64,000 bases of DNA, taken from positions 32,888 to 96,887 of the forward strand of contig DAONEP010000003.1 in assembly GCA_035403165.1 (NCBI GenBank). Reading direction: 5' to 3'. Source of the DNA: Bacteroidales bacterium. Its GTDB lineage: Bacteria > Bacteroidota > Bacteroidia > Bacteroidales > UBA4417. This document shows, one piece after another, positions 1 through 64,000 of this stretch (positions are counted from its first letter, which is position 1; each line of letters opens with the position of its first letter). The notes below the pieces were generated by a model. That model made no database searches and had not been told where the DNA came from. It saw nothing but the letters and a program-made list of their open reading frames with translations. The translations under genes and the position numbers were made by a program.

Positions 1-267
1 GGACTGAATTTCTTTTTCGATGCAACGGTAGATGTGCCGGTATTATGTACCATTGAATCAGATAACCTTGATACAACGCTCTTCGGAAAGAAGATTTTCG
101 CAATGAAGCAGCAGGAAATCGTCCAATTAATGCTGGATAACGGCTTTATGGATATGGAAGATGATGAGGAAACCTGGGGAGAACTGCGCGTTTCGTTCGA
201 CGACGCACAGACTGACTTTTACTTCCTGGAGGAGCAACTGACGCTGGTGAGCTGGAGCTGCTTCTGA
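1..267 (+). CDS. hypothetical protein, 3' fragment (ORF open to left window edge)
   Basis: Frame 1 is open from base 1 (GLNFFFDATVDVPVLC...) to TGA at 265-267. No family recognised. Confidence 0.35.
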   Translation, partial: GLNFFFDATVDVPVLCTIESDNLDTTLFGKKIFAMKQQEIVQLMLDNGFMDMEDDEETWGELRVSFDDAQTDFYFLEEQLTLVSWSCF

Positions 268-384
268 GAATAACCAGGATACTGCGCCTCCGCTTTTTTT
301 GGCCTGCCTTGTAATAACAGGGAAGTCCCGGATGTCTGGACGATAAAAATAATATTGTGGAACCAAAATATAAAAACCAATGTT

Positions 385-1035
385 ATGAAAAATCGTATGT
401 TCATCCTGATGCTGTTATCATCCCTGACAGCCTATGCACAATTCCCGGCTCCGACCGACTTTTCCTTCGGCTATAGCTATATCATGATTGACCAGGGAGG
501 GTATTGTGAAGGGAACTGGGTGTCGGGCCCTGCTTATTGTTCTGATTTTTCGTGGACGGCACCGGATACAACCTCAACAGAGGCTCATCTGGAATATTAT
601 AACCTTTATTATTATCAATATTACCCCAGTGGGATGAGTGATTCCACTATAATTCTGACTTCTTTGTCCAGTACCTTTGTGGAGCTGCAAGTTGGTATTT
701 TAGGGGCAATATGGGTAACTGCCGTCTATTCCGGTCCCGACGGCGAATCAGAGCCGTCGAATGTGATAATCAATGAAAGCCTCCCGATTTCGGTAGAAGA
801 GAATCCAAAGGCGGATGATATGATTGTGTTTTATGATAAGGTGAATCACGAATTAATCATAAGAGGTAAAAGTGATATTTCCGGAATCAGTTTAGTAGAT
901 GCCCGTGGCCGTAAAATTATGACCCATGCTTTGCAAAAGGATAGAATTAATCTTGAAGGCATTCCCGGAGGGGTTTATATTGTTGAAATGATTCTTGGGA
1001 ATCATGAAGTAATAAGAAAAAAAATTGTTAAATAA
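385..1035 (+). CDS. secreted protein with T9SS-type C-terminal sorting domain
   Basis: Signal peptide MKNRMFILMLLSSLTAYAQ from ATG 385; the track start at 355 is a TTG. The C-terminal ~75 aa (ELIIRGKSDISGISLVDARGRKI...GGVYIVEMILGNHEVIRKKIVK) looks like a Por/T9SS CTD. Confidence 0.6.
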   Translation: MKNRMFILMLLSSLTAYAQFPAPTDFSFGYSYIMIDQGGYCEGNWVSGPAYCSDFSWTAPDTTSTEAHLEYYNLYYYQYYPSGMSDSTIILTSLSSTFVELQVGILGAIWVTAVYSGPDGESEPSNVIINESLPISVEENPKADDMIVFYDKVNHELIIRGKSDISGISLVDARGRKIMTHALQKDRINLEGIPGGVYIVEMILGNHEVIRKKIVK

Positions 1036-1087
1036 CAGCCTTTTTTTACAACTTTGTTAAAGACCTATTCAGAAACTGCTTTTTACT

Positions 1088-1585
1088 ATGGACATAACTC
1101 CCATGCCTCCAACCACCGGTGCTTATTTTAAAGCGCAGAAAATCATGTTTTTTGCTCTTATTACCGGATTGGTTTTCTTTTTCATCGCGGCTCTGCTGCT
1201 GAGGCAGACCGGTTCGTTTCCCGATGACTTTCCATACAGGAACTGGTTACTTGTGTTTATCATCGTCTTTGCCCCGCTTTGTATTGCGGGTGGTGTTTTG
1301 ATATTCAACAGGCGGCTTACGGCAATTCGTGAGATGAGCAGCCTGGCAGAAAAACTCAGTGCATACAGGGAAGCCATAATTATCAGATATACAACAATGG
1401 AAGCGCCATCATTTTTTGCTATTATAGCATACCTTCTTACAGGTAGTATAATTTTCCCGGGGATAGGCCTTGCCCTTATTGCCTGGTTCTTTATGATGAA
1501 GCCTTCGATTGATAAAATTGCAGAAGACCTTGCGCTGAATCCTGAAGAGAAAATGAAACTGGAGAACCCGGATTCGGCTATCTGA
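1088..1585 (+). CDS. hypothetical integral membrane protein
   Basis: Four hydrophobic helices in the translation. No family recognised. Confidence 0.5.
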   Translation: MDITPMPPTTGAYFKAQKIMFFALITGLVFFFIAALLLRQTGSFPDDFPYRNWLLVFIIVFAPLCIAGGVLIFNRRLTAIREMSSLAEKLSAYREAIIIRYTTMEAPSFFAIIAYLLTGSIIFPGIGLALIAWFFMMKPSIDKIAEDLALNPEEKMKLENPDSAI

Positions 1586-1698
1586 CCGGATTGCGTGAAG
1601 GAATACGGAAAGCTGTTTCGGGATTGTTTAGCCCCTTCGGGGCAAAAATGTTTTCTGCATAGTGTAATGAAATTGATGCCCTTCGGGCATCCGGGGTA

Positions 1699-2442
1699 CT
1701 AACATACCAGGGTGCATTCTGTTCCCGCTTTCCTGCATGCCGCAGCAATTGCCTGGCCGGCGCTTCTGAAGTAATCGTCGGTCAGCTTGCTCTCCAGCCC
1801 GTATTTTCGGTAGATCCAGTCGGCATAATGGTAATTCATGCGGTCGGCGAGGAGATAGTCGACCTTTCCGGGGAGAATACCGGCCAGCGCCTCAGCGCCT
1901 GGCAGCATCGGGGCTATCATGGCATAAGTCCTGATACCGGAACGGTGCAGTTCTTCCAACGCCCTTAACCTTTCCGGAATTGGCGGCGCTGAAGGTTCAA
2001 ATATTTTTCTGATTTCATCGTCACCCGTTGTGATAGACAGGCCTGCTTCCAAATTTTCAAACCTTTTTAAAATATCCATATCTCTGAGAACCAGCGGTGA
2101 TCGTGTCTGGATTACAACCGGCCAACCGGTTTCGGCCAGTATTTCCAGGCATTGGCGCGTTAGTCCATATCGCTCTTCCAAAGGCTGATAGGGATCACAT
2201 AGACCGCTTACCCATACTTTCCCGCGTTTCTTCTTCCTGATTTCAGCTTTCAGAAGGTCGGCGGCGTTGACCCTTATGTCGACAAACTGTCCCCATGGTT
2301 CTTCATGTCCCGTGAACTTCTTTATAAAGCGGGCATAACAGTAAGAGCAGGCATGCTGGCATCCGACATACGGATTGATCACATAGTCGTATATTTTGGA
2401 TGCCGAGAGAATGGTTTTCGATTTTATATCCTTTACGATCAT
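1699..2442 (-). CDS. radical SAM protein (SplB/COG1533-like)
   Basis: CxxxCxxC cluster motif VGCQHACSYCYARF near the N-terminus. Length and layout resemble the SPL-family radical SAM enzymes. Confidence 0.75.
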   Translation of the reverse strand: MIVKDIKSKTILSASKIYDYVINPYVGCQHACSYCYARFIKKFTGHEEPWGQFVDIRVNAADLLKAEIRKKKRGKVWVSGLCDPYQPLEERYGLTRQCLEILAETGWPVVIQTRSPLVLRDMDILKRFENLEAGLSITTGDDEIRKIFEPSAPPIPERLRALEELHRSGIRTYAMIAPMLPGAEALAGILPGKVDYLLADRMNYHYADWIYRKYGLESKLTDDYFRSAGQAIAAACRKAGTECTLVC

Positions 2443-2626
2443 GTAACGGGTTTTATCGCTTGGGGTTCTCTGTTTTGCACGGAATCAGTGGATGGTCAGG
2501 GATGCAGAGATTGAGCATATTGGCAGCTTTGAGTAGCGGAGAGGGTTTTACGGATCAAATTTTCAGGTTTTCAGGCTCATTTATTAACGGGAAATAAAAT
2601 TTCCATAAACGGTTTTCACCAGACAG

Positions 2627-3562
2627 TTAATCTCCGGTTTCCGGGCTGTAGTGCTTTTGCATCCTCTTATAGAGGGGGTGGTGGCTAAGGATTTCCTCGC
2701 GCAGGTATTCCCGGTTCAGGTGGGTATAGATTTCGGTAGTGATGATGGATGCATGTCCCAGCATTTCCTGAACAGCCCGCAGGTCGGCGCCGCCTTCTAC
2801 CAGGTGTGTGGCAAAGGAATGCCGCAAGGTGTGCGGACTGACATTCTTCCTGATACCTGCCATTTCGACCAGCTCCTTTATGATGGTGAAAACCATTACC
2901 CGAGTCAGTTTTGCCCCCCGGTTGTTGAGGAACAGATGGTCTTCGAAGCCTTTTCTGATCGTCTGATGGACCCGGCATGTCTGTAAATACAGCGTGATTT
3001 GGTCAAGGGCTTTCTTTCCGATGGGTACAAGCCTTTCCTTATCTCCTTTGCCGGTAACGCGGATATACCCTTCGTTGAAATAGATATTACTGATCTTCAG
3101 GTTGATGAGTTCGGAGACGCGCAAACCGCAACCATACAGCGTTTCGATGATGGCGCGGTTGCGTTCACCCTGGGGCTTCGACCGGTCGATGGCATCGATG
3201 ATCTTTTCAATATCCTTTACTGAAAGCACATCCGGCAGTTTGCGGGCGATTTTCGGCAAATCGAGCAGTTCCGTAGGATTTTGATCGGAAAGATTTTCAA
3301 GCAGAAGGTATTTATAGAATGCCCGCAGTCCAGAAATGATGCGCATTTGCGAACGGGCGTTCATGTTGTTTACGTTCAGCCATTTGACAAAATCCTGCAA
3401 TTCGTCAATCGTGATGGCGGAGGGGTTTTTAGAAATGCCGGAATCTTCAAGGTAAACCGTGAATTTGTCGATATCATGAAGGTAGGCTTCCACCGAATTC
3501 GGCGAGAGCGATTTTTCAAGCTTCAGGAAAGCAGCAAATCCGTTTTTAAATGAGTCCCACAT
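2627..3562 (-). CDS. xerD: site-specific tyrosine recombinase XerD
   Basis: Phage-integrase fold with the catalytic region HTLRHSFATHLVEGGADLRAVQEMLGHASIITTEIYTHL. N-terminal SAM-like domain. 311 aa. Confidence 0.85.
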   Translation of the reverse strand: MWDSFKNGFAAFLKLEKSLSPNSVEAYLHDIDKFTVYLEDSGISKNPSAITIDELQDFVKWLNVNNMNARSQMRIISGLRAFYKYLLLENLSDQNPTELLDLPKIARKLPDVLSVKDIEKIIDAIDRSKPQGERNRAIIETLYGCGLRVSELINLKISNIYFNEGYIRVTGKGDKERLVPIGKKALDQITLYLQTCRVHQTIRKGFEDHLFLNNRGAKLTRVMVFTIIKELVEMAGIRKNVSPHTLRHSFATHLVEGGADLRAVQEMLGHASIITTEIYTHLNREYLREEILSHHPLYKRMQKHYSPETGD

Positions 3563-3580
3563 AATGGGCTCAAAGGTAGG

Positions 3581-5119
3581 TTATTGCCGGATAAGTTTCC
3601 CCGTTATAATGTCTCCGGATTTTGGGATCCATCGGAAATAGTAACAGCCCGGTGCGATTTTATAAATATTGAGGATTTCGGTTTGACTTTGTTGCCGCTG
3701 TTCCAAAATGACCCTGCCTGTGTTATCAATAAGCTGAAAAACAGCAGGTAATTGATTTGTTGCAGGTGCAGCAATCGTCAAATAGTCATTTGCAGGATTA
3801 GGGAATAGTTTAATGCTCAAATCATCTCTGCGTTCTTTCATTCCGACCTCCATTAAGGAATCACAGGCAAGCGGAGAACCCCAGATGACATCTCCTTTTT
3901 TGAAATATTTCAGGTCACGGTATTCTTTGCCCCAATATGTCGGATCGTCACAATGATAATAGGGACCGCCAAGACCTTTAAAGTATAAGGTTTGATAATT
4001 GCAAAATCCATCAAAAGTAACAGGCCATAGGCAACCATTTCCATCATCCGACCACATCATCAGATAATCAAAAGCCTTGTAAGGAATACCTTCAGGGCAG
4101 TATTGTGAATTACCTGACATTCCGGTAAAAGGATATGTCCACCAGCCAGATTCAGGTATCATCACAGGTTCCAGCGGTTCCGTATCGAATTGAGGTGTAT
4201 AAGAGGGCGAAACTGTCTGATCAAGAGTATCTTTTAAATAAGAGTAATCTTCTACTCCATTATTGTTTTTATGGTAGGTTAGGGAACAATATTCAAACGT
4301 GTAAAGGACAGAGTCACCAGAAGGATAATCATAACGGCTGAGGTAGCGTGAAACAATGGCTGTTGAATATGTATATGTCCCGCCATAATTGTAATTCTCG
4401 GAATATCCTGCTACATGTAATTCATCACCCGGCTGAAAGTCAAATATATCCAATGTTTTAGGAACCTGGTAGCCGGCGTTGGGATTAGTTTTTCCGATAA
4501 AAGAGTAAAACTTAGGGGAGTAGCTTAATTCATCGAACTTCGGCAACCTGAGCAAACCATAATTCATTCCCAGCATGAGGGACTCCCCGTTTATCGGGTT
4601 TGCAACAATCTGACCTGAAGTATCTTTGCAGTTTAACACGATCACTTTGACATAATCGGCCAGTTCGGGGAAATCAACCAGTTCAATATGATCTACTGTT
4701 GCTTCAATATATTGCAGGCCATTATGATAATTGTAAAAACGCCATGATTCTCCGATTCCAGCCTGGGAATAAATTGTGTAAACATCATTTGAGTCGGAAG
4801 GGGAGAACGGATAAAAAATAAACTGAGTTTTGCCATCCGGATATTCAATTATTTCGTCTCCAAGCCAGGACGCACCGTTTGTAGTCCAGCAACCGTAATC
4901 TGTTTGCCTGATCTGCCTCATGGCAAAGTAACTGGTTTCAGTACCGGAAATAGCCACAGAATCAATTCTCGCTGAAATAATCTGCATGGATGTTGAATCG
5001 TAATAATAATACGTTGCATCCGTTTTCACAGCTTGGTAATACTGGGCTGAAGTATTTAAGGAGAAGAAGAAAAAACAGAAGAGAGCGGCATTAGCTGCAA
5101 AATAAATTCTTATTTTCAT
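3581..5119 (-). CDS. hypothetical secreted protein with T9SS C-terminal sorting domain
   Basis: Signal peptide ending NTSAQ. C-terminus reads IKLFPNPANDYLTIAAP...GCYYFRWIPKSGDIITGKLIRQ. Confidence 0.65.
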   Translation of the reverse strand: MKIRIYFAANAALFCFFFFSLNTSAQYYQAVKTDATYYYYDSTSMQIISARIDSVAISGTETSYFAMRQIRQTDYGCWTTNGASWLGDEIIEYPDGKTQFIFYPFSPSDSNDVYTIYSQAGIGESWRFYNYHNGLQYIEATVDHIELVDFPELADYVKVIVLNCKDTSGQIVANPINGESLMLGMNYGLLRLPKFDELSYSPKFYSFIGKTNPNAGYQVPKTLDIFDFQPGDELHVAGYSENYNYGGTYTYSTAIVSRYLSRYDYPSGDSVLYTFEYCSLTYHKNNNGVEDYSYLKDTLDQTVSPSYTPQFDTEPLEPVMIPESGWWTYPFTGMSGNSQYCPEGIPYKAFDYLMMWSDDGNGCLWPVTFDGFCNYQTLYFKGLGGPYYHCDDPTYWGKEYRDLKYFKKGDVIWGSPLACDSLMEVGMKERRDDLSIKLFPNPANDYLTIAAPATNQLPAVFQLIDNTGRVILEQRQQSQTEILNIYKIAPGCYYFRWIPKSGDIITGKLIRQ

Positions 5120-5240
5120 GGCCTAAAAATTAAATATTAATTTGAAAAGAAATTCAAAGATAGTCAAAAGCCAAAATAATTATTCTGCAAAGCCCGAATT
5201 TTTATTTTTCATGAAGTTAGATTTATTCAAAAGAAATTTC

Positions 5241-5248
5241 TAATTTTG
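5241..5248 (+). promoter_or_regulatory. Bacteroidota -7 promoter box TAATTTTG upstream of rpmG
   Basis: Exact match to TAnnTTTG, 31 nt before the rpmG ATG. Confidence 0.45.
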
Positions 5249-5278
5249 CACCCCTGAAAATAAAAAAGCTGACGACCA

Positions 5279-5467
5279 ATGGCTAAGAAAAGCAAAGAAG
5301 CGCGCGTACAGGTCATTCTTGAATGTACCGAGCACAAAACCAGCGGAATGCCGGGCACTTCGCGTTATATTACCGTGAAGAACAAGAAAAATACCCCCGA
5401 GCGTCTTGAACTCAAGAAATACAATCCGATCCTCAAAAAAGTTACCGTTCACCGCGAAATTAAATAA
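5279..5467 (+). CDS. rpmG: 50S ribosomal protein L33
   Basis: 62 aa, [20 protein letters not shown]...[21 protein letters not shown]. Typical L33 sequence. Confidence 0.95.
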
Positions 5468-5475
5468 TTGATACC

Positions 5476-5631
5476 ATGGCAAAGAAAGTTGTTGCAACCC
5501 TTCGTACCTCTTCCGGTAAGGACTTCGCAAAGGTGATCCGGATGGTAAGATCGCCCAAAACCGGCGCTTACACGTTTAAAGAAACCATCGTAGCCAACGA
5601 ACTTGTTAAAGATTTCCTGGCAAAGAAATAA
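5476..5631 (+). CDS. DUF4295 family small protein (not in the supplied ORF track, 51 aa)
   Basis: ATG at 5476, TAA at 5629-5631. Translates to MAKKVVATLRTSSGKDFAKVIRMVRSPKTGAYTFKETIVANELVKDFLAKK. Sits directly after rpmG, as is usual in Bacteroidota. Confidence 0.8.
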   Translation: MAKKVVATLRTSSGKDFAKVIRMVRSPKTGAYTFKETIVANELVKDFLAKK

Positions 5632-5654
5632 TCGTGGATTTCACGGTTCCGGCG

Positions 5655-5685
5655 AAGCTTTTTCCTTTGGGAGAAAGCTTTTTCC
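5655..5685 (+). terminator. putative rho-independent terminator after rpmG/DUF4295
   Basis: Arms aagctttttcc / ggagaaagctt (one mismatch) followed by a T-run. Confidence 0.5.
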
Positions 5686-5796
5686 GTTTCTGAAGGATTA
5701 TTTACTTTTACATCCTTTAATCATCGATCAACAACCTGCTGAATAGTATTCTTTTCCTCATCAGCAGGATCGTTTCAATGAAACCAATTCCTGAAT

Positions 5797-6747
5797 ATGG
5801 GCATATTTTCGTTTTTTACCCGGGAAAACAAGGAAACGCTGAACAAGGGCCTTGAAAAAACCCGGACCAGCGTGTTCTCACGACTTTCGAAAGCACTTGT
5901 CGGAAAATCCAAAGTTGATGATGAGGTGCTTGATAACCTGGAGGAAATCCTGGTTACTTCAGATGTAGGTGTAGAAACCACCCTGAAGATCATCGACAGG
6001 ATACAGCAGCGCGTTTCTCACGATAAATACCTTGGCACCGATGAATTGAACAGCATCCTGCGCCAGGAAATAGCAGCCTTGCTGGCCGAAAATGATAACA
6101 ATAACTTCGAGGGTTTTGATTTTCCCAAGCGTGAAACTCCTTTTGTGATCCTGGTTGTGGGAGTGAACGGTGTAGGAAAGACTACCACCATTGGTAAACT
6201 GGCGTATAATTTTCGCAAAGCAGGCAAATCGGTGCTGCTGGGAGCTGCCGATACTTTCAGGGCTGCCGCTGTTGACCAACTCGCCATTTGGGGCGAAAGA
6301 GCCGGCGTGCCCGTCATTAAGCAGGCAATGGGCGCCGATCCTGCCGCTGTCGCTTTCGATACCGTAAAAGCCGCCGTGAACCGTAACAGCGATGTAGTGA
6401 TCATTGATACCGCCGGACGGCTTCATAATAAAATCGGGCTGATGAACGAACTCGGGAAAATACGCAGCGTAATGCAGAAAGTGTTGCCCGATGCCCCGCA
6501 CGAAGTGTTGCTCGTCCTCGATGCTTCGACCGGGCAAAACGCCATCGAACAGGCAAAACAGTTTACAGCCGTCACTGATGTTTCGGCGCTGGCCCTCACC
6601 AAACTCGACGGCACAGCTAAAGGTGGCGTCGTAATCGGCATCAGCGACCAGTTCAAAATTCCGGTCCGCTATATCGGGCTTGGTGAGAAGATGGAAGACC
6701 TGCAGGTTTTCAATAAAGACGAATTCGTTGATTCGCTGTTCGCATAA
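5797..6747 (+). CDS. ftsY: signal recognition particle receptor FtsY
   Basis: SRP54-type GTPase with GVNGVGKTTTIGKLA (G1), DTAGR and TKLDG motifs. 316 aa. Confidence 0.95.
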   Translation: MGIFSFFTRENKETLNKGLEKTRTSVFSRLSKALVGKSKVDDEVLDNLEEILVTSDVGVETTLKIIDRIQQRVSHDKYLGTDELNSILRQEIAALLAENDNNNFEGFDFPKRETPFVILVVGVNGVGKTTTIGKLAYNFRKAGKSVLLGAADTFRAAAVDQLAIWGERAGVPVIKQAMGADPAAVAFDTVKAAVNRNSDVVIIDTAGRLHNKIGLMNELGKIRSVMQKVLPDAPHEVLLVLDASTGQNAIEQAKQFTAVTDVSALALTKLDGTAKGGVVIGISDQFKIPVRYIGLGEKMEDLQVFNKDEFVDSLFA

Positions 6748-6853
6748 GATTTTAACAGGCAACCAAAACCGGAGCCTTGTGGCTGTCAAATGAAGACCGG
6801 CAACATCCGGTTCCCGGTTCAACCTTTAAACATTCATAATCTTTTCTCCCCCT

Positions 6854-8152
6854 ATGAAACCGCACACTATCCGCGTTGTAACCCTGGGCTGTGCTAAAAA
6901 TACCGTCGACAGCGAAAAACTGATGGCCCAACTGAATGCGAATAACATCCGCGTGATTGCCGACGGCGACAAGGGGCGAGCCGATACGGTGATCATCAAC
7001 ACCTGCGGGTTCATCAACGATGCCAAAGAAGAATCGGTGGATACCATCCTGGAATTTATTGAAGCCAAAAAACAGGGTAAGATTAAGGATGTATTCGTGA
7101 TGGGATGCCTGTCGGAGAGGTTTAAAGGCCCATTGCAGGCTGAAATCCCTGAAGTGGACGAATATTTCGGCGTCAACGATCTTGGATCGGTAGTCAGGAG
7201 GGTAGGCGCCGAGTACCGCCGAACGTTGCTGGGCGAGCGTCTGCTTACCACGCCTAAGCATTATGCCTATTTGAAAATAGCCGAAGGCTGTAACCGCCGT
7301 TGTTCTTTCTGCGCCATTCCAAACATACGGGGGCGGCATATTTCACGTCCCATTCCTGAAATCCTTGAAGAAGCAAGACTGCTGGCAGCCAAAGGTGTTA
7401 AAGAGTTACTGCTCATTTCACAGGACCTGACCTACTATGGCATCGATACTCACCAGAAGCAATTGTTGCCCGAACTGGTAGAACAACTTTCCGACCTGAA
7501 ACTATTCTCTTGGATCAGGCTCCATTATCTTTTCCCCGCAACTTTTCCTGACCGGCTTCTGGAAGTAATCGCTTCACGTCCCGATGTTTGCAATTACATT
7601 GACATTCCTCTGCAGCACATAGAAAGCCACTTGTTATCCTCCATGCGGAGGGGGGTGACGCGCGAAGAAACCATTGCCCTGATTAAAAAATTCCGGAAGG
7701 CTTTGCCGAATGCCGCTATACGGACGGCTTTCATCGTGGGATATCCCGGTGAAACCGAAGAAGATTTTGCCGAATTGAAAGATTTTCTCATTTATTCGGA
7801 GTTCGACAGGGTAGGGGTGTTTACCTATTCGCATGAAGAAGATACGCATGCATTCGGCCTGAAGGATGACGTTCCTGAAGAAGTGAAACAGCAGCGGGCA
7901 TCGGAAATTATGGAGATGCAGCAGGAAATTTCTATGCATAAGAACCATCTGAAGATCGGTAAAACGTTTAAAGTACTGATCGACAGGCTTGAAGGAGAGT
8001 TTTATGTCGGCCGTACCGAATTTGATTCCCCGGAGGTTGATAATGAAGTATTAATTGAAGTTGGAAATAAGATAAAAATCGGCGAATTTTACAATGTCAA
8101 AATCAAACAGGCCGACGAATTTGACCTGTACGGTGAAATTGCAGACTTTTAA
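6854..8152 (+). CDS. rimO: ribosomal protein S12 methylthiotransferase RimO
   Basis: MTTase N-terminal domain (VVTLGCAKNTVDSE), radical SAM motif CNRRCSFCAIP and a C-terminal TRAM domain. 432 aa. Confidence 0.88.
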   Translation: MKPHTIRVVTLGCAKNTVDSEKLMAQLNANNIRVIADGDKGRADTVIINTCGFINDAKEESVDTILEFIEAKKQGKIKDVFVMGCLSERFKGPLQAEIPEVDEYFGVNDLGSVVRRVGAEYRRTLLGERLLTTPKHYAYLKIAEGCNRRCSFCAIPNIRGRHISRPIPEILEEARLLAAKGVKELLLISQDLTYYGIDTHQKQLLPELVEQLSDLKLFSWIRLHYLFPATFPDRLLEVIASRPDVCNYIDIPLQHIESHLLSSMRRGVTREETIALIKKFRKALPNAAIRTAFIVGYPGETEEDFAELKDFLIYSEFDRVGVFTYSHEEDTHAFGLKDDVPEEVKQQRASEIMEMQQEISMHKNHLKIGKTFKVLIDRLEGEFYVGRTEFDSPEVDNEVLIEVGNKIKIGEFYNVKIKQADEFDLYGEIADF

Positions 8153-8164
8153 AACTCTATTGTC

Positions 8165-9001
8165 ATGAAAATTAATTGCTTAGTAATTGCATTACTGCTT
8201 CTGACCGCCAATATGGTTTTTTCCCAGACGGAAACCGGCTCAAACAATAAAACCGACGCATCCGGATTGAAACAAGGTACCTGGGAAGAAAATACAACGA
8301 CAGGGGTGGAAAAAGGTACATACCTAAACGGCAAAAAGGAGGGAACCTGGGTGTCGTATACCAATAAGGGTAACCTGGCAAAACTGGAATCTTTTAAAAA
8401 CGGCCTTCACGAAGGAATATCCGTTGAAATTGACCAGCGTGGCTACCTGCTCAGCGAGACGTATTATGAAAACGACCTCATCGAAGGCGTCGCAAAACGT
8501 TATTACTACGGATCAAATCCGGCATCGGTGATCACATATCACAAAGGCCTGAAAAATGGTCCTTATAAAGTGTACTACGAAAATTCGGCCGGAAAAATCA
8601 TGGAAGAATCGAATTATGTAAATGACATCAAGGATGGCATGTCGAAGTGGTACACGATCAAGGGTGATCTGATAGCAGAATACAATTATGTGATGAACTC
8701 GCTCGAAGGCGTTCAGAAGAGTTACAGCGAAGGCAATAAGCTTCTCAGTGAACAGACGTATAAAAACAACCTGGAAAATGGTCCCTATCGTGAATTTTTT
8801 GCCAGTGGAAAAGTAAAAATGGAAGGCTCCTGTACCGACGGTAAAAAGACCGGCGTTTGGAAGGAATACACCGAGGATGGCAAATTGTTTTCGGAAGGAT
8901 CGTATGTGAACGACCTGAAAGACGGAAAATGGGTTGAATACGATGCTAACGGTAAAACCTCGAAAGTGACGAAATTCGTGAAGGGAGAAATTGTAAAATA
9001 A
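8165..9001 (+). CDS. MORN-variant repeat protein (YwqK-like)
   Basis: Signal peptide followed by about 10 tandem G(x)W/Y..Y..NG.L....Y.N....G repeats. Confidence 0.7.
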   Translation: MKINCLVIALLLLTANMVFSQTETGSNNKTDASGLKQGTWEENTTTGVEKGTYLNGKKEGTWVSYTNKGNLAKLESFKNGLHEGISVEIDQRGYLLSETYYENDLIEGVAKRYYYGSNPASVITYHKGLKNGPYKVYYENSAGKIMEESNYVNDIKDGMSKWYTIKGDLIAEYNYVMNSLEGVQKSYSEGNKLLSEQTYKNNLENGPYREFFASGKVKMEGSCTDGKKTGVWKEYTEDGKLFSEGSYVNDLKDGKWVEYDANGKTSKVTKFVKGEIVK

Positions 9002-9023
9002 ATTTTCTCCTCTTGTTATACCC

Positions 9024-9064
9024 ATCACAAAATTCTGTTATAACAGCGTTTTGTGATTTTTTTT
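9024..9064 (+). terminator. rho-independent terminator
   Basis: Long hairpin atcacaaaa...ctgttataacag...ttttgtgat followed by T8. Confidence 0.65.
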
Positions 9065-9095
9065 GTACTAATTCAACAAATCTGATTTCCGCAAC

Positions 9096-9581
9096 ATGAA
9101 AGTTTCGTTAAATAATCCGTTTAAAGGAAGGGAAGGGTATAATTGTTTCGGATGCTCTCCCGATAATGCGATGGGTTTGCAAATGCATTTTGAGATGCAT
9201 GGCGAAGACGTGCATTGTGAATGGCAGCCTAAACAGCACTTTGAAGGGTGGCACAACGTCCTGCATGGCGGAATTCAAACCACGCTGATGGATGAAATCG
9301 CCAGTTGGTGGGTATTTGTCAATATGAAAACGACCGGGGTAACCTCCAGTATGGAAGTGAAATTTAAAAAACCGGTTTATACCGATAAGGGACCAATAAC
9401 GCTGATAGCAAAAAAGCATGAAGTCAGCCGCAACATTGCCGTAATCTTTGTGCAAATATTGGATTCCGGAAGAACCTGTTGCGCCGAATCATATATACAT
9501 TATTTTACATACAATGAGCAGACGGCGCGTGAAAGATTTAATTATCCGGGGTTTGGAGAGTTTGTGAAAGAGACTGACTGA
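9096..9581 (+). CDS. PaaI-family hotdog-fold thioesterase
   Basis: 161 aa. HGG..TTLMDE-type hotdog core (VLHGGIQTTLMDEIASW). Confidence 0.65.
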   Translation: MKVSLNNPFKGREGYNCFGCSPDNAMGLQMHFEMHGEDVHCEWQPKQHFEGWHNVLHGGIQTTLMDEIASWWVFVNMKTTGVTSSMEVKFKKPVYTDKGPITLIAKKHEVSRNIAVIFVQILDSGRTCCAESYIHYFTYNEQTARERFNYPGFGEFVKETD

Positions 9582-9833
9582 AAGGGTAGGTGTACACAGA
9601 ACCGGCCGGAATCTGACTGCCGAAGGTAAAAGGTTGCCTGCGACAGGCGTGGTTGTGTACCAGTCTGAAGATTAACTGAAAATGACAGGCAGTTAAAACT
9701 ATTTTAATAGCACCTGACGGGTTAATGTCTGGCGTGACGCAGCGTAACATTCTTATTTCTAATTTATTAACCATTTTATTCTTTCTGTTGAAAACTAAGA
9801 AACAAAATTCGGGCGAACTTTGATTAAACATCC

Positions 9834-9841
9834 TACATTTG
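9834..9841 (+). promoter_or_regulatory. -7 promoter box TACATTTG upstream of the cobalamin riboswitch
   Basis: Exact TAnnTTTG match a few nt before the riboswitch. Confidence 0.4.
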
Positions 9842-9845
9842 CACC

Positions 9846-10026
9846 GTTATGGTGAGCATGCCGGGGCCTCCGGTATTGCTTTAAAAGGGAATCGGGTGAA
9901 AATCCCGGACAGTCCCGCTGCTGTAAGCTCTTTCAACCCTGGGATTATCTTTAGGCCACTGTGGCGTTCCGGCGTCATGGGAAGGCATCCCGAAGGGGGA
10001 GCAAGTCAGAAGACCTGCCATTGCAA
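9846..10026 (+). promoter_or_regulatory. cobalamin (B12) riboswitch
   Basis: Conserved core strings are present in the canonical order: AAAAGGGAATCGGGTGAAAATCCCGGACAGTCCCGCTGCTGTAA, GCCACTGTGG...GGGAAGGC and the B12-box-like AGTCAGAAGACCTGCC. Lies directly upstream of a TonB-dependent receptor. Confidence 0.85.
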
Positions 10027-10118
10027 ATTAATTCAACGCTTTCGGGGATAAAAGCAGTGAATATTTCCGGGTCGGGCTATTCCGTATTTTATCCTTATTG
10101 TAATTGTTAACGCTTTAT

Positions 10119-12017
10119 ATGATGCGTAAACTGCTGATTTTATTCCTGATATTTAATGCTTTAGCAGCCTATTCACAGCAAATGGCGGATTCGGTCCATC
10201 GCCTGGCAACAGTGGAAGTGATTGCCGACAGAATTTCTTCAAATTCGGCAGGAATGCAGGTCCGTCAAATAGATTCTTTAACCAGGAAACTCTATTCGGC
10301 AACTACCCTTTCGAAGCTGATATCAGAACAATCTTCAGTCTATATACGTTCTTACGGGCCTGGCGGAACAGCATCCCTTACCTTCAGGGGATTGCAGACC
10401 TCGCAATCGGTGGTTTTATGGGAAGGTATAAACCTGAATTCTCCGACCCACGGCATGATGGATATTTCGATGGTTCCTGTTTTTATACTGGATCAGATAT
10501 CGTTGCAGTATGGCGGGGGCAGCATGTTCAGCGGCAGCGGCGCCATAGGGGGAAGCCTGGTTTTATCGGGGAAGGAATGCTTCAGCCAGCCTCTAAAGGT
10601 ACAGGCAAGATTGGCTGCCGGCAGTTTCGGGAATATTTCACCCGCGGTAAAAATCTCCCTCGGCAACAGGAAATTCTGTTATTCATCTTCCCTGATTGCC
10701 AATAGTGCTGATAATAGCTATCCGTATATTAACCTTGATGGAAAACGTAAAACCTTTCAGCATGCCGCATATCAGTCGCTGGGCACAATCCATAAGGCAG
10801 AGTGGAAGATATCTGAACATCAAACGGTTTCTGCTGCCGGTTGGTACCAGGCTTCAAGCCGTGATATTCCTCCCACGATGGTGATGTCGAAGAGCATGCA
10901 ACACCAGTCCGACAGGGCTTTGCGGATGAGTTTACAATGGAAATGGCTGAACGCTGAACACCGTGTGGTTTCAGGCGTAGCGCTCACGAGGGAATACCTG
11001 CATTACACCGATGGAATGTCGGGAATTGATGCCGAATATCGCAACCGGACTTATTCGTCGCATATTGAATATAAATATGTGTTGACGCCATTACTTGTTT
11101 TCGATGCGGGAATTTCGGGGCGTTTACTCGTTGCTGAAACGATCTATTACAATGGAATTAAAAACCGGCCCGAAGCAGCAGGCTATGCTTCGGTGATAAA
11201 GAGCTTTCCTTCGGCAGGATGGAAAGTGGCTGCAAACCTTCGGCAGGATGCCGTGGAAGGTTACAGGGTGCCTTTTTGCCCTTCATTAGGAGCAGAAGGA
11301 CGACTGGTAGGCCGGTTGGATGCCAGGCTTAATGTATCGCGCAACTTCAGGGTGCCGACATTGAATGACCGCTTTTGGATGCCTGGCGGAAACCCTGATC
11401 TGAAACCGGAATCATCCTTAAATGCCGAAGCCGGGCTTGCATACAGATCCGGCGAAACAAAGAGTCCGCTTTCCTGGAAGGTTGAATTGTCAGGCTATTC
11501 CGTATTGGTCGATGACCTTATCCTCTGGATACCCTCGGGCGGGAGTACACTCTGGTCGCCTCAAAATATCGAGGAAGTATGGAGCAGGGGTGTTGAGGCG
11601 TCAGGCTCATTGAGGCTGACTGAAAAAAAACTAAAAAGCGAACTATCGGTGAATTATACTTATTCGCCCTCGACGGTTACCTGCACGGCTACTGCTCTCG
11701 CGGAAAAAAATGGTAAGCAGTTGATATATACTCCGTTGCATACCATAAAAAGCAATTTCATGATGCAATTTCATGATTACACGGTACAACTGCAAAATAC
11801 TTTTGAAAGTCGCCGGTTTACCCAGGAAGATAACCGGAAATGGCTCCCGGCCCACACGTTGCTGAACATCTCAGCCGGCAGGGTTCTGAAGATATGGAAG
11901 AAAGACTTTACAATCCAGCTCGATATCAACAACCTCCTGAATTCTTCCTATCAGGCTGTTCAGTATTACCCAGCTCCGGGGATATCGTTCACGGGAAGCA
12001 TTACTGCCGAATTCTAA
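10119..12017 (+). CDS. btuB: TonB-dependent receptor, BtuB-like (cobalamin uptake inferred from the riboswitch)
   Basis: Signal peptide from ATG 10119; the track start at 10104 is a TTG. Plug domain (VEVIADR...SLTFRGL) and a C-terminal beta-barrel ending in F. The B12 riboswitch is immediately 5'. Confidence 0.8.
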   Translation: MMRKLLILFLIFNALAAYSQQMADSVHRLATVEVIADRISSNSAGMQVRQIDSLTRKLYSATTLSKLISEQSSVYIRSYGPGGTASLTFRGLQTSQSVVLWEGINLNSPTHGMMDISMVPVFILDQISLQYGGGSMFSGSGAIGGSLVLSGKECFSQPLKVQARLAAGSFGNISPAVKISLGNRKFCYSSSLIANSADNSYPYINLDGKRKTFQHAAYQSLGTIHKAEWKISEHQTVSAAGWYQASSRDIPPTMVMSKSMQHQSDRALRMSLQWKWLNAEHRVVSGVALTREYLHYTDGMSGIDAEYRNRTYSSHIEYKYVLTPLLVFDAGISGRLLVAETIYYNGIKNRPEAAGYASVIKSFPSAGWKVAANLRQDAVEGYRVPFCPSLGAEGRLVGRLDARLNVSRNFRVPTLNDRFWMPGGNPDLKPESSLNAEAGLAYRSGETKSPLSWKVELSGYSVLVDDLILWIPSGGSTLWSPQNIEEVWSRGVEASGSLRLTEKKLKSELSVNYTYSPSTVTCTATALAEKNGKQLIYTPLHTIKSNFMMQFHDYTVQLQNTFESRRFTQEDNRKWLPAHTLLNISAGRVLKIWKKDFTIQLDINNLLNSSYQAVQYYPAPGISFTGSITAEF

Positions 12018-12042
12018 AAATAACCTAATACAACGTTGCAAC

Positions 12043-13116
12043 ATGAAAAAATTAAAACTGTTATCATGGCTGACTCTTTCTATCGTGCTGTTTATCAGCG
12101 CCTGCCATAAAGATGATCCCGAAAACCTGAAGGGACAATTTTCCAATGGGATCTTTATTGTAAACGAAGGCATATTCCAGACAGGCGTCGGAACTATCTC
12201 TTTTATAGACCGGTCGACAAACATGATCAGCCAGGATATATTTGCGCAGGTTAACGGCCGGCCCCTGGGCAGCGTGGCACAATCCATGACGATCAGCAAC
12301 GGGAAAGCCTATATCGTGGTCAACAATGCTTCGGTTGTGGAAGTAGTGGATGCGGCGACCTTTGAATCCGAGGGTATAATCGGCGGACTGGTATCGCCCA
12401 GGTATTTTATGGCTGTCAGCAACAGCAAAGGTTATGTTACGGATTGGGCCGGGAATGTCGACGGGGATGTCGCCGTAGTTGACCTGGCTTCAAATACGGT
12501 AACAAAGACTATCCCAGTTAAGAGCGGGCCGGAACAGATGCTCATTGCCAATTCCCTGGTTTTCGTGCTGAATTCGGGAGGATGGAGCACCGACAGTACC
12601 GTCAGCGTTATTGATCCTGCTTCCGATGAGGTGTTGAGCACGATACAGGTTAATCATCGTCCCACTGGTATTGTTAAAGATAAATATGGCAAAGTATGGG
12701 TGATGTGTTCCGGCATGGGATTTAACGGCTATCCGCAGGCGGGCGATTCTAAAGGGCATCTGATCAGGATCGACCCTGTTACCCTGCAGGTGGATTTCGA
12801 TTATGTCTTTAAATCGTCATCGGAGCATCCGGAAAAACTTGTCATCAATAAAAATGGCGACAGGTTGTTTTTCCTTTTCAAAGGTGCGATCAATAGTTTT
12901 GATGTGGATAATACCACTGAAGATCCGGTAATTCTGGCGATGAAAGATAATCTTTACGCTTTGGGATATGATGCCTCAAGCGATTATATCTATGCTTCCG
13001 ATCCACTTGATTATCAGCAAAATGGTTGGGTGTTCCGGTTTAAAAGCGCTGATGGGGCGTTGATCGATTCAATCCGGGCAGGCATAATTCCCGGTAATTT
13101 TTGTTTTGGGAACTAA
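12043..13116 (+). CDS. surface lipoprotein, YncE-type beta-propeller (BtuG-like role inferred from context only)
   Basis: Lipoprotein signal ...LFISAC. Repeated blade pattern such as AYIVVNNASVVEVVDAATFE, DVAVVDLASNTVTKTI and TVSVIDPASDEVLSTI. Starts 25 nt after btuB. Confidence 0.6.
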   Translation: MKKLKLLSWLTLSIVLFISACHKDDPENLKGQFSNGIFIVNEGIFQTGVGTISFIDRSTNMISQDIFAQVNGRPLGSVAQSMTISNGKAYIVVNNASVVEVVDAATFESEGIIGGLVSPRYFMAVSNSKGYVTDWAGNVDGDVAVVDLASNTVTKTIPVKSGPEQMLIANSLVFVLNSGGWSTDSTVSVIDPASDEVLSTIQVNHRPTGIVKDKYGKVWVMCSGMGFNGYPQAGDSKGHLIRIDPVTLQVDFDYVFKSSSEHPEKLVINKNGDRLFFLFKGAINSFDVDNTTEDPVILAMKDNLYALGYDASSDYIYASDPLDYQQNGWVFRFKSADGALIDSIRAGIIPGNFCFGN

Positions 13117-13127
13117 CAGGTAATCCT

Positions 13128-13135
13128 TAGATTTG
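13128..13135 (+). promoter_or_regulatory. -7 promoter box TAGATTTG upstream of arfB
   Basis: Exact TAnnTTTG match. It overlaps the TTG start (13133) used by the ORF track, which favours ATG 13154. Confidence 0.45.
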
Positions 13136-13153
13136 CCCTGTTATTGCTTAAGT

Positions 13154-13570
13154 ATGCCGTTATTTTCTGAAAACGACCTGTTGGCCGAATGCGTGTTCAC
13201 CTTTACCCGGAGCAGTGGTCCGGGTGGCCAGAATGAAAACAAGGTATCGACAAAAGTTGAGCTTTGGTTCGATATTAGTTCTTCACGGGTGCTGACTACG
13301 GATCAGAAAAAGATGATTATCAGCAGGCTGAAAAATAATGCGACTTCTATCCGGTTGACTTCGGGTCGCGAACGTTCGCAAATTGCAAACCTGAAACTGG
13401 TATCGAAACGATTTGTCGAGAAAATCGGGAAATTGCTGGAGGTTGTTCCTGAAAGAATTGCCACAAGACCGCCAGCCGCCTCAAAAGAAAAACGGCTGAG
13501 CAATAAGCGCCTGCTTTCGGAGAAAAAAGCAGGAAGACAAAGCAAATCTGCCGGAATCCATGAGGATTAA
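13154..13570 (+). CDS. arfB: alternative ribosome-rescue factor ArfB (peptidyl-tRNA hydrolase, class I RF domain)
   Basis: GGQ motif in SSGPGGQNENKVSTKVEL and a basic C-terminal tail (KEKRLSNKRLLSEKKAGRQSK). About 138 aa. Confidence 0.85.
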   Translation: MPLFSENDLLAECVFTFTRSSGPGGQNENKVSTKVELWFDISSSRVLTTDQKKMIISRLKNNATSIRLTSGRERSQIANLKLVSKRFVEKIGKLLEVVPERIATRPPAASKEKRLSNKRLLSEKKAGRQSKSAGIHED

Positions 13571-13929
13571 GAACGGATATAATGAGGCATTTCCGGGGGA
13601 AGGATAAGCGAGATTTCCACGAGGCCGCTTACAACGCCATTTGAGAACCAGGCCGACTGCCAGATCAGTTTCCTGGTTCCCTGCTTTTCAATAGTATATA
13701 CGTTGGTTCCGCCGGTTTCGAGCAAACCTCGGATTTTCGCAGCAGAACTTTCGGCGTGACAATTGAAAAGACTCCGGCCGATCAGGTCAGTACCGCCATA
13801 TTTCGCGAAGGTCAACAATGCTTTATCGTTCATGAAAAGAATGTTGGCGTTTTTATCGGTAACGGTGATGGAAGCGGGCAATTCCTTTGCCCAGTCGGGA
13901 ATGATAGTATCAAGCGTTGAGTGGTTCAT
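13567..13929 (-). CDS. stand-alone PAS domain protein
   Basis: About 120 aa from MNHSTLD. PAS-like core ITVTDKNANILFMNDKALLTF...GRSLFNCH. The longer track ORF (to 14037) would overlap tRNA-Arg and its promoter. Confidence 0.6.
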   Translation of the reverse strand: MNHSTLDTIIPDWAKELPASITVTDKNANILFMNDKALLTFAKYGGTDLIGRSLFNCHAESSAAKIRGLLETGGTNVYTIEKQGTRKLIWQSAWFSNGVVSGLVEISLILPPEMPHYIRS

Positions 13930-13989
13930 GCGGTAAGGAAGAAATTTGAACAAAAATAGGATGATTTGCTCAGAATCGTTGAAAATATT

Positions 13990-13997
13990 TATCTTTG
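13990..13997 (+). promoter_or_regulatory. -7 promoter box TATCTTTG upstream of tRNA-Arg
   Basis: Exact TAnnTTTG match, 13 nt before the tRNA 5' end. Confidence 0.5.
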
Positions 13998-14009
13998 CAC
14001 CCGCAAAAC

Positions 14010-14083
14010 GGCTCCATAGCTCAACTGAATAGAGCATCTGACTACGGATCAGAAGGTTGCAGGTTTGAATCCTGCTGGAGTCA
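14010..14083 (+). tRNA. tRNA-Arg (anticodon ACG)
   Basis: Hand-folded cloverleaf. Acceptor GGCTCCA/TGGAGTC, D arm GCTC..GAGC, anticodon stem TCTGA/TCAGA with loop CTACGGA, T arm GCAGG-TTTGAAT-CCTGC. 74 nt, CCA not encoded. Confidence 0.93.
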
Positions 14084-14092
14084 CTACAACGA

Positions 14093-14132
14093 AAAGGCTT
14101 TCATACTTATTCAGTATGAAAGCCTTTTTTTT
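14093..14132 (+). terminator. rho-independent terminator after tRNA-Arg
   Basis: 14-bp stem aaaggctttcatac / gtatgaaagccttt followed by a T-run. Confidence 0.75.
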
Positions 14133-14601
14133 CTCCGAAACCGTGTAAAATGGCAGCCATGCCGTTGCCTGGGCTGATAGAAAGGGGCTGAAAAGCTTAC
14201 GCACGATTGATGAACATGCCGGATGCTAACGACTTTGCCGTTGTAAGTATCAGATATACTATAATTTAACGAAAAATTTAAAAAATCAAATATTTAGTTT
14301 ATTAATTATAAGAAAAGACATAAATTTGTATTAACCGTTTCCCGGTAAAAAGAATATTTCTTCCCGAAGGGTACCTACTCCATTTAAAATTGTCTGCTGA
14401 CATTTTATATGCCTCGCCGGTGCAGTCCTGCCAGAATTCAGATAAAAGCAGAACAGGAAATAGCCACAGGTTTGATGATCCCCGTAAGGAACACGATGAA
14501 AGAAGCATGCAGTATTTTGAGAAACAATAAAACTGATGAAAAGGAAAATATTTCGATAATTATCAATAAATCAATCAATTAATCAAACAAACAAAAACAA
14601 C

Positions 14602-16488
14602 ATGAAAAAAATTTACTCATTGATTGTTCTGGCATGCCTTACCATGGCTGTTTCAGGACAAACGTACCTGTTGGAAGATTTCAGCGGGAATGTGATGCCG
14701 CCAGCAGGATGGTCCATTGACGGGCTCAACTCACAATGGTCAATTTCAGCCTCAAACAATGCCGGAGGAACAGCTCCTGAAGCAGCGTTCACTTACAAAA
14801 ATGTTGTCACAACCACCCGCCTCATTTCACCGCCTGTCGACATGACCGGTCAGACTTCGGTTACTCTGATGTTCAATCATCGCTACGCATTCTATGATAA
14901 TCCTGCACCTGCATACGGCGTCGCTACGCGGTCGGCAGGCGGTGCATGGACTAGCATCTGGGAACATACTCCTACCGCAAGTGTAGGTCCGGAAACCGTC
15001 ATCCTTACTATTTCAAATTCGGACATGGGACATTCCGATTTTCAATTTTGTTTTTACCTTAACGGGAACATGTATAACCTGGATAACTATTGGCTTGATG
15101 ACATCATGCTATTTCAACCCTTGTCGCTCGATGCATCGCTTAAATCAATAAGTCTTCCTCCTTATGTGGTAGCAGGCGCCAGCAATACTCTCTCAGGATC
15201 TATCATGAATTACGGATCCACGAATATCAATTCCTTTGATATAGCTTACAGGATCGACGGCGGCGCAGCACAGGTTTCGTCGGTAACAGGATTGAATCTT
15301 GCCTTAGGGGAATCGTACGAATTTACCCATAGTGTACCCATTGTTCTGAACACTGCCGGAATATATAATCAGGTAGAAGTGAACATTCAGAATGTGAATG
15401 GCGGAAACGACCTTAATCAGAATAATGATACGCTGAAGGCTAATGTCGGGGTTTTGGAATATGCCCCGGTCAGGAAAGTATTTTGCGAAGAAGCGACCGG
15501 AACATGGTGCGGATATTGTGTAAGAGGCATATGTTTCATGGATTATATGGCCGAAACGTATCCTGAAACCTGGATCGGAGTGGCCGTACACAATGGCGAC
15601 CCCATGGTGAATACAGCCTGGGACAACGAAATTCCCAATATCATCCCCAGTTTCCCCGGTTACCCTAGCGGAACGATCGACCGTGCCGGTTCCAATTACT
15701 GGGATCCTTCGCAATTTGAAGAGGGCTACCAGAAGCGGATCGCACAACCTACACCGGTTACCGTTGAAATCAACAATTGTGCATGGGACCCGGCAACCAG
15801 GAATATAAGCTTTGATCTCCAGTCGGAATTTCTCCTCGGAACGGATGACGAAATGAGATTTGCCGCTGTCATCATGGAAGACAGTATTCACGGAACAGAT
15901 GACGATTATGCACAGGCAAACTATTATGCTGGGGGCTCCCTTGGTGCGATGTGCGGATTTGAGAACCTCACCAATCCGATTCCTGCTGCCGATATGTATT
16001 ATAACCACGTCGGACGTGAGATCCTGGATTCCCCTTACGGTACTGCCGGCAGCATTCCCGCACCTATTACCAGCGGCTCCTCATTCACCTATCATTACAC
16101 CTATAACATTCCGGCTGACTGGTCATTCGAACATCTTCATTTCGCCGGGCTGGTTATCAACAATACCACCGGTGAAATAATGAATGCCAATAACGTTGTT
16201 AACTGGCTGGGTACTAATGAACCCACCAGGGTTACTTCGCTGAATGTATATCCGAATCCGGCTTCAAATAATGCAAAAGTCGTTTTCGATCTTTCGAACG
16301 GACAGCAGACTGGCCTGAGGATACTTGATATTACCGGGCGTCAGGTTGCATCCTTCACGCAAAGGACCTATCCGGCCGGTACAAATACCATAAATCTTGA
16401 TTGTTCAGACCTTGCTAACGGACTGTACATTGTGGAACTTACCGTGGGCAATACGGTGTTTACCAAAAAATTGTCAGTACAGAAATAA
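14602..16488 (+). CDS. secreted Omp28-related / thioredoxin-like surface protein with T9SS C-terminal sorting domain
   Basis: Signal peptide. EEATGTWCGYCVRG motif typical of Omp28-related proteins. C-terminus LNVYPNPASNNAKVVF...GLYIVELTVGNTVFTKKLSVQK. Confidence 0.6.
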   Translation: MKKIYSLIVLACLTMAVSGQTYLLEDFSGNVMPPAGWSIDGLNSQWSISASNNAGGTAPEAAFTYKNVVTTTRLISPPVDMTGQTSVTLMFNHRYAFYDNPAPAYGVATRSAGGAWTSIWEHTPTASVGPETVILTISNSDMGHSDFQFCFYLNGNMYNLDNYWLDDIMLFQPLSLDASLKSISLPPYVVAGASNTLSGSIMNYGSTNINSFDIAYRIDGGAAQVSSVTGLNLALGESYEFTHSVPIVLNTAGIYNQVEVNIQNVNGGNDLNQNNDTLKANVGVLEYAPVRKVFCEEATGTWCGYCVRGICFMDYMAETYPETWIGVAVHNGDPMVNTAWDNEIPNIIPSFPGYPSGTIDRAGSNYWDPSQFEEGYQKRIAQPTPVTVEINNCAWDPATRNISFDLQSEFLLGTDDEMRFAAVIMEDSIHGTDDDYAQANYYAGGSLGAMCGFENLTNPIPAADMYYNHVGREILDSPYGTAGSIPAPITSGSSFTYHYTYNIPADWSFEHLHFAGLVINNTTGEIMNANNVVNWLGTNEPTRVTSLNVYPNPASNNAKVVFDLSNGQQTGLRILDITGRQVASFTQRTYPAGTNTINLDCSDLANGLYIVELTVGNTVFTKKLSVQK

Positions 16489-16512
16489 AGAAGCAGGAAA
16501 ATTGTGAATAAC

Positions 16513-16552
16513 GAAGAAGCCGTTTCTCAATGAAACGGCTTCTTCTGTTTTT
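16513..16552 (+). terminator. rho-independent terminator
   Basis: gaagaagccgtttc / gaaacggcttcttc stem followed by tgttttt. Confidence 0.7.
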
Positions 16553-16675
16553 AACGGACCGGAAGTCCTGTGTATAACTTATAGGTTGGAATCTTTTTCT
16601 GAGCGGGAAACCGGAATCTTCCGTCTTTATTATTCGTTGGGGCTGAGATATTGCAAAGGGATTGATGGTCTGTCA

Positions 16676-16721
16676 GAATAAAAACCGGAATGGCAGAGGG
16701 TAATCTCACCACCATTCCGGT
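16676..16721 (-). terminator. putative terminator of the efflux operon
   Basis: accggaatgg / ccattccggt stem with a T-run on the minus strand, 23 nt downstream of the permease stop. Confidence 0.55.
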
Positions 16722-16743
16722 TTTAATTGGTTCACTAGTCTGA

Positions 16744-17991
16744 TTATTCAGTCTGAGCGACAGTGGAGGCAAGTTCGGCCCTTTTGCGTTTTGAGAGTCT
16801 TACCTGAACCTCATATACGATACATGCCGTGACGAAATAAACGCCGGTTTGTATCCACATGGCCATGATCTCTTTCTTACATTCAAATACTGTAGCCCCG
16901 AGGGTTTCCATTTTGATAAATCCGAAGATGGCGTTGGATGACGGGAAGAGTTCCCTGAACATCAACCAAAACGGGCTAAAGTTGGACAAAGGCCAGATGA
17001 TTCCTGACAGGAAGAAAAGGGGGAATGACGTAAACAGGAAAAGCATCATGGGGCTTTCCCTTGTTTTGAAGAGTACCGACAAGGTAAGGCCAAGGAAGAT
17101 GCACGATAACAGGAATGGCGTCATCAATGCGGCCAGTTCTCCGAAACTCCCCATGCGGCAGTAACCGAAAATTTTGGGAACTATACCGATCAGGTAGACG
17201 CAAAGCAGTGCATAAATGGTGAAGTAGGCCGCCGACTTGCCGAACACCATCCTGAAAGTGCCCATTTTATCTTTATCCATAGGTACAAGCGTGCCCAACG
17301 CATGGCGTTCGCGGGCAGTACCGGCTGCTATCCCGATCGCAAGGATCAGCGTTTGCTGGATGATCAGCATCAGGGCTACAGGTATGGCATATGTTGCGAA
17401 TCCGCCTACTGCGTTGGCAATAGAATTGTCGTCAGGCAGTATCGGATCAACCACGGCGCCGGCCTGATTCAAATCCAATCCCTTTTGCATCAGATTATTG
17501 ATCTGTATCTGCTTGCCTTCCTCCAGCGAAACAAAATTGGCTCCCATCATCAGCGTTTTATAATACAGGAAGAACTCCATATCAGCATAGGCTGAGATGT
17601 TTGTTTGCCGGTTATTGGCGATATCTTCGCTGAAGCTTTCAGGTATAACGATAATCCCCCTTATTTTGCGCTGTTTAAACTGTTGTACGGCATCTTCCAT
17701 GCTTATGCAACTGCCTTCAACTTTTAGTTCCTGGGTTGCATCCAACTGTCGCATAAAATTCCTGCTTTCGGAAGTTTGTGAAAGGTCAACAACGGTAACG
17801 GGCATATCGGAAACGATCTCAGGATAATATACAAGCGAATACAGTATCGGGTACACAACAGGCGCAGCTATTATAATTATGACCACTCCTACATCCGTTA
17901 ATACTACCTGGTATTCCCGCAGCCAGATTTTCAGGGTGTTCATAAACCCTTCTTTCATTCGCCGGGTTATTTTTTGAAGATAGTTTTTCAT
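16744..17991 (-). CDS. ABC-2 type transporter permease
   Basis: N-terminal TM helix, large extracytoplasmic domain, then about 5 C-terminal TM helices. Paralogous to the upstream gene. No Walker motifs. Confidence 0.8.
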   Translation of the reverse strand: MKNYLQKITRRMKEGFMNTLKIWLREYQVVLTDVGVVIIIIAAPVVYPILYSLVYYPEIVSDMPVTVVDLSQTSESRNFMRQLDATQELKVEGSCISMEDAVQQFKQRKIRGIIVIPESFSEDIANNRQTNISAYADMEFFLYYKTLMMGANFVSLEEGKQIQINNLMQKGLDLNQAGAVVDPILPDDNSIANAVGGFATYAIPVALMLIIQQTLILAIGIAAGTARERHALGTLVPMDKDKMGTFRMVFGKSAAYFTIYALLCVYLIGIVPKIFGYCRMGSFGELAALMTPFLLSCIFLGLTLSVLFKTRESPMMLFLFTSFPLFFLSGIIWPLSNFSPFWLMFRELFPSSNAIFGFIKMETLGATVFECKKEIMAMWIQTGVYFVTACIVYEVQVRLSKRKRAELASTVAQTE

Positions 17992-18038
17992 TTTGATTCT
18001 ATGTTTTCTGTGAACATCAGGACTTGTGACATTGAAGG

Positions 18039-19241
18039 TCAGATTGCCTGAATGTCTGTTTTATGGATATCTTCAATAAAATTCTGATAGATGAGTGCTG
18101 ATTTGAGCCGGTTCAATACGATCAGAGGCAGCAAAAGGAACAGCAACAGATAGATGATTGATCTGGCGGAGTATATCGGTTCAAAACCCGCTAATATCTG
18201 GCTCTGGAATATGTGCATATAATGCCGCACAGGGAAACCGTATGACCATATCTGGAATATCGGCGACATCGATTCGGTAGGGAAGGAGAACCCGCAAAGC
18301 GATAATGCCAGTATGGCATAGAAAGCAGCCAGGACAAGCGCGTGCCTCATCATGGGTAAAAGTCCGATGCAGAAGATGCCAATGGCCTGGTATGAAAGCA
18401 CAAACAGGAATGAGGAGAGTATAATCCAGCCAACCCCGCCATTCATTGGTACGGCCATAACCTTATACAGCATGAAATTCTGGAACATCATGAGGATAAG
18501 GAAAATGATTGTATAGGGCAGGAGTTTGCCGGTAAGCGCCACAACGATGGATTTGTCCGACAATTTCAACCACTCGCGTGAAGTCCGCTCCTTGATCTCT
18601 ATACCGATACTGTAAACGGTCATCATCAGGATAAAGATCTGCATCATGATCGGAAGAATGATTGTCGTGACATACACCGTATAATTGGCCCTTGGATTGA
18701 ACAACAGGTGCATATTCAGTTGGATCGGCTGTACCTGGGCCATGATTTCCTGCTCTGACTGGCCCATAGCCTCGCGTTTCTGAATATTTATTCCGGCCGA
18801 TAAGGTATGAGTGATTAATGCAAAGTCGTTCCTCAGCAGTCCGCCGGCGATAAACAATCCGTTGTGGTAATAGTAACTGACAACCGGCTGGCGATTGGCC
18901 ATGATGTCTGCCTGAAGATTTTGAGGCAGGACAATATACCCATAGATTGAACCTTTCCTGAGTTCGGACATGGCCTCTTTTTCTGTCTGAAGGCTCATCA
19001 CAACATCACTGGCAGGCGTCGCATCAATATTGCGGGCCATCTTACGGGATGTCGAAGTTTGATCGAGATCGACGATGGCGATGGGCATTTTGGCCGGAAC
19101 GCCTTCTTTCATGAGAGAGCAGAAGAAGAGGGTCGTCAGTACCGGGAAGATAAGGACGGCCAGGATATAGAGCGTCCCTGATGACATGCGGTCTATCTCA
19201 CGCTTTGCAACGGCCCAGATGCTTTTAATTAATGATTTCAT
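18039..19241 (-). CDS. ABC-2 type transporter permease
   Basis: Same architecture as 16744-17991 (..PIAIVDLDQTSTSR.. vs ..PVTVVDLSQTSESR..). Confidence 0.8.
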   Translation of the reverse strand: MKSLIKSIWAVAKREIDRMSSGTLYILAVLIFPVLTTLFFCSLMKEGVPAKMPIAIVDLDQTSTSRKMARNIDATPASDVVMSLQTEKEAMSELRKGSIYGYIVLPQNLQADIMANRQPVVSYYYHNGLFIAGGLLRNDFALITHTLSAGINIQKREAMGQSEQEIMAQVQPIQLNMHLLFNPRANYTVYVTTIILPIMMQIFILMMTVYSIGIEIKERTSREWLKLSDKSIVVALTGKLLPYTIIFLILMMFQNFMLYKVMAVPMNGGVGWIILSSFLFVLSYQAIGIFCIGLLPMMRHALVLAAFYAILALSLCGFSFPTESMSPIFQIWSYGFPVRHYMHIFQSQILAGFEPIYSARSIIYLLLFLLLPLIVLNRLKSALIYQNFIEDIHKTDIQAI

Positions 19242-19323
19242 TGTGAATTGATTGATGGTTGAATGTTGGATTTACCGGTATCAGGATTTTTTCCCTGACC
19301 GGGTATCATATAGGCTATCAACA

Positions 19324-20337
19324 TCAATTCTTTGCATCAAATTGCTTGTAATCAACCAATATGCTCATGCCAGGACGGAGTCCGTCAACTTTTTCAACCG
19401 GTTCGGCGTGTACCTCAAAGGTTTTAACATCGAAACCACCGTTGTTTTTTGTCGGTTTGAAGGTGGCATAACTGGCCATGGCTTTTATATAATTAACTTT
19501 GAGGTTGATGCACTTGTTGCCCAGGGCCGGAACAGTTCCGGTGAACCGGCTTCCCATTTTAATGGTCGGAAGCAGGTCTTCACGTATGTTAAAAACTACC
19601 CAGATATCGTTCAGGTCAACAATGCTCATGATCGGGGCGCCTGAGCCTACCAGTTCTCCCTGTTTTGGGAAGATATCCGAAATTTCACCATCAATGGGCG
19701 ATTGGAGCATGGTTTCCGACAGGTAGGATTTTACTTCCGAAACGGCTCCTTTGGCGCGGTTTACCAACGCGGCAGCCGCCAGTTTATCTTCCTGTTCGGC
19801 GCCGTTTAAAGCCATATCATACTGCGATTTTGCAGCTTTTGAAGTAGCGATGGCTGCCTGGTAGTTGGCTTCGGCTTCGTCGCGTTTCTGGGCAGGAACC
19901 ACGCCTTCATTAAACATATTCTGAACCCTGTCGAAGGTCTTCTTTGCCAATGATACGCCTACTTCAGCTTTCTGCCATAACTCGTATGCGCCGGCAATCT
20001 GTTCGGCACGTGCGCCTTTTTTTGCTTTCATGCTTTGGGCAGCGGCGGCATCTTCGGCGGAGGTAGCCTGTAAAAGCTTGGCATTCAGTTCGGGGCTGCT
20101 GAGGAAGACAAGGGTATCTCCCTTTTTCACTTCAGTGCCTTCCGAAACATTAAATTTCTCAATACGGCCGGGAACTTTACCGGATACGCGGACTTCGGTG
20201 GCTTCGGCTTCTCCCTGCAATATAACGGGCTCGGGCTTTAGAATGATCCATCCGATTATGCTGACTACAGCGATTACCAGAAGCAAGGTTAAGAATGCAA
20301 CGAGCATGCCTGAATGTCTTTTATTCATTGTTTTCAT
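19324..20337 (-). CDS. HlyD-family membrane fusion protein
   Basis: N-terminal TM anchor, lipoyl-like halves (VSGKVPGRIEKFNVSEGTEVKKGDTLV) flanking a coiled coil, and a beta-barrel C-terminus. Confidence 0.85.
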   Translation of the reverse strand: MKTMNKRHSGMLVAFLTLLLVIAVVSIIGWIILKPEPVILQGEAEATEVRVSGKVPGRIEKFNVSEGTEVKKGDTLVFLSSPELNAKLLQATSAEDAAAAQSMKAKKGARAEQIAGAYELWQKAEVGVSLAKKTFDRVQNMFNEGVVPAQKRDEAEANYQAAIATSKAAKSQYDMALNGAEQEDKLAAAALVNRAKGAVSEVKSYLSETMLQSPIDGEISDIFPKQGELVGSGAPIMSIVDLNDIWVVFNIREDLLPTIKMGSRFTGTVPALGNKCINLKVNYIKAMASYATFKPTKNNGGFDVKTFEVHAEPVEKVDGLRPGMSILVDYKQFDAKN

Positions 20338-20383
20338 TGTGATTGATGTTATTGGTTATGAATTCGTTTCTGTTTTTTGATGG

Positions 20384-21907
20384 TTATTTGATATTGGAGA
20401 GGGTAAGGTCTCCGGTAGCTTTGTAGCACTCCAGAACCGATTGGCGCTGAGCAAATATTGCCTGAAGGTATTCAAGCTCCGAATTCTGCATTTCGGTTTC
20501 GGCAGCCAGCCTTTCGGTGATGTTCAGCATGCCCTCGTTATATGATTTCTGAGCCAGGTCAAGGGCCATACGGGCAGCGCGAAGTTGTTTTTCCTTGAAT
20601 TCGACCTGTGAAACAGATGCCGAATAATTTGTTATGGCTTTCGATTGGTTGAGCTGCAATAATTCGGTTGCGGAATTTTTTGCATTCTCGGCTTTCTGAA
20701 GATCAAGCTGGGCCTGACGAACCTTGGAAGAACCAGCGGAACGGTCGAATACATCCCATTTAAATCCGACGCCAACCAGGAATGTAGGGCCAAAATTCAG
20801 GTTGTTGATTTTGGTTTCTACCTTCATGGGATCTGTCATATCAACATCAGCATTAAAAATATTATCGTACCTGGCTGATGCTATGGCCTGGACTTTAGGC
20901 AGATAATTCGATTTTTCTGATTTTACCAGGAATTTCTGGGCTTCCACGCCTGCCGAAAGAGCCTTTAATTCGGGCCTGTTGTTAATATCGGAATTTGTTT
21001 TGGCGTATAGCAGCGGCTCAAGCTCCGGGTTTATGTTTTCGAAGCTTTCGGCCGGTTTTCCGGTAAGTTGCGACAGCTTTTGATGCAGCATTGTTTTCTT
21101 GCTTTCGTACTCCGACATCTTTGCGTTGAGGTTGGCCTCGGCCACGGCAATTTTCAGGGTATCAAACGAGGTAGCCATGCCATTGTTCAGGGCCGAATAG
21201 GCAAACTTTTTCTCTGCGTCAAGCCGGGCAGCCGATTCATCAAGCACTTTTTTCGATTGGTTCAGGAGCGCAAGCTGATCATAACAGGTAATTACTTCGC
21301 CGATAACATCCGAGGTGCATTTTTCGGTAAGCGCGTCCTGAGCTTTGATTTTTTGGTCCAGTGCTTTGACTGCGTTAGGGACCTTCCCGCCGCTGTATAA
21401 AAGCATTTTTACACTGGCATCGATTCCGAAATAGTTGCCGTACAGTTTCCCGGCCACTTTATCGGTGATCGTGGGGAGTTGTATTCCTTGTTGCATCAGC
21501 AGTTGCTGAAGGTTTGAAATTTCGCTGCTCAGTTGAGCCAGGGTCGGGAACATGGCAGGGAAAGCCGGGGTTTGCATGAAAGCGTTTAGTTGGTCCTTGA
21601 GTTGGTACAAACTTTCAAATCCGGTTATCTTATCAATATCCGAATCAAGAAAGGAATAAGCAAACATATATTTACCACCGACTTCCACTTTCGGGATATA
21701 AGCTGACCGAACAGCTTTCTGTTGAACTCCGGTAATTTCTTTTTCAATGTTTTGATTGGCAACATTGTAATCCTTACTTACCGAGAGGGTAATTAATTCC
21801 CTCAATTCTGGAGATACGCCGATCATTTGTCCGTTTACCCCGATTGTTAAAGCAGTCAGGGCAATTGTAAGCGTCAGATTCAGGAGCTTTGTTTTCATTT
21901 TGTGCAT
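20384..21907 (-). CDS. TolC-family outer membrane efflux protein
   Basis: Signal peptide and two tandem OEP repeats with long coiled-coil segments. 507 aa. Confidence 0.85.
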   Translation of the reverse strand: MHKMKTKLLNLTLTIALTALTIGVNGQMIGVSPELRELITLSVSKDYNVANQNIEKEITGVQQKAVRSAYIPKVEVGGKYMFAYSFLDSDIDKITGFESLYQLKDQLNAFMQTPAFPAMFPTLAQLSSEISNLQQLLMQQGIQLPTITDKVAGKLYGNYFGIDASVKMLLYSGGKVPNAVKALDQKIKAQDALTEKCTSDVIGEVITCYDQLALLNQSKKVLDESAARLDAEKKFAYSALNNGMATSFDTLKIAVAEANLNAKMSEYESKKTMLHQKLSQLTGKPAESFENINPELEPLLYAKTNSDINNRPELKALSAGVEAQKFLVKSEKSNYLPKVQAIASARYDNIFNADVDMTDPMKVETKINNLNFGPTFLVGVGFKWDVFDRSAGSSKVRQAQLDLQKAENAKNSATELLQLNQSKAITNYSASVSQVEFKEKQLRAARMALDLAQKSYNEGMLNITERLAAETEMQNSELEYLQAIFAQRQSVLECYKATGDLTLSNIK

Positions 21908-22056
21908 TGTTATCAGTTTTCTTTCTTTTTTACGCGGTTATATTTCTTGTTTTTTAAGCCTTTTTTGGGGCAGAATCAGGAGTGAAATGGAAGTAATTTT
22001 AAGCATTTGGGTTTTGGACTAAAATGGTAGAATGGTCGATTACAGTGTAAAAAAAA

Positions 22057-22638
22057 TTACCTTTTTAAAAGTCCGTAAAATAAAATGCTGATCAGGTTAT
22101 CGATCCTTTTCTCTATATCCTGTTCATTGCCTTCGACAAACAGGGGGATCTCAAGCCCTTTCATGGCGGTAACGATGGCAACGGCAGCGAGGTTGGTATA
22201 TTCAATATTGAACTCCCCGTTGGATACACCTTCTTTCAGGATGTTTTCAAACATCATGATTTCTTCCTGATCATATTTATTACGGATGTTGTTTACAAAT
22301 TCAAGATGGCTCAGGTAATCGTTTTTCATGACATCATAAAAATTTGCCAGTTTTTTGAAAGCGTTCATCCTGACAAGAATGTATGATTTCAATTTTTCAC
22401 GCGGGTCTGATACTTTCGAAACGGCTTCAGAGAGTTCATTCTTGAGCAATTCGGCCTCTTTTTCAACAACAGCCTGGAAGATGTCTTCCTTGCTGTTGAA
22501 ATAATAGTAAATAGAACTTTTACCTTTCCGGGTTGCCAGGGCAATTTCATCCATGGTGGTTTTCCTGAAACCAAACCGGCTGAATATGTGTCGGGCTACA
22601 TTAATGATGGTATCTTTTACTTCGTCTTTGTCCAGCAT
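22057..22638 (-). CDS. TetR/AcrR family transcriptional regulator
   Basis: HTH region FSRFGFRKTTMDEIALATRKGKSSIYYYFNSKEDIF. Start moved to ATG 22638 (MLDKDEVKD) because a -7 box lies inside the longer track ORF. Confidence 0.85.
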   Translation of the reverse strand: MLDKDEVKDTIINVARHIFSRFGFRKTTMDEIALATRKGKSSIYYYFNSKEDIFQAVVEKEAELLKNELSEAVSKVSDPREKLKSYILVRMNAFKKLANFYDVMKNDYLSHLEFVNNIRNKYDQEEIMMFENILKEGVSNGEFNIEYTNLAAVAIVTAMKGLEIPLFVEGNEQDIEKRIDNLISILFYGLLKR

Positions 22639-22677
22639 AACATTAGCGATAGTTGTGTATTCTTTTTTCTGAGGCCG

Positions 22678-22685
22678 CAAAATTA
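22678..22685 (-). promoter_or_regulatory. -7 promoter box (TAATTTTG on minus strand) upstream of tetR
   Basis: Plus strand reads caaaatta. 40 nt upstream of ATG 22638. Confidence 0.4.
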
Positions 22686-22909
22686 TATCAAGAAATAATC
22701 CGATGCAATTTTTTTTCGAATTATTTAGTCGAAAAGTCGAAAAAAAATCAGAATAAGTTTTAAGTAATTGATAATCAATATAAAACAACTGAGGCCCCGA
22801 TGAACATAGCTGAAATCATACAATGACTTTAGTCAAGACAAAAAATGCCCTGCTTATACAGGCAGGGCACATATGTATCAGGACATTTCAGGATTTATAC
22901 AGGCATAAC

Positions 22910-23446
22910 CTACTTTAGCCCTGTGAATTGTTTCCAGGTCATGGTTTTATATGAGCCGGATCCGATGTATTTCAGGATGGGCAACATGTCGCTGGCCTGC
23001 ATGTATCCCTGGGTAAGGGTAATAGTTTTACCCTTTTCATCCAGGTAAATGTAGGTCGGATAGCCAATCCTTTGTTTAGCCAGCACACCGGGCAGTTGAT
23101 GCGTGGAACGCTGTGCGGAAGGATTTGGATTAATATAAGTATCGTCGAGGTATTTGATCGGGTTTTTGTCTTCGGCATTCAGTTTTATGGCAATAAAGCT
23201 TTCATTTACATACCTGACAATGTTTTTGTCCGAAAATGTCTCTTTATCCATTCGTTTGCACCATCCGCACCATTCGGTATATACGTCAACCAGGACAGGC
23301 AGTTTTTTCTTTTTTGCCATCTTCATGCCTTCTTCAAAGCCATACCACTTTATAGCCGGTTCGGAAGATTTTGGCGGCGCTTTCTGGGCCATGGAACCCG
23401 ATGCTGCCAGAATTAGTGCGAAAATAATCAGGAATGTACGGTTCAT
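22910..23446 (-). CDS. thioredoxin-fold protein (secreted)
   Basis: Signal peptide. CxxC active site in YTEWCGWCKRMD. Confidence 0.7.
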   Translation of the reverse strand: MNRTFLIIFALILAASGSMAQKAPPKSSEPAIKWYGFEEGMKMAKKKKLPVLVDVYTEWCGWCKRMDKETFSDKNIVRYVNESFIAIKLNAEDKNPIKYLDDTYINPNPSAQRSTHQLPGVLAKQRIGYPTYIYLDEKGKTITLTQGYMQASDMLPILKYIGSGSYKTMTWKQFTGLK

Positions 23447-23503
23447 ATTATGTTGTAACGAAATAGGCTGATATTTTTATCACTCGATTGAGGAAAGTAA
23501 TCG

Positions 23504-23956
23504 CTATATATGCCGATCGATTTCGCGCTGCTGGTCTTTCGATTTCAAGGTTTCGCGCTTGTCATACAATTTCTTGCCCTTGGCGATGGCTATCGTCAGT
23601 TTGGCAAACCCATCCTCGTTCACGAAAAGTTCCACCGGTATGATGGTGATGCCCTTGTCTTTTAATTTTTGCTGCAGCTTCCTGATCTCCTTTTTGGTAA
23701 GTAGCAGTTTGCGGGGACGTTTTGGCTCATGGTTCAGATAACTCCCGAACTTGTACTCGGAAATATGCATGTTCAGCACAAAGAGCTCGCCGTTATCGAA
23801 GGTACAATAACTGTCGGTGAGGTTAGCTTTCCCTTCGCGGATCGATTTTATTTCAGTGCCGGTCAATACAAGCCCTGCAGTAAATTGCTCCTGCAAATAG
23901 TACTCAAATCCTGCTTTTTTATTCCGGATGCTTATTTTTCGGTTTTCGGTCGACAT
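23504..23956 (-). CDS. smpB: SsrA-binding protein SmpB
   Basis: 150 aa, [10 protein letters not shown]...[14 protein letters not shown]...RKLLL.KKEI. Typical SmpB. Confidence 0.95.
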
Positions 23957-24009
23957 GGCGCAAAGGTAGCAATTGTTTTAACGGGCATGATGCCCGGATA
24001 GTATAAGGC

Positions 24010-26454
24010 TTAAAGCTTTAAGGTTATACCTGCTGTAACGTTGATACCGGCCTGGGGAAAATATCCATCCAGCACTTTATAGTTCCCTTCGGAATAGTAT
24101 CGGTAAACCCATGCATTGGATTCATAACGATAATTAAAAAGGTTGTTAATCATTATGTTAAAGGATAATTCATCACATATTCGTGGTTTCAGGGTGTAAC
24201 CGGCCTGAAAGGAGTTTACAAAGTACGGATGGAGGCTTCTTTCTTTAGCCTGGGTGTTGTCGATATATTGCCGCCCGACATATTTGCCTGATAACCAGAA
24301 TGATAGTTTCTGTAAAGGCGAGTAAATGATTTCACTGTTTGCCAACACGGCAGGGGAGAAGCAGAGATCGGTATTATGGTGCTCGACCGGTATCTGTGTC
24401 CAGTCATCCCAGTTATCAATGTATTCGGTGAATGAAATAATCTTGTTCCGGCTTAACGTAACCGAAGCAATCCATTCTAGCTTTTCTGAAAGCAGCCACT
24501 TAGAAGATATTTCCAGGCCCAGCCGGTAACTCTCAGGAACATTGACCATTACGGCTGAACCTACATCATTGATGGCTCCTGTAAGGGCAAGCTGGTCATG
24601 GTAATACATGAAATAAATGTTGGACGTGATCTCAGCCTTGGATGTTTTCAGGTTATGCCCTGCTTCAAGGTTATATAATTTTTCCCGGGTAGGTTCAGGT
24701 TGGTTTGGATCAGCATCTGTGAAATTGTCGCGGTTGGGTTCGCGATTGGCAATTGCAGCAGAAGCATAAAAACTGTTGCTGCTGTTTGCCTGGTAATAAA
24801 TACCGGCTTTTGGGTTGTAAAAGTCAAAATGATGCTGTTGCGTTATATCACGCGCATCGTCATCTATACCATCAATCAGGTAATCAATATGCCGATACTG
24901 CAGGTCGAGGTACAGATTGAGCCGGTTGCCTGCCTGGTAATTAATTTTTGAATAGAAATTCAGGTCTGATTTATCCCCGTTGTTCCGGTACCATTCCTGA
25001 TCCTTCAGGGCATTTCCGGCAAATTGAGTCCAGATTACAGTCCCGTAATGATTGCCGTCGTAACGGTTCCATGATCCTCCAAAAGTAGCCTGGAAACGTT
25101 TTTTGTGATAATTAAGGGAATACGTAAATCCGTAGAAATCATTGTCCATATACTTTCGCCTGATCAGATCACATTGGTTGATAAGGCTGTCGGGTTCGCT
25201 GATAGTATCGCTTCCGATAATATAGTAAGGCTGCTGCAACCTAAGCGGTTCAATGCCATAGCTGCTCAGTTCGTCGTCATCGCGGAATTGTTCATAGTAA
25301 CCAAATCCTTTTGTATAATGAACGGATCCTGCCATATAAAGCTTGCTGCTGAACTGATGCGCCAGGTGCAACTGATAGTGGGTTTGCAGATAGTTATCGG
25401 TTTCATTGTCGTAAAAACGAAGATTTCCTTTGCTGTCGTAATACATTCCCATTCCGTTATACCTGCGGTTGGTATCGAGAATGGAAGAAGGAATCCCGTC
25501 CCATGCCTGGTAAGTTTTTTCGTTACCGGAGAACGTGGTCATCCTGATTAGATTTTTCTGATCGGTATATGTGCCCGACAGGTAATAGGATTGCAGGTCA
25601 ACGGAGGCCCGGTCAATGTAACCGTCGGATGAGAGCTTCGACAGGCGGCCCTCCAGGTTCCAGTGATTTTTCATCAGGCCGGTGCCGAAATTGAGGGTGT
25701 TTTTAAAGGTGTTGTATGAACCCGTTGACGAATTGAATACGGCATATGGTTCAGGATCAGATGTTTCAGTCTGAAGATTGATACTTGCCCCGAATGCGGC
25801 AGCTCCGTTGGTGGAGGTTCCTACGCCTCTCTGTATCTGGATGGAATTGGTCGAAGAGGCAATATCCGGCAGATCGACCCAGTAAACTTCATGCGATTCG
25901 GCCTCGTTGAGCGGTATCCCGTTAATGGTAACATTGATGCGCGTCATATCGGTTCCCCGGATGCGCAACGAGCTGTATCCCATTCCGTTGCCGGCATCGG
26001 AACTGGTAACAACCGATGTTGCGTTCCCGATGAGAAAAGGAATATCGCGACTCAGGTTCCCCTGAGCAATCTCATTCTTTGATATGGTCTGGCTGGTCAC
26101 AGGGTCGTTTGTGCCTGCACGTGTCGCCAGGATAATAACCTCATCCTGAACAAAAACAGTTGGCGAAAGCGTTATCGGGAGGTTAAGGGATTTATCCACC
26201 GTGATTTTTTCTTCATAATCCTTGTATCCAAGGTAGGTGACCTTGATAGTATAAATGCCTTTTTTAACATTGCGGAGAACAAAGCTTCCGGTTTGATCGG
26301 TAATGGCTGAATTGTATGTCCCGGAGAGCATGATATGGGCGCCGGGCAGCGTCTCATTTCCGGTTTCGCCGGTGATTTTTCCGGAAACGGTAAATTGGGG
26401 AAAGGCCAGTAAGGGCATAAATGCCAGTACGACAGAGAGAAAGTGTAGTTTCAT
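24010..26454 (-). CDS. TonB-dependent receptor with N-terminal carboxypeptidase-regulatory-like domain (thiamine-related uptake inferred from the riboswitch)
   Basis: Signal peptide, CarbopepD_reg-like domain (VSGKITGETGNETLPGAHIML), plug domain and a large barrel. 814 aa. A TPP riboswitch lies directly 5'. Confidence 0.85.
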   Translation of the reverse strand: MKLHFLSVVLAFMPLLAFPQFTVSGKITGETGNETLPGAHIMLSGTYNSAITDQTGSFVLRNVKKGIYTIKVTYLGYKDYEEKITVDKSLNLPITLSPTVFVQDEVIILATRAGTNDPVTSQTISKNEIAQGNLSRDIPFLIGNATSVVTSSDAGNGMGYSSLRIRGTDMTRINVTINGIPLNEAESHEVYWVDLPDIASSTNSIQIQRGVGTSTNGAAAFGASINLQTETSDPEPYAVFNSSTGSYNTFKNTLNFGTGLMKNHWNLEGRLSKLSSDGYIDRASVDLQSYYLSGTYTDQKNLIRMTTFSGNEKTYQAWDGIPSSILDTNRRYNGMGMYYDSKGNLRFYDNETDNYLQTHYQLHLAHQFSSKLYMAGSVHYTKGFGYYEQFRDDDELSSYGIEPLRLQQPYYIIGSDTISEPDSLINQCDLIRRKYMDNDFYGFTYSLNYHKKRFQATFGGSWNRYDGNHYGTVIWTQFAGNALKDQEWYRNNGDKSDLNFYSKINYQAGNRLNLYLDLQYRHIDYLIDGIDDDARDITQQHHFDFYNPKAGIYYQANSSNSFYASAAIANREPNRDNFTDADPNQPEPTREKLYNLEAGHNLKTSKAEITSNIYFMYYHDQLALTGAINDVGSAVMVNVPESYRLGLEISSKWLLSEKLEWIASVTLSRNKIISFTEYIDNWDDWTQIPVEHHNTDLCFSPAVLANSEIIYSPLQKLSFWLSGKYVGRQYIDNTQAKERSLHPYFVNSFQAGYTLKPRICDELSFNIMINNLFNYRYESNAWVYRYYSEGNYKVLDGYFPQAGINVTAGITLKL

Positions 26455-26529
26455 TGGTTGATTTTGTTAAGTTAAACCTTGAATGAAGAATGGGGGCAAT
26501 CCGCATGAAGCGGATCATTCAAAGTTTCC

Positions 26530-26610
26530 CTTTTTCCCTACGCCGGTATTACCCGGATCAGGTAGTATGGGTTTGATCTCAGCCCGTAATTTAGGGCACC
26601 CCTATTCAGA
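26530..26610 (-). promoter_or_regulatory. TPP (THI-box) riboswitch
   Basis: The minus strand reads GGGGTGCCCTAAATTACGGGCTGAGATCAAACCCATACTACCTGATCCGGGTAATACCGGCGTAGGGAA. This matches the THI element consensus (GGGGTGC..CTGAGA..ACCC..ACCTGATCyGGnTAATnCCrGCGnAGGGA). Confidence 0.88.
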
Positions 26611-26700
26611 AAATCTGCCGCAAAATTATAAAATGCATCCGTGAAAAAGCAAAGGAAGTTTAAATATTTACCTATGCTTAAGAATATCAATTGATTAATA

Positions 26701-27390
26701 TCAAAGATAGGAGGCAATATCAGACATCTCTCTTTTATAATGAAACCGGATGACGGCTTGGGGCAGATCAATAATGCCGGTTTTGCAATGCTCGATGACT
26801 GACGAATCTGACGTGGCGATAAGTCCCGAATCAAGCATTTTCAGGTAATGATCGGGAGACGGGAGGGTAATAGCTGAACCTTTTATTTCATAGTGGTTTA
26901 GCAGGATGTTGATTTTTTCACAAAGTTCCCCGCTATGGCTGACCGGTTTATCGAAAAAGAAATTTATTTCCCGGGGCTGATTGGATTGCAGATACGAGAA
27001 AATCAGCAGGATCGCCTTGTTGAAAAGTTCGTTCCGGAATGCTTTTCCATGAATCTCCGATGCGTCGCGTACAAAATGATCGCTGCTGATGAAAACAAGA
27101 TTTCCGTTCAGGTAGCTTCCGATGGTGATCAGCACGTTATAACCGTCGATGTTCAACACTGAACCGGTCACTGAATCCGGGCTAACCAGCTTTGCCGCCC
27201 TCCCGGCCGATTCCCGGGCTGACGAAATACCCCGGTACAACACCGACCTTTCCACAGAACTTAAGGCGTAACGGTCTCCGATTAGTTTCAGGATTGCCTT
27301 TTGCGGGTAATTATGTTCAAGTAAATACAGATAATCCTTTGCCGCATCCCTGAACTTTAACCCGATGCCCGTGTTTTTTTCTCTGGCCAT
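26701..27390 (-). CDS. hypothetical protein (DUF434-like N-terminus; possible PIN/NYN-like C-terminal half)
   Basis: Start taken at MAREKNT. VLNIDGYNVLITIGS and a later IATSDSSVIEH resemble the acidic motifs of NYN/PIN-like nucleases. The family name is recalled from memory, not searched. Confidence 0.45.
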   Translation of the reverse strand: MAREKNTGIGLKFRDAAKDYLYLLEHNYPQKAILKLIGDRYALSSVERSVLYRGISSARESAGRAAKLVSPDSVTGSVLNIDGYNVLITIGSYLNGNLVFISSDHFVRDASEIHGKAFRNELFNKAILLIFSYLQSNQPREINFFFDKPVSHSGELCEKINILLNHYEIKGSAITLPSPDHYLKMLDSGLIATSDSSVIEHCKTGIIDLPQAVIRFHYKREMSDIASYL

Positions 27391-27601
27391 TCTGCATCTG
27401 TTCCGGAAAATCGAGGTGCTTATTGCACCGCACATCAAAATTAGTCATTCAACTCATTTTATAACCGGGGATGGCATTATATTTCACACGATTTCAAGGC
27501 GGATTGATACCCCCGGGCTGGAATTTGCAGAACAGTCCGGCATAATTAAAACAGCATTCCGGCAATTACCGGTGATTCTATGGGCGCTGCCTGAAAATGG
27601 T

Positions 27602-27609
27602 TAAATTTG
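27602..27609 (+). promoter_or_regulatory. -7 promoter box TAAATTTG upstream of aroQ
   Basis: Exact TAnnTTTG match. It lies inside the 5' extension of the track ORF, which favours ATG 27630. Confidence 0.45.
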
Positions 27610-27629
27610 TGGCTGTCAACACGTCTTTT

Positions 27630-28043
27630 ATGAAAATTCTCATTATCAATGGTCCCAACCTTAACCTGTTAGGGCGGCGGGAACCTGAAATATACGGCGG
27701 TCAATCATTTGAATCATATCTCGAAAGGCTGAAGAATATGTTTCCTGAAATCATGATCGAGTGTTTTCAATCAAATGTTGAGGGTGAAATCATCAATAAA
27801 TTGCAGGAAGCCGGATTTACTTACCAGGGTATTGTGCTGAATGCCGGCGGGTATTCGCATACTTCGGTTGCTATCGGCGATGCTATCCGTTCAATATCAG
27901 CCCCCGTAGTTGAAGTTCATATTTCCAATATTATGGCCAGGGAAGATTACCGCAGCCGTTCGGTTATTTCGGGCGGTGTGAAAGGCATCATTTCAGGATT
28001 CGGGCTCGATTCGTACCGGCTGGCTGTTTTAAGCCTGATATAA
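27630..28043 (+). CDS. aroQ: type II 3-dehydroquinate dehydratase
   Basis: MKILIINGPNLNLLGRREPEIYG...NAGGYSHTSVAIGDA...EVHISNI. Canonical AroQ motifs. Confidence 0.92.
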   Translation: MKILIINGPNLNLLGRREPEIYGGQSFESYLERLKNMFPEIMIECFQSNVEGEIINKLQEAGFTYQGIVLNAGGYSHTSVAIGDAIRSISAPVVEVHISNIMAREDYRSRSVISGGVKGIISGFGLDSYRLAVLSLI

Positions 28044-28130
28044 GCGTAAAAGAAACAGGAACAGAACACCTCTGAAGATCCGTTTCTCTTGAAGGATGAG
28101 TACGAAATAAAAAATGTTGCTGAGAGTATT

Positions 28131-29153
28131 CTATCCGGAAAATTTTTCCTGATCCATTTCCGGGAATGATTTCTTTTTCCGGAAGTGGTAATCAATCACC
28201 AGGTTCCCATTGTAAATCATGGATACATGGTTGTGGCTCAGTTTTTTTCTCTTGGCGCGAAGCTTAAAGAAATTGCGGTAAAAATACCCATGCGCCCTGA
28301 TGACGGCATAAAAATCGGCAAATCCGGCTTCGAGGAGGAATTTTAAGGCTGCGATGCCGTCAAGGGGGACCCGTGCCAGGAAGACAGGCCATAATAAATC
28401 GGACGGCAGGTTTTTATAAAGCAGGGCCAGGTTATTCCTGAAGTTGAGATAGGTTTTATGTGATGACTGCTTGGGCAGTGTTCCCCCGCCGACATGGTAA
28501 ACCACCGAATCGGGGCAGTACATTACCTTGTAACCGCCGTTTTTTAGCCTCCAGCAGAAGTCGATTTCTTCCATGTGGGCAAAGAAGTCTTCGTCGAGTC
28601 CGCCGAATTCAAGATACTCTTTTGCCCTTACAAACATACAAGCACCGGTAGCCCAGAAAACTTCTGAAGGCGTATTGTACTGACCGTTATCCGTTTCGAT
28701 GGTCTGAAAAATTCGTCCGCGACAGAAAGGATAACCGTATTTATCAATGAAACCGCCGGCAGCGCCTGCATATTCAAATTTCTCGGTGTGATGGTAAGAG
28801 CGGAGTTTAGGCTGGCAGGCGGCGATTTTCGGATCGCTTTCCATAAGGTCGATAACCGGTTTGATCCAGTTTTCGGTCACTTCAATATCGCTGTTCAGCA
28901 ATACGAAGTAGTCGGCATTCACCTGCGAAAGTGCATCGTTATATCCTTTGGCAAATCCGCCATTCGTGATATTCTGAATGATCCTTATCCGGGGGAAATT
29001 GTTCTGCAGAAATTCAACCGAACTGTCCGTACTGGCATTGTCGGCAACGATCACTTCGGCAAAGCCTTCGCTGTGTTGTATTACGCTTGGTAAAAACTGC
29101 CGCAAGAATTCACGACCATTCCAGTTCAATATTACGACAGCTACAGTTGGCAA
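28131..29153 (-). CDS. family 2 glycosyltransferase
   Basis: VAVVILNWNG...VADNASTD...DxD-type (LNSDIEV) GT-A fold motifs. Confidence 0.85.
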   Translation of the reverse strand: MPTVAVVILNWNGREFLRQFLPSVIQHSEGFAEVIVADNASTDSSVEFLQNNFPRIRIIQNITNGGFAKGYNDALSQVNADYFVLLNSDIEVTENWIKPVIDLMESDPKIAACQPKLRSYHHTEKFEYAGAAGGFIDKYGYPFCRGRIFQTIETDNGQYNTPSEVFWATGACMFVRAKEYLEFGGLDEDFFAHMEEIDFCWRLKNGGYKVMYCPDSVVYHVGGGTLPKQSSHKTYLNFRNNLALLYKNLPSDLLWPVFLARVPLDGIAALKFLLEAGFADFYAVIRAHGYFYRNFFKLRAKRKKLSHNHVSMIYNGNLVIDYHFRKKKSFPEMDQEKFSG

Positions 29154-29272
29154 GGCAGAATTGTTAACGAAGTATGAATAATGCTGTTGGTTTAGTCAGG
29201 GCCCGGGTATGATCAGGGGCTGCTTTCCGAAGCGAAATTAATCAAATATTCGACAAATAAATCATTATTCCG

Positions 29273-30151
29273 TTAGTTATCAATTTTATATTTCCAGCGG
29301 CGATGTGACCAGAGCCAATTGTCCGGATTTTCAATGATATCCTTTTCCAGCAATGCTATATGTTTGTTGGTAATTTCAAAGTCCCGGGTAAGTTTCGGCG
29401 TATCGGTGATCAATTCGAATGTAACTTCGTAATATCCTCTTTTGACCCTTCGGATATGTGAAAACATAACCACATGATCGAGCGATCGGGCTATTTTTTC
29501 GGCTCCGAGGAAAAATGCAGTTTGCTGGTTCAGGAAAAGGGTATGATATTCAATTTCGCTCCTGTGAGGCGTCTGGTCGGCAAGGATGGCCGTCAGGTTT
29601 TGATCGCGCCGGCGTGATAATAAAACCCGGTAAGCGCTTTTAAAAGGCAGCAGGACATCTTTCATGAACCGGGTGCGTAGGGAAGTGATGAATTCTTCCG
29701 AAACCGGATCGCTGAGAGGTTTCACCAAAGCGCAATTGTGGTCGAAGCCGGGGCATTGCATCGCCGTGGCCGGTGCATACCACTCCCAGTTTCCGCAATG
29801 GCCGCTCACCATGATGACACTTCGCCCGAGCCGGCGGTAATGATCAAGCAGTTCGGGATTTACGACTTTCATCCGTCTTTGTAATTCGCCGGCAGTCATA
29901 CCGCGGGTTTTAAAGATTTCGACGATGATGTCGCTCAGGTTCCGGTAAAATTTCCGGGCAATTGCCTCCCTCTCCTGTGTGCTTTTTTCAGGGAATGAAT
30001 TCCGGAGGTTTTCCTCCACAACATTTCTCCGATAGCGGATTACCCGCCGGAGTATAAAAGCAATAAAATCCGATTTCAGATATATAACCCAGAACGGCAG
30101 TAAGCTGAACAACCGGTTAATAGCCTTGATGATGCCAAGTTTGAAATTCAT
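29273..30151 (-). CDS. lipid A biosynthesis (LpxL/HtrB-type) lauroyl/lysophospholipid acyltransferase family protein
   Basis: N-terminal TM helix. HCGNWEW catalytic HX4(D/E)-type motif. 292 aa. Confidence 0.72.
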   Translation of the reverse strand: MNFKLGIIKAINRLFSLLPFWVIYLKSDFIAFILRRVIRYRRNVVEENLRNSFPEKSTQEREAIARKFYRNLSDIIVEIFKTRGMTAGELQRRMKVVNPELLDHYRRLGRSVIMVSGHCGNWEWYAPATAMQCPGFDHNCALVKPLSDPVSEEFITSLRTRFMKDVLLPFKSAYRVLLSRRRDQNLTAILADQTPHRSEIEYHTLFLNQQTAFFLGAEKIARSLDHVVMFSHIRRVKRGYYEVTFELITDTPKLTRDFEITNKHIALLEKDIIENPDNWLWSHRRWKYKIDN

Positions 30152-30184
30152 CGGTTTATATGAAAATCATTGAGGTGTTTAATA

Positions 30185-31666
30185 TTACCGGGGATTGTCC
30201 CATAAGTCCCTTGACCTTCCCCCGTAATAATCATCCTCCCCGGTCCTTTCTATGTCTTGAGGATTCGATGTGTACCTATCAGTATCTCTTTTATGCAATT
30301 CAACTTCCCACCTTGCATTATAGAGCTCTCCGAGAACGTCTGAATGTAGTATGTCAAAATCTCTTGATGAATAATCACGAGTATAGAATACAAATTTCCG
30401 GTTTGTTTGGGATCCAATTTTATAATATTGCCAGATTTCATAGGGATAGGCTCTTGGTTCATTGTATTCCTGCACTCTGGAATTGGGCGGGCCATATTGC
30501 AGGTATACCCTTCCGCGGTCGGTTTCATACCCTTTTTTTATCGACGTTTTAAATTCATCGTTCACAGCCAGAACCTGAATGTAATACTTTTGCCATGCGC
30601 CTGAAGGATTTTCGGGGGCCTTTGATTGCCAGAATGAAAGGAAATACCGCTGCATGGTCTCAAGGCTGGCAATATTAAGCTGTGTATTGATAAAAAGTTT
30701 TTCGGAAGAGGATGCTATCGGGAAACACATCCTGATGAATTCACGCAAGGAGTCTGGATTTGTATAAGCTGAAACAAAGGAGTTCTGGATATCAATGCTT
30801 GACAGGTCATTAAGGTCGTATTTGAGCGAAGGATTGCTGCGCTGGAAAAACATCGAATTCCTGATTATCTCTTTATTTTCCTTGTTTCTGGCCGCAACAA
30901 CCAGGTTATAGTTCCCCGACGGGAGATTCGAAATATCGAATTCGCTGAAAACAACGTTGACCGGTTTTACGTCCTCGCGTTTCATGCGCAGGTTGTCTTT
31001 GATAACTTTACCTGTTTCGAACGATTCAATAGAGGTGGCCACAATAAATTTCTCATCAGCGCCCAATAATCGGGCAAGATCGTACATTTCGGTGTAAAAG
31101 GTCAGTTTGTTCACCGCTGCCGGGTAAAAATTGTCGAGATAGGGTATGAAATCGTAGCCGCTTTTTGTAAGCATTCCCGGTTTTTCAACCCTGGTAAACG
31201 ATTCGATGAGTTGTATTCCCGATATGGCAGCCTGTTCATTGGGATAATTAAGTTCGAATTGATCGGTCACCAGGAATGGTTTCATCTCCCTGTTTTTATC
31301 GGAGATGGAGATGTCAAGATCATATTTCCCGTTGGGCAGGGCGACTCGCTGCTGGTCGAGGAAGCTGAAATTAATTACGGTTGTATCGTCCACTTCAGGG
31401 CTGAATAATTCATATTTCCTGAAGTCGCGGATGGAATCGTTTTGCTTGAAAAGCATGGTCACCAGGATGGATCCCTGAAATTTCCCATTATCCTTATGCA
31501 CATATTGTACACTTTTGCCTAGTACCGAGAGGTAAGTTTCGATATACGGGCCGTGTTCCGGTGAACGGAAAGTGGTGTATGAAAAGAACGCCCTTAGGTT
31601 TCCGGGATTCGGCATCGCCGCTACCGAGAGGAACAGGAAAGTGCCTGCAACGAGAAGCTTTTTCAT
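30185..31666 (-). CDS. GWxTD domain-containing protein
   Basis: Signal peptide. C-terminal KGYETDRGRVYLQYGPPNS...PYEIWQY block typical of the GWxTD domain. Confidence 0.7.
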   Translation of the reverse strand: MKKLLVAGTFLFLSVAAMPNPGNLRAFFSYTTFRSPEHGPYIETYLSVLGKSVQYVHKDNGKFQGSILVTMLFKQNDSIRDFRKYELFSPEVDDTTVINFSFLDQQRVALPNGKYDLDISISDKNREMKPFLVTDQFELNYPNEQAAISGIQLIESFTRVEKPGMLTKSGYDFIPYLDNFYPAAVNKLTFYTEMYDLARLLGADEKFIVATSIESFETGKVIKDNLRMKREDVKPVNVVFSEFDISNLPSGNYNLVVAARNKENKEIIRNSMFFQRSNPSLKYDLNDLSSIDIQNSFVSAYTNPDSLREFIRMCFPIASSSEKLFINTQLNIASLETMQRYFLSFWQSKAPENPSGAWQKYYIQVLAVNDEFKTSIKKGYETDRGRVYLQYGPPNSRVQEYNEPRAYPYEIWQYYKIGSQTNRKFVFYTRDYSSRDFDILHSDVLGELYNARWEVELHKRDTDRYTSNPQDIERTGEDDYYGGRSRDLWDNPR

Positions 31667-31691
31667 GCTTTTGGGTGTAAATGTACAGTTG

Positions 31692-31699
31692 CAAAGTTA
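31692..31699 (-). promoter_or_regulatory. -7 promoter box (TAACTTTG on minus strand) upstream of the GWxTD gene
   Basis: Plus strand reads caaagtta. 26 nt upstream of ATG 31666. Confidence 0.4.
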
Positions 31700-31806
31700 G
31701 ATATAATGCTGGGTAAATACAATCGGGCAAATGTTATATTTTATAAGGGGTATGGCTGATGACGCGACGAATATTGCCGCACATTTTTACATTCAAATAA
31801 ATTTGA

Positions 31807-31814
31807 TAATTTTG
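31807..31814 (+). promoter_or_regulatory. -7 promoter box TAATTTTG upstream of tRNA-Ser(TGA)
   Basis: Exact TAnnTTTG match, 8 nt before the tRNA 5' end. Confidence 0.5.
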
Positions 31815-31821
31815 CAGCACC

Positions 31822-31909
<88 letters not shown>

Positions 31910-31910
31910 A

Positions 31911-31945
31911 AGCCGGCCTGGAACTATTCCCGGCCGGCTTTTTTA
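31911..31945 (+). terminator. rho-independent terminator after tRNA-Ser
   Basis: agccggcc / ggccggct stem followed by T6. Confidence 0.65.
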
Positions 31946-31966
31946 ATTATTCCGTCAGGTAATTTC

Positions 31967-33151
31967 ATGCAATTTCCATATCGAAGGAACCTGTTTGCCC
32001 TGTACATCATCAAGGTTGCCAAATGGATGAACCTGGTGATGCCTGTTATCGTGCTGTTCTATAAATCGAACGGGATGGGCATGGCCGAAATTTTTCAGTT
32101 GCAGGCAGTCTATTCCCTGACCCTGATGTTTTTCGAAATTCCAACCGGATATTTTGCTGATAAAGCCGGACGGAAGACCAGTATGATATGCGGCTCATTT
32201 CTGGGCGTTGCAGGGTATTTGATATACAGCACTTCCTTTGGTTTCTGGAATTTTGTCATGGCGGAAGTGGCGCTTGGCCTTGGGCAGAGCCTGGTATCGG
32301 GGGCCGATTCGGCCATGCTGTATGATTCTTTGGTTGCCGGGCGGATAGCCGATAAATATACCCGGTATGAAGGGCGTATTAACTCAACAGGCAACTTTGC
32401 CGAAGCTCTGGCCGGCATTGCAGGCGGATTGCTTGCAGCAGGTTCGTTGCGAACGCCTTTCTATGTTCAGGCTACCGTTGCCGCGTTGGCAATACCGGCG
32501 TCTTTGTGCCTGGTTGAGCCTCCCGCAGTTGGCGCTAAGATTAAACCGACACTGAAAAATGCTTTTGCGATCATCAGGAAAGCATTGCACAGCGACCGGA
32601 AACTGAAATGGAACACCTTGTTTTCAGCCGTTACCGGAGTTTCTACGCTAACAATGGCCTGGTTTGCTCAGCCGTTTTTCATCCAAGCCGGGCTAAGCGT
32701 ATCATGGTTTGGAATTATCTGGGCTGTATTGAACGTGACGGCAGGGATAGCTTCAGCCTGTGCATGGAAACTTGAAAAACGGTTTGGCCCTTCCGGAACC
32801 GTGACTGTGTTCTCGCTGGTCCTCGTTTCCGGTTATCTCGGGATATCCTTCCTTCCGTCCGCCATGGGATTTTTACTGTTGCTCATGTTCTATTTTGCCC
32901 GGGGAGTAGCCACGCCAACACTTCGTAATTATGTGAACCTGATCACGGTTTCCGAAGAGAGGGCAACCGTACTTTCCGTCAGAAATTTTGTTATCAGGAT
33001 GATGTTTGCAATACTGGGACCGGTTTTCGGTCGGATTACGGATAAATACAGCCTCCCGGTTGCCATGGCGGCAGCAGGCGTACTTTTAGGCACCATGATG
33101 GGGATAACCTTATATTACTTCCTGAAATACCGTACATACCAGGCGGATTGA
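31967..33151 (+). CDS. MFS transporter
   Basis: About 12 TM helices. MFS signature-like GYFADKAGRKTSM after TM2. Confidence 0.8.
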   Translation: MQFPYRRNLFALYIIKVAKWMNLVMPVIVLFYKSNGMGMAEIFQLQAVYSLTLMFFEIPTGYFADKAGRKTSMICGSFLGVAGYLIYSTSFGFWNFVMAEVALGLGQSLVSGADSAMLYDSLVAGRIADKYTRYEGRINSTGNFAEALAGIAGGLLAAGSLRTPFYVQATVAALAIPASLCLVEPPAVGAKIKPTLKNAFAIIRKALHSDRKLKWNTLFSAVTGVSTLTMAWFAQPFFIQAGLSVSWFGIIWAVLNVTAGIASACAWKLEKRFGPSGTVTVFSLVLVSGYLGISFLPSAMGFLLLLMFYFARGVATPTLRNYVNLITVSEERATVLSVRNFVIRMMFAILGPVFGRITDKYSLPVAMAAAGVLLGTMMGITLYYFLKYRTYQAD

Positions 33152-33204
33152 AACCTATGCCGGCCATATTTTTTCAGAAGTGTTGGCTATTGAAAAATAG
33201 TTTC

Positions 33205-33212
33205 TATTTTTG
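33205..33212 (+). promoter_or_regulatory. -7 promoter box TATTTTTG upstream of tRNA-Ser(CGA)
   Basis: Exact TAnnTTTG match, 16 nt before the tRNA 5' end. Confidence 0.5.
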
Positions 33213-33227
33213 CAGCCCCAAACAATT

Positions 33228-33319
33228 GGAAAGATGCCAGAGTGGTCGAATGGGGCGGTCTCGAAAACCGTTGACCCCTTTCCCGGGGTCCCAGGGTTCG
33301 AATCCCTGTCTTTCCGCCA
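33228..33319 (+). tRNA. tRNA-Ser (anticodon CGA), CCA encoded
   Basis: Acceptor GGAAAGA/TCTTTCC, anticodon loop CTCGAAA, long variable arm, T arm CAGGG-TTCGAAT-CCCTG. 92 nt. A GC hairpin plus T8 follows at about 33329-33355. Confidence 0.93.
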
Positions 33320-33437
33320 CCAGTTTAATGCCTCGCAATGCGGGGCTTTTTTTTGGTCGGGGGTATACCTCATTGAAATTTTTCAGCATCATTTCGGTAA
33401 AGTTTATAATTTCGTTTTGGTTCTATAAGTTTCTGAA

Positions 33438-33689
33438 ATGATGAATTTTATACCAATCGGGGTAGGATGCCATTCGGGTTATAAAGCCGATGAATATCCG
33501 GAATACTTTATCCTGGAGGAAAAGAGATTTGAAATCCTGGAGATCTCCGACCGGTGGTATCAGGCGGAGAACATTCCCGGATATCCGGTTTCGGATTATT
33601 TTGAGGTCAGGACACAATATGGCGTATATCTTATCCGGCATGAACCAGCCGGCGACAACTGGTACCTGTGCATATCGGATAAAGGATAA
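33438..33689 (+). CDS. hypothetical small protein (83 aa)
   Basis: Protein-like composition (…EYPEYFILEEKRFEILEISDRWYQ...YFEVRTQYGVYLIRHEPAGDNWYL). No family name recalled with confidence. Confidence 0.4.
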   Translation: MMNFIPIGVGCHSGYKADEYPEYFILEEKRFEILEISDRWYQAENIPGYPVSDYFEVRTQYGVYLIRHEPAGDNWYLCISDKG

Positions 33690-33821
33690 TAGGGTAAAGG
33701 AAATAAGTGCCTGTGCGGGGAAGCAACGGCAAGGCTGATTTCACAATACTTCCATTTTAAAATTTCTGCTTCAGGGGGGCATCCTTCTTCTAGATAGGAA
33801 AAACTTTGTTCTGCTTCATTT

Positions 33822-34541
33822 TCAGATGCCTAAAATAAATACAGCCGGTTTTTTCTGCAGTTCAGGAATCTGGCTTTTCCAGCGGTGTACCGGCATGGTA
33901 TGGATGAACTCGTCCTGTAGCGTAATGTTGGCAGCGATGCAAAGCCGGGTATCGGGATGGCAGGTTTCGATGATGGTGTGAAACATTGCCATGTTACGGT
34001 AAGGCGTTTCGATGAAAAGCTGGGGGGATCCGGTCTGTCGAACCTCGCGTTCGATCAACTTAAGGGATTTGATCCGTTCGGGTGTTTTTACCGGCAGGTA
34101 TCCGTGGAAAGTGAAGTGCTGTCCGCTGAATCCGGAAGCCATTAAAGCCAGCATGAGCGAAGAAGGCCCTGTGAGCGGTATCACCCTGATGCCTTTCTGA
34201 TGGGCCAAGGACACCAGTTTATGTCCGGGGTCAGCGACACACGGCAATCCGGCTTCGCTCATCAGGCCGATATTCTTTCCGCCGGCAGCCGGTTCAAGGT
34301 AAGCGTCAATTTCTTGATCCGAAGTATGTTCGTTCAGCAGGAAAAAGGTAATATCGTCGATAAGCCCGGTATAACCAGCCTTTTTCAGAAAGCGTCTTGC
34401 CGTGCGTATTTCTTCCACGACAAAAACATTGATTAGGTTCAAAATCAGGATATTGCCGGCAGGGAGACAGGTTTCGGCAGAAACATCCCCGAGCGTGGCC
34501 GGAAACAGGAATAAGGAGCCTTTTTCAGTTTGTGGATCCAT
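33822..34541 (-). CDS. SAM-dependent methyltransferase, tetrapyrrole-methylase (RsmI-like) superfamily
   Basis: Blocks SEAGLPCVADPG, IPLTGPSSLMLALMASGF and PQLFIETPYR are typical of the TP_methylase/RsmI fold. Confidence 0.72.
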   Translation of the reverse strand: MDPQTEKGSLFLFPATLGDVSAETCLPAGNILILNLINVFVVEEIRTARRFLKKAGYTGLIDDITFFLLNEHTSDQEIDAYLEPAAGGKNIGLMSEAGLPCVADPGHKLVSLAHQKGIRVIPLTGPSSLMLALMASGFSGQHFTFHGYLPVKTPERIKSLKLIEREVRQTGSPQLFIETPYRNMAMFHTIIETCHPDTRLCIAANITLQDEFIHTMPVHRWKSQIPELQKKPAVFILGI

Positions 34542-34543
34542 GT

Positions 34544-35503
34544 TTATTGCCAGGGAAGTTTGTTCAGGTCAACATTGCCGCCGGTGAGAATTATGCCGAT
34601 GCGTTTGCCGGCATACCGGGTTTTATTCTTCAGCAAAGCAGCCAGCGGAGTAGCTGCCGATGGTTCTATGATCAGTTTCATCCGTTCCCAAACCAGTTTC
34701 ATGGCTTCAGCAATATTGAAATCGCTTACGGTATGGATATCCGTGACGAATTTCCTGATAATCGGGAAAGTCAGCGAGCCCAGCGAGGTGCGCAGCCCGT
34801 CGGCAATGGTATCCGGATTAACCGACGGGACCAGTTCGCCCTTGTAAAAAGACTGATAGGCGTCGTCGGCGCCTGAAGGTTCCCCGGCAATTACTTTGAT
34901 TCCTTTTCCGAAGTAACTGGCCGACAGGGCGGTGCCGCTCAGAAGTCCGCCGCCGCCAACCGGTGTAATAATATAATCGAGATTGCCGGCGTCTTCGATT
35001 AGTTCCAGGGCTGCCGTTGCCTGGCCGGCTATAATCCTCAGGTCGTTATAGGGATGTATTTCGGTGGCAAAGGTTTGTGCCAGCACCTGGTTCAGGGTTT
35101 CTTCCCGGGCGGCAAGGGTTGGCTCGCAAAAAGTGATTTCTCCGCCATAGGATTGAACGGCGGCTATCTTTACTTTTGATGAGTTGCCCGGCATAACTAT
35201 ATATGCGCGGATTCCCCTGTTCCGGGCAGCCATCGACAGGGCGGCGGCATGGTTTCCCGATGAATGTGTGGCAACCCCACGTTTTATATCCTCACCCGGA
35301 AGGCTCATTACGGCATTGGTGGCGCCGCGGACTTTAAAAGCGCCCGCTTTCTGGAGGTTCTCGCATTTGAAGAACAACTCGGCGCCGCAAATCCTGTTGA
35401 TGGTTTCTGACGTGATCACCGGAGTGCGGTGAATGTAGGGACGAATGCGATCAGCAGCTCCGAGGATTTCTTCCCTTGAAGGAAAATTAACAGTTGCGGT
35501 CAT
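34544..35503 (-). CDS. PLP-dependent threonine/serine dehydratase family enzyme
   Basis: Lysine motif FFKCENLQKAGAFKVRGA. Gly-rich loop TPVGGGGLLSG. 319 aa. Confidence 0.8.
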   Translation of the reverse strand: MTATVNFPSREEILGAADRIRPYIHRTPVITSETINRICGAELFFKCENLQKAGAFKVRGATNAVMSLPGEDIKRGVATHSSGNHAAALSMAARNRGIRAYIVMPGNSSKVKIAAVQSYGGEITFCEPTLAAREETLNQVLAQTFATEIHPYNDLRIIAGQATAALELIEDAGNLDYIITPVGGGGLLSGTALSASYFGKGIKVIAGEPSGADDAYQSFYKGELVPSVNPDTIADGLRTSLGSLTFPIIRKFVTDIHTVSDFNIAEAMKLVWERMKLIIEPSAATPLAALLKNKTRYAGKRIGIILTGGNVDLNKLPWQ

Positions 35504-35970
35504 CGGTTTCTTTTTGATAGTTCATTTATAATAGCGTCGGTAGCCTGGTCAAGCAAAGAATAGGTAGTTTCAAAATCAGATTGCCGGCCGTAATAAGGAT
35601 CCGGAACATGTCTGTTATTGCCATGGCCTGCAGCGTTCATGATGTAATCCACCTTTTTACGATCGGATTCCGAACGTGCATAACGAATTACATTCCTGTA
35701 ATGGCTCTGGTCCATGACATAGATAAAGTCGAAAAGGTCGAAATCTGCCTGCCGGAATAATCTCATGGTATGGTTTGCGATGTCTATCCCATGCTTCTTC
35801 ATTTCATAAATAGCCCTGTCGTCGGGAGGATCGTTCAGGTGAAACGGCTCAAAACCGCAGGAATCGACAACTACACCGAGGCCGGCCTGTTTTGATTTTT
35901 CTCTCATCAAACCTTCCGCCATAGGCGACCGGCAGATATTGCCGGTACATACCATAAGAATTTTTATCAT
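35500..35970 (-). CDS. low-molecular-weight protein-tyrosine phosphatase
   Basis: P-loop MVCTGNICRSPMAEG and a C-terminal DPYY motif. Start taken at MIKILMV. Its stop overlaps the downstream start (ATGA). Confidence 0.85.
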   Translation of the reverse strand: MIKILMVCTGNICRSPMAEGLMREKSKQAGLGVVVDSCGFEPFHLNDPPDDRAIYEMKKHGIDIANHTMRLFRQADFDLFDFIYVMDQSHYRNVIRYARSESDRKKVDYIMNAAGHGNNRHVPDPYYGRQSDFETTYSLLDQATDAIINELSKRNR

Positions 35971-36154
35971 AATATCCGGGTAAAGAGGTTTTGAGCTATT
36001 TGGCAAATGCAGTTCCGGAATGCACAGCGACTTCCCGGCAGGTTAACCGGTCCGGCTTCAAAAATAGCATCAATTTGTTTACGAAAAGTTTGCTGTGGAG
36101 AATATTCGGTTTGTACCGGCAAATTTAATACGGGGCAGAAGCTTCTTTTCTATC

Positions 36155-36191
36155 GTAATAAAACAAGAAGCTCCTGATTGCCAGGAGCTTC
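36155..36191 (-). terminator. putative terminator after dnaA
   Basis: gaagctcctg / caggagcttc stem, followed on the minus strand by ttgttttatt. Confidence 0.5.
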
Positions 36192-36215
36192 AAACGGACT
36201 GGTTGTGGGTTCTGG

Positions 36216-37649
36216 TTAAAATTTGATCCGTTTTTCTATTTCTTCGACGTAAAGCCTGAATTGTTTGTCGGTTTCGATCAGGTTGTTTACTGTGCGGCAG
36301 GCGTGGAGCACGGTTGCATGATCCTTATTGCCGCATACAAGTCCGATAGCAGCCAGCGATGATTTGGTATGTTTCTTCGAAAAATACATGGCCAGTTGAC
36401 GCGCCTGTACGATGTCGCGTTTGCGTGTTTTCGAGTTGATGGAATCAACCTGAATGCCGAAATAATCGCATACGATTTTCTGAATGAAGTCTATAGAAAT
36501 CTCACGGGCCGTGTTCTTTACGAATTTGTCAATCATTTGTTTGGCCAGTTCGATGGTAATCGCCTTTTTATTCAGTGACGATTGCGCCATGAGGGAGATA
36601 AGGGCCCCTTCGAGTTCGCGGACATTGGTTGTGATGCTGTAGGCGAGATATTCAAGCACATCGTCGGGCATGTCGATGCCATCTTTGTAGATGCGCTTTC
36701 TCAGGATGGCAATACGGGTTTCAAGGTCGGGAACCTGGAGGTCAGCGGCCAGCCCCCACTTGAAACGTGAAAGGAGCCTGGGCTCAAGTCCTTTTAGTTC
36801 TACCGGGGCTTTATCGCTGGTAATGACGAGTTGTTTTCCTTTTTGATGTAAATGATTGAAAATGTGGAAGAAAACATCCTGCGTTTTTTCTTTGCCGGAG
36901 AGCCACTGGATATCATCAACGATCAGTACATCAATCATTTGGTAAAAATGGAGGAAATCGTTCTGGTTGTTGTTCCTGACAGAATCAATGAATTGCTGCA
37001 TAAATTGCTCTGTGGCAACATAGAGGACGGTTTTTTCGGGGAAGTTGTTCTTGACCTGTAATCCGATGGCATGTGACAGATGGGTTTTTCCAAGCCCGAC
37101 GGCGCTGTAAATGAATAATGGATTAAAAGCTGTTTTACCCGGATTGCAGGCTACTGCATAGCCGGCTGAACGGGCCAGGCGGTTACAGTCGCCTTCAATA
37201 AAGTTGTCGAATGAATAGGATTCGTTCAGTTGAGAGTACACCTGGATTTTTTTCAGGCCGGGAATGACAAAGGGATTGGGTATCTCTTTTGCGTTACCGT
37301 TTTTCAGGTCTATTGGCATGGCTACCGCAGGATTATTCGTAGCTTTCCGGTTACTGGCAGGAACTTTAATCGTATAAGGATCACTGGTATATGAACCTTC
37401 CATCACAATACTGTATTCCAATCGTCCGGTTGGGCCGAGTTCATTGCGAATGGTCTTTTTGAGCAGGGTTATGTAATGCTCTTCGAGCCACTCGTAAAAA
37501 AACTGGCTGGGAACCTGTATGGTGAGGATATTGTTTTCGAGCTTTAATGGTTTTATAGGTGCAAACCATGTTTTAAAACTTTGATAATTCAGGTTGTCCC
37601 TGATTACTTTCAGACAATTATCCCAAACTTCGCTGTGCAGTTCTTTCAT
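36216..37649 (-). CDS. dnaA: chromosomal replication initiator protein DnaA
   Basis: AAA+ core with Walker A SAVGLGKTHL, Walker B LIVDDIQ, and a C-terminal DNA-binding domain (ARQLAMYFSKKHT..SL..IG...G.KDHATVLHA). 477 aa. Confidence 0.97.
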   Translation of the reverse strand: MKELHSEVWDNCLKVIRDNLNYQSFKTWFAPIKPLKLENNILTIQVPSQFFYEWLEEHYITLLKKTIRNELGPTGRLEYSIVMEGSYTSDPYTIKVPASNRKATNNPAVAMPIDLKNGNAKEIPNPFVIPGLKKIQVYSQLNESYSFDNFIEGDCNRLARSAGYAVACNPGKTAFNPLFIYSAVGLGKTHLSHAIGLQVKNNFPEKTVLYVATEQFMQQFIDSVRNNNQNDFLHFYQMIDVLIVDDIQWLSGKEKTQDVFFHIFNHLHQKGKQLVITSDKAPVELKGLEPRLLSRFKWGLAADLQVPDLETRIAILRKRIYKDGIDMPDDVLEYLAYSITTNVRELEGALISLMAQSSLNKKAITIELAKQMIDKFVKNTAREISIDFIQKIVCDYFGIQVDSINSKTRKRDIVQARQLAMYFSKKHTKSSLAAIGLVCGNKDHATVLHACRTVNNLIETDKQFRLYVEEIEKRIKF

Positions 37650-37887
37650 TACTACTATTCGTGATTAAGTTACATCGGTTTCCCGGATATCCGGCTACTT
37701 GGTTAATGATTTAAAGATCAGGATTATAATATATTATGTCAAATTCAGCATACGAGGAGCGTATTTCGTTGTTCAAAAATCAATTTATAAAAGTGAAAAA
37801 AAAAAAATTCTTACTCTTGACTTTAAAATAAAATTTATGTATAAGGAAAAACACCCAAAACGAACAATGCGTTGGCAAGTAATTCGT

Positions 37888-38502
37888 TTAAATTGTCTTT
37901 AAATAGTTAATTGATAAGTTGTTCAGACGATCGAAGCGGCCCAGCAATTTCCTGAGATTGTTCCTCCGGATGGCAAACTCGATAACACAAGTCATGCCAA
38001 ACTCGCTCGAAATAATTAACGGTCCTTCTTCTTTAAGGATTTTCATTATATCATTCATAAGGTCGTACGGGTATTCAATCCGGTAAACTTCTTTAACAGT
38101 ATTGGTGATTATCTGCGCATGGGCAATAGCATCTTTTGCGGCGGTGCGATAAGCATTTATCAGCCCCGGAACACCCAGTTTCACGCCCCCGTAATACCGG
38201 ATGACCACGATAAGGATGTTTGTGAGGTCTGCCGATTGAATTGCACCGTAGATAGGCCGCCCGGCCGTGCCCGATGGTTCGCCATCGTCGTTCACTCTCC
38301 ATGCCGATTTTTCATTCCCCAGCACATAGGCGAAACAATGATGAGTGGCATCATAATACTTCTTCCGGAGGATATCGAGTTGTTCTTTTACTTCCGTTTC
38401 GGTGATTACCGGTATGGCGTATGCAATAAACCGGCTTCCCTTTTCGCGGAATAACCCTTCAGCGGTTTTCTCAATAGAATGGTACTGATCGTCGAAGAGC
38501 AT
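37888..38502 (-). CDS. yigZ: YigZ/IMPACT family protein
   Basis: KGSRFIAYA...HHCFAY...DDGEPSGTAGRPI motifs of UPF0029. Confidence 0.85.
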   Translation of the reverse strand: MLFDDQYHSIEKTAEGLFREKGSRFIAYAIPVITETEVKEQLDILRKKYYDATHHCFAYVLGNEKSAWRVNDDGEPSGTAGRPIYGAIQSADLTNILIVVIRYYGGVKLGVPGLINAYRTAAKDAIAHAQIITNTVKEVYRIEYPYDLMNDIMKILKEEGPLIISSEFGMTCVIEFAIRRNNLRKLLGRFDRLNNLSINYLKTI

Positions 38503-38704
38503 TGACTAAAAGTTAATTGTAATCCTGATCTGTTTTTCATTAACCAACGGCAAAAATAGGGAATCCCGGCAAAGGCCGGTCCGATATTCCGGTCAAAAAT
38601 TGAAGTAAAATTTTCATCGAACTAACGTCCAATGCTAGTGTTGGTTAAGTTTGCAAGAAAGCCTTGGCCGTTTTATTTTTTTTCAGGATTCGCGATATTT
38701 CGTG

Positions 38705-38712
38705 TACGTTTG
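38705..38712 (+). promoter_or_regulatory. -7 promoter box TACGTTTG upstream of the EamA-family gene
   Basis: Exact TAnnTTTG match inside the 5' extension of the track ORF. Favours ATG 38753. Confidence 0.4.
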
Positions 38713-38752
38713 GCGAAAAATTTCCGGCTTCTCTAATACCTTATTTAATATA

Positions 38753-39658
38753 ATGGACAGCCACTTTGGTGAATTTGCGGCCTTACTGACAACCCTGTTC
38801 TGGACTATAACAGCATTGTCGTTCGAAGTTGTGGGCAAACGGATCGGCTCGCTGAACCTGAACCTGTTGCGCCTTTCGGTGGCAACGGTATTGCTCGGCG
38901 TGTTTTCATATTTTTACCGGGGGCTGTTCCTGCCGGTTGATGCCACCCTTCATAACTGGTTATGGCTGATTTTGTCGGGGCTGATAGGTTTTGTGATCGG
39001 CGATTTCCTTCTTTTCCAGGCTTATATTGTTATAGGTGCAAGGGTTTCCATGCTGCTGATGACCCTGGCTCCGCCGGCTGCTGCCCTGGCCGGATGGCTG
39101 ATCCTTGGCGAAAGTATGTCGCTGAAGTCATTACTGGGTATGATGGTAACCATCGCCGGTATTTCGCTGGTAATATTCAACAGGACTCCCGGAACTTCCA
39201 AATCGTCGAAGAGCGCCAGACTTGCCCACCCGCTGAAAGGGATCCTGTATGCCCTGGGGGCTGCAATAGGGCAGGGTGTAGGATTGGTGCTCAGTAAACT
39301 GGGAATGGAAAGTTATGACCCTTTTGCTGCTTCACAGATCAGGGTGATGGCCGGAGTTGTGGGTTTTGCGCTGGTGTTTACCGTTGCCGGCAGATGGAGA
39401 GCGTTGCCTGCGGCTGTAAAAGACAGCAAGTCCATGAAGTGGCTTATTGTAGGCTCGTTTTTCGGTCCCTTCCTGGGAGTGTCGTTTTCGCTGATGGCCG
39501 TTCAGAATACCAATGCAGGCATCGCACAAACCATTATGTCGCTGGTTCCGGTTCTGATTATTCCGCCATCGCTTATTATTTATAAGGAGAAACTGCGCGC
39601 CCGCGAACTTGCAGGCGCCCTGATTGCCGTGGCGGGAGTATCATTGTTCTTTTTGTAG
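38753..39658 (+). CDS. DMT superfamily (EamA-like) transporter
   Basis: 10 TM helices arranged as two EamA repeats. Start taken at MDSHFGEFAAL. Confidence 0.8.
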   Translation: MDSHFGEFAALLTTLFWTITALSFEVVGKRIGSLNLNLLRLSVATVLLGVFSYFYRGLFLPVDATLHNWLWLILSGLIGFVIGDFLLFQAYIVIGARVSMLLMTLAPPAAALAGWLILGESMSLKSLLGMMVTIAGISLVIFNRTPGTSKSSKSARLAHPLKGILYALGAAIGQGVGLVLSKLGMESYDPFAASQIRVMAGVVGFALVFTVAGRWRALPAAVKDSKSMKWLIVGSFFGPFLGVSFSLMAVQNTNAGIAQTIMSLVPVLIIPPSLIIYKEKLRARELAGALIAVAGVSLFFL

Positions 39659-39662
39659 AAGT

Positions 39663-40142
39663 TCAGAACAATGAAGCCGTTTTACGGAGGTATGCCGTGA
39701 TTTGCCGGTAATCGGCGCTACACAACTTTGGTCGGCTGAAACTATCCAGCAGGTGATTATCGGCATGGTCGACCCGTGGGTACCACTCGCCTATATCCTT
39801 TAAATCGCCTGTTTTACGGATAACAATATGCAGGTGCAGATGCGGCACTGTTTGTCCTGCGGCTTCCTTCTCCTGTAATGACCAATCGAACCCTTCACCA
39901 TGGAAAGCTGCCATCAGCAGGTTGGTGGTTTTTTTTGCAAAAACGAATAACCGGGCTGTTTCGTCGTCATTCAGATCTGACAACCCCCTGACATGTTTTC
40001 TTGGTACAATAAGCGAATGCCCGGGCAGGATTGGCGCAATGTTATAAACAGCCAGGAAATCATCGTCGGCAAGGAAAGCGGCTTCCGAAAACTCTTTAAC
40101 GCAGAACGGACATTCTGTTTCCCGGTAAACAGACTTGCTCAT
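39663..40142 (-). CDS. HIT family hydrolase
   Basis: Histidine triad VPHLHLHIV. Confidence 0.8.
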   Translation of the reverse strand: MSKSVYRETECPFCVKEFSEAAFLADDDFLAVYNIAPILPGHSLIVPRKHVRGLSDLNDDETARLFVFAKKTTNLLMAAFHGEGFDWSLQEKEAAGQTVPHLHLHIVIRKTGDLKDIGEWYPRVDHADNHLLDSFSRPKLCSADYRQITAYLRKTASLF

Positions 40143-40591
40143 TTTCCGTAACTTCCGAAAAGTTTGGCCAGAAAGCGGTGAAATTTATGTACTGATTCAA
40201 CAGGATCAGTATACATCAGGATGCATTTGCCGCTCACGAGGTTTAGACCGGAGTCATGGTAAGGCTCCAGTACGTCGTTGCTTTCAGCGCCCTGCTGTAA
40301 CCATATGTGCCTGATGCCGCGTGAAACGGCGTCTGCTATCAGCCCTTTTGAAATCTCAGGCCGGGTGCATATCACCAATCCGGTTACTTCGGGCGGAAGA
40401 TCAAGAATGCTGTGATAACATGTATCACCATCAAATTCCGACAGGTTAGGGTTAACAGGTATCACTTTCCGTCCCCTTTTTTTCAGGGTGAGATACATGG
40501 AATGGCCGAACTTGTTCCGGCTCCTGGAAACGCCGGCTATTGCCCATACCGGCTGCGCCAGAAATTCGTTGATAGCGGGTAATGAATTCAT
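40139..40591 (-). CDS. CoA-binding domain protein
   Basis: WAIAGVSRSRNKFGHSMY...VIPVNPN pattern of the CoA_binding_2 family. Its stop overlaps the HIT start (ATGA). Confidence 0.72.
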   Translation of the reverse strand: MNSLPAINEFLAQPVWAIAGVSRSRNKFGHSMYLTLKKRGRKVIPVNPNLSEFDGDTCYHSILDLPPEVTGLVICTRPEISKGLIADAVSRGIRHIWLQQGAESNDVLEPYHDSGLNLVSGKCILMYTDPVESVHKFHRFLAKLFGSYGK

Positions 40592-40599
40592 ACTGTGAA

Positions 40600-43086
40600 T
40601 TATTCAAATACAATTTTCATCTCTACCCGGCGGTTGTGCTGACGTCCTTCAGGTGTGGCGTTGGTATCAACGGGACGGTCGGGGCCGAACCATTCAGCAC
40701 GGATACATGAAGCTGGAACGCTCCTGTCCTGCAGGAATTTCTTCACGGCCAGGGTGCGGTTTTTCGATAAGGTCATGTTCGTTTCACGTTTTCCTACATT
40801 ATCGGTATGTCCGGAAAGCTGGAGCTTCCATTCAGGGTGCTTTACGAGCAGTTGGGCCAGTTCGTTAAGCGATGGGTATGATACCCGGCGGATCACCGAC
40901 TTGCCGGTTTCGAATTCGAGGTTTGCGAATGCGGTGTTGATAATTTCCTGCTCTTCTTTCTTTATTTCAGGGCAACCATTATTTTGGGCTACGCCGGGAA
41001 TGGTAGGACACATGTCGTATTTATCCGAGATTCCGTCTCCGTCGGTATCGGGACAGCCCCGGAATATTGCCGTTCCCGGAATGCTGGGGCATTCATCATC
41101 CTTGTCGGGAATGCCGTCGTTGTCGGTATCGGTGTAAGGGCAACCGTGGTTTTCAACAGGCCCTTTTATTCCGGGACACTGGTCGTCTTCATCTTTTACC
41201 CCGTCATCGTCGCTGTCGATAAACGGGCAGCCATGGTTTTCGCGTGTGCCGAACACGGTGGGGCAGTTGTCTTCCTTATCGGCGATTCCGTCGCTATCCT
41301 GGTCCGGACAACCGTTTAATTCAGCCAGGCCTGCGTTGAAAGGGCAATCGTCTCTTGAATCGATAATGCCGTCGCCGTCGCTGTCGGGACATCCGTTAAA
41401 CTGTGGCAATCCTTTCACATCGGGGCAATCGTCCTTCGAATCGATGATGCTGTCGCCATCCCTGTCGGGGCAGCCGGAAAATTCTTTTAGTCCGGGTTCG
41501 TTGGGGCATAAGTCTTCAGCGTCGGTCACCCCGTCGAGATCGGCATCGGGACAGCCGGCTAGTTCAGCAAGGCCCGGTACGTCGGGGCAATTGTCTTTCC
41601 TGTCGGATACCTTATCTTTATCGCGGTCGTGTGCTTTTTTGTAACGGATACCGAATTTCAAGGCTACACTTGCATTGATACCGTAAATGTCCTTTTTGCC
41701 GGCGATGATGCTGAAAAGGTTGTTTGAACCTATCCACAGCGGCCCGAAACGTAAACCGGCTCCAACATTGAGCTGTTTATAGCTGTTGTACTGAAACGGC
41801 AGATAGAGGCCGAAAAACCTGCCTTCATATCGGGGAACCACGTTCCAGGCCGTGAGATAATGAACCTTGTTGACATCATTTGAACCGCGGTTTAAGGCAA
41901 TATAGGGAGATACATTCAAGTATAAGCCTTTTGCCGCTCTTACATCAGCCTGCAGGCTGATGGCGGTCGGAAGGTTCATCCTGTATATGTCGGACATTGA
42001 GTTGTCGAATTCAAAGTTCAGCGAGTCCTTCAGGGTGTTTAAAAAGCCGCTGTATCCTTTCCCGAAATCCTGATCCTGGTAATTCCAATTGGCAATATCG
42101 GCAGTAAAGTCGTTGCTGAGTGCGCCTCTTTTGTATTTAACGCTGCCGATATCAAGGATGCTGAGCCCGATTCTGAACAGGTACTTGTTCTGATCGCGCT
42201 GCCACAGGTTCGTTTCTCCGTCAAGGTCGTATTTAAATGATTCCCAGTCAGGCCGGTATTCATAAACCAAGCCAAGGTCAAAGCCAAGCGATGGATTGGC
42301 TGCAACTTTGTAATTCAGGTTCTCGTAGTTAAAGCCATTATCGGCAAACAGGTTATCAAAATTATCGGAAGCGCCGTAATTAACCTTGGTATGGAAGATG
42401 GAAACAGAATCCCTCTCAAGGAAATTGTAGCTGAACTCTTTGGCAAATCCGTAAAAGGAGCCTACGCCTTGTAAAAGCTTAACGGTAGCGCCGGCTTTCA
42501 GGAAATGTTCACCTTCGTCGAGAATAACGCGGGAATAGGTAAAGCCAAATTCCGTCCAAAAGTTTCCCTGAATATTTACATTGGCATCCCTGAGATCCTG
42601 TTTCAGGTAGTCCTCATAATTATCACTTTCGTATATTATTTTTGCCAGTTCATGGCTCATATTATCAAGATTAATAATTCCCCTGGTGCCAAAAGTCAAC
42701 GCAATAGAGGCCTTGTTTGAAACGCTCGCCATAAAACTCATGGTTTCGGCCTGAAAGTTTATGATCATGCTTTTATCATCACTGGAAGTATTTTCGCTGA
42801 GGAAATCCTCTTTGTCAAAATCTTCAGCGTCCCAATCCGTGCTGAATTTTTTTGGATTTAACAGATAGTAAGGATCCAACCCGATATAGTTATTATTAAA
42901 TGTTCCTTCGACGCCTGCAATTGTCAGATCGAACTTGTACCGGCTGTCGGCAATAGAAGCCGGCTGAAGGTAAACGCCGGTGACTCCTGCATAATTGCTC
43001 GAGGCAAACGGAAGGTAACGCTGTGAATAACCGTGAGTTATGCCTGTAAGGAGGCAGATAGCCAGGAGGAAGGTGATTTTTTTCAT
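40600..43086 (-). CDS. OmpA-family outer membrane protein with N-terminal beta-barrel and 8 thrombospondin type-3 Ca-binding repeats
   Basis: Signal peptide. Eight D-x-D-x-D-G-x-x-D-x-x-D-x-C-P units (for example DADLDGVTDAEDLCPNEPG). C-terminal OmpA/MotB domain (LQLSGHTDNVG...NRTLAVKKFL...NRRVEMKIV). Confidence 0.87.
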   Translation of the reverse strand: MKKITFLLAICLLTGITHGYSQRYLPFASSNYAGVTGVYLQPASIADSRYKFDLTIAGVEGTFNNNYIGLDPYYLLNPKKFSTDWDAEDFDKEDFLSENTSSDDKSMIINFQAETMSFMASVSNKASIALTFGTRGIINLDNMSHELAKIIYESDNYEDYLKQDLRDANVNIQGNFWTEFGFTYSRVILDEGEHFLKAGATVKLLQGVGSFYGFAKEFSYNFLERDSVSIFHTKVNYGASDNFDNLFADNGFNYENLNYKVAANPSLGFDLGLVYEYRPDWESFKYDLDGETNLWQRDQNKYLFRIGLSILDIGSVKYKRGALSNDFTADIANWNYQDQDFGKGYSGFLNTLKDSLNFEFDNSMSDIYRMNLPTAISLQADVRAAKGLYLNVSPYIALNRGSNDVNKVHYLTAWNVVPRYEGRFFGLYLPFQYNSYKQLNVGAGLRFGPLWIGSNNLFSIIAGKKDIYGINASVALKFGIRYKKAHDRDKDKVSDRKDNCPDVPGLAELAGCPDADLDGVTDAEDLCPNEPGLKEFSGCPDRDGDSIIDSKDDCPDVKGLPQFNGCPDSDGDGIIDSRDDCPFNAGLAELNGCPDQDSDGIADKEDNCPTVFGTRENHGCPFIDSDDDGVKDEDDQCPGIKGPVENHGCPYTDTDNDGIPDKDDECPSIPGTAIFRGCPDTDGDGISDKYDMCPTIPGVAQNNGCPEIKKEEQEIINTAFANLEFETGKSVIRRVSYPSLNELAQLLVKHPEWKLQLSGHTDNVGKRETNMTLSKNRTLAVKKFLQDRSVPASCIRAEWFGPDRPVDTNATPEGRQHNRRVEMKIVFE

Positions 43087-43274
43087 ACAATCAGTTTCGG
43101 ATTAACCAAATATACAAAAAGCATTTTCCTGCTACCGGTCCAGTGAAAAAATATTTTAATTGTCAGAACGTTTGTTAAAAACCGGCTGTACCTGGTCAGG
43201 AATTGCTGGTGCAGGGTTGTTACCGGAATGTTATTTCGATAATTTTGCCGGGTTCAGTATAGAAAAGGAATAGT

Positions 43275-44003
43275 ATGAAAAATTCTATTTTATTGGTAGT
43301 GTTCTTATTAGCAGGAATTAAAGGCTTTTCACAGGTAAAGTCCGGCTGGCGCGATGGAGGGGAGATGATCTTTTCGTGGGGCAACATCAATCAGGGAAAT
43401 TTAGATGCCGATAATGTTCCCCGGTTTTCCCTGATCCTGAATGAGCAGCTTCAGTATCATGTGGATTATGGTCAGCATACCGGATTTTATACGGGATTGG
43501 GAATCAGGAATGTGGGCTTTATCCATAAATTCGGCGATACGCTGAAAATAAAACAGCGGGTTTATTCCATCGGCGTGCCGTTTGCCCTGAAATTGGGGAA
43601 CATGGATAAAAATGTATTTTTTGCCGTGGGCGCCGAAATGGAATTATTCTTCCATTTTAAGGAAAAGACTTTTCTCCATGGAGAAAAAATGAAAACAGGA
43701 GAGTGGTTCAGCGACCGGACGGAACTGTTTCATCCTTCCGTCTTTACGGAACTCGATCTGGGAAAAGGTTTCTATATCCGTTACCGCTATTATCTGACCG
43801 ATTTTCTGAAGCAAAAATCAGGGTCATTCCCGGGCGGGATTCACTTACCATACAACAACTCCGGAACACTGATGTACATCTCGGTCGGGACTATGATTTC
43901 CAAAAAGAAAGCCAGGGAACAACTGCCGGTGATCAGGAAAGCGAGCAATACTTATGCTTCGGCTTATCTCCCGGGATCATCATCGGCGAAACAATTAAAA
44001 TAA
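43275..44003 (+). CDS. hypothetical outer-membrane beta-barrel-like protein
   Basis: Signal peptide ending FSQ. Alternating aromatic/hydrophobic beta-strand pattern. No family recognised. Confidence 0.45.
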   Translation: MKNSILLVVFLLAGIKGFSQVKSGWRDGGEMIFSWGNINQGNLDADNVPRFSLILNEQLQYHVDYGQHTGFYTGLGIRNVGFIHKFGDTLKIKQRVYSIGVPFALKLGNMDKNVFFAVGAEMELFFHFKEKTFLHGEKMKTGEWFSDRTELFHPSVFTELDLGKGFYIRYRYYLTDFLKQKSGSFPGGIHLPYNNSGTLMYISVGTMISKKKAREQLPVIRKASNTYASAYLPGSSSAKQLK

Positions 44004-44006
44004 GGT

Positions 44007-44879
44007 ATGAGCGATCCCGAAAACAGACTGATGACCGTTGGTGACCTGGCTAAAACCCTTCGGGCCATGCTGGAGCCGGTACATGGCAGGGAAGAAAGCG
44101 GGGCAATGGTTTACAGGCTTTTTGAACATTATTTGCACCTGAATCGTGCATCTGTTGTTTTAAGCCGTCAGATGTTTCCGGGCAAACGGCAACAGAAGAA
44201 ATTGCTGCAAGCGGCCCGGCAACTGGCTGACAACATTCCTTTGCAATATATAACGGGCGAAGCCTTTTTCGACGGTTTGACCTTCAGGGTAAACCGGCAT
44301 GTTTTAATTCCGCGTCCCGAAACGGAAGAAATGGTGTCCCTGGCAGCCGGGATTTTTGCCGGACGAAGGCCCCATTCCATACTGGATATCGGTACCGGCA
44401 GCGGGTGCATTGCCGTTTCACTGAAGAAGCATTTTCCCGAAAGCCGGGTAATAGCTGTGGATGTTTCAAAAATGGCGCTCAGGGTAGCTCAGCGGAATGC
44501 CAGCGATAACGGCTTGCAGGTCGAATTCCTGCATGGAGATATTCTGAAGCCTCACGGCTTTCGTAATATGCCCGTCTTTGACCTGATCATCAGCAACCCG
44601 CCATACGTCACGGAGTCGGAGAAAAGCCTGATGCGGGCCAATGTGCTTGATTATGAGCCCGGCAAAGCCTTGTTTGTGCCGGATAAGGATCCTTTGCTAT
44701 TCTATAATGCTGTTGCCCGGTTTGCCAGGCGGTTTTTGGCCGGAAACGGAATGATCCTGTTTGAGATTAACGAAAATTTCGGGAAGGCTACCGTTGATCT
44801 GTTAAAATCTCTGGGTTACAGCCGGGCAGAAGTCAGGCGCGATTTCAGGGGAAAGGACAGATTTGTGATCGCGCAGTAA
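44007..44879 (+). CDS. prmC: peptide chain release factor N5-glutamine methyltransferase PrmC
   Basis: SAM motif LDIGTGSGCIA and catalytic ISNPPY. Confidence 0.9.
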   Translation: MSDPENRLMTVGDLAKTLRAMLEPVHGREESGAMVYRLFEHYLHLNRASVVLSRQMFPGKRQQKKLLQAARQLADNIPLQYITGEAFFDGLTFRVNRHVLIPRPETEEMVSLAAGIFAGRRPHSILDIGTGSGCIAVSLKKHFPESRVIAVDVSKMALRVAQRNASDNGLQVEFLHGDILKPHGFRNMPVFDLIISNPPYVTESEKSLMRANVLDYEPGKALFVPDKDPLLFYNAVARFARRFLAGNGMILFEINENFGKATVDLLKSLGYSRAEVRRDFRGKDRFVIAQ

Positions 44880-45217
44880 GATGCCCGCTGGCAATTCCTG
44901 GTGTTGCAATTCATCCACCTGACTGGTCAACGCTGTAAGTGATAATCCGGAGAAAGAGTGATCCGGATTCCATCCTGGAAATTTGACGGATCAATACCAT
45001 GAAAGCATTACAGCGATGCTTCAGATAAGGAATTCATTAAGCCGGGCGGGCATTCCGGGCCTGAAATCAGTTGAAACAAGAGGCGTTGACGAATGGCATG
45101 CCGGAAAAAAGTTATGGGAACATAAAAAGACATTAGAGAAAAAGACTGATATTTGTACGCGACAAATGAGAATACACCCGTAATAAACTAATTACTAAAA
45201 TACTAACAACAAACAAG

Positions 45218-46651
45218 ATGACAGAAAAGGTTCAAAAACTCATGAAAGACGTGCCGGCATATCGCTGGACAGCTCTTGTACTGCTGGCAAGTGCCATGTT
45301 TTTCGGATATATCTTTATGGATATATTATCACCCTTACAGGAATTGTTGCAAACATCGCGGGGATGGACTCCGGATGCTTACGGGAGGTACGCTGGTTCG
45401 GAAACATTTTTGAACGTTTTTGTATTTTTCCTCATATTCGCCGGAATTATCCTGGATAAAATGGGTGTTCGTTTTACCGCCATTTTATCGGGATTGGTGA
45501 TGTTACTGGGCGCATCAATCAACTATTATGCTGTAAGCGATGCTTTTACAGGCAGCGGGGCCGAAAATGCCATGAACCACTTTATGAATCTTCCGCTGAA
45601 ATGGTGGAATATTACCCCTTTCTTTAGCGGCATGCCTGCTTCCGCAAAAATGTCGGCCATAGGTTTCATGTTTTTCGGATGCGGTGTTGAGATGGCCGGT
45701 ATCACCGTTTCCAGAGGAATCGTCAAATGGTTTAAAGGAAAAGAATTGGCACTGGCAATGGGAGTAGAAATGGCTATTGCCCGTATCGGGGTCGCCGTTG
45801 TATTCATCTGTTCGCCGATTGTGGCCCTTCAGATAAAACCTATAAATGCTTCACGTCCGATTGCCTTTGCCGTATTGCTGTTAGCTATCGGATTGATTTC
45901 CTTTATCGTTTATTCCTTCCTGGATAAAAAATTGGAGAATCAGATGGGCGAGAGCGGTGAAGAAAAAGACGACCCGTTCAAAATCAGCGATATTGGCAAG
46001 CTGCTCTCAAGCAAGGTCTTCTGGCAGGTTGCATTACTCTGTGTGCTTTATTATTCTGCAATTTTCCCCTTCCAGAAATATGCCAACAACATGTTGCAAT
46101 GTAACCTCGGATATACTGCCGACCAGGCAGGCCGAGTGTTCTTTGTATTTCCGCTGGGTGCGGCTGCCATCACCCCGTTCCTTGGTAATTTCCTCGACAG
46201 AAAAGGCAAAGGGGCTTCAATGCTGATGCTGGGAGCCATTCTGATGATTGTTTGCCACCTGGTATTTGCCCTGGCGCTTCCGGCTACCAAAGGTACTTCT
46301 GTTGCCCCGGTGATTGCTTATGCTTCGATTATCCTCCTCGGTATTTCCTTCTCATTGGTTCCTGCCGCTTTATGGCCCAGCGTTCCCAAGCTTGTTGAAA
46401 ACCGCTATTTAGGTTCGGCATACGCACTGATATTCTGGATCCAGAACATAGGCCTTTACGCTTTCCCCATCATTATCGGAACCGCATTAAGGTCATCAAA
46501 TCCCGGAATTACCAATCCTATGGAATACAACTACACTGTCCCGATGCTCATTTTCGCTTCCTTAGGCGTCCTGGCTTTATTCCTTGGAATCTGGCTTAAA
46601 GCTGAAGACAAGAAGAAAGGATACGGGCTTGAACTGCCGAACATCAAATAG
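45218..46651 (+). CDS. MFS transporter
   Basis: 12 TM helices with a central cytoplasmic loop. 477 aa. Confidence 0.72.
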   Translation: MTEKVQKLMKDVPAYRWTALVLLASAMFFGYIFMDILSPLQELLQTSRGWTPDAYGRYAGSETFLNVFVFFLIFAGIILDKMGVRFTAILSGLVMLLGASINYYAVSDAFTGSGAENAMNHFMNLPLKWWNITPFFSGMPASAKMSAIGFMFFGCGVEMAGITVSRGIVKWFKGKELALAMGVEMAIARIGVAVVFICSPIVALQIKPINASRPIAFAVLLLAIGLISFIVYSFLDKKLENQMGESGEEKDDPFKISDIGKLLSSKVFWQVALLCVLYYSAIFPFQKYANNMLQCNLGYTADQAGRVFFVFPLGAAAITPFLGNFLDRKGKGASMLMLGAILMIVCHLVFALALPATKGTSVAPVIAYASIILLGISFSLVPAALWPSVPKLVENRYLGSAYALIFWIQNIGLYAFPIIIGTALRSSNPGITNPMEYNYTVPMLIFASLGVLALFLGIWLKAEDKKKGYGLELPNIK

Positions 46652-46682
46652 GACTAATCTTAATCGATTCTATTATCGCGTT

Positions 46683-46718
46683 TGGACGGAGGTCAGAACC
46701 TTCGTCCATTCGTTTTTT
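46683..46718 (+). terminator. putative rho-independent terminator
   Basis: tggacggagg / ccttcgtcca stem (one G-T pair) followed by cgtttttt. Confidence 0.5.
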
Positions 46719-46751
46719 ATAAGGAGAAGGATTATATTCCGGGTCAAAAGT

Positions 46752-46759
46752 TAACTTTG
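46752..46759 (+). promoter_or_regulatory. -7 promoter box TAACTTTG upstream of the alkaline phosphatase gene
   Basis: Exact TAnnTTTG match, 21 nt before ATG 46780. Confidence 0.45.
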
Positions 46760-46779
46760 CAGGCACTTAAAGAAGACTA

Positions 46780-47883
46780 ATGAAATCAAAACTCATTTTA
46801 CTGGCAGTTCTTATACTGTTATCGCAAATCGCTCTGCCTTCCGGCTTTCAGAAAGGTGAAACCAGAAATAAACCAAAACACCCGAAAAATATCATCCTGA
46901 TGATAGGCGACGGCATGGGAACAGCCCAACTGTATGCAGGAATTACCGCGTTACGAGATAATACCAACATTGAGCGCTGTCCCGTTTCGGGCTTTGTTAA
47001 AACGCTTTCAGCCAGTAATTACATTACCGATTCAGCCGCTGGGGCTACCGCTTATGCAATTGGCTGCAAGACTACCAATGGTTTTCTGAGCGAAACGCCC
47101 GACAGCATTCCAAAACCAACAATCCTGGAAATGGCTGAAAAAAAAGGGCTTGCTACAGGGCTGGTCGCCACATCGGCAATCACTCATGCCACCCCGGCTG
47201 CCTTTATAGCACACGTAAGCAGCCGTGGTAGTTACGAACAAATTGCGGCTCAGTTCCTGAACACCGATATCGATGTTTTCATTGGTGGCGGATGGAAATA
47301 TTTTACAAAAAGGGCCGACGGCAGGAACCTGGCCGATAGCCTTCTGAAACACAATTACGTTATTGCCAGGAGCCTTGAGGAGGTTGAGAAAGCATCCGGG
47401 CCGAAACTGGCCGGATTGTTAAGCGATGAACACATGCCGCGGTATTCCGAAGGGAGGGGCGATATGCTGCCTTTATCAACAGAAAAGGCGATTAATATCC
47501 TTTCCGGAAATAAAAAAGGCTTTTTCATGATGGTGGAAGGTTCCCAAATTGACTGGGGCGGTCATGCCAACGATCTGAATTATATCGTTGAAGAAGTGGT
47601 GGATTTTGACAAAGCCATCGGGAAAGCGCTCGATTTTGCCGCGCAAGACGGGGAGACGCTGGTTATCATTACCGCAGACCACGAAACCGGCGGAATGGCT
47701 ATTACCGGAGGCGATATGTCACTAGGAAAGGTTGAAGCAAAATTCACAACCGGTGATCATTCGGCTGTAATGGTCCCGCTGTTTGCATTCGGGCCCGGTT
47801 CGGAACGCTTTTCCGGCATTCAGGATAATACGGACGTTTTTAAAAAATGTGTAGAGCTGCTCCAATTATCGGACGGTAAATAG
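46780..47883 (+). CDS. alkaline phosphatase (PhoA family)
   Basis: MIGDGMG metal site, active-site TDSAAGATA, and C-terminal metal ligands (DWGGH, ADHETGG). Confidence 0.85.
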   Translation: MKSKLILLAVLILLSQIALPSGFQKGETRNKPKHPKNIILMIGDGMGTAQLYAGITALRDNTNIERCPVSGFVKTLSASNYITDSAAGATAYAIGCKTTNGFLSETPDSIPKPTILEMAEKKGLATGLVATSAITHATPAAFIAHVSSRGSYEQIAAQFLNTDIDVFIGGGWKYFTKRADGRNLADSLLKHNYVIARSLEEVEKASGPKLAGLLSDEHMPRYSEGRGDMLPLSTEKAINILSGNKKGFFMMVEGSQIDWGGHANDLNYIVEEVVDFDKAIGKALDFAAQDGETLVIITADHETGGMAITGGDMSLGKVEAKFTTGDHSAVMVPLFAFGPGSERFSGIQDNTDVFKKCVELLQLSDGK

Positions 47884-47917
47884 AACAAATGCAACACTGC
47901 TATCATTCTGCCAGAGG

Positions 47918-48598
47918 ATGAAAATACTCATCGTAACAGCAACATGGAAGGAATCAGAACCGCTCAGGCAGGCGCTGGGAGATTGCATTCCTGTTGAAAA
48001 TATTCTCTTTCGTTACCGGTTGAATGATAAGGTTATCGATCTGCTGGTGACCGGTACGGGGATGGTTTCGACGGCTTACGCGATGGGACAACTTACGGGG
48101 AGACAAAAATATGACCTTGCCATAAACGCAGGCATCTGCGGTAGCTTCAACAGAAATATCAGGTTGGGCGAAGTTGTGAATGTTGTCGCGGATTCGTTTG
48201 CCGACATGGGCGCCGAAGATAACGACAGTTGGCTCCCTATGTCCAAACTTGGATCTGAAAACCAGGATGATCTATTGTCCGGTGACGGAACTTTCAACAG
48301 TAATCCCGGCAGGTTTTCGGTACTGTTAAACCACTTGCGGCCTGTCAATGGGGCTACAGTCAATACAGTTCACGGCAATGCGGAGAGCATCAGGCGCTTT
48401 TCTGTCCGGACGGATGCAGGCATTGAGACAATGGAAGGCGCTGCTTTTATGTTTGCCTTGACCGGTTCTGATACCAAATTCATTGAGTTGAGGTCCGTAT
48501 CCAACTATGTTGAACCCCGCAATACAGATAATTGGAATATCCCTCTGGCTATCGGTGAACTCGGTGTTGAACTGGTCCGGTTGCTTAAAGATTTATAA
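47918..48598 (+). CDS. mqnB: futalosine hydrolase
   Basis: PNP/UDP-1 fold, MKILIVTAT..E..PL...LLVTGTGMVSTA...DLAINAGICGSF. Adjacent to mqnD. Confidence 0.72.
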   Translation: MKILIVTATWKESEPLRQALGDCIPVENILFRYRLNDKVIDLLVTGTGMVSTAYAMGQLTGRQKYDLAINAGICGSFNRNIRLGEVVNVVADSFADMGAEDNDSWLPMSKLGSENQDDLLSGDGTFNSNPGRFSVLLNHLRPVNGATVNTVHGNAESIRRFSVRTDAGIETMEGAAFMFALTGSDTKFIELRSVSNYVEPRNTDNWNIPLAIGELGVELVRLLKDL

Positions 48599-48766
48599 AA
48601 TCTGATCGGTTAGCCTCCCCGGCCTGTTTTTAGCCTGCGTGTATCAGGGCTGAAATTGCGAACCTGAAATGCTTTGCTTCATGCTCTGTTCTCATTGCAA
48701 TGGCAGGTGTGCCCGGATCCTGTCGTGGCAAATATGCATTGATTTTTAACATGAAAACCTGAAGTA

Positions 48767-49594
48767 ATGAATCTCAACCTTGGTTTTTCTCCCTGCCCGA
48801 ACGACACCTTCATCTTCGAAGCGCTGGTTCATCAAAAGGTAGATACGGAGGGCCTTACATTCGATTACATATTGGCTGATGTGGAGGAATTAAACCAGAA
48901 GGCTTTCCGGAAGGAATTGGATGTCACTAAGGTGAGTTTTCATGCTTTTCTTTCGTTAACAAGCCAGTACCTTTTACTTGACTCAGGGGCAGCGTTGGGG
49001 TTTGGCGCGGGACCGCTGGTGATCAGCAGGAAGGAGATGCAACTCTCCGGCCTTCGGGGAGCAAGCATAGCAATACCCGGCATAAATACTACGGCTAACC
49101 TGCTATTGTCACTCGCAGTGCCTGAAGCAAAGAATAAATCCGAAATGATCTTTTCTTCCATCGAACAGGCAGTTCTGGAAGGCAAATACGATGCCGGGCT
49201 GATCATTCATGAAAGCCGGTTTACTTATGAATCGAAGGGACTCAAAAAAGTGGCCGATTTGGGAGAATATTGGGAAAGCCTTACCGGAAGCCCTATTCCA
49301 CTGGGCGGAATTGTTGTCAGCCGGGAAATTCCGGACGACATCAGGCAGAAACTCAACCGGTCAATCCGCAGGAGCGTGGAATACGCTTTCGCAAATTCTT
49401 ACCCCCTGAATGGGTTTATTGCTGGCAATGCGCAGGAAATGAGCGAAGAAGTGATGCGTAAACACATTGAACTCTATGTTAATCAATTCTCGGTCAGTCT
49501 TGGCACTGAAGGGAAGCAAGCTGTATTGAAGCTATTCGAAATGGCTCTTAAATCAGGGTTGATAAAATCAATCCCCGGATCAATTTTTGCCTGA
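48767..49594 (+). CDS. mqnD: 1,4-dihydroxy-6-naphthoate synthase
   Basis: LGFSPCPNDTFIFEALVH N-terminal signature of MqnD. 275 aa. Confidence 0.85.
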   Translation: MNLNLGFSPCPNDTFIFEALVHQKVDTEGLTFDYILADVEELNQKAFRKELDVTKVSFHAFLSLTSQYLLLDSGAALGFGAGPLVISRKEMQLSGLRGASIAIPGINTTANLLLSLAVPEAKNKSEMIFSSIEQAVLEGKYDAGLIIHESRFTYESKGLKKVADLGEYWESLTGSPIPLGGIVVSREIPDDIRQKLNRSIRRSVEYAFANSYPLNGFIAGNAQEMSEEVMRKHIELYVNQFSVSLGTEGKQAVLKLFEMALKSGLIKSIPGSIFA

Positions 49595-49631
49595 ATTCTC
49601 CCTGCAATCGTTACTTTTGTAATTCTAATAT

Positions 49632-51554
49632 TTGCATGTGAAACAAAATAACCTCATCGGGATTTTCTTATTGCAGTTTTTAGCATTCATCCTTCCTGTT
49701 TCTGGTTATGCCCAGGTTGAAAAAGGAGGTATGCCGCGAAGCTTTTCCTTGAAGGGTTTATCAGATGAAACAGGGATAATTGAGATAACCCCTCCTGATC
49801 GCGATTCACTGATTGCTCAGGATTACCGGGATGCTTTACTGGATAAGGGCTATCGCATGGGCGTAGTTCTGCCGCTGGAAATTTCGATGAATAACAGCGG
49901 AAACTGGTATAGCATTCAGGGAGGGAGAATTTGGAAACTGTGCATCAGGAGTGCTGGCGCTCAGGCTTTAACTCTTTACTACGAACGTTTTTCCCTGCCC
50001 GAAGGTGCCGATTTCTTCGTTTACTCGAAATCCGGACAACATATTGCAGGAGCCTTCACGCCAGATAACAACCCTGAGGGCAACTGTTTCGCAACTCGCC
50101 TGATACCGGGTGATGAGATTGTGCTTGAGTATTATGAGCCTTTTTCTGTTTCATCGGTGCCGGTTATAGAACTAAACGGATTGTTATATGCCTACCGTTC
50201 TGCATTTTACGGTTCGGAAAAAAATGGAGATGATTTTGGCGGTTCCGGCTCCTGTGAAGTGAATGTAAACTGTTCCGAAGGTGACAACTGGAAAGACCAG
50301 AAACAAGGCGTTGTGCGCATTCTTACAAGGATAGGCAACAATTCTTTCTGGTGTACCGGCTCATTACTGAACAACACAAGTCAGGACTATTCGCCGCTTC
50401 TGATCACGGCAAGCCATTGTGCCTTAAACGAATATGCTGCCACATTTGCCAATTCGAACGATTTGATGCAGTGGATTTTTTATTTTAATTATGAATCGGA
50501 AGGTTGCGAAGACCCCGTAAAGGAACCTGTCAGGCAAACGATGGTTGGAGCCGAAAAACTGGCAACATCCTATTCGTTTGATAATGACCGGTTGGGTTCC
50601 GATTTTTACCTGTTAAGGCTGACCGGTACAATCCCATCGGGTTACAATCCGTTTTACAACGGATGGGATTGCAATGATGTGCCGTCATCGTCAGGCGTTT
50701 GTATCCATCATCCCCAGGGAGATATCAGGAAAATTTCCACCTATACCAAACCGGTTGTTTCGTCCACCTGGGAATCAATACCCGGCACACATTGGGAAAC
50801 TTATTGGTCGGAAACTCAAAACGGTTATGGCGTCACCGAAGGAGGATCTTCCGGCTCGCCACTGTTCAACAAGTCAGGCCAGGTGATAGGAATTCTGACC
50901 GGCGGCGGATCGTATTGTAATACTCCGAATTTAAGCGATTATTTCGGTAAGATTGCGTATTCCTGGGTGTCAAATGGAACAGCCGACACAAACCAGCTTA
51001 AACCCTGGCTCGATCCCGTTGGCACCGGCATTAAAAAAATTGCCGGATCGTATAATTCAACATTTCCTATTGCCCGCTTCAATACCGATACTATAACTAT
51101 CCCCATAGGTTCATCTGTCACATATTACGACCTTTCGGTCAATAATCCCACCGGATGGCACTGGTATTTTGAGGGCGGCATTCCTTCGGAATCGTACCAG
51201 AAATATCCTCCGGCCATTGTTTATAATACTTACGGAACATTCGATGTAAAACTGACGGTCACCAATGAATATGGAAGCGATTCCTTAATAAAAGAGGATT
51301 ACCTTACCGTTAGCGCCCGGGTGTTTCCAAACCCGACGACGGGAAAGGTTACATTATTACTGGGGCCGGGTGAACATCCTGAACTCATCATTTCAGTTTT
51401 TAACCAAACCGGGCAAAAAATTCTGGAATATGTTCCTGGCAATAGTACATCCTCTGCCATGTCCATTGACCTGAGCGGATTGCCGGCCTCGGTCTATTTT
51501 GTTTCTGTTCGCACCGGAGAATCGGTTCAGGTAAGCCGGATAGTTAAAATTTAA
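49632..51554 (+). CDS. secreted trypsin-like (lysyl-endopeptidase-like) serine protease with PKD domain and T9SS C-terminal sorting domain
   Basis: Non-ATG start (TTG 49632 or GTG 49638) plus a signal peptide. Catalytic His in ITASHCAL and Ser in GGSSGSPLF. PKD-like YGTFDVKLTVTNEYGSDS. C-terminus VFPNPTTGKVTLLL...VYFVSVRTGESVQVSRIVKI. Confidence 0.75.
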   Translation: MHVKQNNLIGIFLLQFLAFILPVSGYAQVEKGGMPRSFSLKGLSDETGIIEITPPDRDSLIAQDYRDALLDKGYRMGVVLPLEISMNNSGNWYSIQGGRIWKLCIRSAGAQALTLYYERFSLPEGADFFVYSKSGQHIAGAFTPDNNPEGNCFATRLIPGDEIVLEYYEPFSVSSVPVIELNGLLYAYRSAFYGSEKNGDDFGGSGSCEVNVNCSEGDNWKDQKQGVVRILTRIGNNSFWCTGSLLNNTSQDYSPLLITASHCALNEYAATFANSNDLMQWIFYFNYESEGCEDPVKEPVRQTMVGAEKLATSYSFDNDRLGSDFYLLRLTGTIPSGYNPFYNGWDCNDVPSSSGVCIHHPQGDIRKISTYTKPVVSSTWESIPGTHWETYWSETQNGYGVTEGGSSGSPLFNKSGQVIGILTGGGSYCNTPNLSDYFGKIAYSWVSNGTADTNQLKPWLDPVGTGIKKIAGSYNSTFPIARFNTDTITIPIGSSVTYYDLSVNNPTGWHWYFEGGIPSESYQKYPPAIVYNTYGTFDVKLTVTNEYGSDSLIKEDYLTVSARVFPNPTTGKVTLLLGPGEHPELIISVFNQTGQKILEYVPGNSTSSAMSIDLSGLPASVYFVSVRTGESVQVSRIVKI

Positions 51555-51578
51555 TATCAAAAGCAATATTGGATCCGG

Positions 51579-52685
51579 ATGAAAGGACTTCTTGATAACG
51601 TAAATATCCCTCCCTCAATTCGTAATATCGCCCTGAAAGTATTGGATGGAATCCGCCTGACACAATCAGAAGCCATTGAACTTTATTCCGAAACTGAACT
51701 CGGTTTTATCGGTGCTCTGGCCGATCATGTCCGAAAACAAAAGAATGGCGACCTGGTTTATTACAACCGGAACATCCATCTTGAACCAACCAACATATGC
51801 ATCTACAATTGCAGATTCTGTTCCTATTCGCAGCACAACAGCGGAACTTCCTGGGAATACACGGTGGAAGAAATGCTGAAGAAAGTCCGGGAAATGGGGG
51901 ATGAGATCACCGAAGTGCATATTGTAGGCGCCGTGCATCCGGCAAGGGATATTTATTATTACGGGGACCTGCTAAGGCAGGTACGGGCAGAAAAGCCCCA
52001 AGCCCATATTAAGGCCTTCACGGCTATTGAAATAGATTACATGGCCCGGAAAGAGGATCTGAGCCTGGAAGAAGGGCTTCAATACCTCAAAGACCAGGGG
52101 TTAAATTCCATTCCAGGCGGCGGTGCCGAAATATTTGACGCTGGCATCAGGAAGCAGATCTGTGAGAAAAAGTCAACGGCAGAAACCTGGCTCAGCGTTC
52201 ATGAAACCGCTCATAAACTAGGCATACCTTCGAATGCGACAATCCTTTACGGGCATATTGAAAATATCGGGCATCGCATCGACCATCTTGACCGTTTACG
52301 GCAATTACAGGACCGGACAGGCGGTTTCAATGCTTTTATCCCTTTAAAATACAGAAATAAAAACAATGAACTTTCCTGGATCGAAGAAGCGACTGTAACC
52401 GAAGATATGCGCAACTACGCTATTTCACGCATCTATCTTGATAATTTTCCGCATATTAAGGCATACTGGCCGATGATTGGAAAGGAAATGGCGTCATTGG
52501 CTCTATCCTTCGGAGTTGATGACCTTGACGGAACAATCAACGACTCTACCAAAATCTATTCCATGGCCGGCGCCGACGATAAAAGCCCGTCGATGAGCGT
52601 GCAGGAAATCGCCGATTTATGCAAAAGATCGGGCCGGATTGCTGTTGAAAGGGATTCCTTATACCGTATACTCCGGAGGAGTTAA
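51579..52685 (+). CDS. futalosine-pathway radical SAM enzyme, MqnC/MqnE family (cannot distinguish by eye)
   Basis: Radical SAM motif CIYNCRFCSY. CofH/MqnC/MqnE-like blocks VHIVGAVHP, SIPGGGAEIF, NATILYGHIE, DDLDGTI. Located in a cluster with mqnB and mqnD. Confidence 0.8.
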   Translation: MKGLLDNVNIPPSIRNIALKVLDGIRLTQSEAIELYSETELGFIGALADHVRKQKNGDLVYYNRNIHLEPTNICIYNCRFCSYSQHNSGTSWEYTVEEMLKKVREMGDEITEVHIVGAVHPARDIYYYGDLLRQVRAEKPQAHIKAFTAIEIDYMARKEDLSLEEGLQYLKDQGLNSIPGGGAEIFDAGIRKQICEKKSTAETWLSVHETAHKLGIPSNATILYGHIENIGHRIDHLDRLRQLQDRTGGFNAFIPLKYRNKNNELSWIEEATVTEDMRNYAISRIYLDNFPHIKAYWPMIGKEMASLALSFGVDDLDGTINDSTKIYSMAGADDKSPSMSVQEIADLCKRSGRIAVERDSLYRILRRS

Positions 52686-52845
52686 ATATACATGTATAAT
52701 TGCTTTTTGTATTTTTATTTTATTTCATTTTAAATATTTCTGATTACATGTCAGGCTAAAATGCTGTATTTCATACTTTACCCACCTGAAAGCATATATT
52801 TTGAAAAGTTAGGAAGTATACCTTGCAAGTTTATCTTCACTGACG

Positions 52846-52853
52846 TAACTTTG
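52846..52853 (+). promoter_or_regulatory. -7 promoter box TAACTTTG
   Basis: Exact TAnnTTTG match, 38 nt before ATG 52891. Confidence 0.4.
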
Positions 52854-52890
52854 CAAGCTTAACCTAATACTAACTCAAATATTCTACATC

Positions 52891-53445
52891 ATGAAACTTA
52901 GAAATTTTCTCGTGGTCGTTCTCGTTTTCGGCGGCTTGACAGCGCTTAATGCTCAACCGGTTGTTAAGGGTGATAAACTCCTGAACCTTGGGATCGGTTT
53001 AGGATCTACGCTTTACTCCGGTTCATATTACACAAGCACATTGCCTCCGGTTTCTGCATCGCTCGAAGTTGTCGTAAAGGATGGCCTGCTCGATAACAAA
53101 GCCGCTATAGGAATTGGCGGTTATGCCGGATTAGCAGGATACAAATATGATTATCAGGGTTGGGGCTATAAGTATACGAACATAATTATTGGTCCAAGAG
53201 GTTACCTGCATTATAATTTCCTCGATAAGCTGGATACTTATACCGGATTATTGGTTGGTTATGATATTGTAAAAGCAACTGAATTTGGTACAGCTCCCGG
53301 ATGGAACTATGAAGCTTCTTCAAGCGGGTTAATCTGGTCATGGTTTGCAGGCGGACGTTATTTCTTCAACGATAATCTTGCCGGTATGGTTGAATTGGGT
53401 TATGGTATTGCTTATCTCAATCTTGGCGTGACGTTTAAATTTTAG
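52891..53445 (+). CDS. small outer-membrane beta-barrel protein
   Basis: Signal peptide. Gly/aromatic-rich alternating strands. C-terminal F. Confidence 0.55.
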   Translation: MKLRNFLVVVLVFGGLTALNAQPVVKGDKLLNLGIGLGSTLYSGSYYTSTLPPVSASLEVVVKDGLLDNKAAIGIGGYAGLAGYKYDYQGWGYKYTNIIIGPRGYLHYNFLDKLDTYTGLLVGYDIVKATEFGTAPGWNYEASSSGLIWSWFAGGRYFFNDNLAGMVELGYGIAYLNLGVTFKF

Positions 53446-53556
53446 TTGAATTCTCTGAAGCGATGCGGGGAAAAGTTGAAGTACTTTTCCCCGCATCGCT
53501 ATTTATAAATGACATGTTTTCAGGCGATAGTTTTAGAGGCTATCTAAAACTTCATA

Positions 53557-53865
53557 TTAGCCTGCGGCTTTCAACAATTTCAGGCACCTCCTGATCTCGC
53601 CGACCCACAGGTATAATAAAAACGGCACTACCAGCACTACCAGTTTGTTGAAATGCCAGGCGGTTTTAAAATCAAGATGGATAAAATGCATAACGGCTCT
53701 TGTGGTGCCGCACGCGAAGCATTCGCGGTTAAAACAAATTTTTGAAAGGCAAAGATTAACGGTTGATTTATCAAAAAAATCAGCCGGTAAGCATAATAAA
53801 ACTACTGGGCTCACTAAAAGTAAGCCCAGGTAGCTTTTAATCAGGTATTTGTTATTGAAATCCAA
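53557..53865 (-). CDS. DUF2752-like membrane protein
   Basis: Cys motifs CLPADFF...CLSKICFNRECFACGTTRA followed by TM helices. Confidence 0.62.
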   Translation of the reverse strand: MDFNNKYLIKSYLGLLLVSPVVLLCLPADFFDKSTVNLCLSKICFNRECFACGTTRAVMHFIHLDFKTAWHFNKLVVLVVPFLLYLWVGEIRRCLKLLKAAG

Positions 53866-53866
53866 C

Positions 53867-54214
53867 TTATTTCAATACGTGGATCAAGGCGTGAATGATT
53901 CCCGGCACGCCGCAGAGTAACGTCAGGATAACATTTACAATAAAAGGCTTGCCAGCTTCATTATATTTTAAATAAACAGCTAACGGGGGAATGAAGAAAG
54001 CTAAAATAATGAGTAACAACTGATCATCATCTGTTGATCCCGGAAGTTGTGTGGGCTGGGCAACGACGTTTTCAACATCCTTTTGAATGGTGACGATTTC
54101 TTTTGCCTGTTGTTTGCCGGGGAAGGCTGCATCAGCTACCTGTACAATTCCAACCATAAAAAAGCCTAAGAATAACAGGGCGGCAATTTTCGCGTAAATT
54201 CTTTTCATGAGCAT
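53867..54214 (-). CDS. YqaE/Pmp3-family small membrane protein with N-terminal extension
   Basis: C-terminal LLLIILAFFIPPLAVYLKY......NVILTLLCGVPGIIHALIHV matches the Pmp3 proteolipid pattern. Confidence 0.68.
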   Translation of the reverse strand: MLMKRIYAKIAALLFLGFFMVGIVQVADAAFPGKQQAKEIVTIQKDVENVVAQPTQLPGSTDDDQLLLIILAFFIPPLAVYLKYNEAGKPFIVNVILTLLCGVPGIIHALIHVLK

Positions 54215-54239
54215 TAGAAAGTTAAATTAAACAATTGGT

Positions 54240-54247
54240 TAATTTTG
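54240..54247 (+). promoter_or_regulatory. -7 promoter box TAATTTTG
   Basis: Exact TAnnTTTG match overlapping the TTG start (54245) of the track ORF. Favours ATG 54269. Confidence 0.45.
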
Positions 54248-54268
54248 CTCAAAAATAGTAAAAAACTC

Positions 54269-55153
54269 ATGAAAGTAGCGTGGTGGTGTGTATTTTTTCT
54301 GTTATTCTGTAATGTAGCATATTCACAGGCGATTGAGCTTACGGGAGCCATCATAATCGGGAAATCGGAGATGATGAGTTACAGGATAGTATATAATATT
54401 AATAATAAAAATGAGATCTCCGGATATTCCATAGCGGATCTTGGCGGCGACCTCGAAACAAAATCCAGGATTTCGGGCGTGTTTAATCCGTCAAAAAAGA
54501 CATTAAGGTTTGCAGAAACGGCCATTCTGAGTACAAAAGCGAAATTATCGGTCAGCGACTTTTGCCTGATGTCCGTCAACGGAAAATTTGAAAAAAAAGG
54601 CGGGAAAAATGTATTTACCGGTAGTTTTATCTCAAAATCGCACAATGATAAACTGGTGTGCGAATCGGGAACTCTGATTCTGACAACCACAAAAGAAATT
54701 TATAAGGCAGCCGCCCAAGTTTCAAAAGCCATTGACAAACTTCCTGCTTCCGACAGTTTAACCAGGGAGATCAAGGCAAGATTAAACCCACTAAAGGGTG
54801 TGGAAAATGTCAAAACCCTGACTTCAGGCAAATCGGAAGAGTACACATTAACCGACGACACCGTGCAATTTGACATTTTTGACGACAAATTGGAAGACGG
54901 GGATATAATTTCCATCCTGAAAAATAATACGACAATTATTCACGAACTTAAAACAACGAACAAGGTCCAGTCTTTCAGGTTTGTAATCAGGGCGGATGAG
55001 AAGGCCGTTACATTCACCATCGTTGCCAATAATGAAGGATCATCTCCTCCCAATACCGTAAAAATTGTCATGACCAACGGAAAAACAAAAGAACTGCTGA
55101 TTTCTCAACTGGCGAAAAATCAGCGGGTGAAGCTGATATTCAGGAGAAAATGA
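54269..55153 (+). CDS. hypothetical secreted protein
   Basis: Signal peptide MKVAWWCVFFLLFCNVAYSQA. No family recognised. Confidence 0.45.
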   Translation: MKVAWWCVFFLLFCNVAYSQAIELTGAIIIGKSEMMSYRIVYNINNKNEISGYSIADLGGDLETKSRISGVFNPSKKTLRFAETAILSTKAKLSVSDFCLMSVNGKFEKKGGKNVFTGSFISKSHNDKLVCESGTLILTTTKEIYKAAAQVSKAIDKLPASDSLTREIKARLNPLKGVENVKTLTSGKSEEYTLTDDTVQFDIFDDKLEDGDIISILKNNTTIIHELKTTNKVQSFRFVIRADEKAVTFTIVANNEGSSPPNTVKIVMTNGKTKELLISQLAKNQRVKLIFRRK

Positions 55154-55227
55154 TTGAAGTAACCGATGATGACGATACCGGCCTGAATGATCTTTGCTAT
55201 TCCCGGCAGGCTTTGCGGTATATCCTG

Positions 55228-55932
55228 TTATAAAGAGCTCAGCAACAGGACAATCAGTAATGAATAGAGCACAAAAGTGACGATTCCCAGCACAAAACCT
55301 GCAATAGCCATTCCCTTTTGTCTTTTATTCAGGCCGATAGCCCCGAAAACAATGGCAACAGGCGCCAGAAAGGGAAAGCCGATAATGCTTACAATCCCGG
55401 TTACGAGGCTTACGATCCCAAATCCGTTCATGTCTTTCGGATCTTTCTTCCCGGGCGTTTTATCTGCCAGATCCTGATTCTGAGTATTTGTGGTATCATC
55501 GGCCGGAATAATTATCCCGTGATCAGGTGCCGTAGATTTTTTAATCTTTCTGACGCTTGTTTCAGCACTTGTTTCAAGGCCGGCAATCAGTTCATCGTCA
55601 TAAGCTTGATCTGATAAATTCCCATATCTATACTGCCGGATCAGGCTATGGTTACTTCCACTCACGGGAGGAAGTGTCGCAATGGTCTTATTTTCAGCCA
55701 GGCTGACTTGTGAACGCTGAAGTCCTGAATCGCATTTGTCCTGGAAAAATTCCTGCGATAAATTTCCTTTTTTTCGGACAGGCTGCTGAATACTGTGACC
55801 AAATTTTTTGGGAACCAGGTTGGCGACAGGGTAGGAGGTAACCTTCTTTTCTCCTGAGCATGATATGAATCCAGCCCCTGCTGACGCCACGATGATAGTG
55901 AACAGGATAGTCCTGACGATCCGGATTTTCAT
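55228..55932 (-). CDS. DUF4190-like membrane protein (lipoprotein-type signal)
   Basis: N-terminal ...GFISCSG. C-terminal double-TM block GIVSLVTGIVSIIGFPFLAPVAIVFGAIGL...GMAIAGFVLGIV. Confidence 0.6.
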   Translation of the reverse strand: MKIRIVRTILFTIIVASAGAGFISCSGEKKVTSYPVANLVPKKFGHSIQQPVRKKGNLSQEFFQDKCDSGLQRSQVSLAENKTIATLPPVSGSNHSLIRQYRYGNLSDQAYDDELIAGLETSAETSVRKIKKSTAPDHGIIIPADDTTNTQNQDLADKTPGKKDPKDMNGFGIVSLVTGIVSIIGFPFLAPVAIVFGAIGLNKRQKGMAIAGFVLGIVTFVLYSLLIVLLLSSL

Positions 55933-56012
55933 GATGAAAAAATAAATTGATAAGAACGGATGAATTGTTATCTGGCAAAAACGGAGTAATTCAATTTTAT
56001 AAGGGAAGACGG

Positions 56013-57074
56013 TTAAGAATTTCTTTCAGTTTCATTGCTATCTGTACGAGTATAGTTTTCCCATTTTGCGAGAACAGAAGCCATATCCTCGGGCAATTCC
56101 GATTCGAAATGCATCTCTTTTCCCGTTTTTGGGTGTTTGAATCCGATCGACCGGGCATGCAATGCCTGACGAGGAAGTATATCGAAACAATTCCTGATAA
56201 ACTGTTTATATTTCGCGAAAGTTGTGCCTTTCAGAATCTGGTCGCCTCCGTAACGCTCATCGTTGAACAGCGGGTGTCCGATATGTTGCATGTGAGCGCG
56301 TATCTGGTGGGTGCGGCCCGTTTCAAGGGTGCATTCGACCAGGGTAACATAATGGAAACGCTCCAGAACCTTATAATGCGTGATGGCTTCTTTGCCGTGT
56401 TTGCCGTCGGGGAATACATCCATCACCAAACGGTCGCGGAGGCTTCGGCCGATATTGCCTTCGATGGTTCCTGCCTCTTCCTTAAAGTCGCCCCAAACCA
56501 GGGCAATATATTTCCGGTCGACTTTATGTTCAAAAAAGCCGCGGGCCAGAATGGATTGTGCCAATTCATTCTTGGCTACCAGCAATAATCCGGAAGTGTC
56601 TTTGTCAATGCGATGAACCAGGTACGGCCCTTCTTCGGTTACAATGCCTTCCTGCTGAAAACGGTACGCCAGTGCGTTCACCAGGGTTCCGGTATAATTA
56701 CCGTGACCAGGATGGACGACCATCCCGGCTTCTTTGTTGATCACGAGCAATTCCGGATCTTCGTAAACCACATTCAACGGAATATCTTCGGGTATAATGG
56801 TTGTATCGCGCGGCGGATATGCCAGCAGGATGGAAATGGTATCAAGAGGCTTGACCTTGTAATTGGGCTTGACAGGAATGTCGTTTACCAGGATGTTCCC
56901 GGCATGGGCAGCATTCTGTATTTTATTCCTGGAGGCATTCTGGATACGTCCCATCAGGAACTTGTCGATACGTAACAACGCCTGCCCTTTGTCCACGACA
57001 AAGCGGAAATGTTCATACAGGTCATTCTCTTCAGCCTGCTGGTCAAGGATGTCGCTGTCGTCGGCCATGCCCAA
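56013..57074 (-). CDS. rluD: RluA-family 23S rRNA pseudouridine synthase (RluD-like)
   Basis: S4 domain followed by the catalytic HRIDKDTSGLLLVAK motif. Confidence 0.9.
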   Translation of the reverse strand: MGMADDSDILDQQAEENDLYEHFRFVVDKGQALLRIDKFLMGRIQNASRNKIQNAAHAGNILVNDIPVKPNYKVKPLDTISILLAYPPRDTTIIPEDIPLNVVYEDPELLVINKEAGMVVHPGHGNYTGTLVNALAYRFQQEGIVTEEGPYLVHRIDKDTSGLLLVAKNELAQSILARGFFEHKVDRKYIALVWGDFKEEAGTIEGNIGRSLRDRLVMDVFPDGKHGKEAITHYKVLERFHYVTLVECTLETGRTHQIRAHMQHIGHPLFNDERYGGDQILKGTTFAKYKQFIRNCFDILPRQALHARSIGFKHPKTGKEMHFESELPEDMASVLAKWENYTRTDSNETERNS

Positions 57075-57084
57075 ACGTTTGTTA

Positions 57085-59082
57085 TTAACGGGCGATAATA
57101 AATCTTTGAGAAGCTGTCCGGTTGTTGTCGTGGTTCACAAGTCTGGCCAGGAAGATGCCGTTTTTCAGATTAGCGGCGCTCACCACAGGTCTGAAACTGT
57201 TTTGATAAACCATTCTTCCGGATGAATCAAATAATTCTAAATCAATATTATGGTCTGTTTTCCACTCCTGCGGCAATGCAATGTTGAATTCGTCAACTGT
57301 CACGGGATTTGGAAAAATAGTAAATAACGATGATGCGGATAGTTCCGGATTTGAAAGCGGGTTAACAAGCCCGACAACCGGCCTCAGCATCAACGATCCT
57401 GCATGCTGTTCATCGCTCATCTGCCAATTGCCGGAAACGTTGTAAAACCTTTTATCGTGTGAATCGTTATACCGGTCGAACCCGATATTAAGGTTGTCAA
57501 TTGAACTTTGTTGCCATCCTATGTAAAAGAGAAGGCCGGGAAACGATGTTTCATCAACAATTATAGGCGTATCGAACCAGAACGTCTGAAAAACATTCAG
57601 GCTGTCGGCATTTGCCGGAATGATATCTTTCATCTGGCCGACGATCTGTCCCGGAGCGCCAAGGTAATCGTTCCACACCGTCAGATCGATGTACTGATTG
57701 TTGGTGCCTGACAGCGTTTGATTGATGTAGAGTTGAATTCCTCTCAGCGTGTCAGCCACGTTGAGTTCAAACTGAACGGCATATGATCCTGCCGAACCGT
57801 TGAGCCCGACACCGGCTTCAGCAGTTCCGTCGTCGTATGCATAATAATTGCTGAACACCTGGGTGAAACTTATTGTATCGTTTTGTTTGATCAGTAAATT
57901 CGGGTCTGTGGTCAGAAAGTGGGTAGAATGAAAGACAACCTTCTGCTGATCGTTGGTGCCGATGGGGTAAAATGATTCCACCGGCGGATGGGCAAAGGGA
58001 GCGTAAGTGGAGTACCCGTATCCGGAATAAGGATATATGGAAAAATTGCCTGCATCGTATTCTTCATAAGGCTGTTGTGAATCCTTGCGGATAGTGTAGC
58101 CGTACGAGATATTGTGAGGTACGTTATCAATGTTGGCAATGCTGATATCCAGCGTATCCTTCATCTCGTTGAGGAAATTTTTCCGGTATTGCCGGTATGG
58201 CATAGCCTGGTAACGGCTGAGCATTGAAGGCGCTTTTTCGGCAAAGGCAATATCCTTCATGGCTGTATCATATTTCGACCGGCTTGTATTCAGATAAACC
58301 AGGTCGATGTTCCACTGGTCACCGTTGCTTTGCCAGTCGGGAACATAGCTGTTGGCCAGGCTTGCATAATTGCGGAAACGGAAACGGAACCCTTTTTTAA
58401 AGTACCTGGCGCTGTCCGTAACGGGTATCATTACCTGCTTGAAGTACCCGTGGTTTTCAAGGGCAAAAGTATCAACCTGAACGCCTCCCGGTGAAGACCA
58501 AATGACATCCCAGCGAGGGGAATAAGTTGTATCGGTTTCGGTAATCAGGGTATCGAAATTGGCCGGCGAATGGAATTCGAGCAGGAGTGAATCTTTTTTG
58601 GCAGGCATAGCGCCGCGTCCCTGGGGTTGATAATAAAAACTCAGGTAAACGGAATCGCTGATTGTGATGGCTTTCGGGACCGGTGAAAATATTGAATCGA
58701 GGCGGATAGGCTGGGATGTGAGTTTGTCAGCTTCAAAAGGGTATGATCCTGCTTCCGGATAAAGGGCCCCTGTTTCATCAATGGCATCAAGGGTGGCTAC
58801 ACCGATAGTAAGCGGATGCCAGGCATAATCAGTATTAATAAATGCATAGTTGTCGGCCCATTTTTCCGGCAACGGCCAAACGGTGATTCTGGAAAAATCG
58901 TCGTAAAAAGGAAGCGTGTTGTAGACCGTATCATAGTTGGCTGCGCACTTTAACCCTGCCTGACAAAATTTATTTTTAACGGTAATGTTATACTCAAGCC
59001 CTGAAACTACTTCCTGGGCAAAAGCCTGGAATGTTGCTGAAAGGCAAAACAAAAGGAATATGGTGATTTTATATCTCATCAT
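57085..59082 (-). CDS. hypothetical secreted protein with T9SS C-terminal sorting domain
   Basis: Signal peptide ending AFAQ. C-terminus FTIFPNPVTVDEFNIALP...NGIFLARLVNHDNNRTASQRFIIAR. Confidence 0.6.
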   Translation of the reverse strand: MMRYKITIFLLFCLSATFQAFAQEVVSGLEYNITVKNKFCQAGLKCAANYDTVYNTLPFYDDFSRITVWPLPEKWADNYAFINTDYAWHPLTIGVATLDAIDETGALYPEAGSYPFEADKLTSQPIRLDSIFSPVPKAITISDSVYLSFYYQPQGRGAMPAKKDSLLLEFHSPANFDTLITETDTTYSPRWDVIWSSPGGVQVDTFALENHGYFKQVMIPVTDSARYFKKGFRFRFRNYASLANSYVPDWQSNGDQWNIDLVYLNTSRSKYDTAMKDIAFAEKAPSMLSRYQAMPYRQYRKNFLNEMKDTLDISIANIDNVPHNISYGYTIRKDSQQPYEEYDAGNFSIYPYSGYGYSTYAPFAHPPVESFYPIGTNDQQKVVFHSTHFLTTDPNLLIKQNDTISFTQVFSNYYAYDDGTAEAGVGLNGSAGSYAVQFELNVADTLRGIQLYINQTLSGTNNQYIDLTVWNDYLGAPGQIVGQMKDIIPANADSLNVFQTFWFDTPIIVDETSFPGLLFYIGWQQSSIDNLNIGFDRYNDSHDKRFYNVSGNWQMSDEQHAGSLMLRPVVGLVNPLSNPELSASSLFTIFPNPVTVDEFNIALPQEWKTDHNIDLELFDSSGRMVYQNSFRPVVSAANLKNGIFLARLVNHDNNRTASQRFIIAR

Positions 59083-59088
59083 AAATGT

Positions 59089-59922
59089 TTAATAATCAAT
59101 GGATGCACTGTCGTTTTGTATGGTGTCGATAACGAGTTGCTTGATGTAAGTGTCGAAATCGAAAGATTCCGATGATCTGTATGTGAGGCTGATTGCTGAA
59201 GAGCTTCTGACGGTAAGCCCGTATACATAGGCCGGGTTTTGCTGATATACCCGGGCATCAAGGCTGTCGCCGTCGATGAATTTTTCGTCGCCAACGAGTA
59301 ATCCGAGTTGTTGAAGTTCCACCTGGGCTTCTGCACGGGTCTTACCGATCAGGAAAGGAATCTGGAAAGCTCCCGATCCTGTGCCAAGCCCGACCACGAG
59401 GTCGATGGTAGAACCTTTGCTGATAGATGTGCCGGGGCTTATTGACGAACCGTTATGCGACATCCGGAGCACCATGTTTTTGGCAATGTCGGGTATCATT
59501 GAAACATTGCCTAATCTTAACCCGTATGTTTCGAGCAAGGCCTTGGCCTGGCGTATCGAAAGGTCCACAAGATCAGGCATTTTTACTTTTTCGGGTACGG
59601 TAGCAACAACCGAAATATAGATAATCCTGCCTGGTTTTACGATCGAGTTTGGAAGAGGATCCTGCATGGTGATCGTTCCTCCTTTTTTTGTGAGGTCGAA
59701 GACGGAATCGACTACGACATAATTAAAATCATCGCTCGATTCAAGCTCCTGAGCCTGGGCCAGCGTGAGTCCTGTGATCTTGGGGACGGTCACGGTTTCC
59801 CCATGGCGCGTGTATTGTTTCAGGATCATCAGGATTATCCAGGCAAGCACGATGGTTATGAGAACCGAAAGCAGGAAATGTTTGACAAATTTCCGGGTAG
59901 TGATAAACTGGATAAAATTCAT
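59089..59922 (-). CDS. PASTA domain-containing membrane protein
   Basis: N-terminal TM helix followed by three PASTA-like repeats (VPKITGLTLAQAQELES.., MPDLVDLSIRQAKALLE.., IPFLIGKTRAEAQVELQ..). Confidence 0.8.
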   Translation of the reverse strand: MNFIQFITTRKFVKHFLLSVLITIVLAWIILMILKQYTRHGETVTVPKITGLTLAQAQELESSDDFNYVVVDSVFDLTKKGGTITMQDPLPNSIVKPGRIIYISVVATVPEKVKMPDLVDLSIRQAKALLETYGLRLGNVSMIPDIAKNMVLRMSHNGSSISPGTSISKGSTIDLVVGLGTGSGAFQIPFLIGKTRAEAQVELQQLGLLVGDEKFIDGDSLDARVYQQNPAYVYGLTVRSSSAISLTYRSSESFDFDTYIKQLVIDTIQNDSASIDY

Positions 59923-60011
59923 GGTGTATTGCTGGAGCGTTCCTTGTTGGGTGTTTTAACAGCCATGTGAAGTAATAACTGCCAAAAGGCCTGTTTATTG
60001 TCTGTTTGGTG

Positions 60012-60019
60012 CAAAGATA
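60012..60019 (-). promoter_or_regulatory. -7 promoter box (TATCTTTG on minus strand) for the PASTA/T9SS-cargo/rluD operon
   Basis: Plus strand reads caaagata. Sits in the divergent region shared with ddl. Confidence 0.4.
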
Positions 60020-60056
60020 AGAATTTATACAGCCGCCACTGTTGATGATTTGTCAT

Positions 60057-60064
60057 TACCTTTG
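60057..60064 (+). promoter_or_regulatory. -7 promoter box TACCTTTG upstream of ddl
   Basis: Exact TAnnTTTG match just after the TTG start (60050) of the track ORF. Favours ATG 60104. Confidence 0.45.
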
Positions 60065-60103
60065 CGGCGTCTGTTAAAGCTTTGCTTGGAATTACCAAAG
60101 ATC

Positions 60104-61096
60104 ATGAAATCAAAGAAAAACATTGCCCTGTTAATGGGCGGAGATTCAGGCGAATTTGAAGTTTCAGTGGCCAGTGCAGCCGTCATCAGGAGAAATATAG
60201 ATGAAACCCTGTACAACGTATATCCTGTCCTGGTTCATGCGGGCGAATGGATTTATACGCCTGATGAAAAAACAGGGATTCCTGTGGATAAGAACTCATT
60301 CAGCGTGCTGACCCACAATGAACGGATTTTTTTTGACTGCGCCTTTATAGCCATTCACGGAACCCCCGGTGAAGATGGGAAACTGCAGGGGTATCTTGAC
60401 ATGGCTCATATCCCTTATACAAGTTGTGACCTGACAACTTCGGCCATCACCTTTAACAAGTATTTCAGCAATGACCTGGCTCTTCAATATGGTATGAATG
60501 TTGCCGCTACGGTAATGCTTCGTCGTATGGAATCCTGGGATACAGAATCCCTGATCAGAAAAGTAGGAATGCCATGCTTTGTGAAACCAAACAAAGCCGG
60601 ATCGAGTTGTGGCGTTACAAAAGTTTACCATCCTGAAGATATAGAGAAAGCCGTAAACAAAGCCTTTGCCGAGGATGATGAAGTGCTTGTTCAACAATTC
60701 ATCAAAGGAAGGGAGCTGGCCTGCGGTGTGTTCAGGCGTAAAGGAAATATTGTTGTATTGCCGGTGACTGAAGTAATTCCGAAAAATGATTTTTTCGATT
60801 ACGAAGCCAAGTACACATCAGGAATGTCGGAAGAAATCACCCCGGCATCGTTGACCGGGGAGGAAGTGGCGGAATGCAACCGCATTACAGCTTACCTTTA
60901 TGACAAGTTCAACTGCAAAGGGGTAGTGCGGTTCGATTATTTCCTGGATAACGGCAAATTCTGGTTTCTCGAAGTGAATACCGTCCCCGGCTTATCCGAT
61001 GGCAGTATAGTGCCTAAACAGGCTGTGGCTGCCGGATACAGCCTGAAGGAATTTTTCGGCATCCTCATTGAAGAGGCTCTTGCCGGAACAAAGTAA
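60104..61096 (+). CDS. ddl: D-alanine--D-alanine ligase
   Basis: MKSKKNIALLMGGDSGEFEVS..., HGTPGEDGKLQG, ATP-grasp blocks PCFVKPNKAGSS.G and EVNTVPG. Confidence 0.93.
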   Translation: MKSKKNIALLMGGDSGEFEVSVASAAVIRRNIDETLYNVYPVLVHAGEWIYTPDEKTGIPVDKNSFSVLTHNERIFFDCAFIAIHGTPGEDGKLQGYLDMAHIPYTSCDLTTSAITFNKYFSNDLALQYGMNVAATVMLRRMESWDTESLIRKVGMPCFVKPNKAGSSCGVTKVYHPEDIEKAVNKAFAEDDEVLVQQFIKGRELACGVFRRKGNIVVLPVTEVIPKNDFFDYEAKYTSGMSEEITPASLTGEEVAECNRITAYLYDKFNCKGVVRFDYFLDNGKFWFLEVNTVPGLSDGSIVPKQAVAAGYSLKEFFGILIEEALAGTK

Positions 61097-61110
61097 AGGC
61101 GGCAATTCCC

Positions 61111-61710
61111 TTAGCGGGATGCTGCATTATTCATATTTTTTCTGAGAAATTCACCCAACTTGCCGGCGGCAATGGCCCGGTGGCTTATTTTATTCTTTTC
61201 GACCAAAGGCATTTCGGCAAAAGTGACATCGTAGCCTTCGGGAACGAAAACGGGGTCGTACCCGAACCCTTCTTTTCCCCGCATTTCTTCAATGATCCTG
61301 CCATTGATCACCCCATCGAAAAAGTATTGATCTCCGCCGGTCAGAAATGCGATTACCGTCCTGAATCGTGCCGAACGGTTGGTTACGCCTTTCAATTCGT
61401 TCAGCAATTTGATCGTGTTGGCCTTAAAATCGTGATTGTTGCCTGCATAACGGGCTGAATATACACCCGGGCGGCCATCCAGCGCATCAACTTCCAGGCC
61501 GGTATCGTCGGCAAAACAATCCAGACCAAAATGCTCCCTGACATACTGAGCTTTCTGGAGCGCATTGCCCTGAAGCGTACCGGCTGTTTCGGGGATATCC
61601 TCATGACAGCCTATGTCCGAAAGACCTTTGATAATAAAATGCGGACCTGCCAGGTTCCTGATTTCTTCTAATTTATGCTGGTTGTTCGTGGCAAATACTA
61701 TTTCCCTCAT
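61111..61710 (-). CDS. rdgB: RdgB/HAM1 non-canonical purine NTP pyrophosphatase
   Basis: [17 protein letters not shown]...NA..KA, GFGYDP.F and SHR motifs. Confidence 0.9.
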
Positions 61711-61726
61711 CTATAGTGTTTTAGGG

Positions 61727-62400
61727 GGTGTTGTTCGTGATTCGTTTTGCGTTTTGTGTTATGATTTTTGCATTCTGCGTTCTGCGTTCTGTGTTTCAGC
61801 GTTTCAGCGTTTCAGGTTTTGTTTAGTTGTTAGCCGTTGGCCGTTAGCCGTTAGCCTGGCGTCTTACCCACAACCTTGCACAGGCAGGTAAACTTTTAGC
61901 GTTCTGCGTTTTGTGTTTTGCGTTCTGTGTTCTGCGTTCTGCGTTCTGCGTTTCGTGGAATTCGTAATTGACATTCGTGGAATTTGTGGTTCGTTTTTCG
62001 TGGGCAGGGTTTCAGTGTTTCCGGTTTTGTTTGGCTGTTAGCTTTTAGCTTTTAGCTCTTGGCCTTTGACGTTTTGAGTTTTGAGTTTTGAGTTCTGAGT
62101 TTTGAGTTCTGCGTTCTGCGTTTCGTGGAATTCGTAATTGACATTCGTGGAATTCGTGGTTCGTGATTCGTTGTTCGTGTTTTGCGTTTTGCGTTTTGCG
62201 TTTCGTGGTTCGTTGTTCGTGGGCAGGGTTTCAGTGTTTCCGGTTTTGTTTGGCAGTTAGCTTTTAGCTTTTAGCTCTTGGCCTTTGACGTTTTGAGTTT
62301 TGAGTTTTGAGTTCTGAGTTCTGAGTTTTGAGTTTTGAGTTCTGCGTTCTATGTTCTCGTCCTCCGTCCTCCATTCTCCATCCTCCGTCCTCCGTCCTAC
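61727..62400. repeat. mosaic of tandem heptanucleotide (and one octanucleotide) repeat families with a 170/233-bp higher-order duplication
   Basis: Runs of GTTCTGC/GTTTTGC, TTCGTGG-type, GTTTCAGC, TTAGCCG/TTAGCTT, GTTTTGA/GTTCTGA and CGTCCTC. 61936-62105 and 62106-62338 are near-identical apart from indels of 49 and 14 nt. Confidence 0.92.
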
Positions 62401-62402
62401 CC

Positions 62403-62876
62403 TTATCCGTTATGGTAAGGTTCATTCCTGATGATCGTCATGGCGCGGTACAACTGTTCTGCGAACAGCAACCGTATCATCTGATGGGTAAAAGTCATCC
62501 GGGAAAGAGAGAGAGCGAAATCTGCCTTCTTTTTTATTTCGTCCGATACTCCGAAAGCCCCGCCTATTATAAATACAAGATCCTTAATACCGGTATTCAC
62601 CTGTTTCTGAATGAAATCAGCAAACCCAACCGAGGTATAACCTGTGCCGTTTTCATCAAGCAAAACGATGGTGCATTTTTCCGGAAGCTTTTTTATCAGG
62701 ATTTCTGCTTCTTTTGATTTTATCTGTTGCGGGGTTAAATTTTTACGCTCCCTCAGGTCGGGTATCTCAACCCAATCCACAGTAAGATAGTGTTTCAGCC
62801 GTCCCGTAAAAAGGGAAATGCCTTCCTTGAGGTAGCAGTCGTTAGTTTTCCCGATCATCAGGATGGTTACGTTCAT
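62403..62876 (-). CDS. rlmH: 23S rRNA (pseudouridine1915-N3)-methyltransferase RlmH
   Basis: SPOUT fold, MNVTILMIGKT...LDE.G...S..FA....IGGA.G.......A....SLS.MTF.HQ..R..L.EQLYRA. Start at ATG 62876, downstream of a -7 box. Confidence 0.9.
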   Translation of the reverse strand: MNVTILMIGKTNDCYLKEGISLFTGRLKHYLTVDWVEIPDLRERKNLTPQQIKSKEAEILIKKLPEKCTIVLLDENGTGYTSVGFADFIQKQVNTGIKDLVFIIGGAFGVSDEIKKKADFALSLSRMTFTHQMIRLLFAEQLYRAMTIIRNEPYHNG

Positions 62877-62903
62877 TTCGCCTCCTTTCATACTCCCGAA
62901 TGC

Positions 62904-62911
62904 CAAAGATA
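62904..62911 (-). promoter_or_regulatory. -7 promoter box (TATCTTTG on minus strand) upstream of rlmH
   Basis: Plus strand reads caaagata. It overlaps the ATG start (62906) used by the track ORF and lies about 28 nt upstream of ATG 62876. Confidence 0.45.
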
Positions 62912-63001
62912 GTAACAGGTAATCATTTCCGGGATGACGGTATTATATTTTTCACTACTTTGGTTCGATTTTTGTAATTCAACGAGCATTCAGCGATAGC
63001 A

Positions 63002-63406
63002 ATGAAAAAGATATTTTTAATAATGGCAGGCATGTTGTTTTCCCTTTCTGCGCTGCAGGTTCAGGCTGAGCCGCCTTTGGCAGGCATTCTCGAAAATGTT
63101 GCCGCTGCCATCCGTTCCGGGAACTCCAGGGAACTAGCAAAATATTTTTCGAGTTCGGTGGAAGTTTCCCTTCCTGAGAAAGACGGGTCCTTCAGCAAAG
63201 CTCAAGCCGAAATGGTGATGAAAGATTTTTTCGCAAAGAATCCGCCGGTTTCTTTCACTGTTAATCAGCAAGGTGCTTCAAGCGGCGGGTCCCAGTTTAT
63301 GATCGGATCCTACAAATGTGGCAGTAAAGTGTTCAGAACCTACGTGTTATTCAAGCCCGTAAACGGCCAGTTGTTTATTCAACAGATTGAATTCGAGACC
63401 GATTGA
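63002..63406 (+). CDS. DUF4783-like secreted protein
   Basis: Signal peptide. 134 aa. Conserved position between rlmH and nadC as in other Bacteroidota. Family name recalled from memory. Confidence 0.55.
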   Translation: MKKIFLIMAGMLFSLSALQVQAEPPLAGILENVAAAIRSGNSRELAKYFSSSVEVSLPEKDGSFSKAQAEMVMKDFFAKNPPVSFTVNQQGASSGGSQFMIGSYKCGSKVFRTYVLFKPVNGQLFIQQIEFETD

Positions 63407-63424
63407 TTTTCGGAGAAGGCTGGT

Positions 63425-63432
63425 TATCTTTG
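63425..63432 (+). promoter_or_regulatory. -7 promoter box TATCTTTG upstream of nadC
   Basis: Exact TAnnTTTG match, 21 nt before GTG 63453. Confidence 0.4.
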
Positions 63433-63452
63433 CGGCAACTAAAAAAGCCGAC

Positions 63453-64000
63453 GTGACCATACATCAAATTATTTCAGAAGCGCTGCGCGAAGATATTGGC
63501 AGCGGCGATCATACATCACTCTCCACTATTCCCGGAAATGCTTCAGGCAAAGCCCGTTTGCTGGTCAAAGAAGACGGTATTCTTGCCGGGGTAGATGTTG
63601 CGCTGGAGGTATTCCGCCAGGTTGATCCCGATATCCGGGTGGATGTATTCATACAGGATGGCAATCCTGTTAAGAAAGGAGATATAGTTTTTGAGGTTTC
63701 GGGACGTTCCATTTCATTGCTCACAGCCGAGCGCACTGTGCTGAATTTTATGCAGAGGATGAGCGGAATTGCCACGCAAACGCATAAGATGGTTTCAAAA
63801 CTCGAGGGGCTTCACACCCGGATACTCGATACGCGTAAAACAACGCCCGTATTGCGCGAACTCGAAAAAATGGCTGTAAGAATTGGGGGAGGCTGCAATC
63901 ACAGATTCGGGCTTTATGATATGATCCTTATCAAGGATAATCACGTTGATTTTGCCGGTGGTATTGCCAATGCAATCGATGCAGCGCTTAAATACCTTGA
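63453..64000 (+). CDS. nadC: nicotinate-nucleotide diphosphorylase (carboxylating) NadC, 5' part (runs off the window; not in the ORF track)
   Basis: Hand translation from GTG 63453 gives VTIHQIISEALREDIGSGDHTS...LLTAERTVLNFMQRMSGIAT...ILDTRKTTP..R.LEK.AV..GGG.NHR.GLYD..LIKDNH. The frame is open to base 64000. The start codon choice is uncertain. Confidence 0.85.
   Translation, partial: MTIHQIISEALREDIGSGDHTSLSTIPGNASGKARLLVKEDGILAGVDVALEVFRQVDPDIRVDVFIQDGNPVKKGDIVFEVSGRSISLLTAERTVLNFMQRMSGIATQTHKMVSKLEGLHTRILDTRKTTPVLRELEKMAVRIGGGCNHRFGLYDMILIKDNHVDFAGGIANAIDAALKYL

Follow-up and report, generated by a model that had tools for sequence, protein, structure and literature searches.

The rlmH-rdgB Locus

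The window analysed here is a 64-kb stretch of DNA from an uncultured Bacteroidales bacterium, in which the gap between two genes of the minus strand, rlmH and rdgB, is occupied by a composite tract of short tandem repeats. The tract is located inside a probable housekeeping operon, arranged as follows:

61111-61710, minus strand: rdgB, non-canonical purine NTP diphosphatase, 199 aa, downstream of the tract
61711-62402, the rlmH-rdgB gap: composite heptamer tract, 692 bp (TRF, autocorrelation, motif count)
62403-62876, minus strand: rlmH, RlmH-family SPOUT methyltransferase, 157 aa from the ATG at 62876, upstream of the tract

The RdgB product scores 289.9 bits with NCBIfam NF011398 (cutoff 272), lies above the cutoff of TIGR00042 too, and matches Pfam PF01725. 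The rlmH product matches PF02590, and its best NCBIfam RlmH match (E = 2.5e-58) scores 196.5 bits, under the 207-bit cutoff; its start differs between gene callers, giving a protein of 157 or 162 aa. The minus strand of the tract is the sense strand for both genes.

All six frames of the tract hold stops and no open run exceeds 72 codons, in agreement with the first-pass annotation of this DNA, which had judged the region unable to code. Small ORFs of 40-53 aa within the tract, and two plus-strand ORFs (92 and 129 aa) that leave it antisense to rdgB and rlmH, were dropped as repeat-derived and lineage-specific. A scan for the Bacteroidetes -7 box, TAnnTTTG, found none on either strand from 60064 to 62904 and one at 62904-62911 on the minus strand, upstream of rlmH, which is the same contrast between spacer and rlmH that had been described before. 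Scans for sigma-70 promoters and intrinsic terminators likewise gave no site inside the tract. Given this lack of promoter and terminator motifs in the spacer, and the adjacency of rlmH and rdgB in relatives, the two genes would by default be expected to be co-transcribed through the tract.

Anatomy of the Tract

The plus strand of the tract consists of 45% T, 27% G, 18% C, and 10% A, leaving the minus strand A/C-rich and confirming the strong strand asymmetry noted earlier. Autocorrelation gives values of 0.62, 0.55, 0.48, and 0.44 at lags 7, 14, 21, and 28 against 0.32 expected, with higher-order peaks at lags 219 and 170, so that both the dominant lag-7 peak and the 170-219 offset predicted from inspection were obtained. 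TRF resolves 11 arrays with a period of 7 or a multiple thereof, and the 692 bp are made up of at least six unit families and one octamer array; in the sense direction the units are GCAGAAC, TCAAAAC, GCTAAAA, CCACGAA, GGCTAAC, and GGAGGAC. The earlier picture of a heptamer patchwork filling the whole gap is thereby borne out. All 23 matches to CARAACNCARAAC in the 64-kb window fall within the tract, where 0.07 would be expected, and neither lag-7 periodicity nor a similar T+G content was found elsewhere in the window. The components of the tract, with motifs given for the plus strand and identified by TRF unless stated otherwise, are:

61743-61796: CGTTTTG/CGTTCTG × 7.7, degenerate, the array nearest rdgB
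61793-61819: octamer array GTTTCAGC × 3.5
61829-61856: GTTAGCC × 4
61857-61898: sole non-repetitive island, with neither Rfam match nor inverted repeat (sequence, Rfam and inverted-repeat scans)
61899-61952: GCGTTCT/GTGTTTT × 7.7 (sense GCAGAAC/ACAAAAC)
61936-62105: higher-order unit A, 170 bp (alignment to unit B)
62030-62057: TTTAGCT × 4, with its unit B counterpart at 62257-62276
62065-62123: TTTGAGT × 8 of unit A, running into GTTCTGC × 2
62106-62338: higher-order unit B, 233 bp (indel alignment to unit A; lag-219 and lag-170 peaks)
62153-62222: TTCGTKG array, degenerate, interrupted by GTTTTGC × 3 (TRF and unit alignment)
62284-62348: TTTGAGT/TCTGAGT (sense TCAAAAC/TCAGAAC), about 9 copies (TTTGAGT × 8 at 62284-62341 by TRF)
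62358-62398: CGTCCTC × 5.9 (sense GGAGGAC/GGACGGA)

The CGTCCTC array begins 4 nt past the TAA stop of rlmH, and the array at 62284-62348 contains super-periods of 21 and 28 nt. The lone island had been recognized before, at about 61859-61893, and the present boundaries differ from these by a few nucleotides. A CRISPR reading of the tract was dropped on account of the period of 7 and the lack of spacers, and a telomere-like reading on account of the lack of G runs.

Alignment of units A and B requires indels of 49 nt (48 + 1 in the alignment used here) and 14 nt, and reveals substitutions at 61996/62215 and 62036/62255; a third, at 61984/62154, emerges on hand re-alignment only if one positions the 49-nt indel as in the first-pass annotation. 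The near-identity of the two units and their two indels therefore stand, with three substitutions rather than the two reported. The stretch of TTCGTKG and GTTTTGC at 62153-62222 is the 49-nt insertion that sets unit B apart from unit A. Of the three successive units that had been proposed to share the same order, the first is indeed colinear with A and B but is much more diverged. Slippage and recombination are indicated by the indels in multiples of 7 together with the higher-order duplication, as was originally suggested. To our knowledge, satellite-like higher-order repeats of this type have rarely been described in bacteria.

The sense RNA of the tract folds no better than shuffled sequence (z = +0.94, with 16 of 20 shuffles at least as stable), which supports the proposal of a low-structure RNA. 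A scan of 60900-63200 against Rfam 15 at permissive thresholds, a check suggested with the original description, returned noise, the best matches scoring 12-18 bits against gathering thresholds of 50-90, with E > 2, and thus no RNA family match at the tract.

Variation Between Assemblies and Strains

The identical 692 bp are present in three JGI metagenome assemblies (L001, L002, and L004), one of which represents a distinct strain, set apart by 11 SNPs across 12.2 kb of flanking sequence, so the tract is not hypervariable on that timescale. A fourth assembly (L003; k141) has identical flanks around a tract of 473 bp, exactly one 219-bp unit fewer, with a single hybrid higher-order unit in place of two. 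Whole-unit length differences of the kind that characterize a VNTR are accordingly seen at two levels, between the duplicated units and between assemblies. A further strain is 99% identical. The rdgB-proximal part of its array shows 97.7% identity, below the 99.0-99.6% of the flanks, and beside the GTTTCAGC array one heptamer has become a fourth octamer by conversion. The RdgB variant of 99% identity alone appears in 61 indexed blocks of the assembly collection.

Short-read (Logan) contigs that enter from the rlmH side end after about 80 nt of the tract, those from the rdgB side after 150-171 nt, and eight of the eight inspected terminate inside it. Simple 7-nt polymorphism between strains was not seen because these contigs do not span the tract. 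The tract accounts for the breaks in short-read assemblies at rlmH-rdgB in this organism.

Orthologous Spacers in Relatives

The two genes are adjacent in relatives, where they are separated by 55-146 bp. Two relatives have no array, with spacers of 119 bp (RdgB 86% identical) and 146 bp, while arrays are found in spacers of 71 bp ((GAAGTTT) × 5), 55 bp (× 3), and 101 bp (a 14-mer × 2), one of them with the opposite strand composition, being G/T/A-rich on the sense strand. Of the six lineages examined, three or four show some heptamer phasing in this spacer. A search for an unexpanded ancestral skeleton, by aligning the relatives' spacers locally with the tract, gave scores no better than shuffles. 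Since relatives have short arrays of other, unrelated heptamers or none at all, the tract is an expansion that is specific to this lineage and evolves fast, and turnover at the site is rapid, the array being missing or different at the orthologous position. The sequence-specific roles first proposed for the tract (sponge, translation enhancer, or protein-binding array) are not supported, the spacers of relatives having no sequence in common with it.

Heptamer Arrays Elsewhere

A second GGACGGA-like array lies about 2.9 kb from the tract in the same genome, after another TAA stop (L001 171-226). Its setting is a convergent 3'-3' gap, so it cannot be the 5' leader of either flanking gene. The remaining 63 kb of the window yielded no GGACGGA-type array, making two arrays known in about 66 kb, and no other copy of the tract itself was found in the 64 kb.

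Searching more widely, (CARAACN) × 4 arrays were found in at least 120 genome stretches from many phyla, where they often adjoin arrays of other heptamers, and similar arrays occur on viral contigs too. Among 120 genome loci, those with co-directional neighbours show no orientation bias, with 18 arrays sense and 24 antisense. Inside ORFs the counts are 36 sense and 9 antisense, an apparent excess that stems from crude ORF calling and that, the unit being stop-free in the sense frames, we leave uninterpreted. The 692-bp tract is longer than any array seen among 80 comparison loci, the largest of which measures at least 401 bp and is truncated by a contig end, and it is among the largest and most complex heptamer tracts of the comparison set. 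A lag-7 signal in one locus (L012) was rejected as a run of N.

Comparison with Known Repeat Classes

The first-pass annotation recognized no named repeat family here, a view that needs revision: the tract falls within the described heptanucleotide LSSR/STRR-like class (PMC4679880, PMC4692102). Consisting of tandem 7-nt units beyond chance, intergenic and non-coding, it is a further and unusually large case of a heptanucleotide LSSR, or bacterial minisatellite, and no new category. As far as LSSRs (Mrázek, Guo & Shah 2007) are described in PMC4679880 and PMC4692102, they share with the tract intergenic tandem 7-nt units far in excess of chance, a sporadic phylogenetic distribution, length steps of 7 nt, and polymerase slippage as the proposed cause. 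Heptamers are given as the most over-represented long SSRs, with a polymerase-slippage rationale, in the account of PMC4692102, which cites Mrázek 2007. Measured against LSSRs as these accounts present them, the tract differs in packing its six or more unit families and octamer array into 692 bp and in its 170/233-bp duplication, and the density of such arrays in its genome looks low.

Parallels also come from the same phylum, where Gramella forsetii, Aequorivita sublithincola, and Elizabethkingia anophelis carry several heptamer repeats per long intergenic region (PMC4679880). These mixed assemblages of Bacteroidetes are missing from closest relatives and break contigs (MacGregor 2015, PMC4679880); as at rlmH-rdgB, the gene neighbourhood persists in the closest relatives with short, repeat-free spacers, and contigs end within the repeats. 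They were found via tandem TAACTGA repeats, most of which sit immediately before a start codon (PMC4679880), whereas TAACTGA is absent from both strands of the tract. The tract also has other units and belongs to another order of Bacteroidota. Its habitat, which we take from the JGI sample series to be an anaerobic digester, differs from that of the MacGregor assemblages as well.

The units of the cyanobacterial STRRs are CCCCAGT, TTGGTCA, and CAACAGT. None of these is present in the tract, and STRRs are highly abundant genome-wide in heterocystous cyanobacteria, whereas the present organism belongs to Bacteroidales by the source names of its homologues. Resemblance lies in the co-occurrence of several non-coding heptamer families in one genome, as reported for Calothrix/Nostoc (Mazel et al. 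1990) in the outline given by PMC4692102. In Xanthomonas and Nostoc, GGGAATC and GGGGAYT repeats (Rehm et al. 2015, PMC4692102) are similarly intergenic, and at one and the same gene pair their length and sequence differ strongly from one close relative to another; they contain G3-4 runs and are G-quadruplex-capable, whereas the tract has GG doublets in its GGAGGAC sub-array only and is for the most part A/C-rich or G/T-rich and free of G runs.

With the repeats of hmw1A and hmw2A the tract shares tandem units of 7 bp that precede a gene and slippage-driven changes in copy number. In Haemophilus influenzae these promoter repeats (ATCTTTC) phase-vary expression. They belong, however, to a host-adapted pathogen and separate a surface-adhesin gene from its defined promoters, while the tract has no promoter motif and a housekeeping gene downstream. 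Promoter-type repeats are covered in an SSR survey (PMC2651432).

Origin and Possible Roles of the Tract

We consider it probable that the tract is a non-coding heptamer minisatellite (VNTR) that arose by slippage and unequal recombination, and that it is passively co-transcribed and has no sequence-specific function. Replication slippage would have multiplied short motifs in the rlmH-rdgB spacer, 7 nt at a time, and later blocks of 14, 21, and 28 nt. A block of about 170-230 bp containing several sub-arrays would then have been duplicated by unequal recombination to give the higher-order repeat, each copy of which would subsequently have gained or lost further heptamers. The tract would thus have grown within a gene pair whose spacer is short in relatives. 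Passive transcription would most likely generate an A/C-rich, structure-free intercistronic RNA, and the tract may simply be tolerated, or be at most a neutral spacer that perhaps lowers rdgB expression by Rho-type polarity.

Among the alternatives, an RNA-level element that sets rdgB relative to rlmH expression, as a Rho-loading (rut-like) region, a multi-site protein platform, or a translation-favouring leader, appears unlikely. It would draw on the composition of the sense RNA, in which 72% of 78-nt windows in the tract have a C/G ratio of at least 1.5 and G of at most 20%, compared with 18% across the whole minus strand of the window (a rut region being a C-rich, G-poor, unstructured RNA of some 80 nt or more to which Rho binds), as well as on the lack of secondary structure and of promoter or terminator motifs and on the S1, Csp, or CsrA binding that MacGregor proposed for TAACTGA repeats upstream of start codons (PMC4679880). 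Such composition is by itself no proof of Rho binding, though, and the relatives, in which the tract is missing or replaced by unrelated heptamers, once with G/T/A on the sense strand, point the other way, as do the unbiased orientation of comparable arrays and the sister array in a convergent gap. Delivery of the block by a small non-autonomous element or a templated repeat-adding activity, in place of growth in situ, is very unlikely. GGACGGA-type arrays come straight after a TAA stop at each of two loci separated by 2.9 kb, which would fit such delivery, as would the scatter of heptamer arrays over many phyla and viral contigs and the horizontal spread that MacGregor raised as a possibility (PMC4679880). 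Yet the features of a MITE-like element are lacking: 61600-62520 contains no inverted repeats, whether terminal or hairpin-forming, no further copy lies in the 64 kb, and the non-heptamer unit core AAACAAAACCNGAAACRCTGAAAC gave two unrelated chance matches in a metagenome collection. The last result is a weak negative, since the scan missed known source contigs and the collection therefore lacks the source samples.

Less probable again is the contingency tract that the first-pass annotation had entertained, in which heptamer copy number would switch or grade rdgB expression. The indels of whole units that distinguish A from B, the 219-bp length variant, and the unit conversion between 99%-identical strains would all be expected of one, but contingency control needs a promoter or reading frame on which a change in copy number could act, and neither was found across the repeats; nor has the tract changed in the strain with 11 flank SNPs. 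In addition, rdgB is a housekeeping nucleotide-pool sanitiser and no typical contingency gene. It is highly improbable that the tract or its size was produced by short-read assembly. Contigs do stop inside it from both sides and the k141 assembly is shorter; nevertheless, the same 692 bp recur in three assemblies, one from a distinguishable strain, and each end of the tract has been recovered independently in many samples, so that real doubt is limited to the number of higher-order units. We regard as equally improbable a DNA-level protein-binding array, whether iteron-like or a nucleoid or partition site. Phased short direct repeats are the general architecture of iterons, and the tract has many of them, but a 7-bp phasing is out of step with the helical repeat, the six or more different unit sequences are not conserved in relatives, and the neighbourhood has no replication or partition genes.

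Some observations sit less comfortably with a neutral minisatellite. The tract surpasses in size all arrays seen in the comparison loci, and it is unchanged in the strain with 11 flank SNPs. Growth to 692 bp within a probable operon would be unexpected if polarity were costly, and the recurrent heptamer phasing could mean that the spacer site favours, or selects for, an array. It is conceivable, if quite unlikely, that the rlmH-rdgB spacer of this Bacteroidales clade favours arrays as such and that the 0.7-kb, structure-free, C>G intercistronic RNA of this lineage acts as a length-tunable decoupler of the two cistrons or as a multivalent platform for a single-strand-binding protein. This idea leans on independent lineages having unrelated units in the same spacer. 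A decoupler could operate through Rho loading or ribosome release. Were it true, the heptamer LSSRs of Bacteroidota would be a selectable regulatory device and not slippage debris.

For now the tract is mostly a well-documented curiosity, one that illustrates, without resolving, why 7-nt units dominate bacterial long SSRs. The phylum of its host has unusual translation initiation and an unusual Rho. There, the tract provides a natural test of what an untranslated spacer that is 0.7 kb long, unstructured, and C-rich does to operon polarity, and as a VNTR it could be used as a strain marker.

Anatomy and reality of the tract

The tract fills the gap between two minus-strand genes, both with Pfam and NCBIfam matches:

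62403-62876, minus strand: RlmH-family SPOUT methyltransferase gene (rlmH), upstream of the tract
61711-62402, 692 bp: heptamer tract, the whole rlmH-rdgB gap
61111-61710, minus strand: rdgB, downstream of the tract

On the plus strand T makes up 45% of the gap, G 27%, C 18% and A 10%. Self-identity at lag 7 reaches 0.62, against 0.32 expected from composition, and heads a series of peaks that decays through lags 14, 21 and 28; lags 219 and 170 also stand out as peaks. Tandem Repeats Finder resolved heptamer arrays of CGTTYTG, GTTAGCC, GCGTTCT, TTTAGCT, TTTGAGT/TCTGAGT and CGTCCTC, a degenerate TTCGTKG array and a single octamer array (GTTTCAGC, 3.5 copies). The tract accounts for all 23 two-copy matches of CARAACNCARAAC (0.07 expected), and no second stretch with lag-7 periodicity or similar G+T content occurs elsewhere in the 64-kb window. 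Blocks 61936-62105 and 62106-62338 form a near-identical pair, separated only by a 49-nt indel, a 14-nt indel and two or three substitutions; the rdgB-proximal block is colinear with these two distal blocks and far more diverged. The first-pass annotation had described the lag-7 phasing and the higher-order duplication accurately, leaving one substitution uncounted.

The same 692 bp recur, identical, in three JGI metagenome assemblies (L001, L002 and L004). Over 12.2 kb of flank L002 has 11 differences from the window, which marks it as an independent strain carrying the same tract. A further metagenome contig (L003/L005; ENA ERZ27257423 k141_950508, 3361-3833) matches the window at every position of 12.2 kb of flank but has a 473-bp tract. 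The difference amounts to exactly one 219-bp higher-order unit, and the junction is a clean hybrid of the duplicates; either this population contains a genuine recombinant or the assembler collapsed the repeat. Logan short-read contigs break off within the tract, about 80 nt in when they enter it from rlmH (L006-L009) and 150-171 nt in when they enter it from rdgB (L136-L139). Since three assemblies carry the 692 bp and Logan contigs recover both ends, the tract is real, and only its number of higher-order units is in doubt.

The layering of 7-nt units, 14-, 21- and 28-nt super-periods within arrays, the 170/233-bp duplication, multiple-of-7 indels between the duplicated blocks and the 219-bp deletion variant points to an origin in which repeated slipped-strand mispairing and unequal recombination would have built the tract, bearing out the slippage or recombination signature proposed earlier.

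Orthologous spacers in relatives

The source names of RdgB homologues place the organism among uncultured Bacteroidales, and the rlmH-rdgB neighbourhood was recovered in five relatives.

The rlmH-rdgB spacer in five relatives (locus; RdgB identity; spacer; repeats)
L010; 86%; 119 bp; no repeats
L141; 75%; 71 bp; (GAAGTTT)x5
L012-L015; 72%; 55 bp; three GAAGTTT-like units
L140; 71%; 101 bp; GGTCAAARTGCAAA x2
L213; 70%; 146 bp; no repeats

None of the five spacers aligns to the tract better than shuffled sequence, and the GAAGTTT arrays have a G/T/A-rich sense strand, opposite to the A/C-rich sense strand of the tract. A strain with a 99%-identical RdgB shows 97.7% identity over the rdgB-proximal 171 nt, against 99.0-99.6% in flanking DNA, and one of its ACAGAAC heptamers has become a member of the adjoining octamer family (CCTGAAAC). 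As these comparisons indicate, the tract is a fast-evolving, lineage-specific expansion in a spacer that gains and loses small heptamer arrays. Heptamer phasing in this spacer occurs in three or four of six lineages; the spacer may be prone to slippage, or it may tolerate or favour the presence of an array of some kind.

Known repeat classes and arrays elsewhere

Heptanucleotides are reported to be the most over-represented long simple sequence repeats (LSSRs) in prokaryotes, with a proposed cause in polymerase slippage tied to the DNA length held by the polymerase (Mrázek et al. 2007, as summarised in PMC4679880 and PMC4692102). A 1990 study of Calothrix, which PMC4692102 cites, had described three tandem heptanucleotides. 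GGGAATC-type arrays differ greatly in length and sequence at the same gene pairs among Xanthomonas species (Rehm et al., PMC4692102). Long intergenic assemblages with several heptamer repeats occur in Gramella, Aequorivita and Elizabethkingia, where the closest relatives share the neighbourhood with short, repeat-free spacers and contigs ended inside repeats (MacGregor, PMC4679880); the tract behaves alike in both respects. None of the Mrázek, Calothrix, Rehm and MacGregor accounts gives these repeats a known function (PMC4679880, PMC4692102). The first-pass annotation recognised no named repeat family; the tract instead belongs to the described bacterial heptanucleotide LSSRs (STRR-like repeats), among which its size and complexity are unusual.

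A (CARAACN)x4 scan of 185,579 species genomes matched at least 120 stretches. Among the 80 matches listed are filamentous cyanobacteria, Bacteroidota (Saprospiraceae, Bacteroidales, Flavobacterium, Kordia, Paludibacter, Prevotella), Chloroflexota, Acidobacteriota, Verrucomicrobiota, Planctomycetota and Nitrospirota. Most of the arrays listed span 50-200 bp, and the longest, at a contig end, measures at least 401 bp. In several cases a single 8-kb locus contains as many as six arrays with unrelated heptamers. An uncultured Bacteroidales MAG contig (L022, CAYUQP010000008.1) has six such arrays within 8 kb (871-6053; CTAAGCC, GACCAAA, CGACTAW, CGACYGC, TCAAAAC/GACTCAW and GGAACCY), a much higher density than in the window's genome. 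Between co-directional genes, by crude ORF calls, 18 arrays were sense and 24 antisense, and so orientation preference is absent.

IMG/VR held 69 viral contigs with (CARAACN)x4 arrays (L144-L212), a sizeable share of them giant-virus MAGs (GVMAG names) and several with at least four consecutive matches. Long CCCAAAA, CCCTAAA and CCCCAAA arrays in Bacteroidia/Bacteroidota MAG contigs (L018 322-409, L019 1998-2160, L051 2137-2258) are complements of eukaryote-type telomere repeats (TTTTGGG, TTTAGGG), and could be eukaryotic contamination of bins or convergent bacterial arrays. An exact-pattern scan of metagenome_contigs, with a pattern matching the tract three times, did not return known JGI carriers such as Ga0116247_10000140; that collection therefore lacks those samples, and its negatives say little on this organism.

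The same genome carries a second array of about seven units (GGACGGA, GAACGGA, GAAGGGA; L001 171-226), some 2.9 kb from the tract and 1.4 kb past the window's 3' end (about 65389-65444 if extended). It occupies the 3'-3' gap where a gene fragment and a BrkB-family gene converge, and begins immediately after the fragment's TAA stop. The GGACGGA-type family also occurs in the tract, 4 nt after the rlmH TAA stop; both arrays adjoin a TAA stop in sense orientation. Since GC skew is positive on the plus strand in all 4-kb bins of 1-64000 (0.01-0.09), this strand, with the G/T-rich strand of the tract, is probably the leading one.

Transcription and possible function

As proposed earlier, the tract is non-coding, with 6-13 stops in each of six frames and a longest open run of 72 codons. 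A known RNA family was ruled out by an Rfam scan (best matches 12-18 bits, E > 2). The folding energy of the 692-nt sense RNA, -98 kcal/mol, is not lower than that of dinucleotide shuffles (z = +0.94), in keeping with the low structure claimed for it, and the absence of inverted repeats of at least 10 nt across 61600-62520 leaves no hairpins or terminal inverted repeats. Scanning both strands of the gap likewise confirmed the lack of a Bacteroidetes -7 box (TAnnTTTG), and no intrinsic-terminator-like site was found there.

Because the relatives' spacers are only 55-146 bp and the tract has no promoter or terminator motif, co-transcription of rlmH and rdgB is the probable default; RNA polymerase reading on from rlmH would yield a long A/C-rich, unstructured intercistronic RNA. 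Judged by composition, that RNA could impose Rho-dependent polarity on rdgB, as it is rut-like (C/G at least 1.5 and G at most 20%) in 72% of 78-nt sense windows, against 18% over the whole minus strand of the window. The functions proposed in the first-pass annotation were not upheld: a sequence-specific RNA- or protein-binding role is made less likely by unit sequence and strand composition unconserved in relatives, by arrays elsewhere without orientation bias and by the sister array in a 3'-3' gap. The earlier interpretation is thus partly supported, its observation confirmed and its reading upheld in part.

Immediately 3' of the stop codon, the GGAGGAC sub-array supplies about six GGAGG motifs of Shine-Dalgarno type; in the phylum Bacteroidota such motifs are largely avoided. 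The rlmH start is ambiguous between 157 aa (ATG at 62876), 162 aa (JGI calls) and 167 aa (TTG at 62906). The sole Bacteroidetes-type -7 box (TATCTTTG, 62904-62911, minus strand) overlaps the longest of these ORFs, an argument for either of the two shorter starts.
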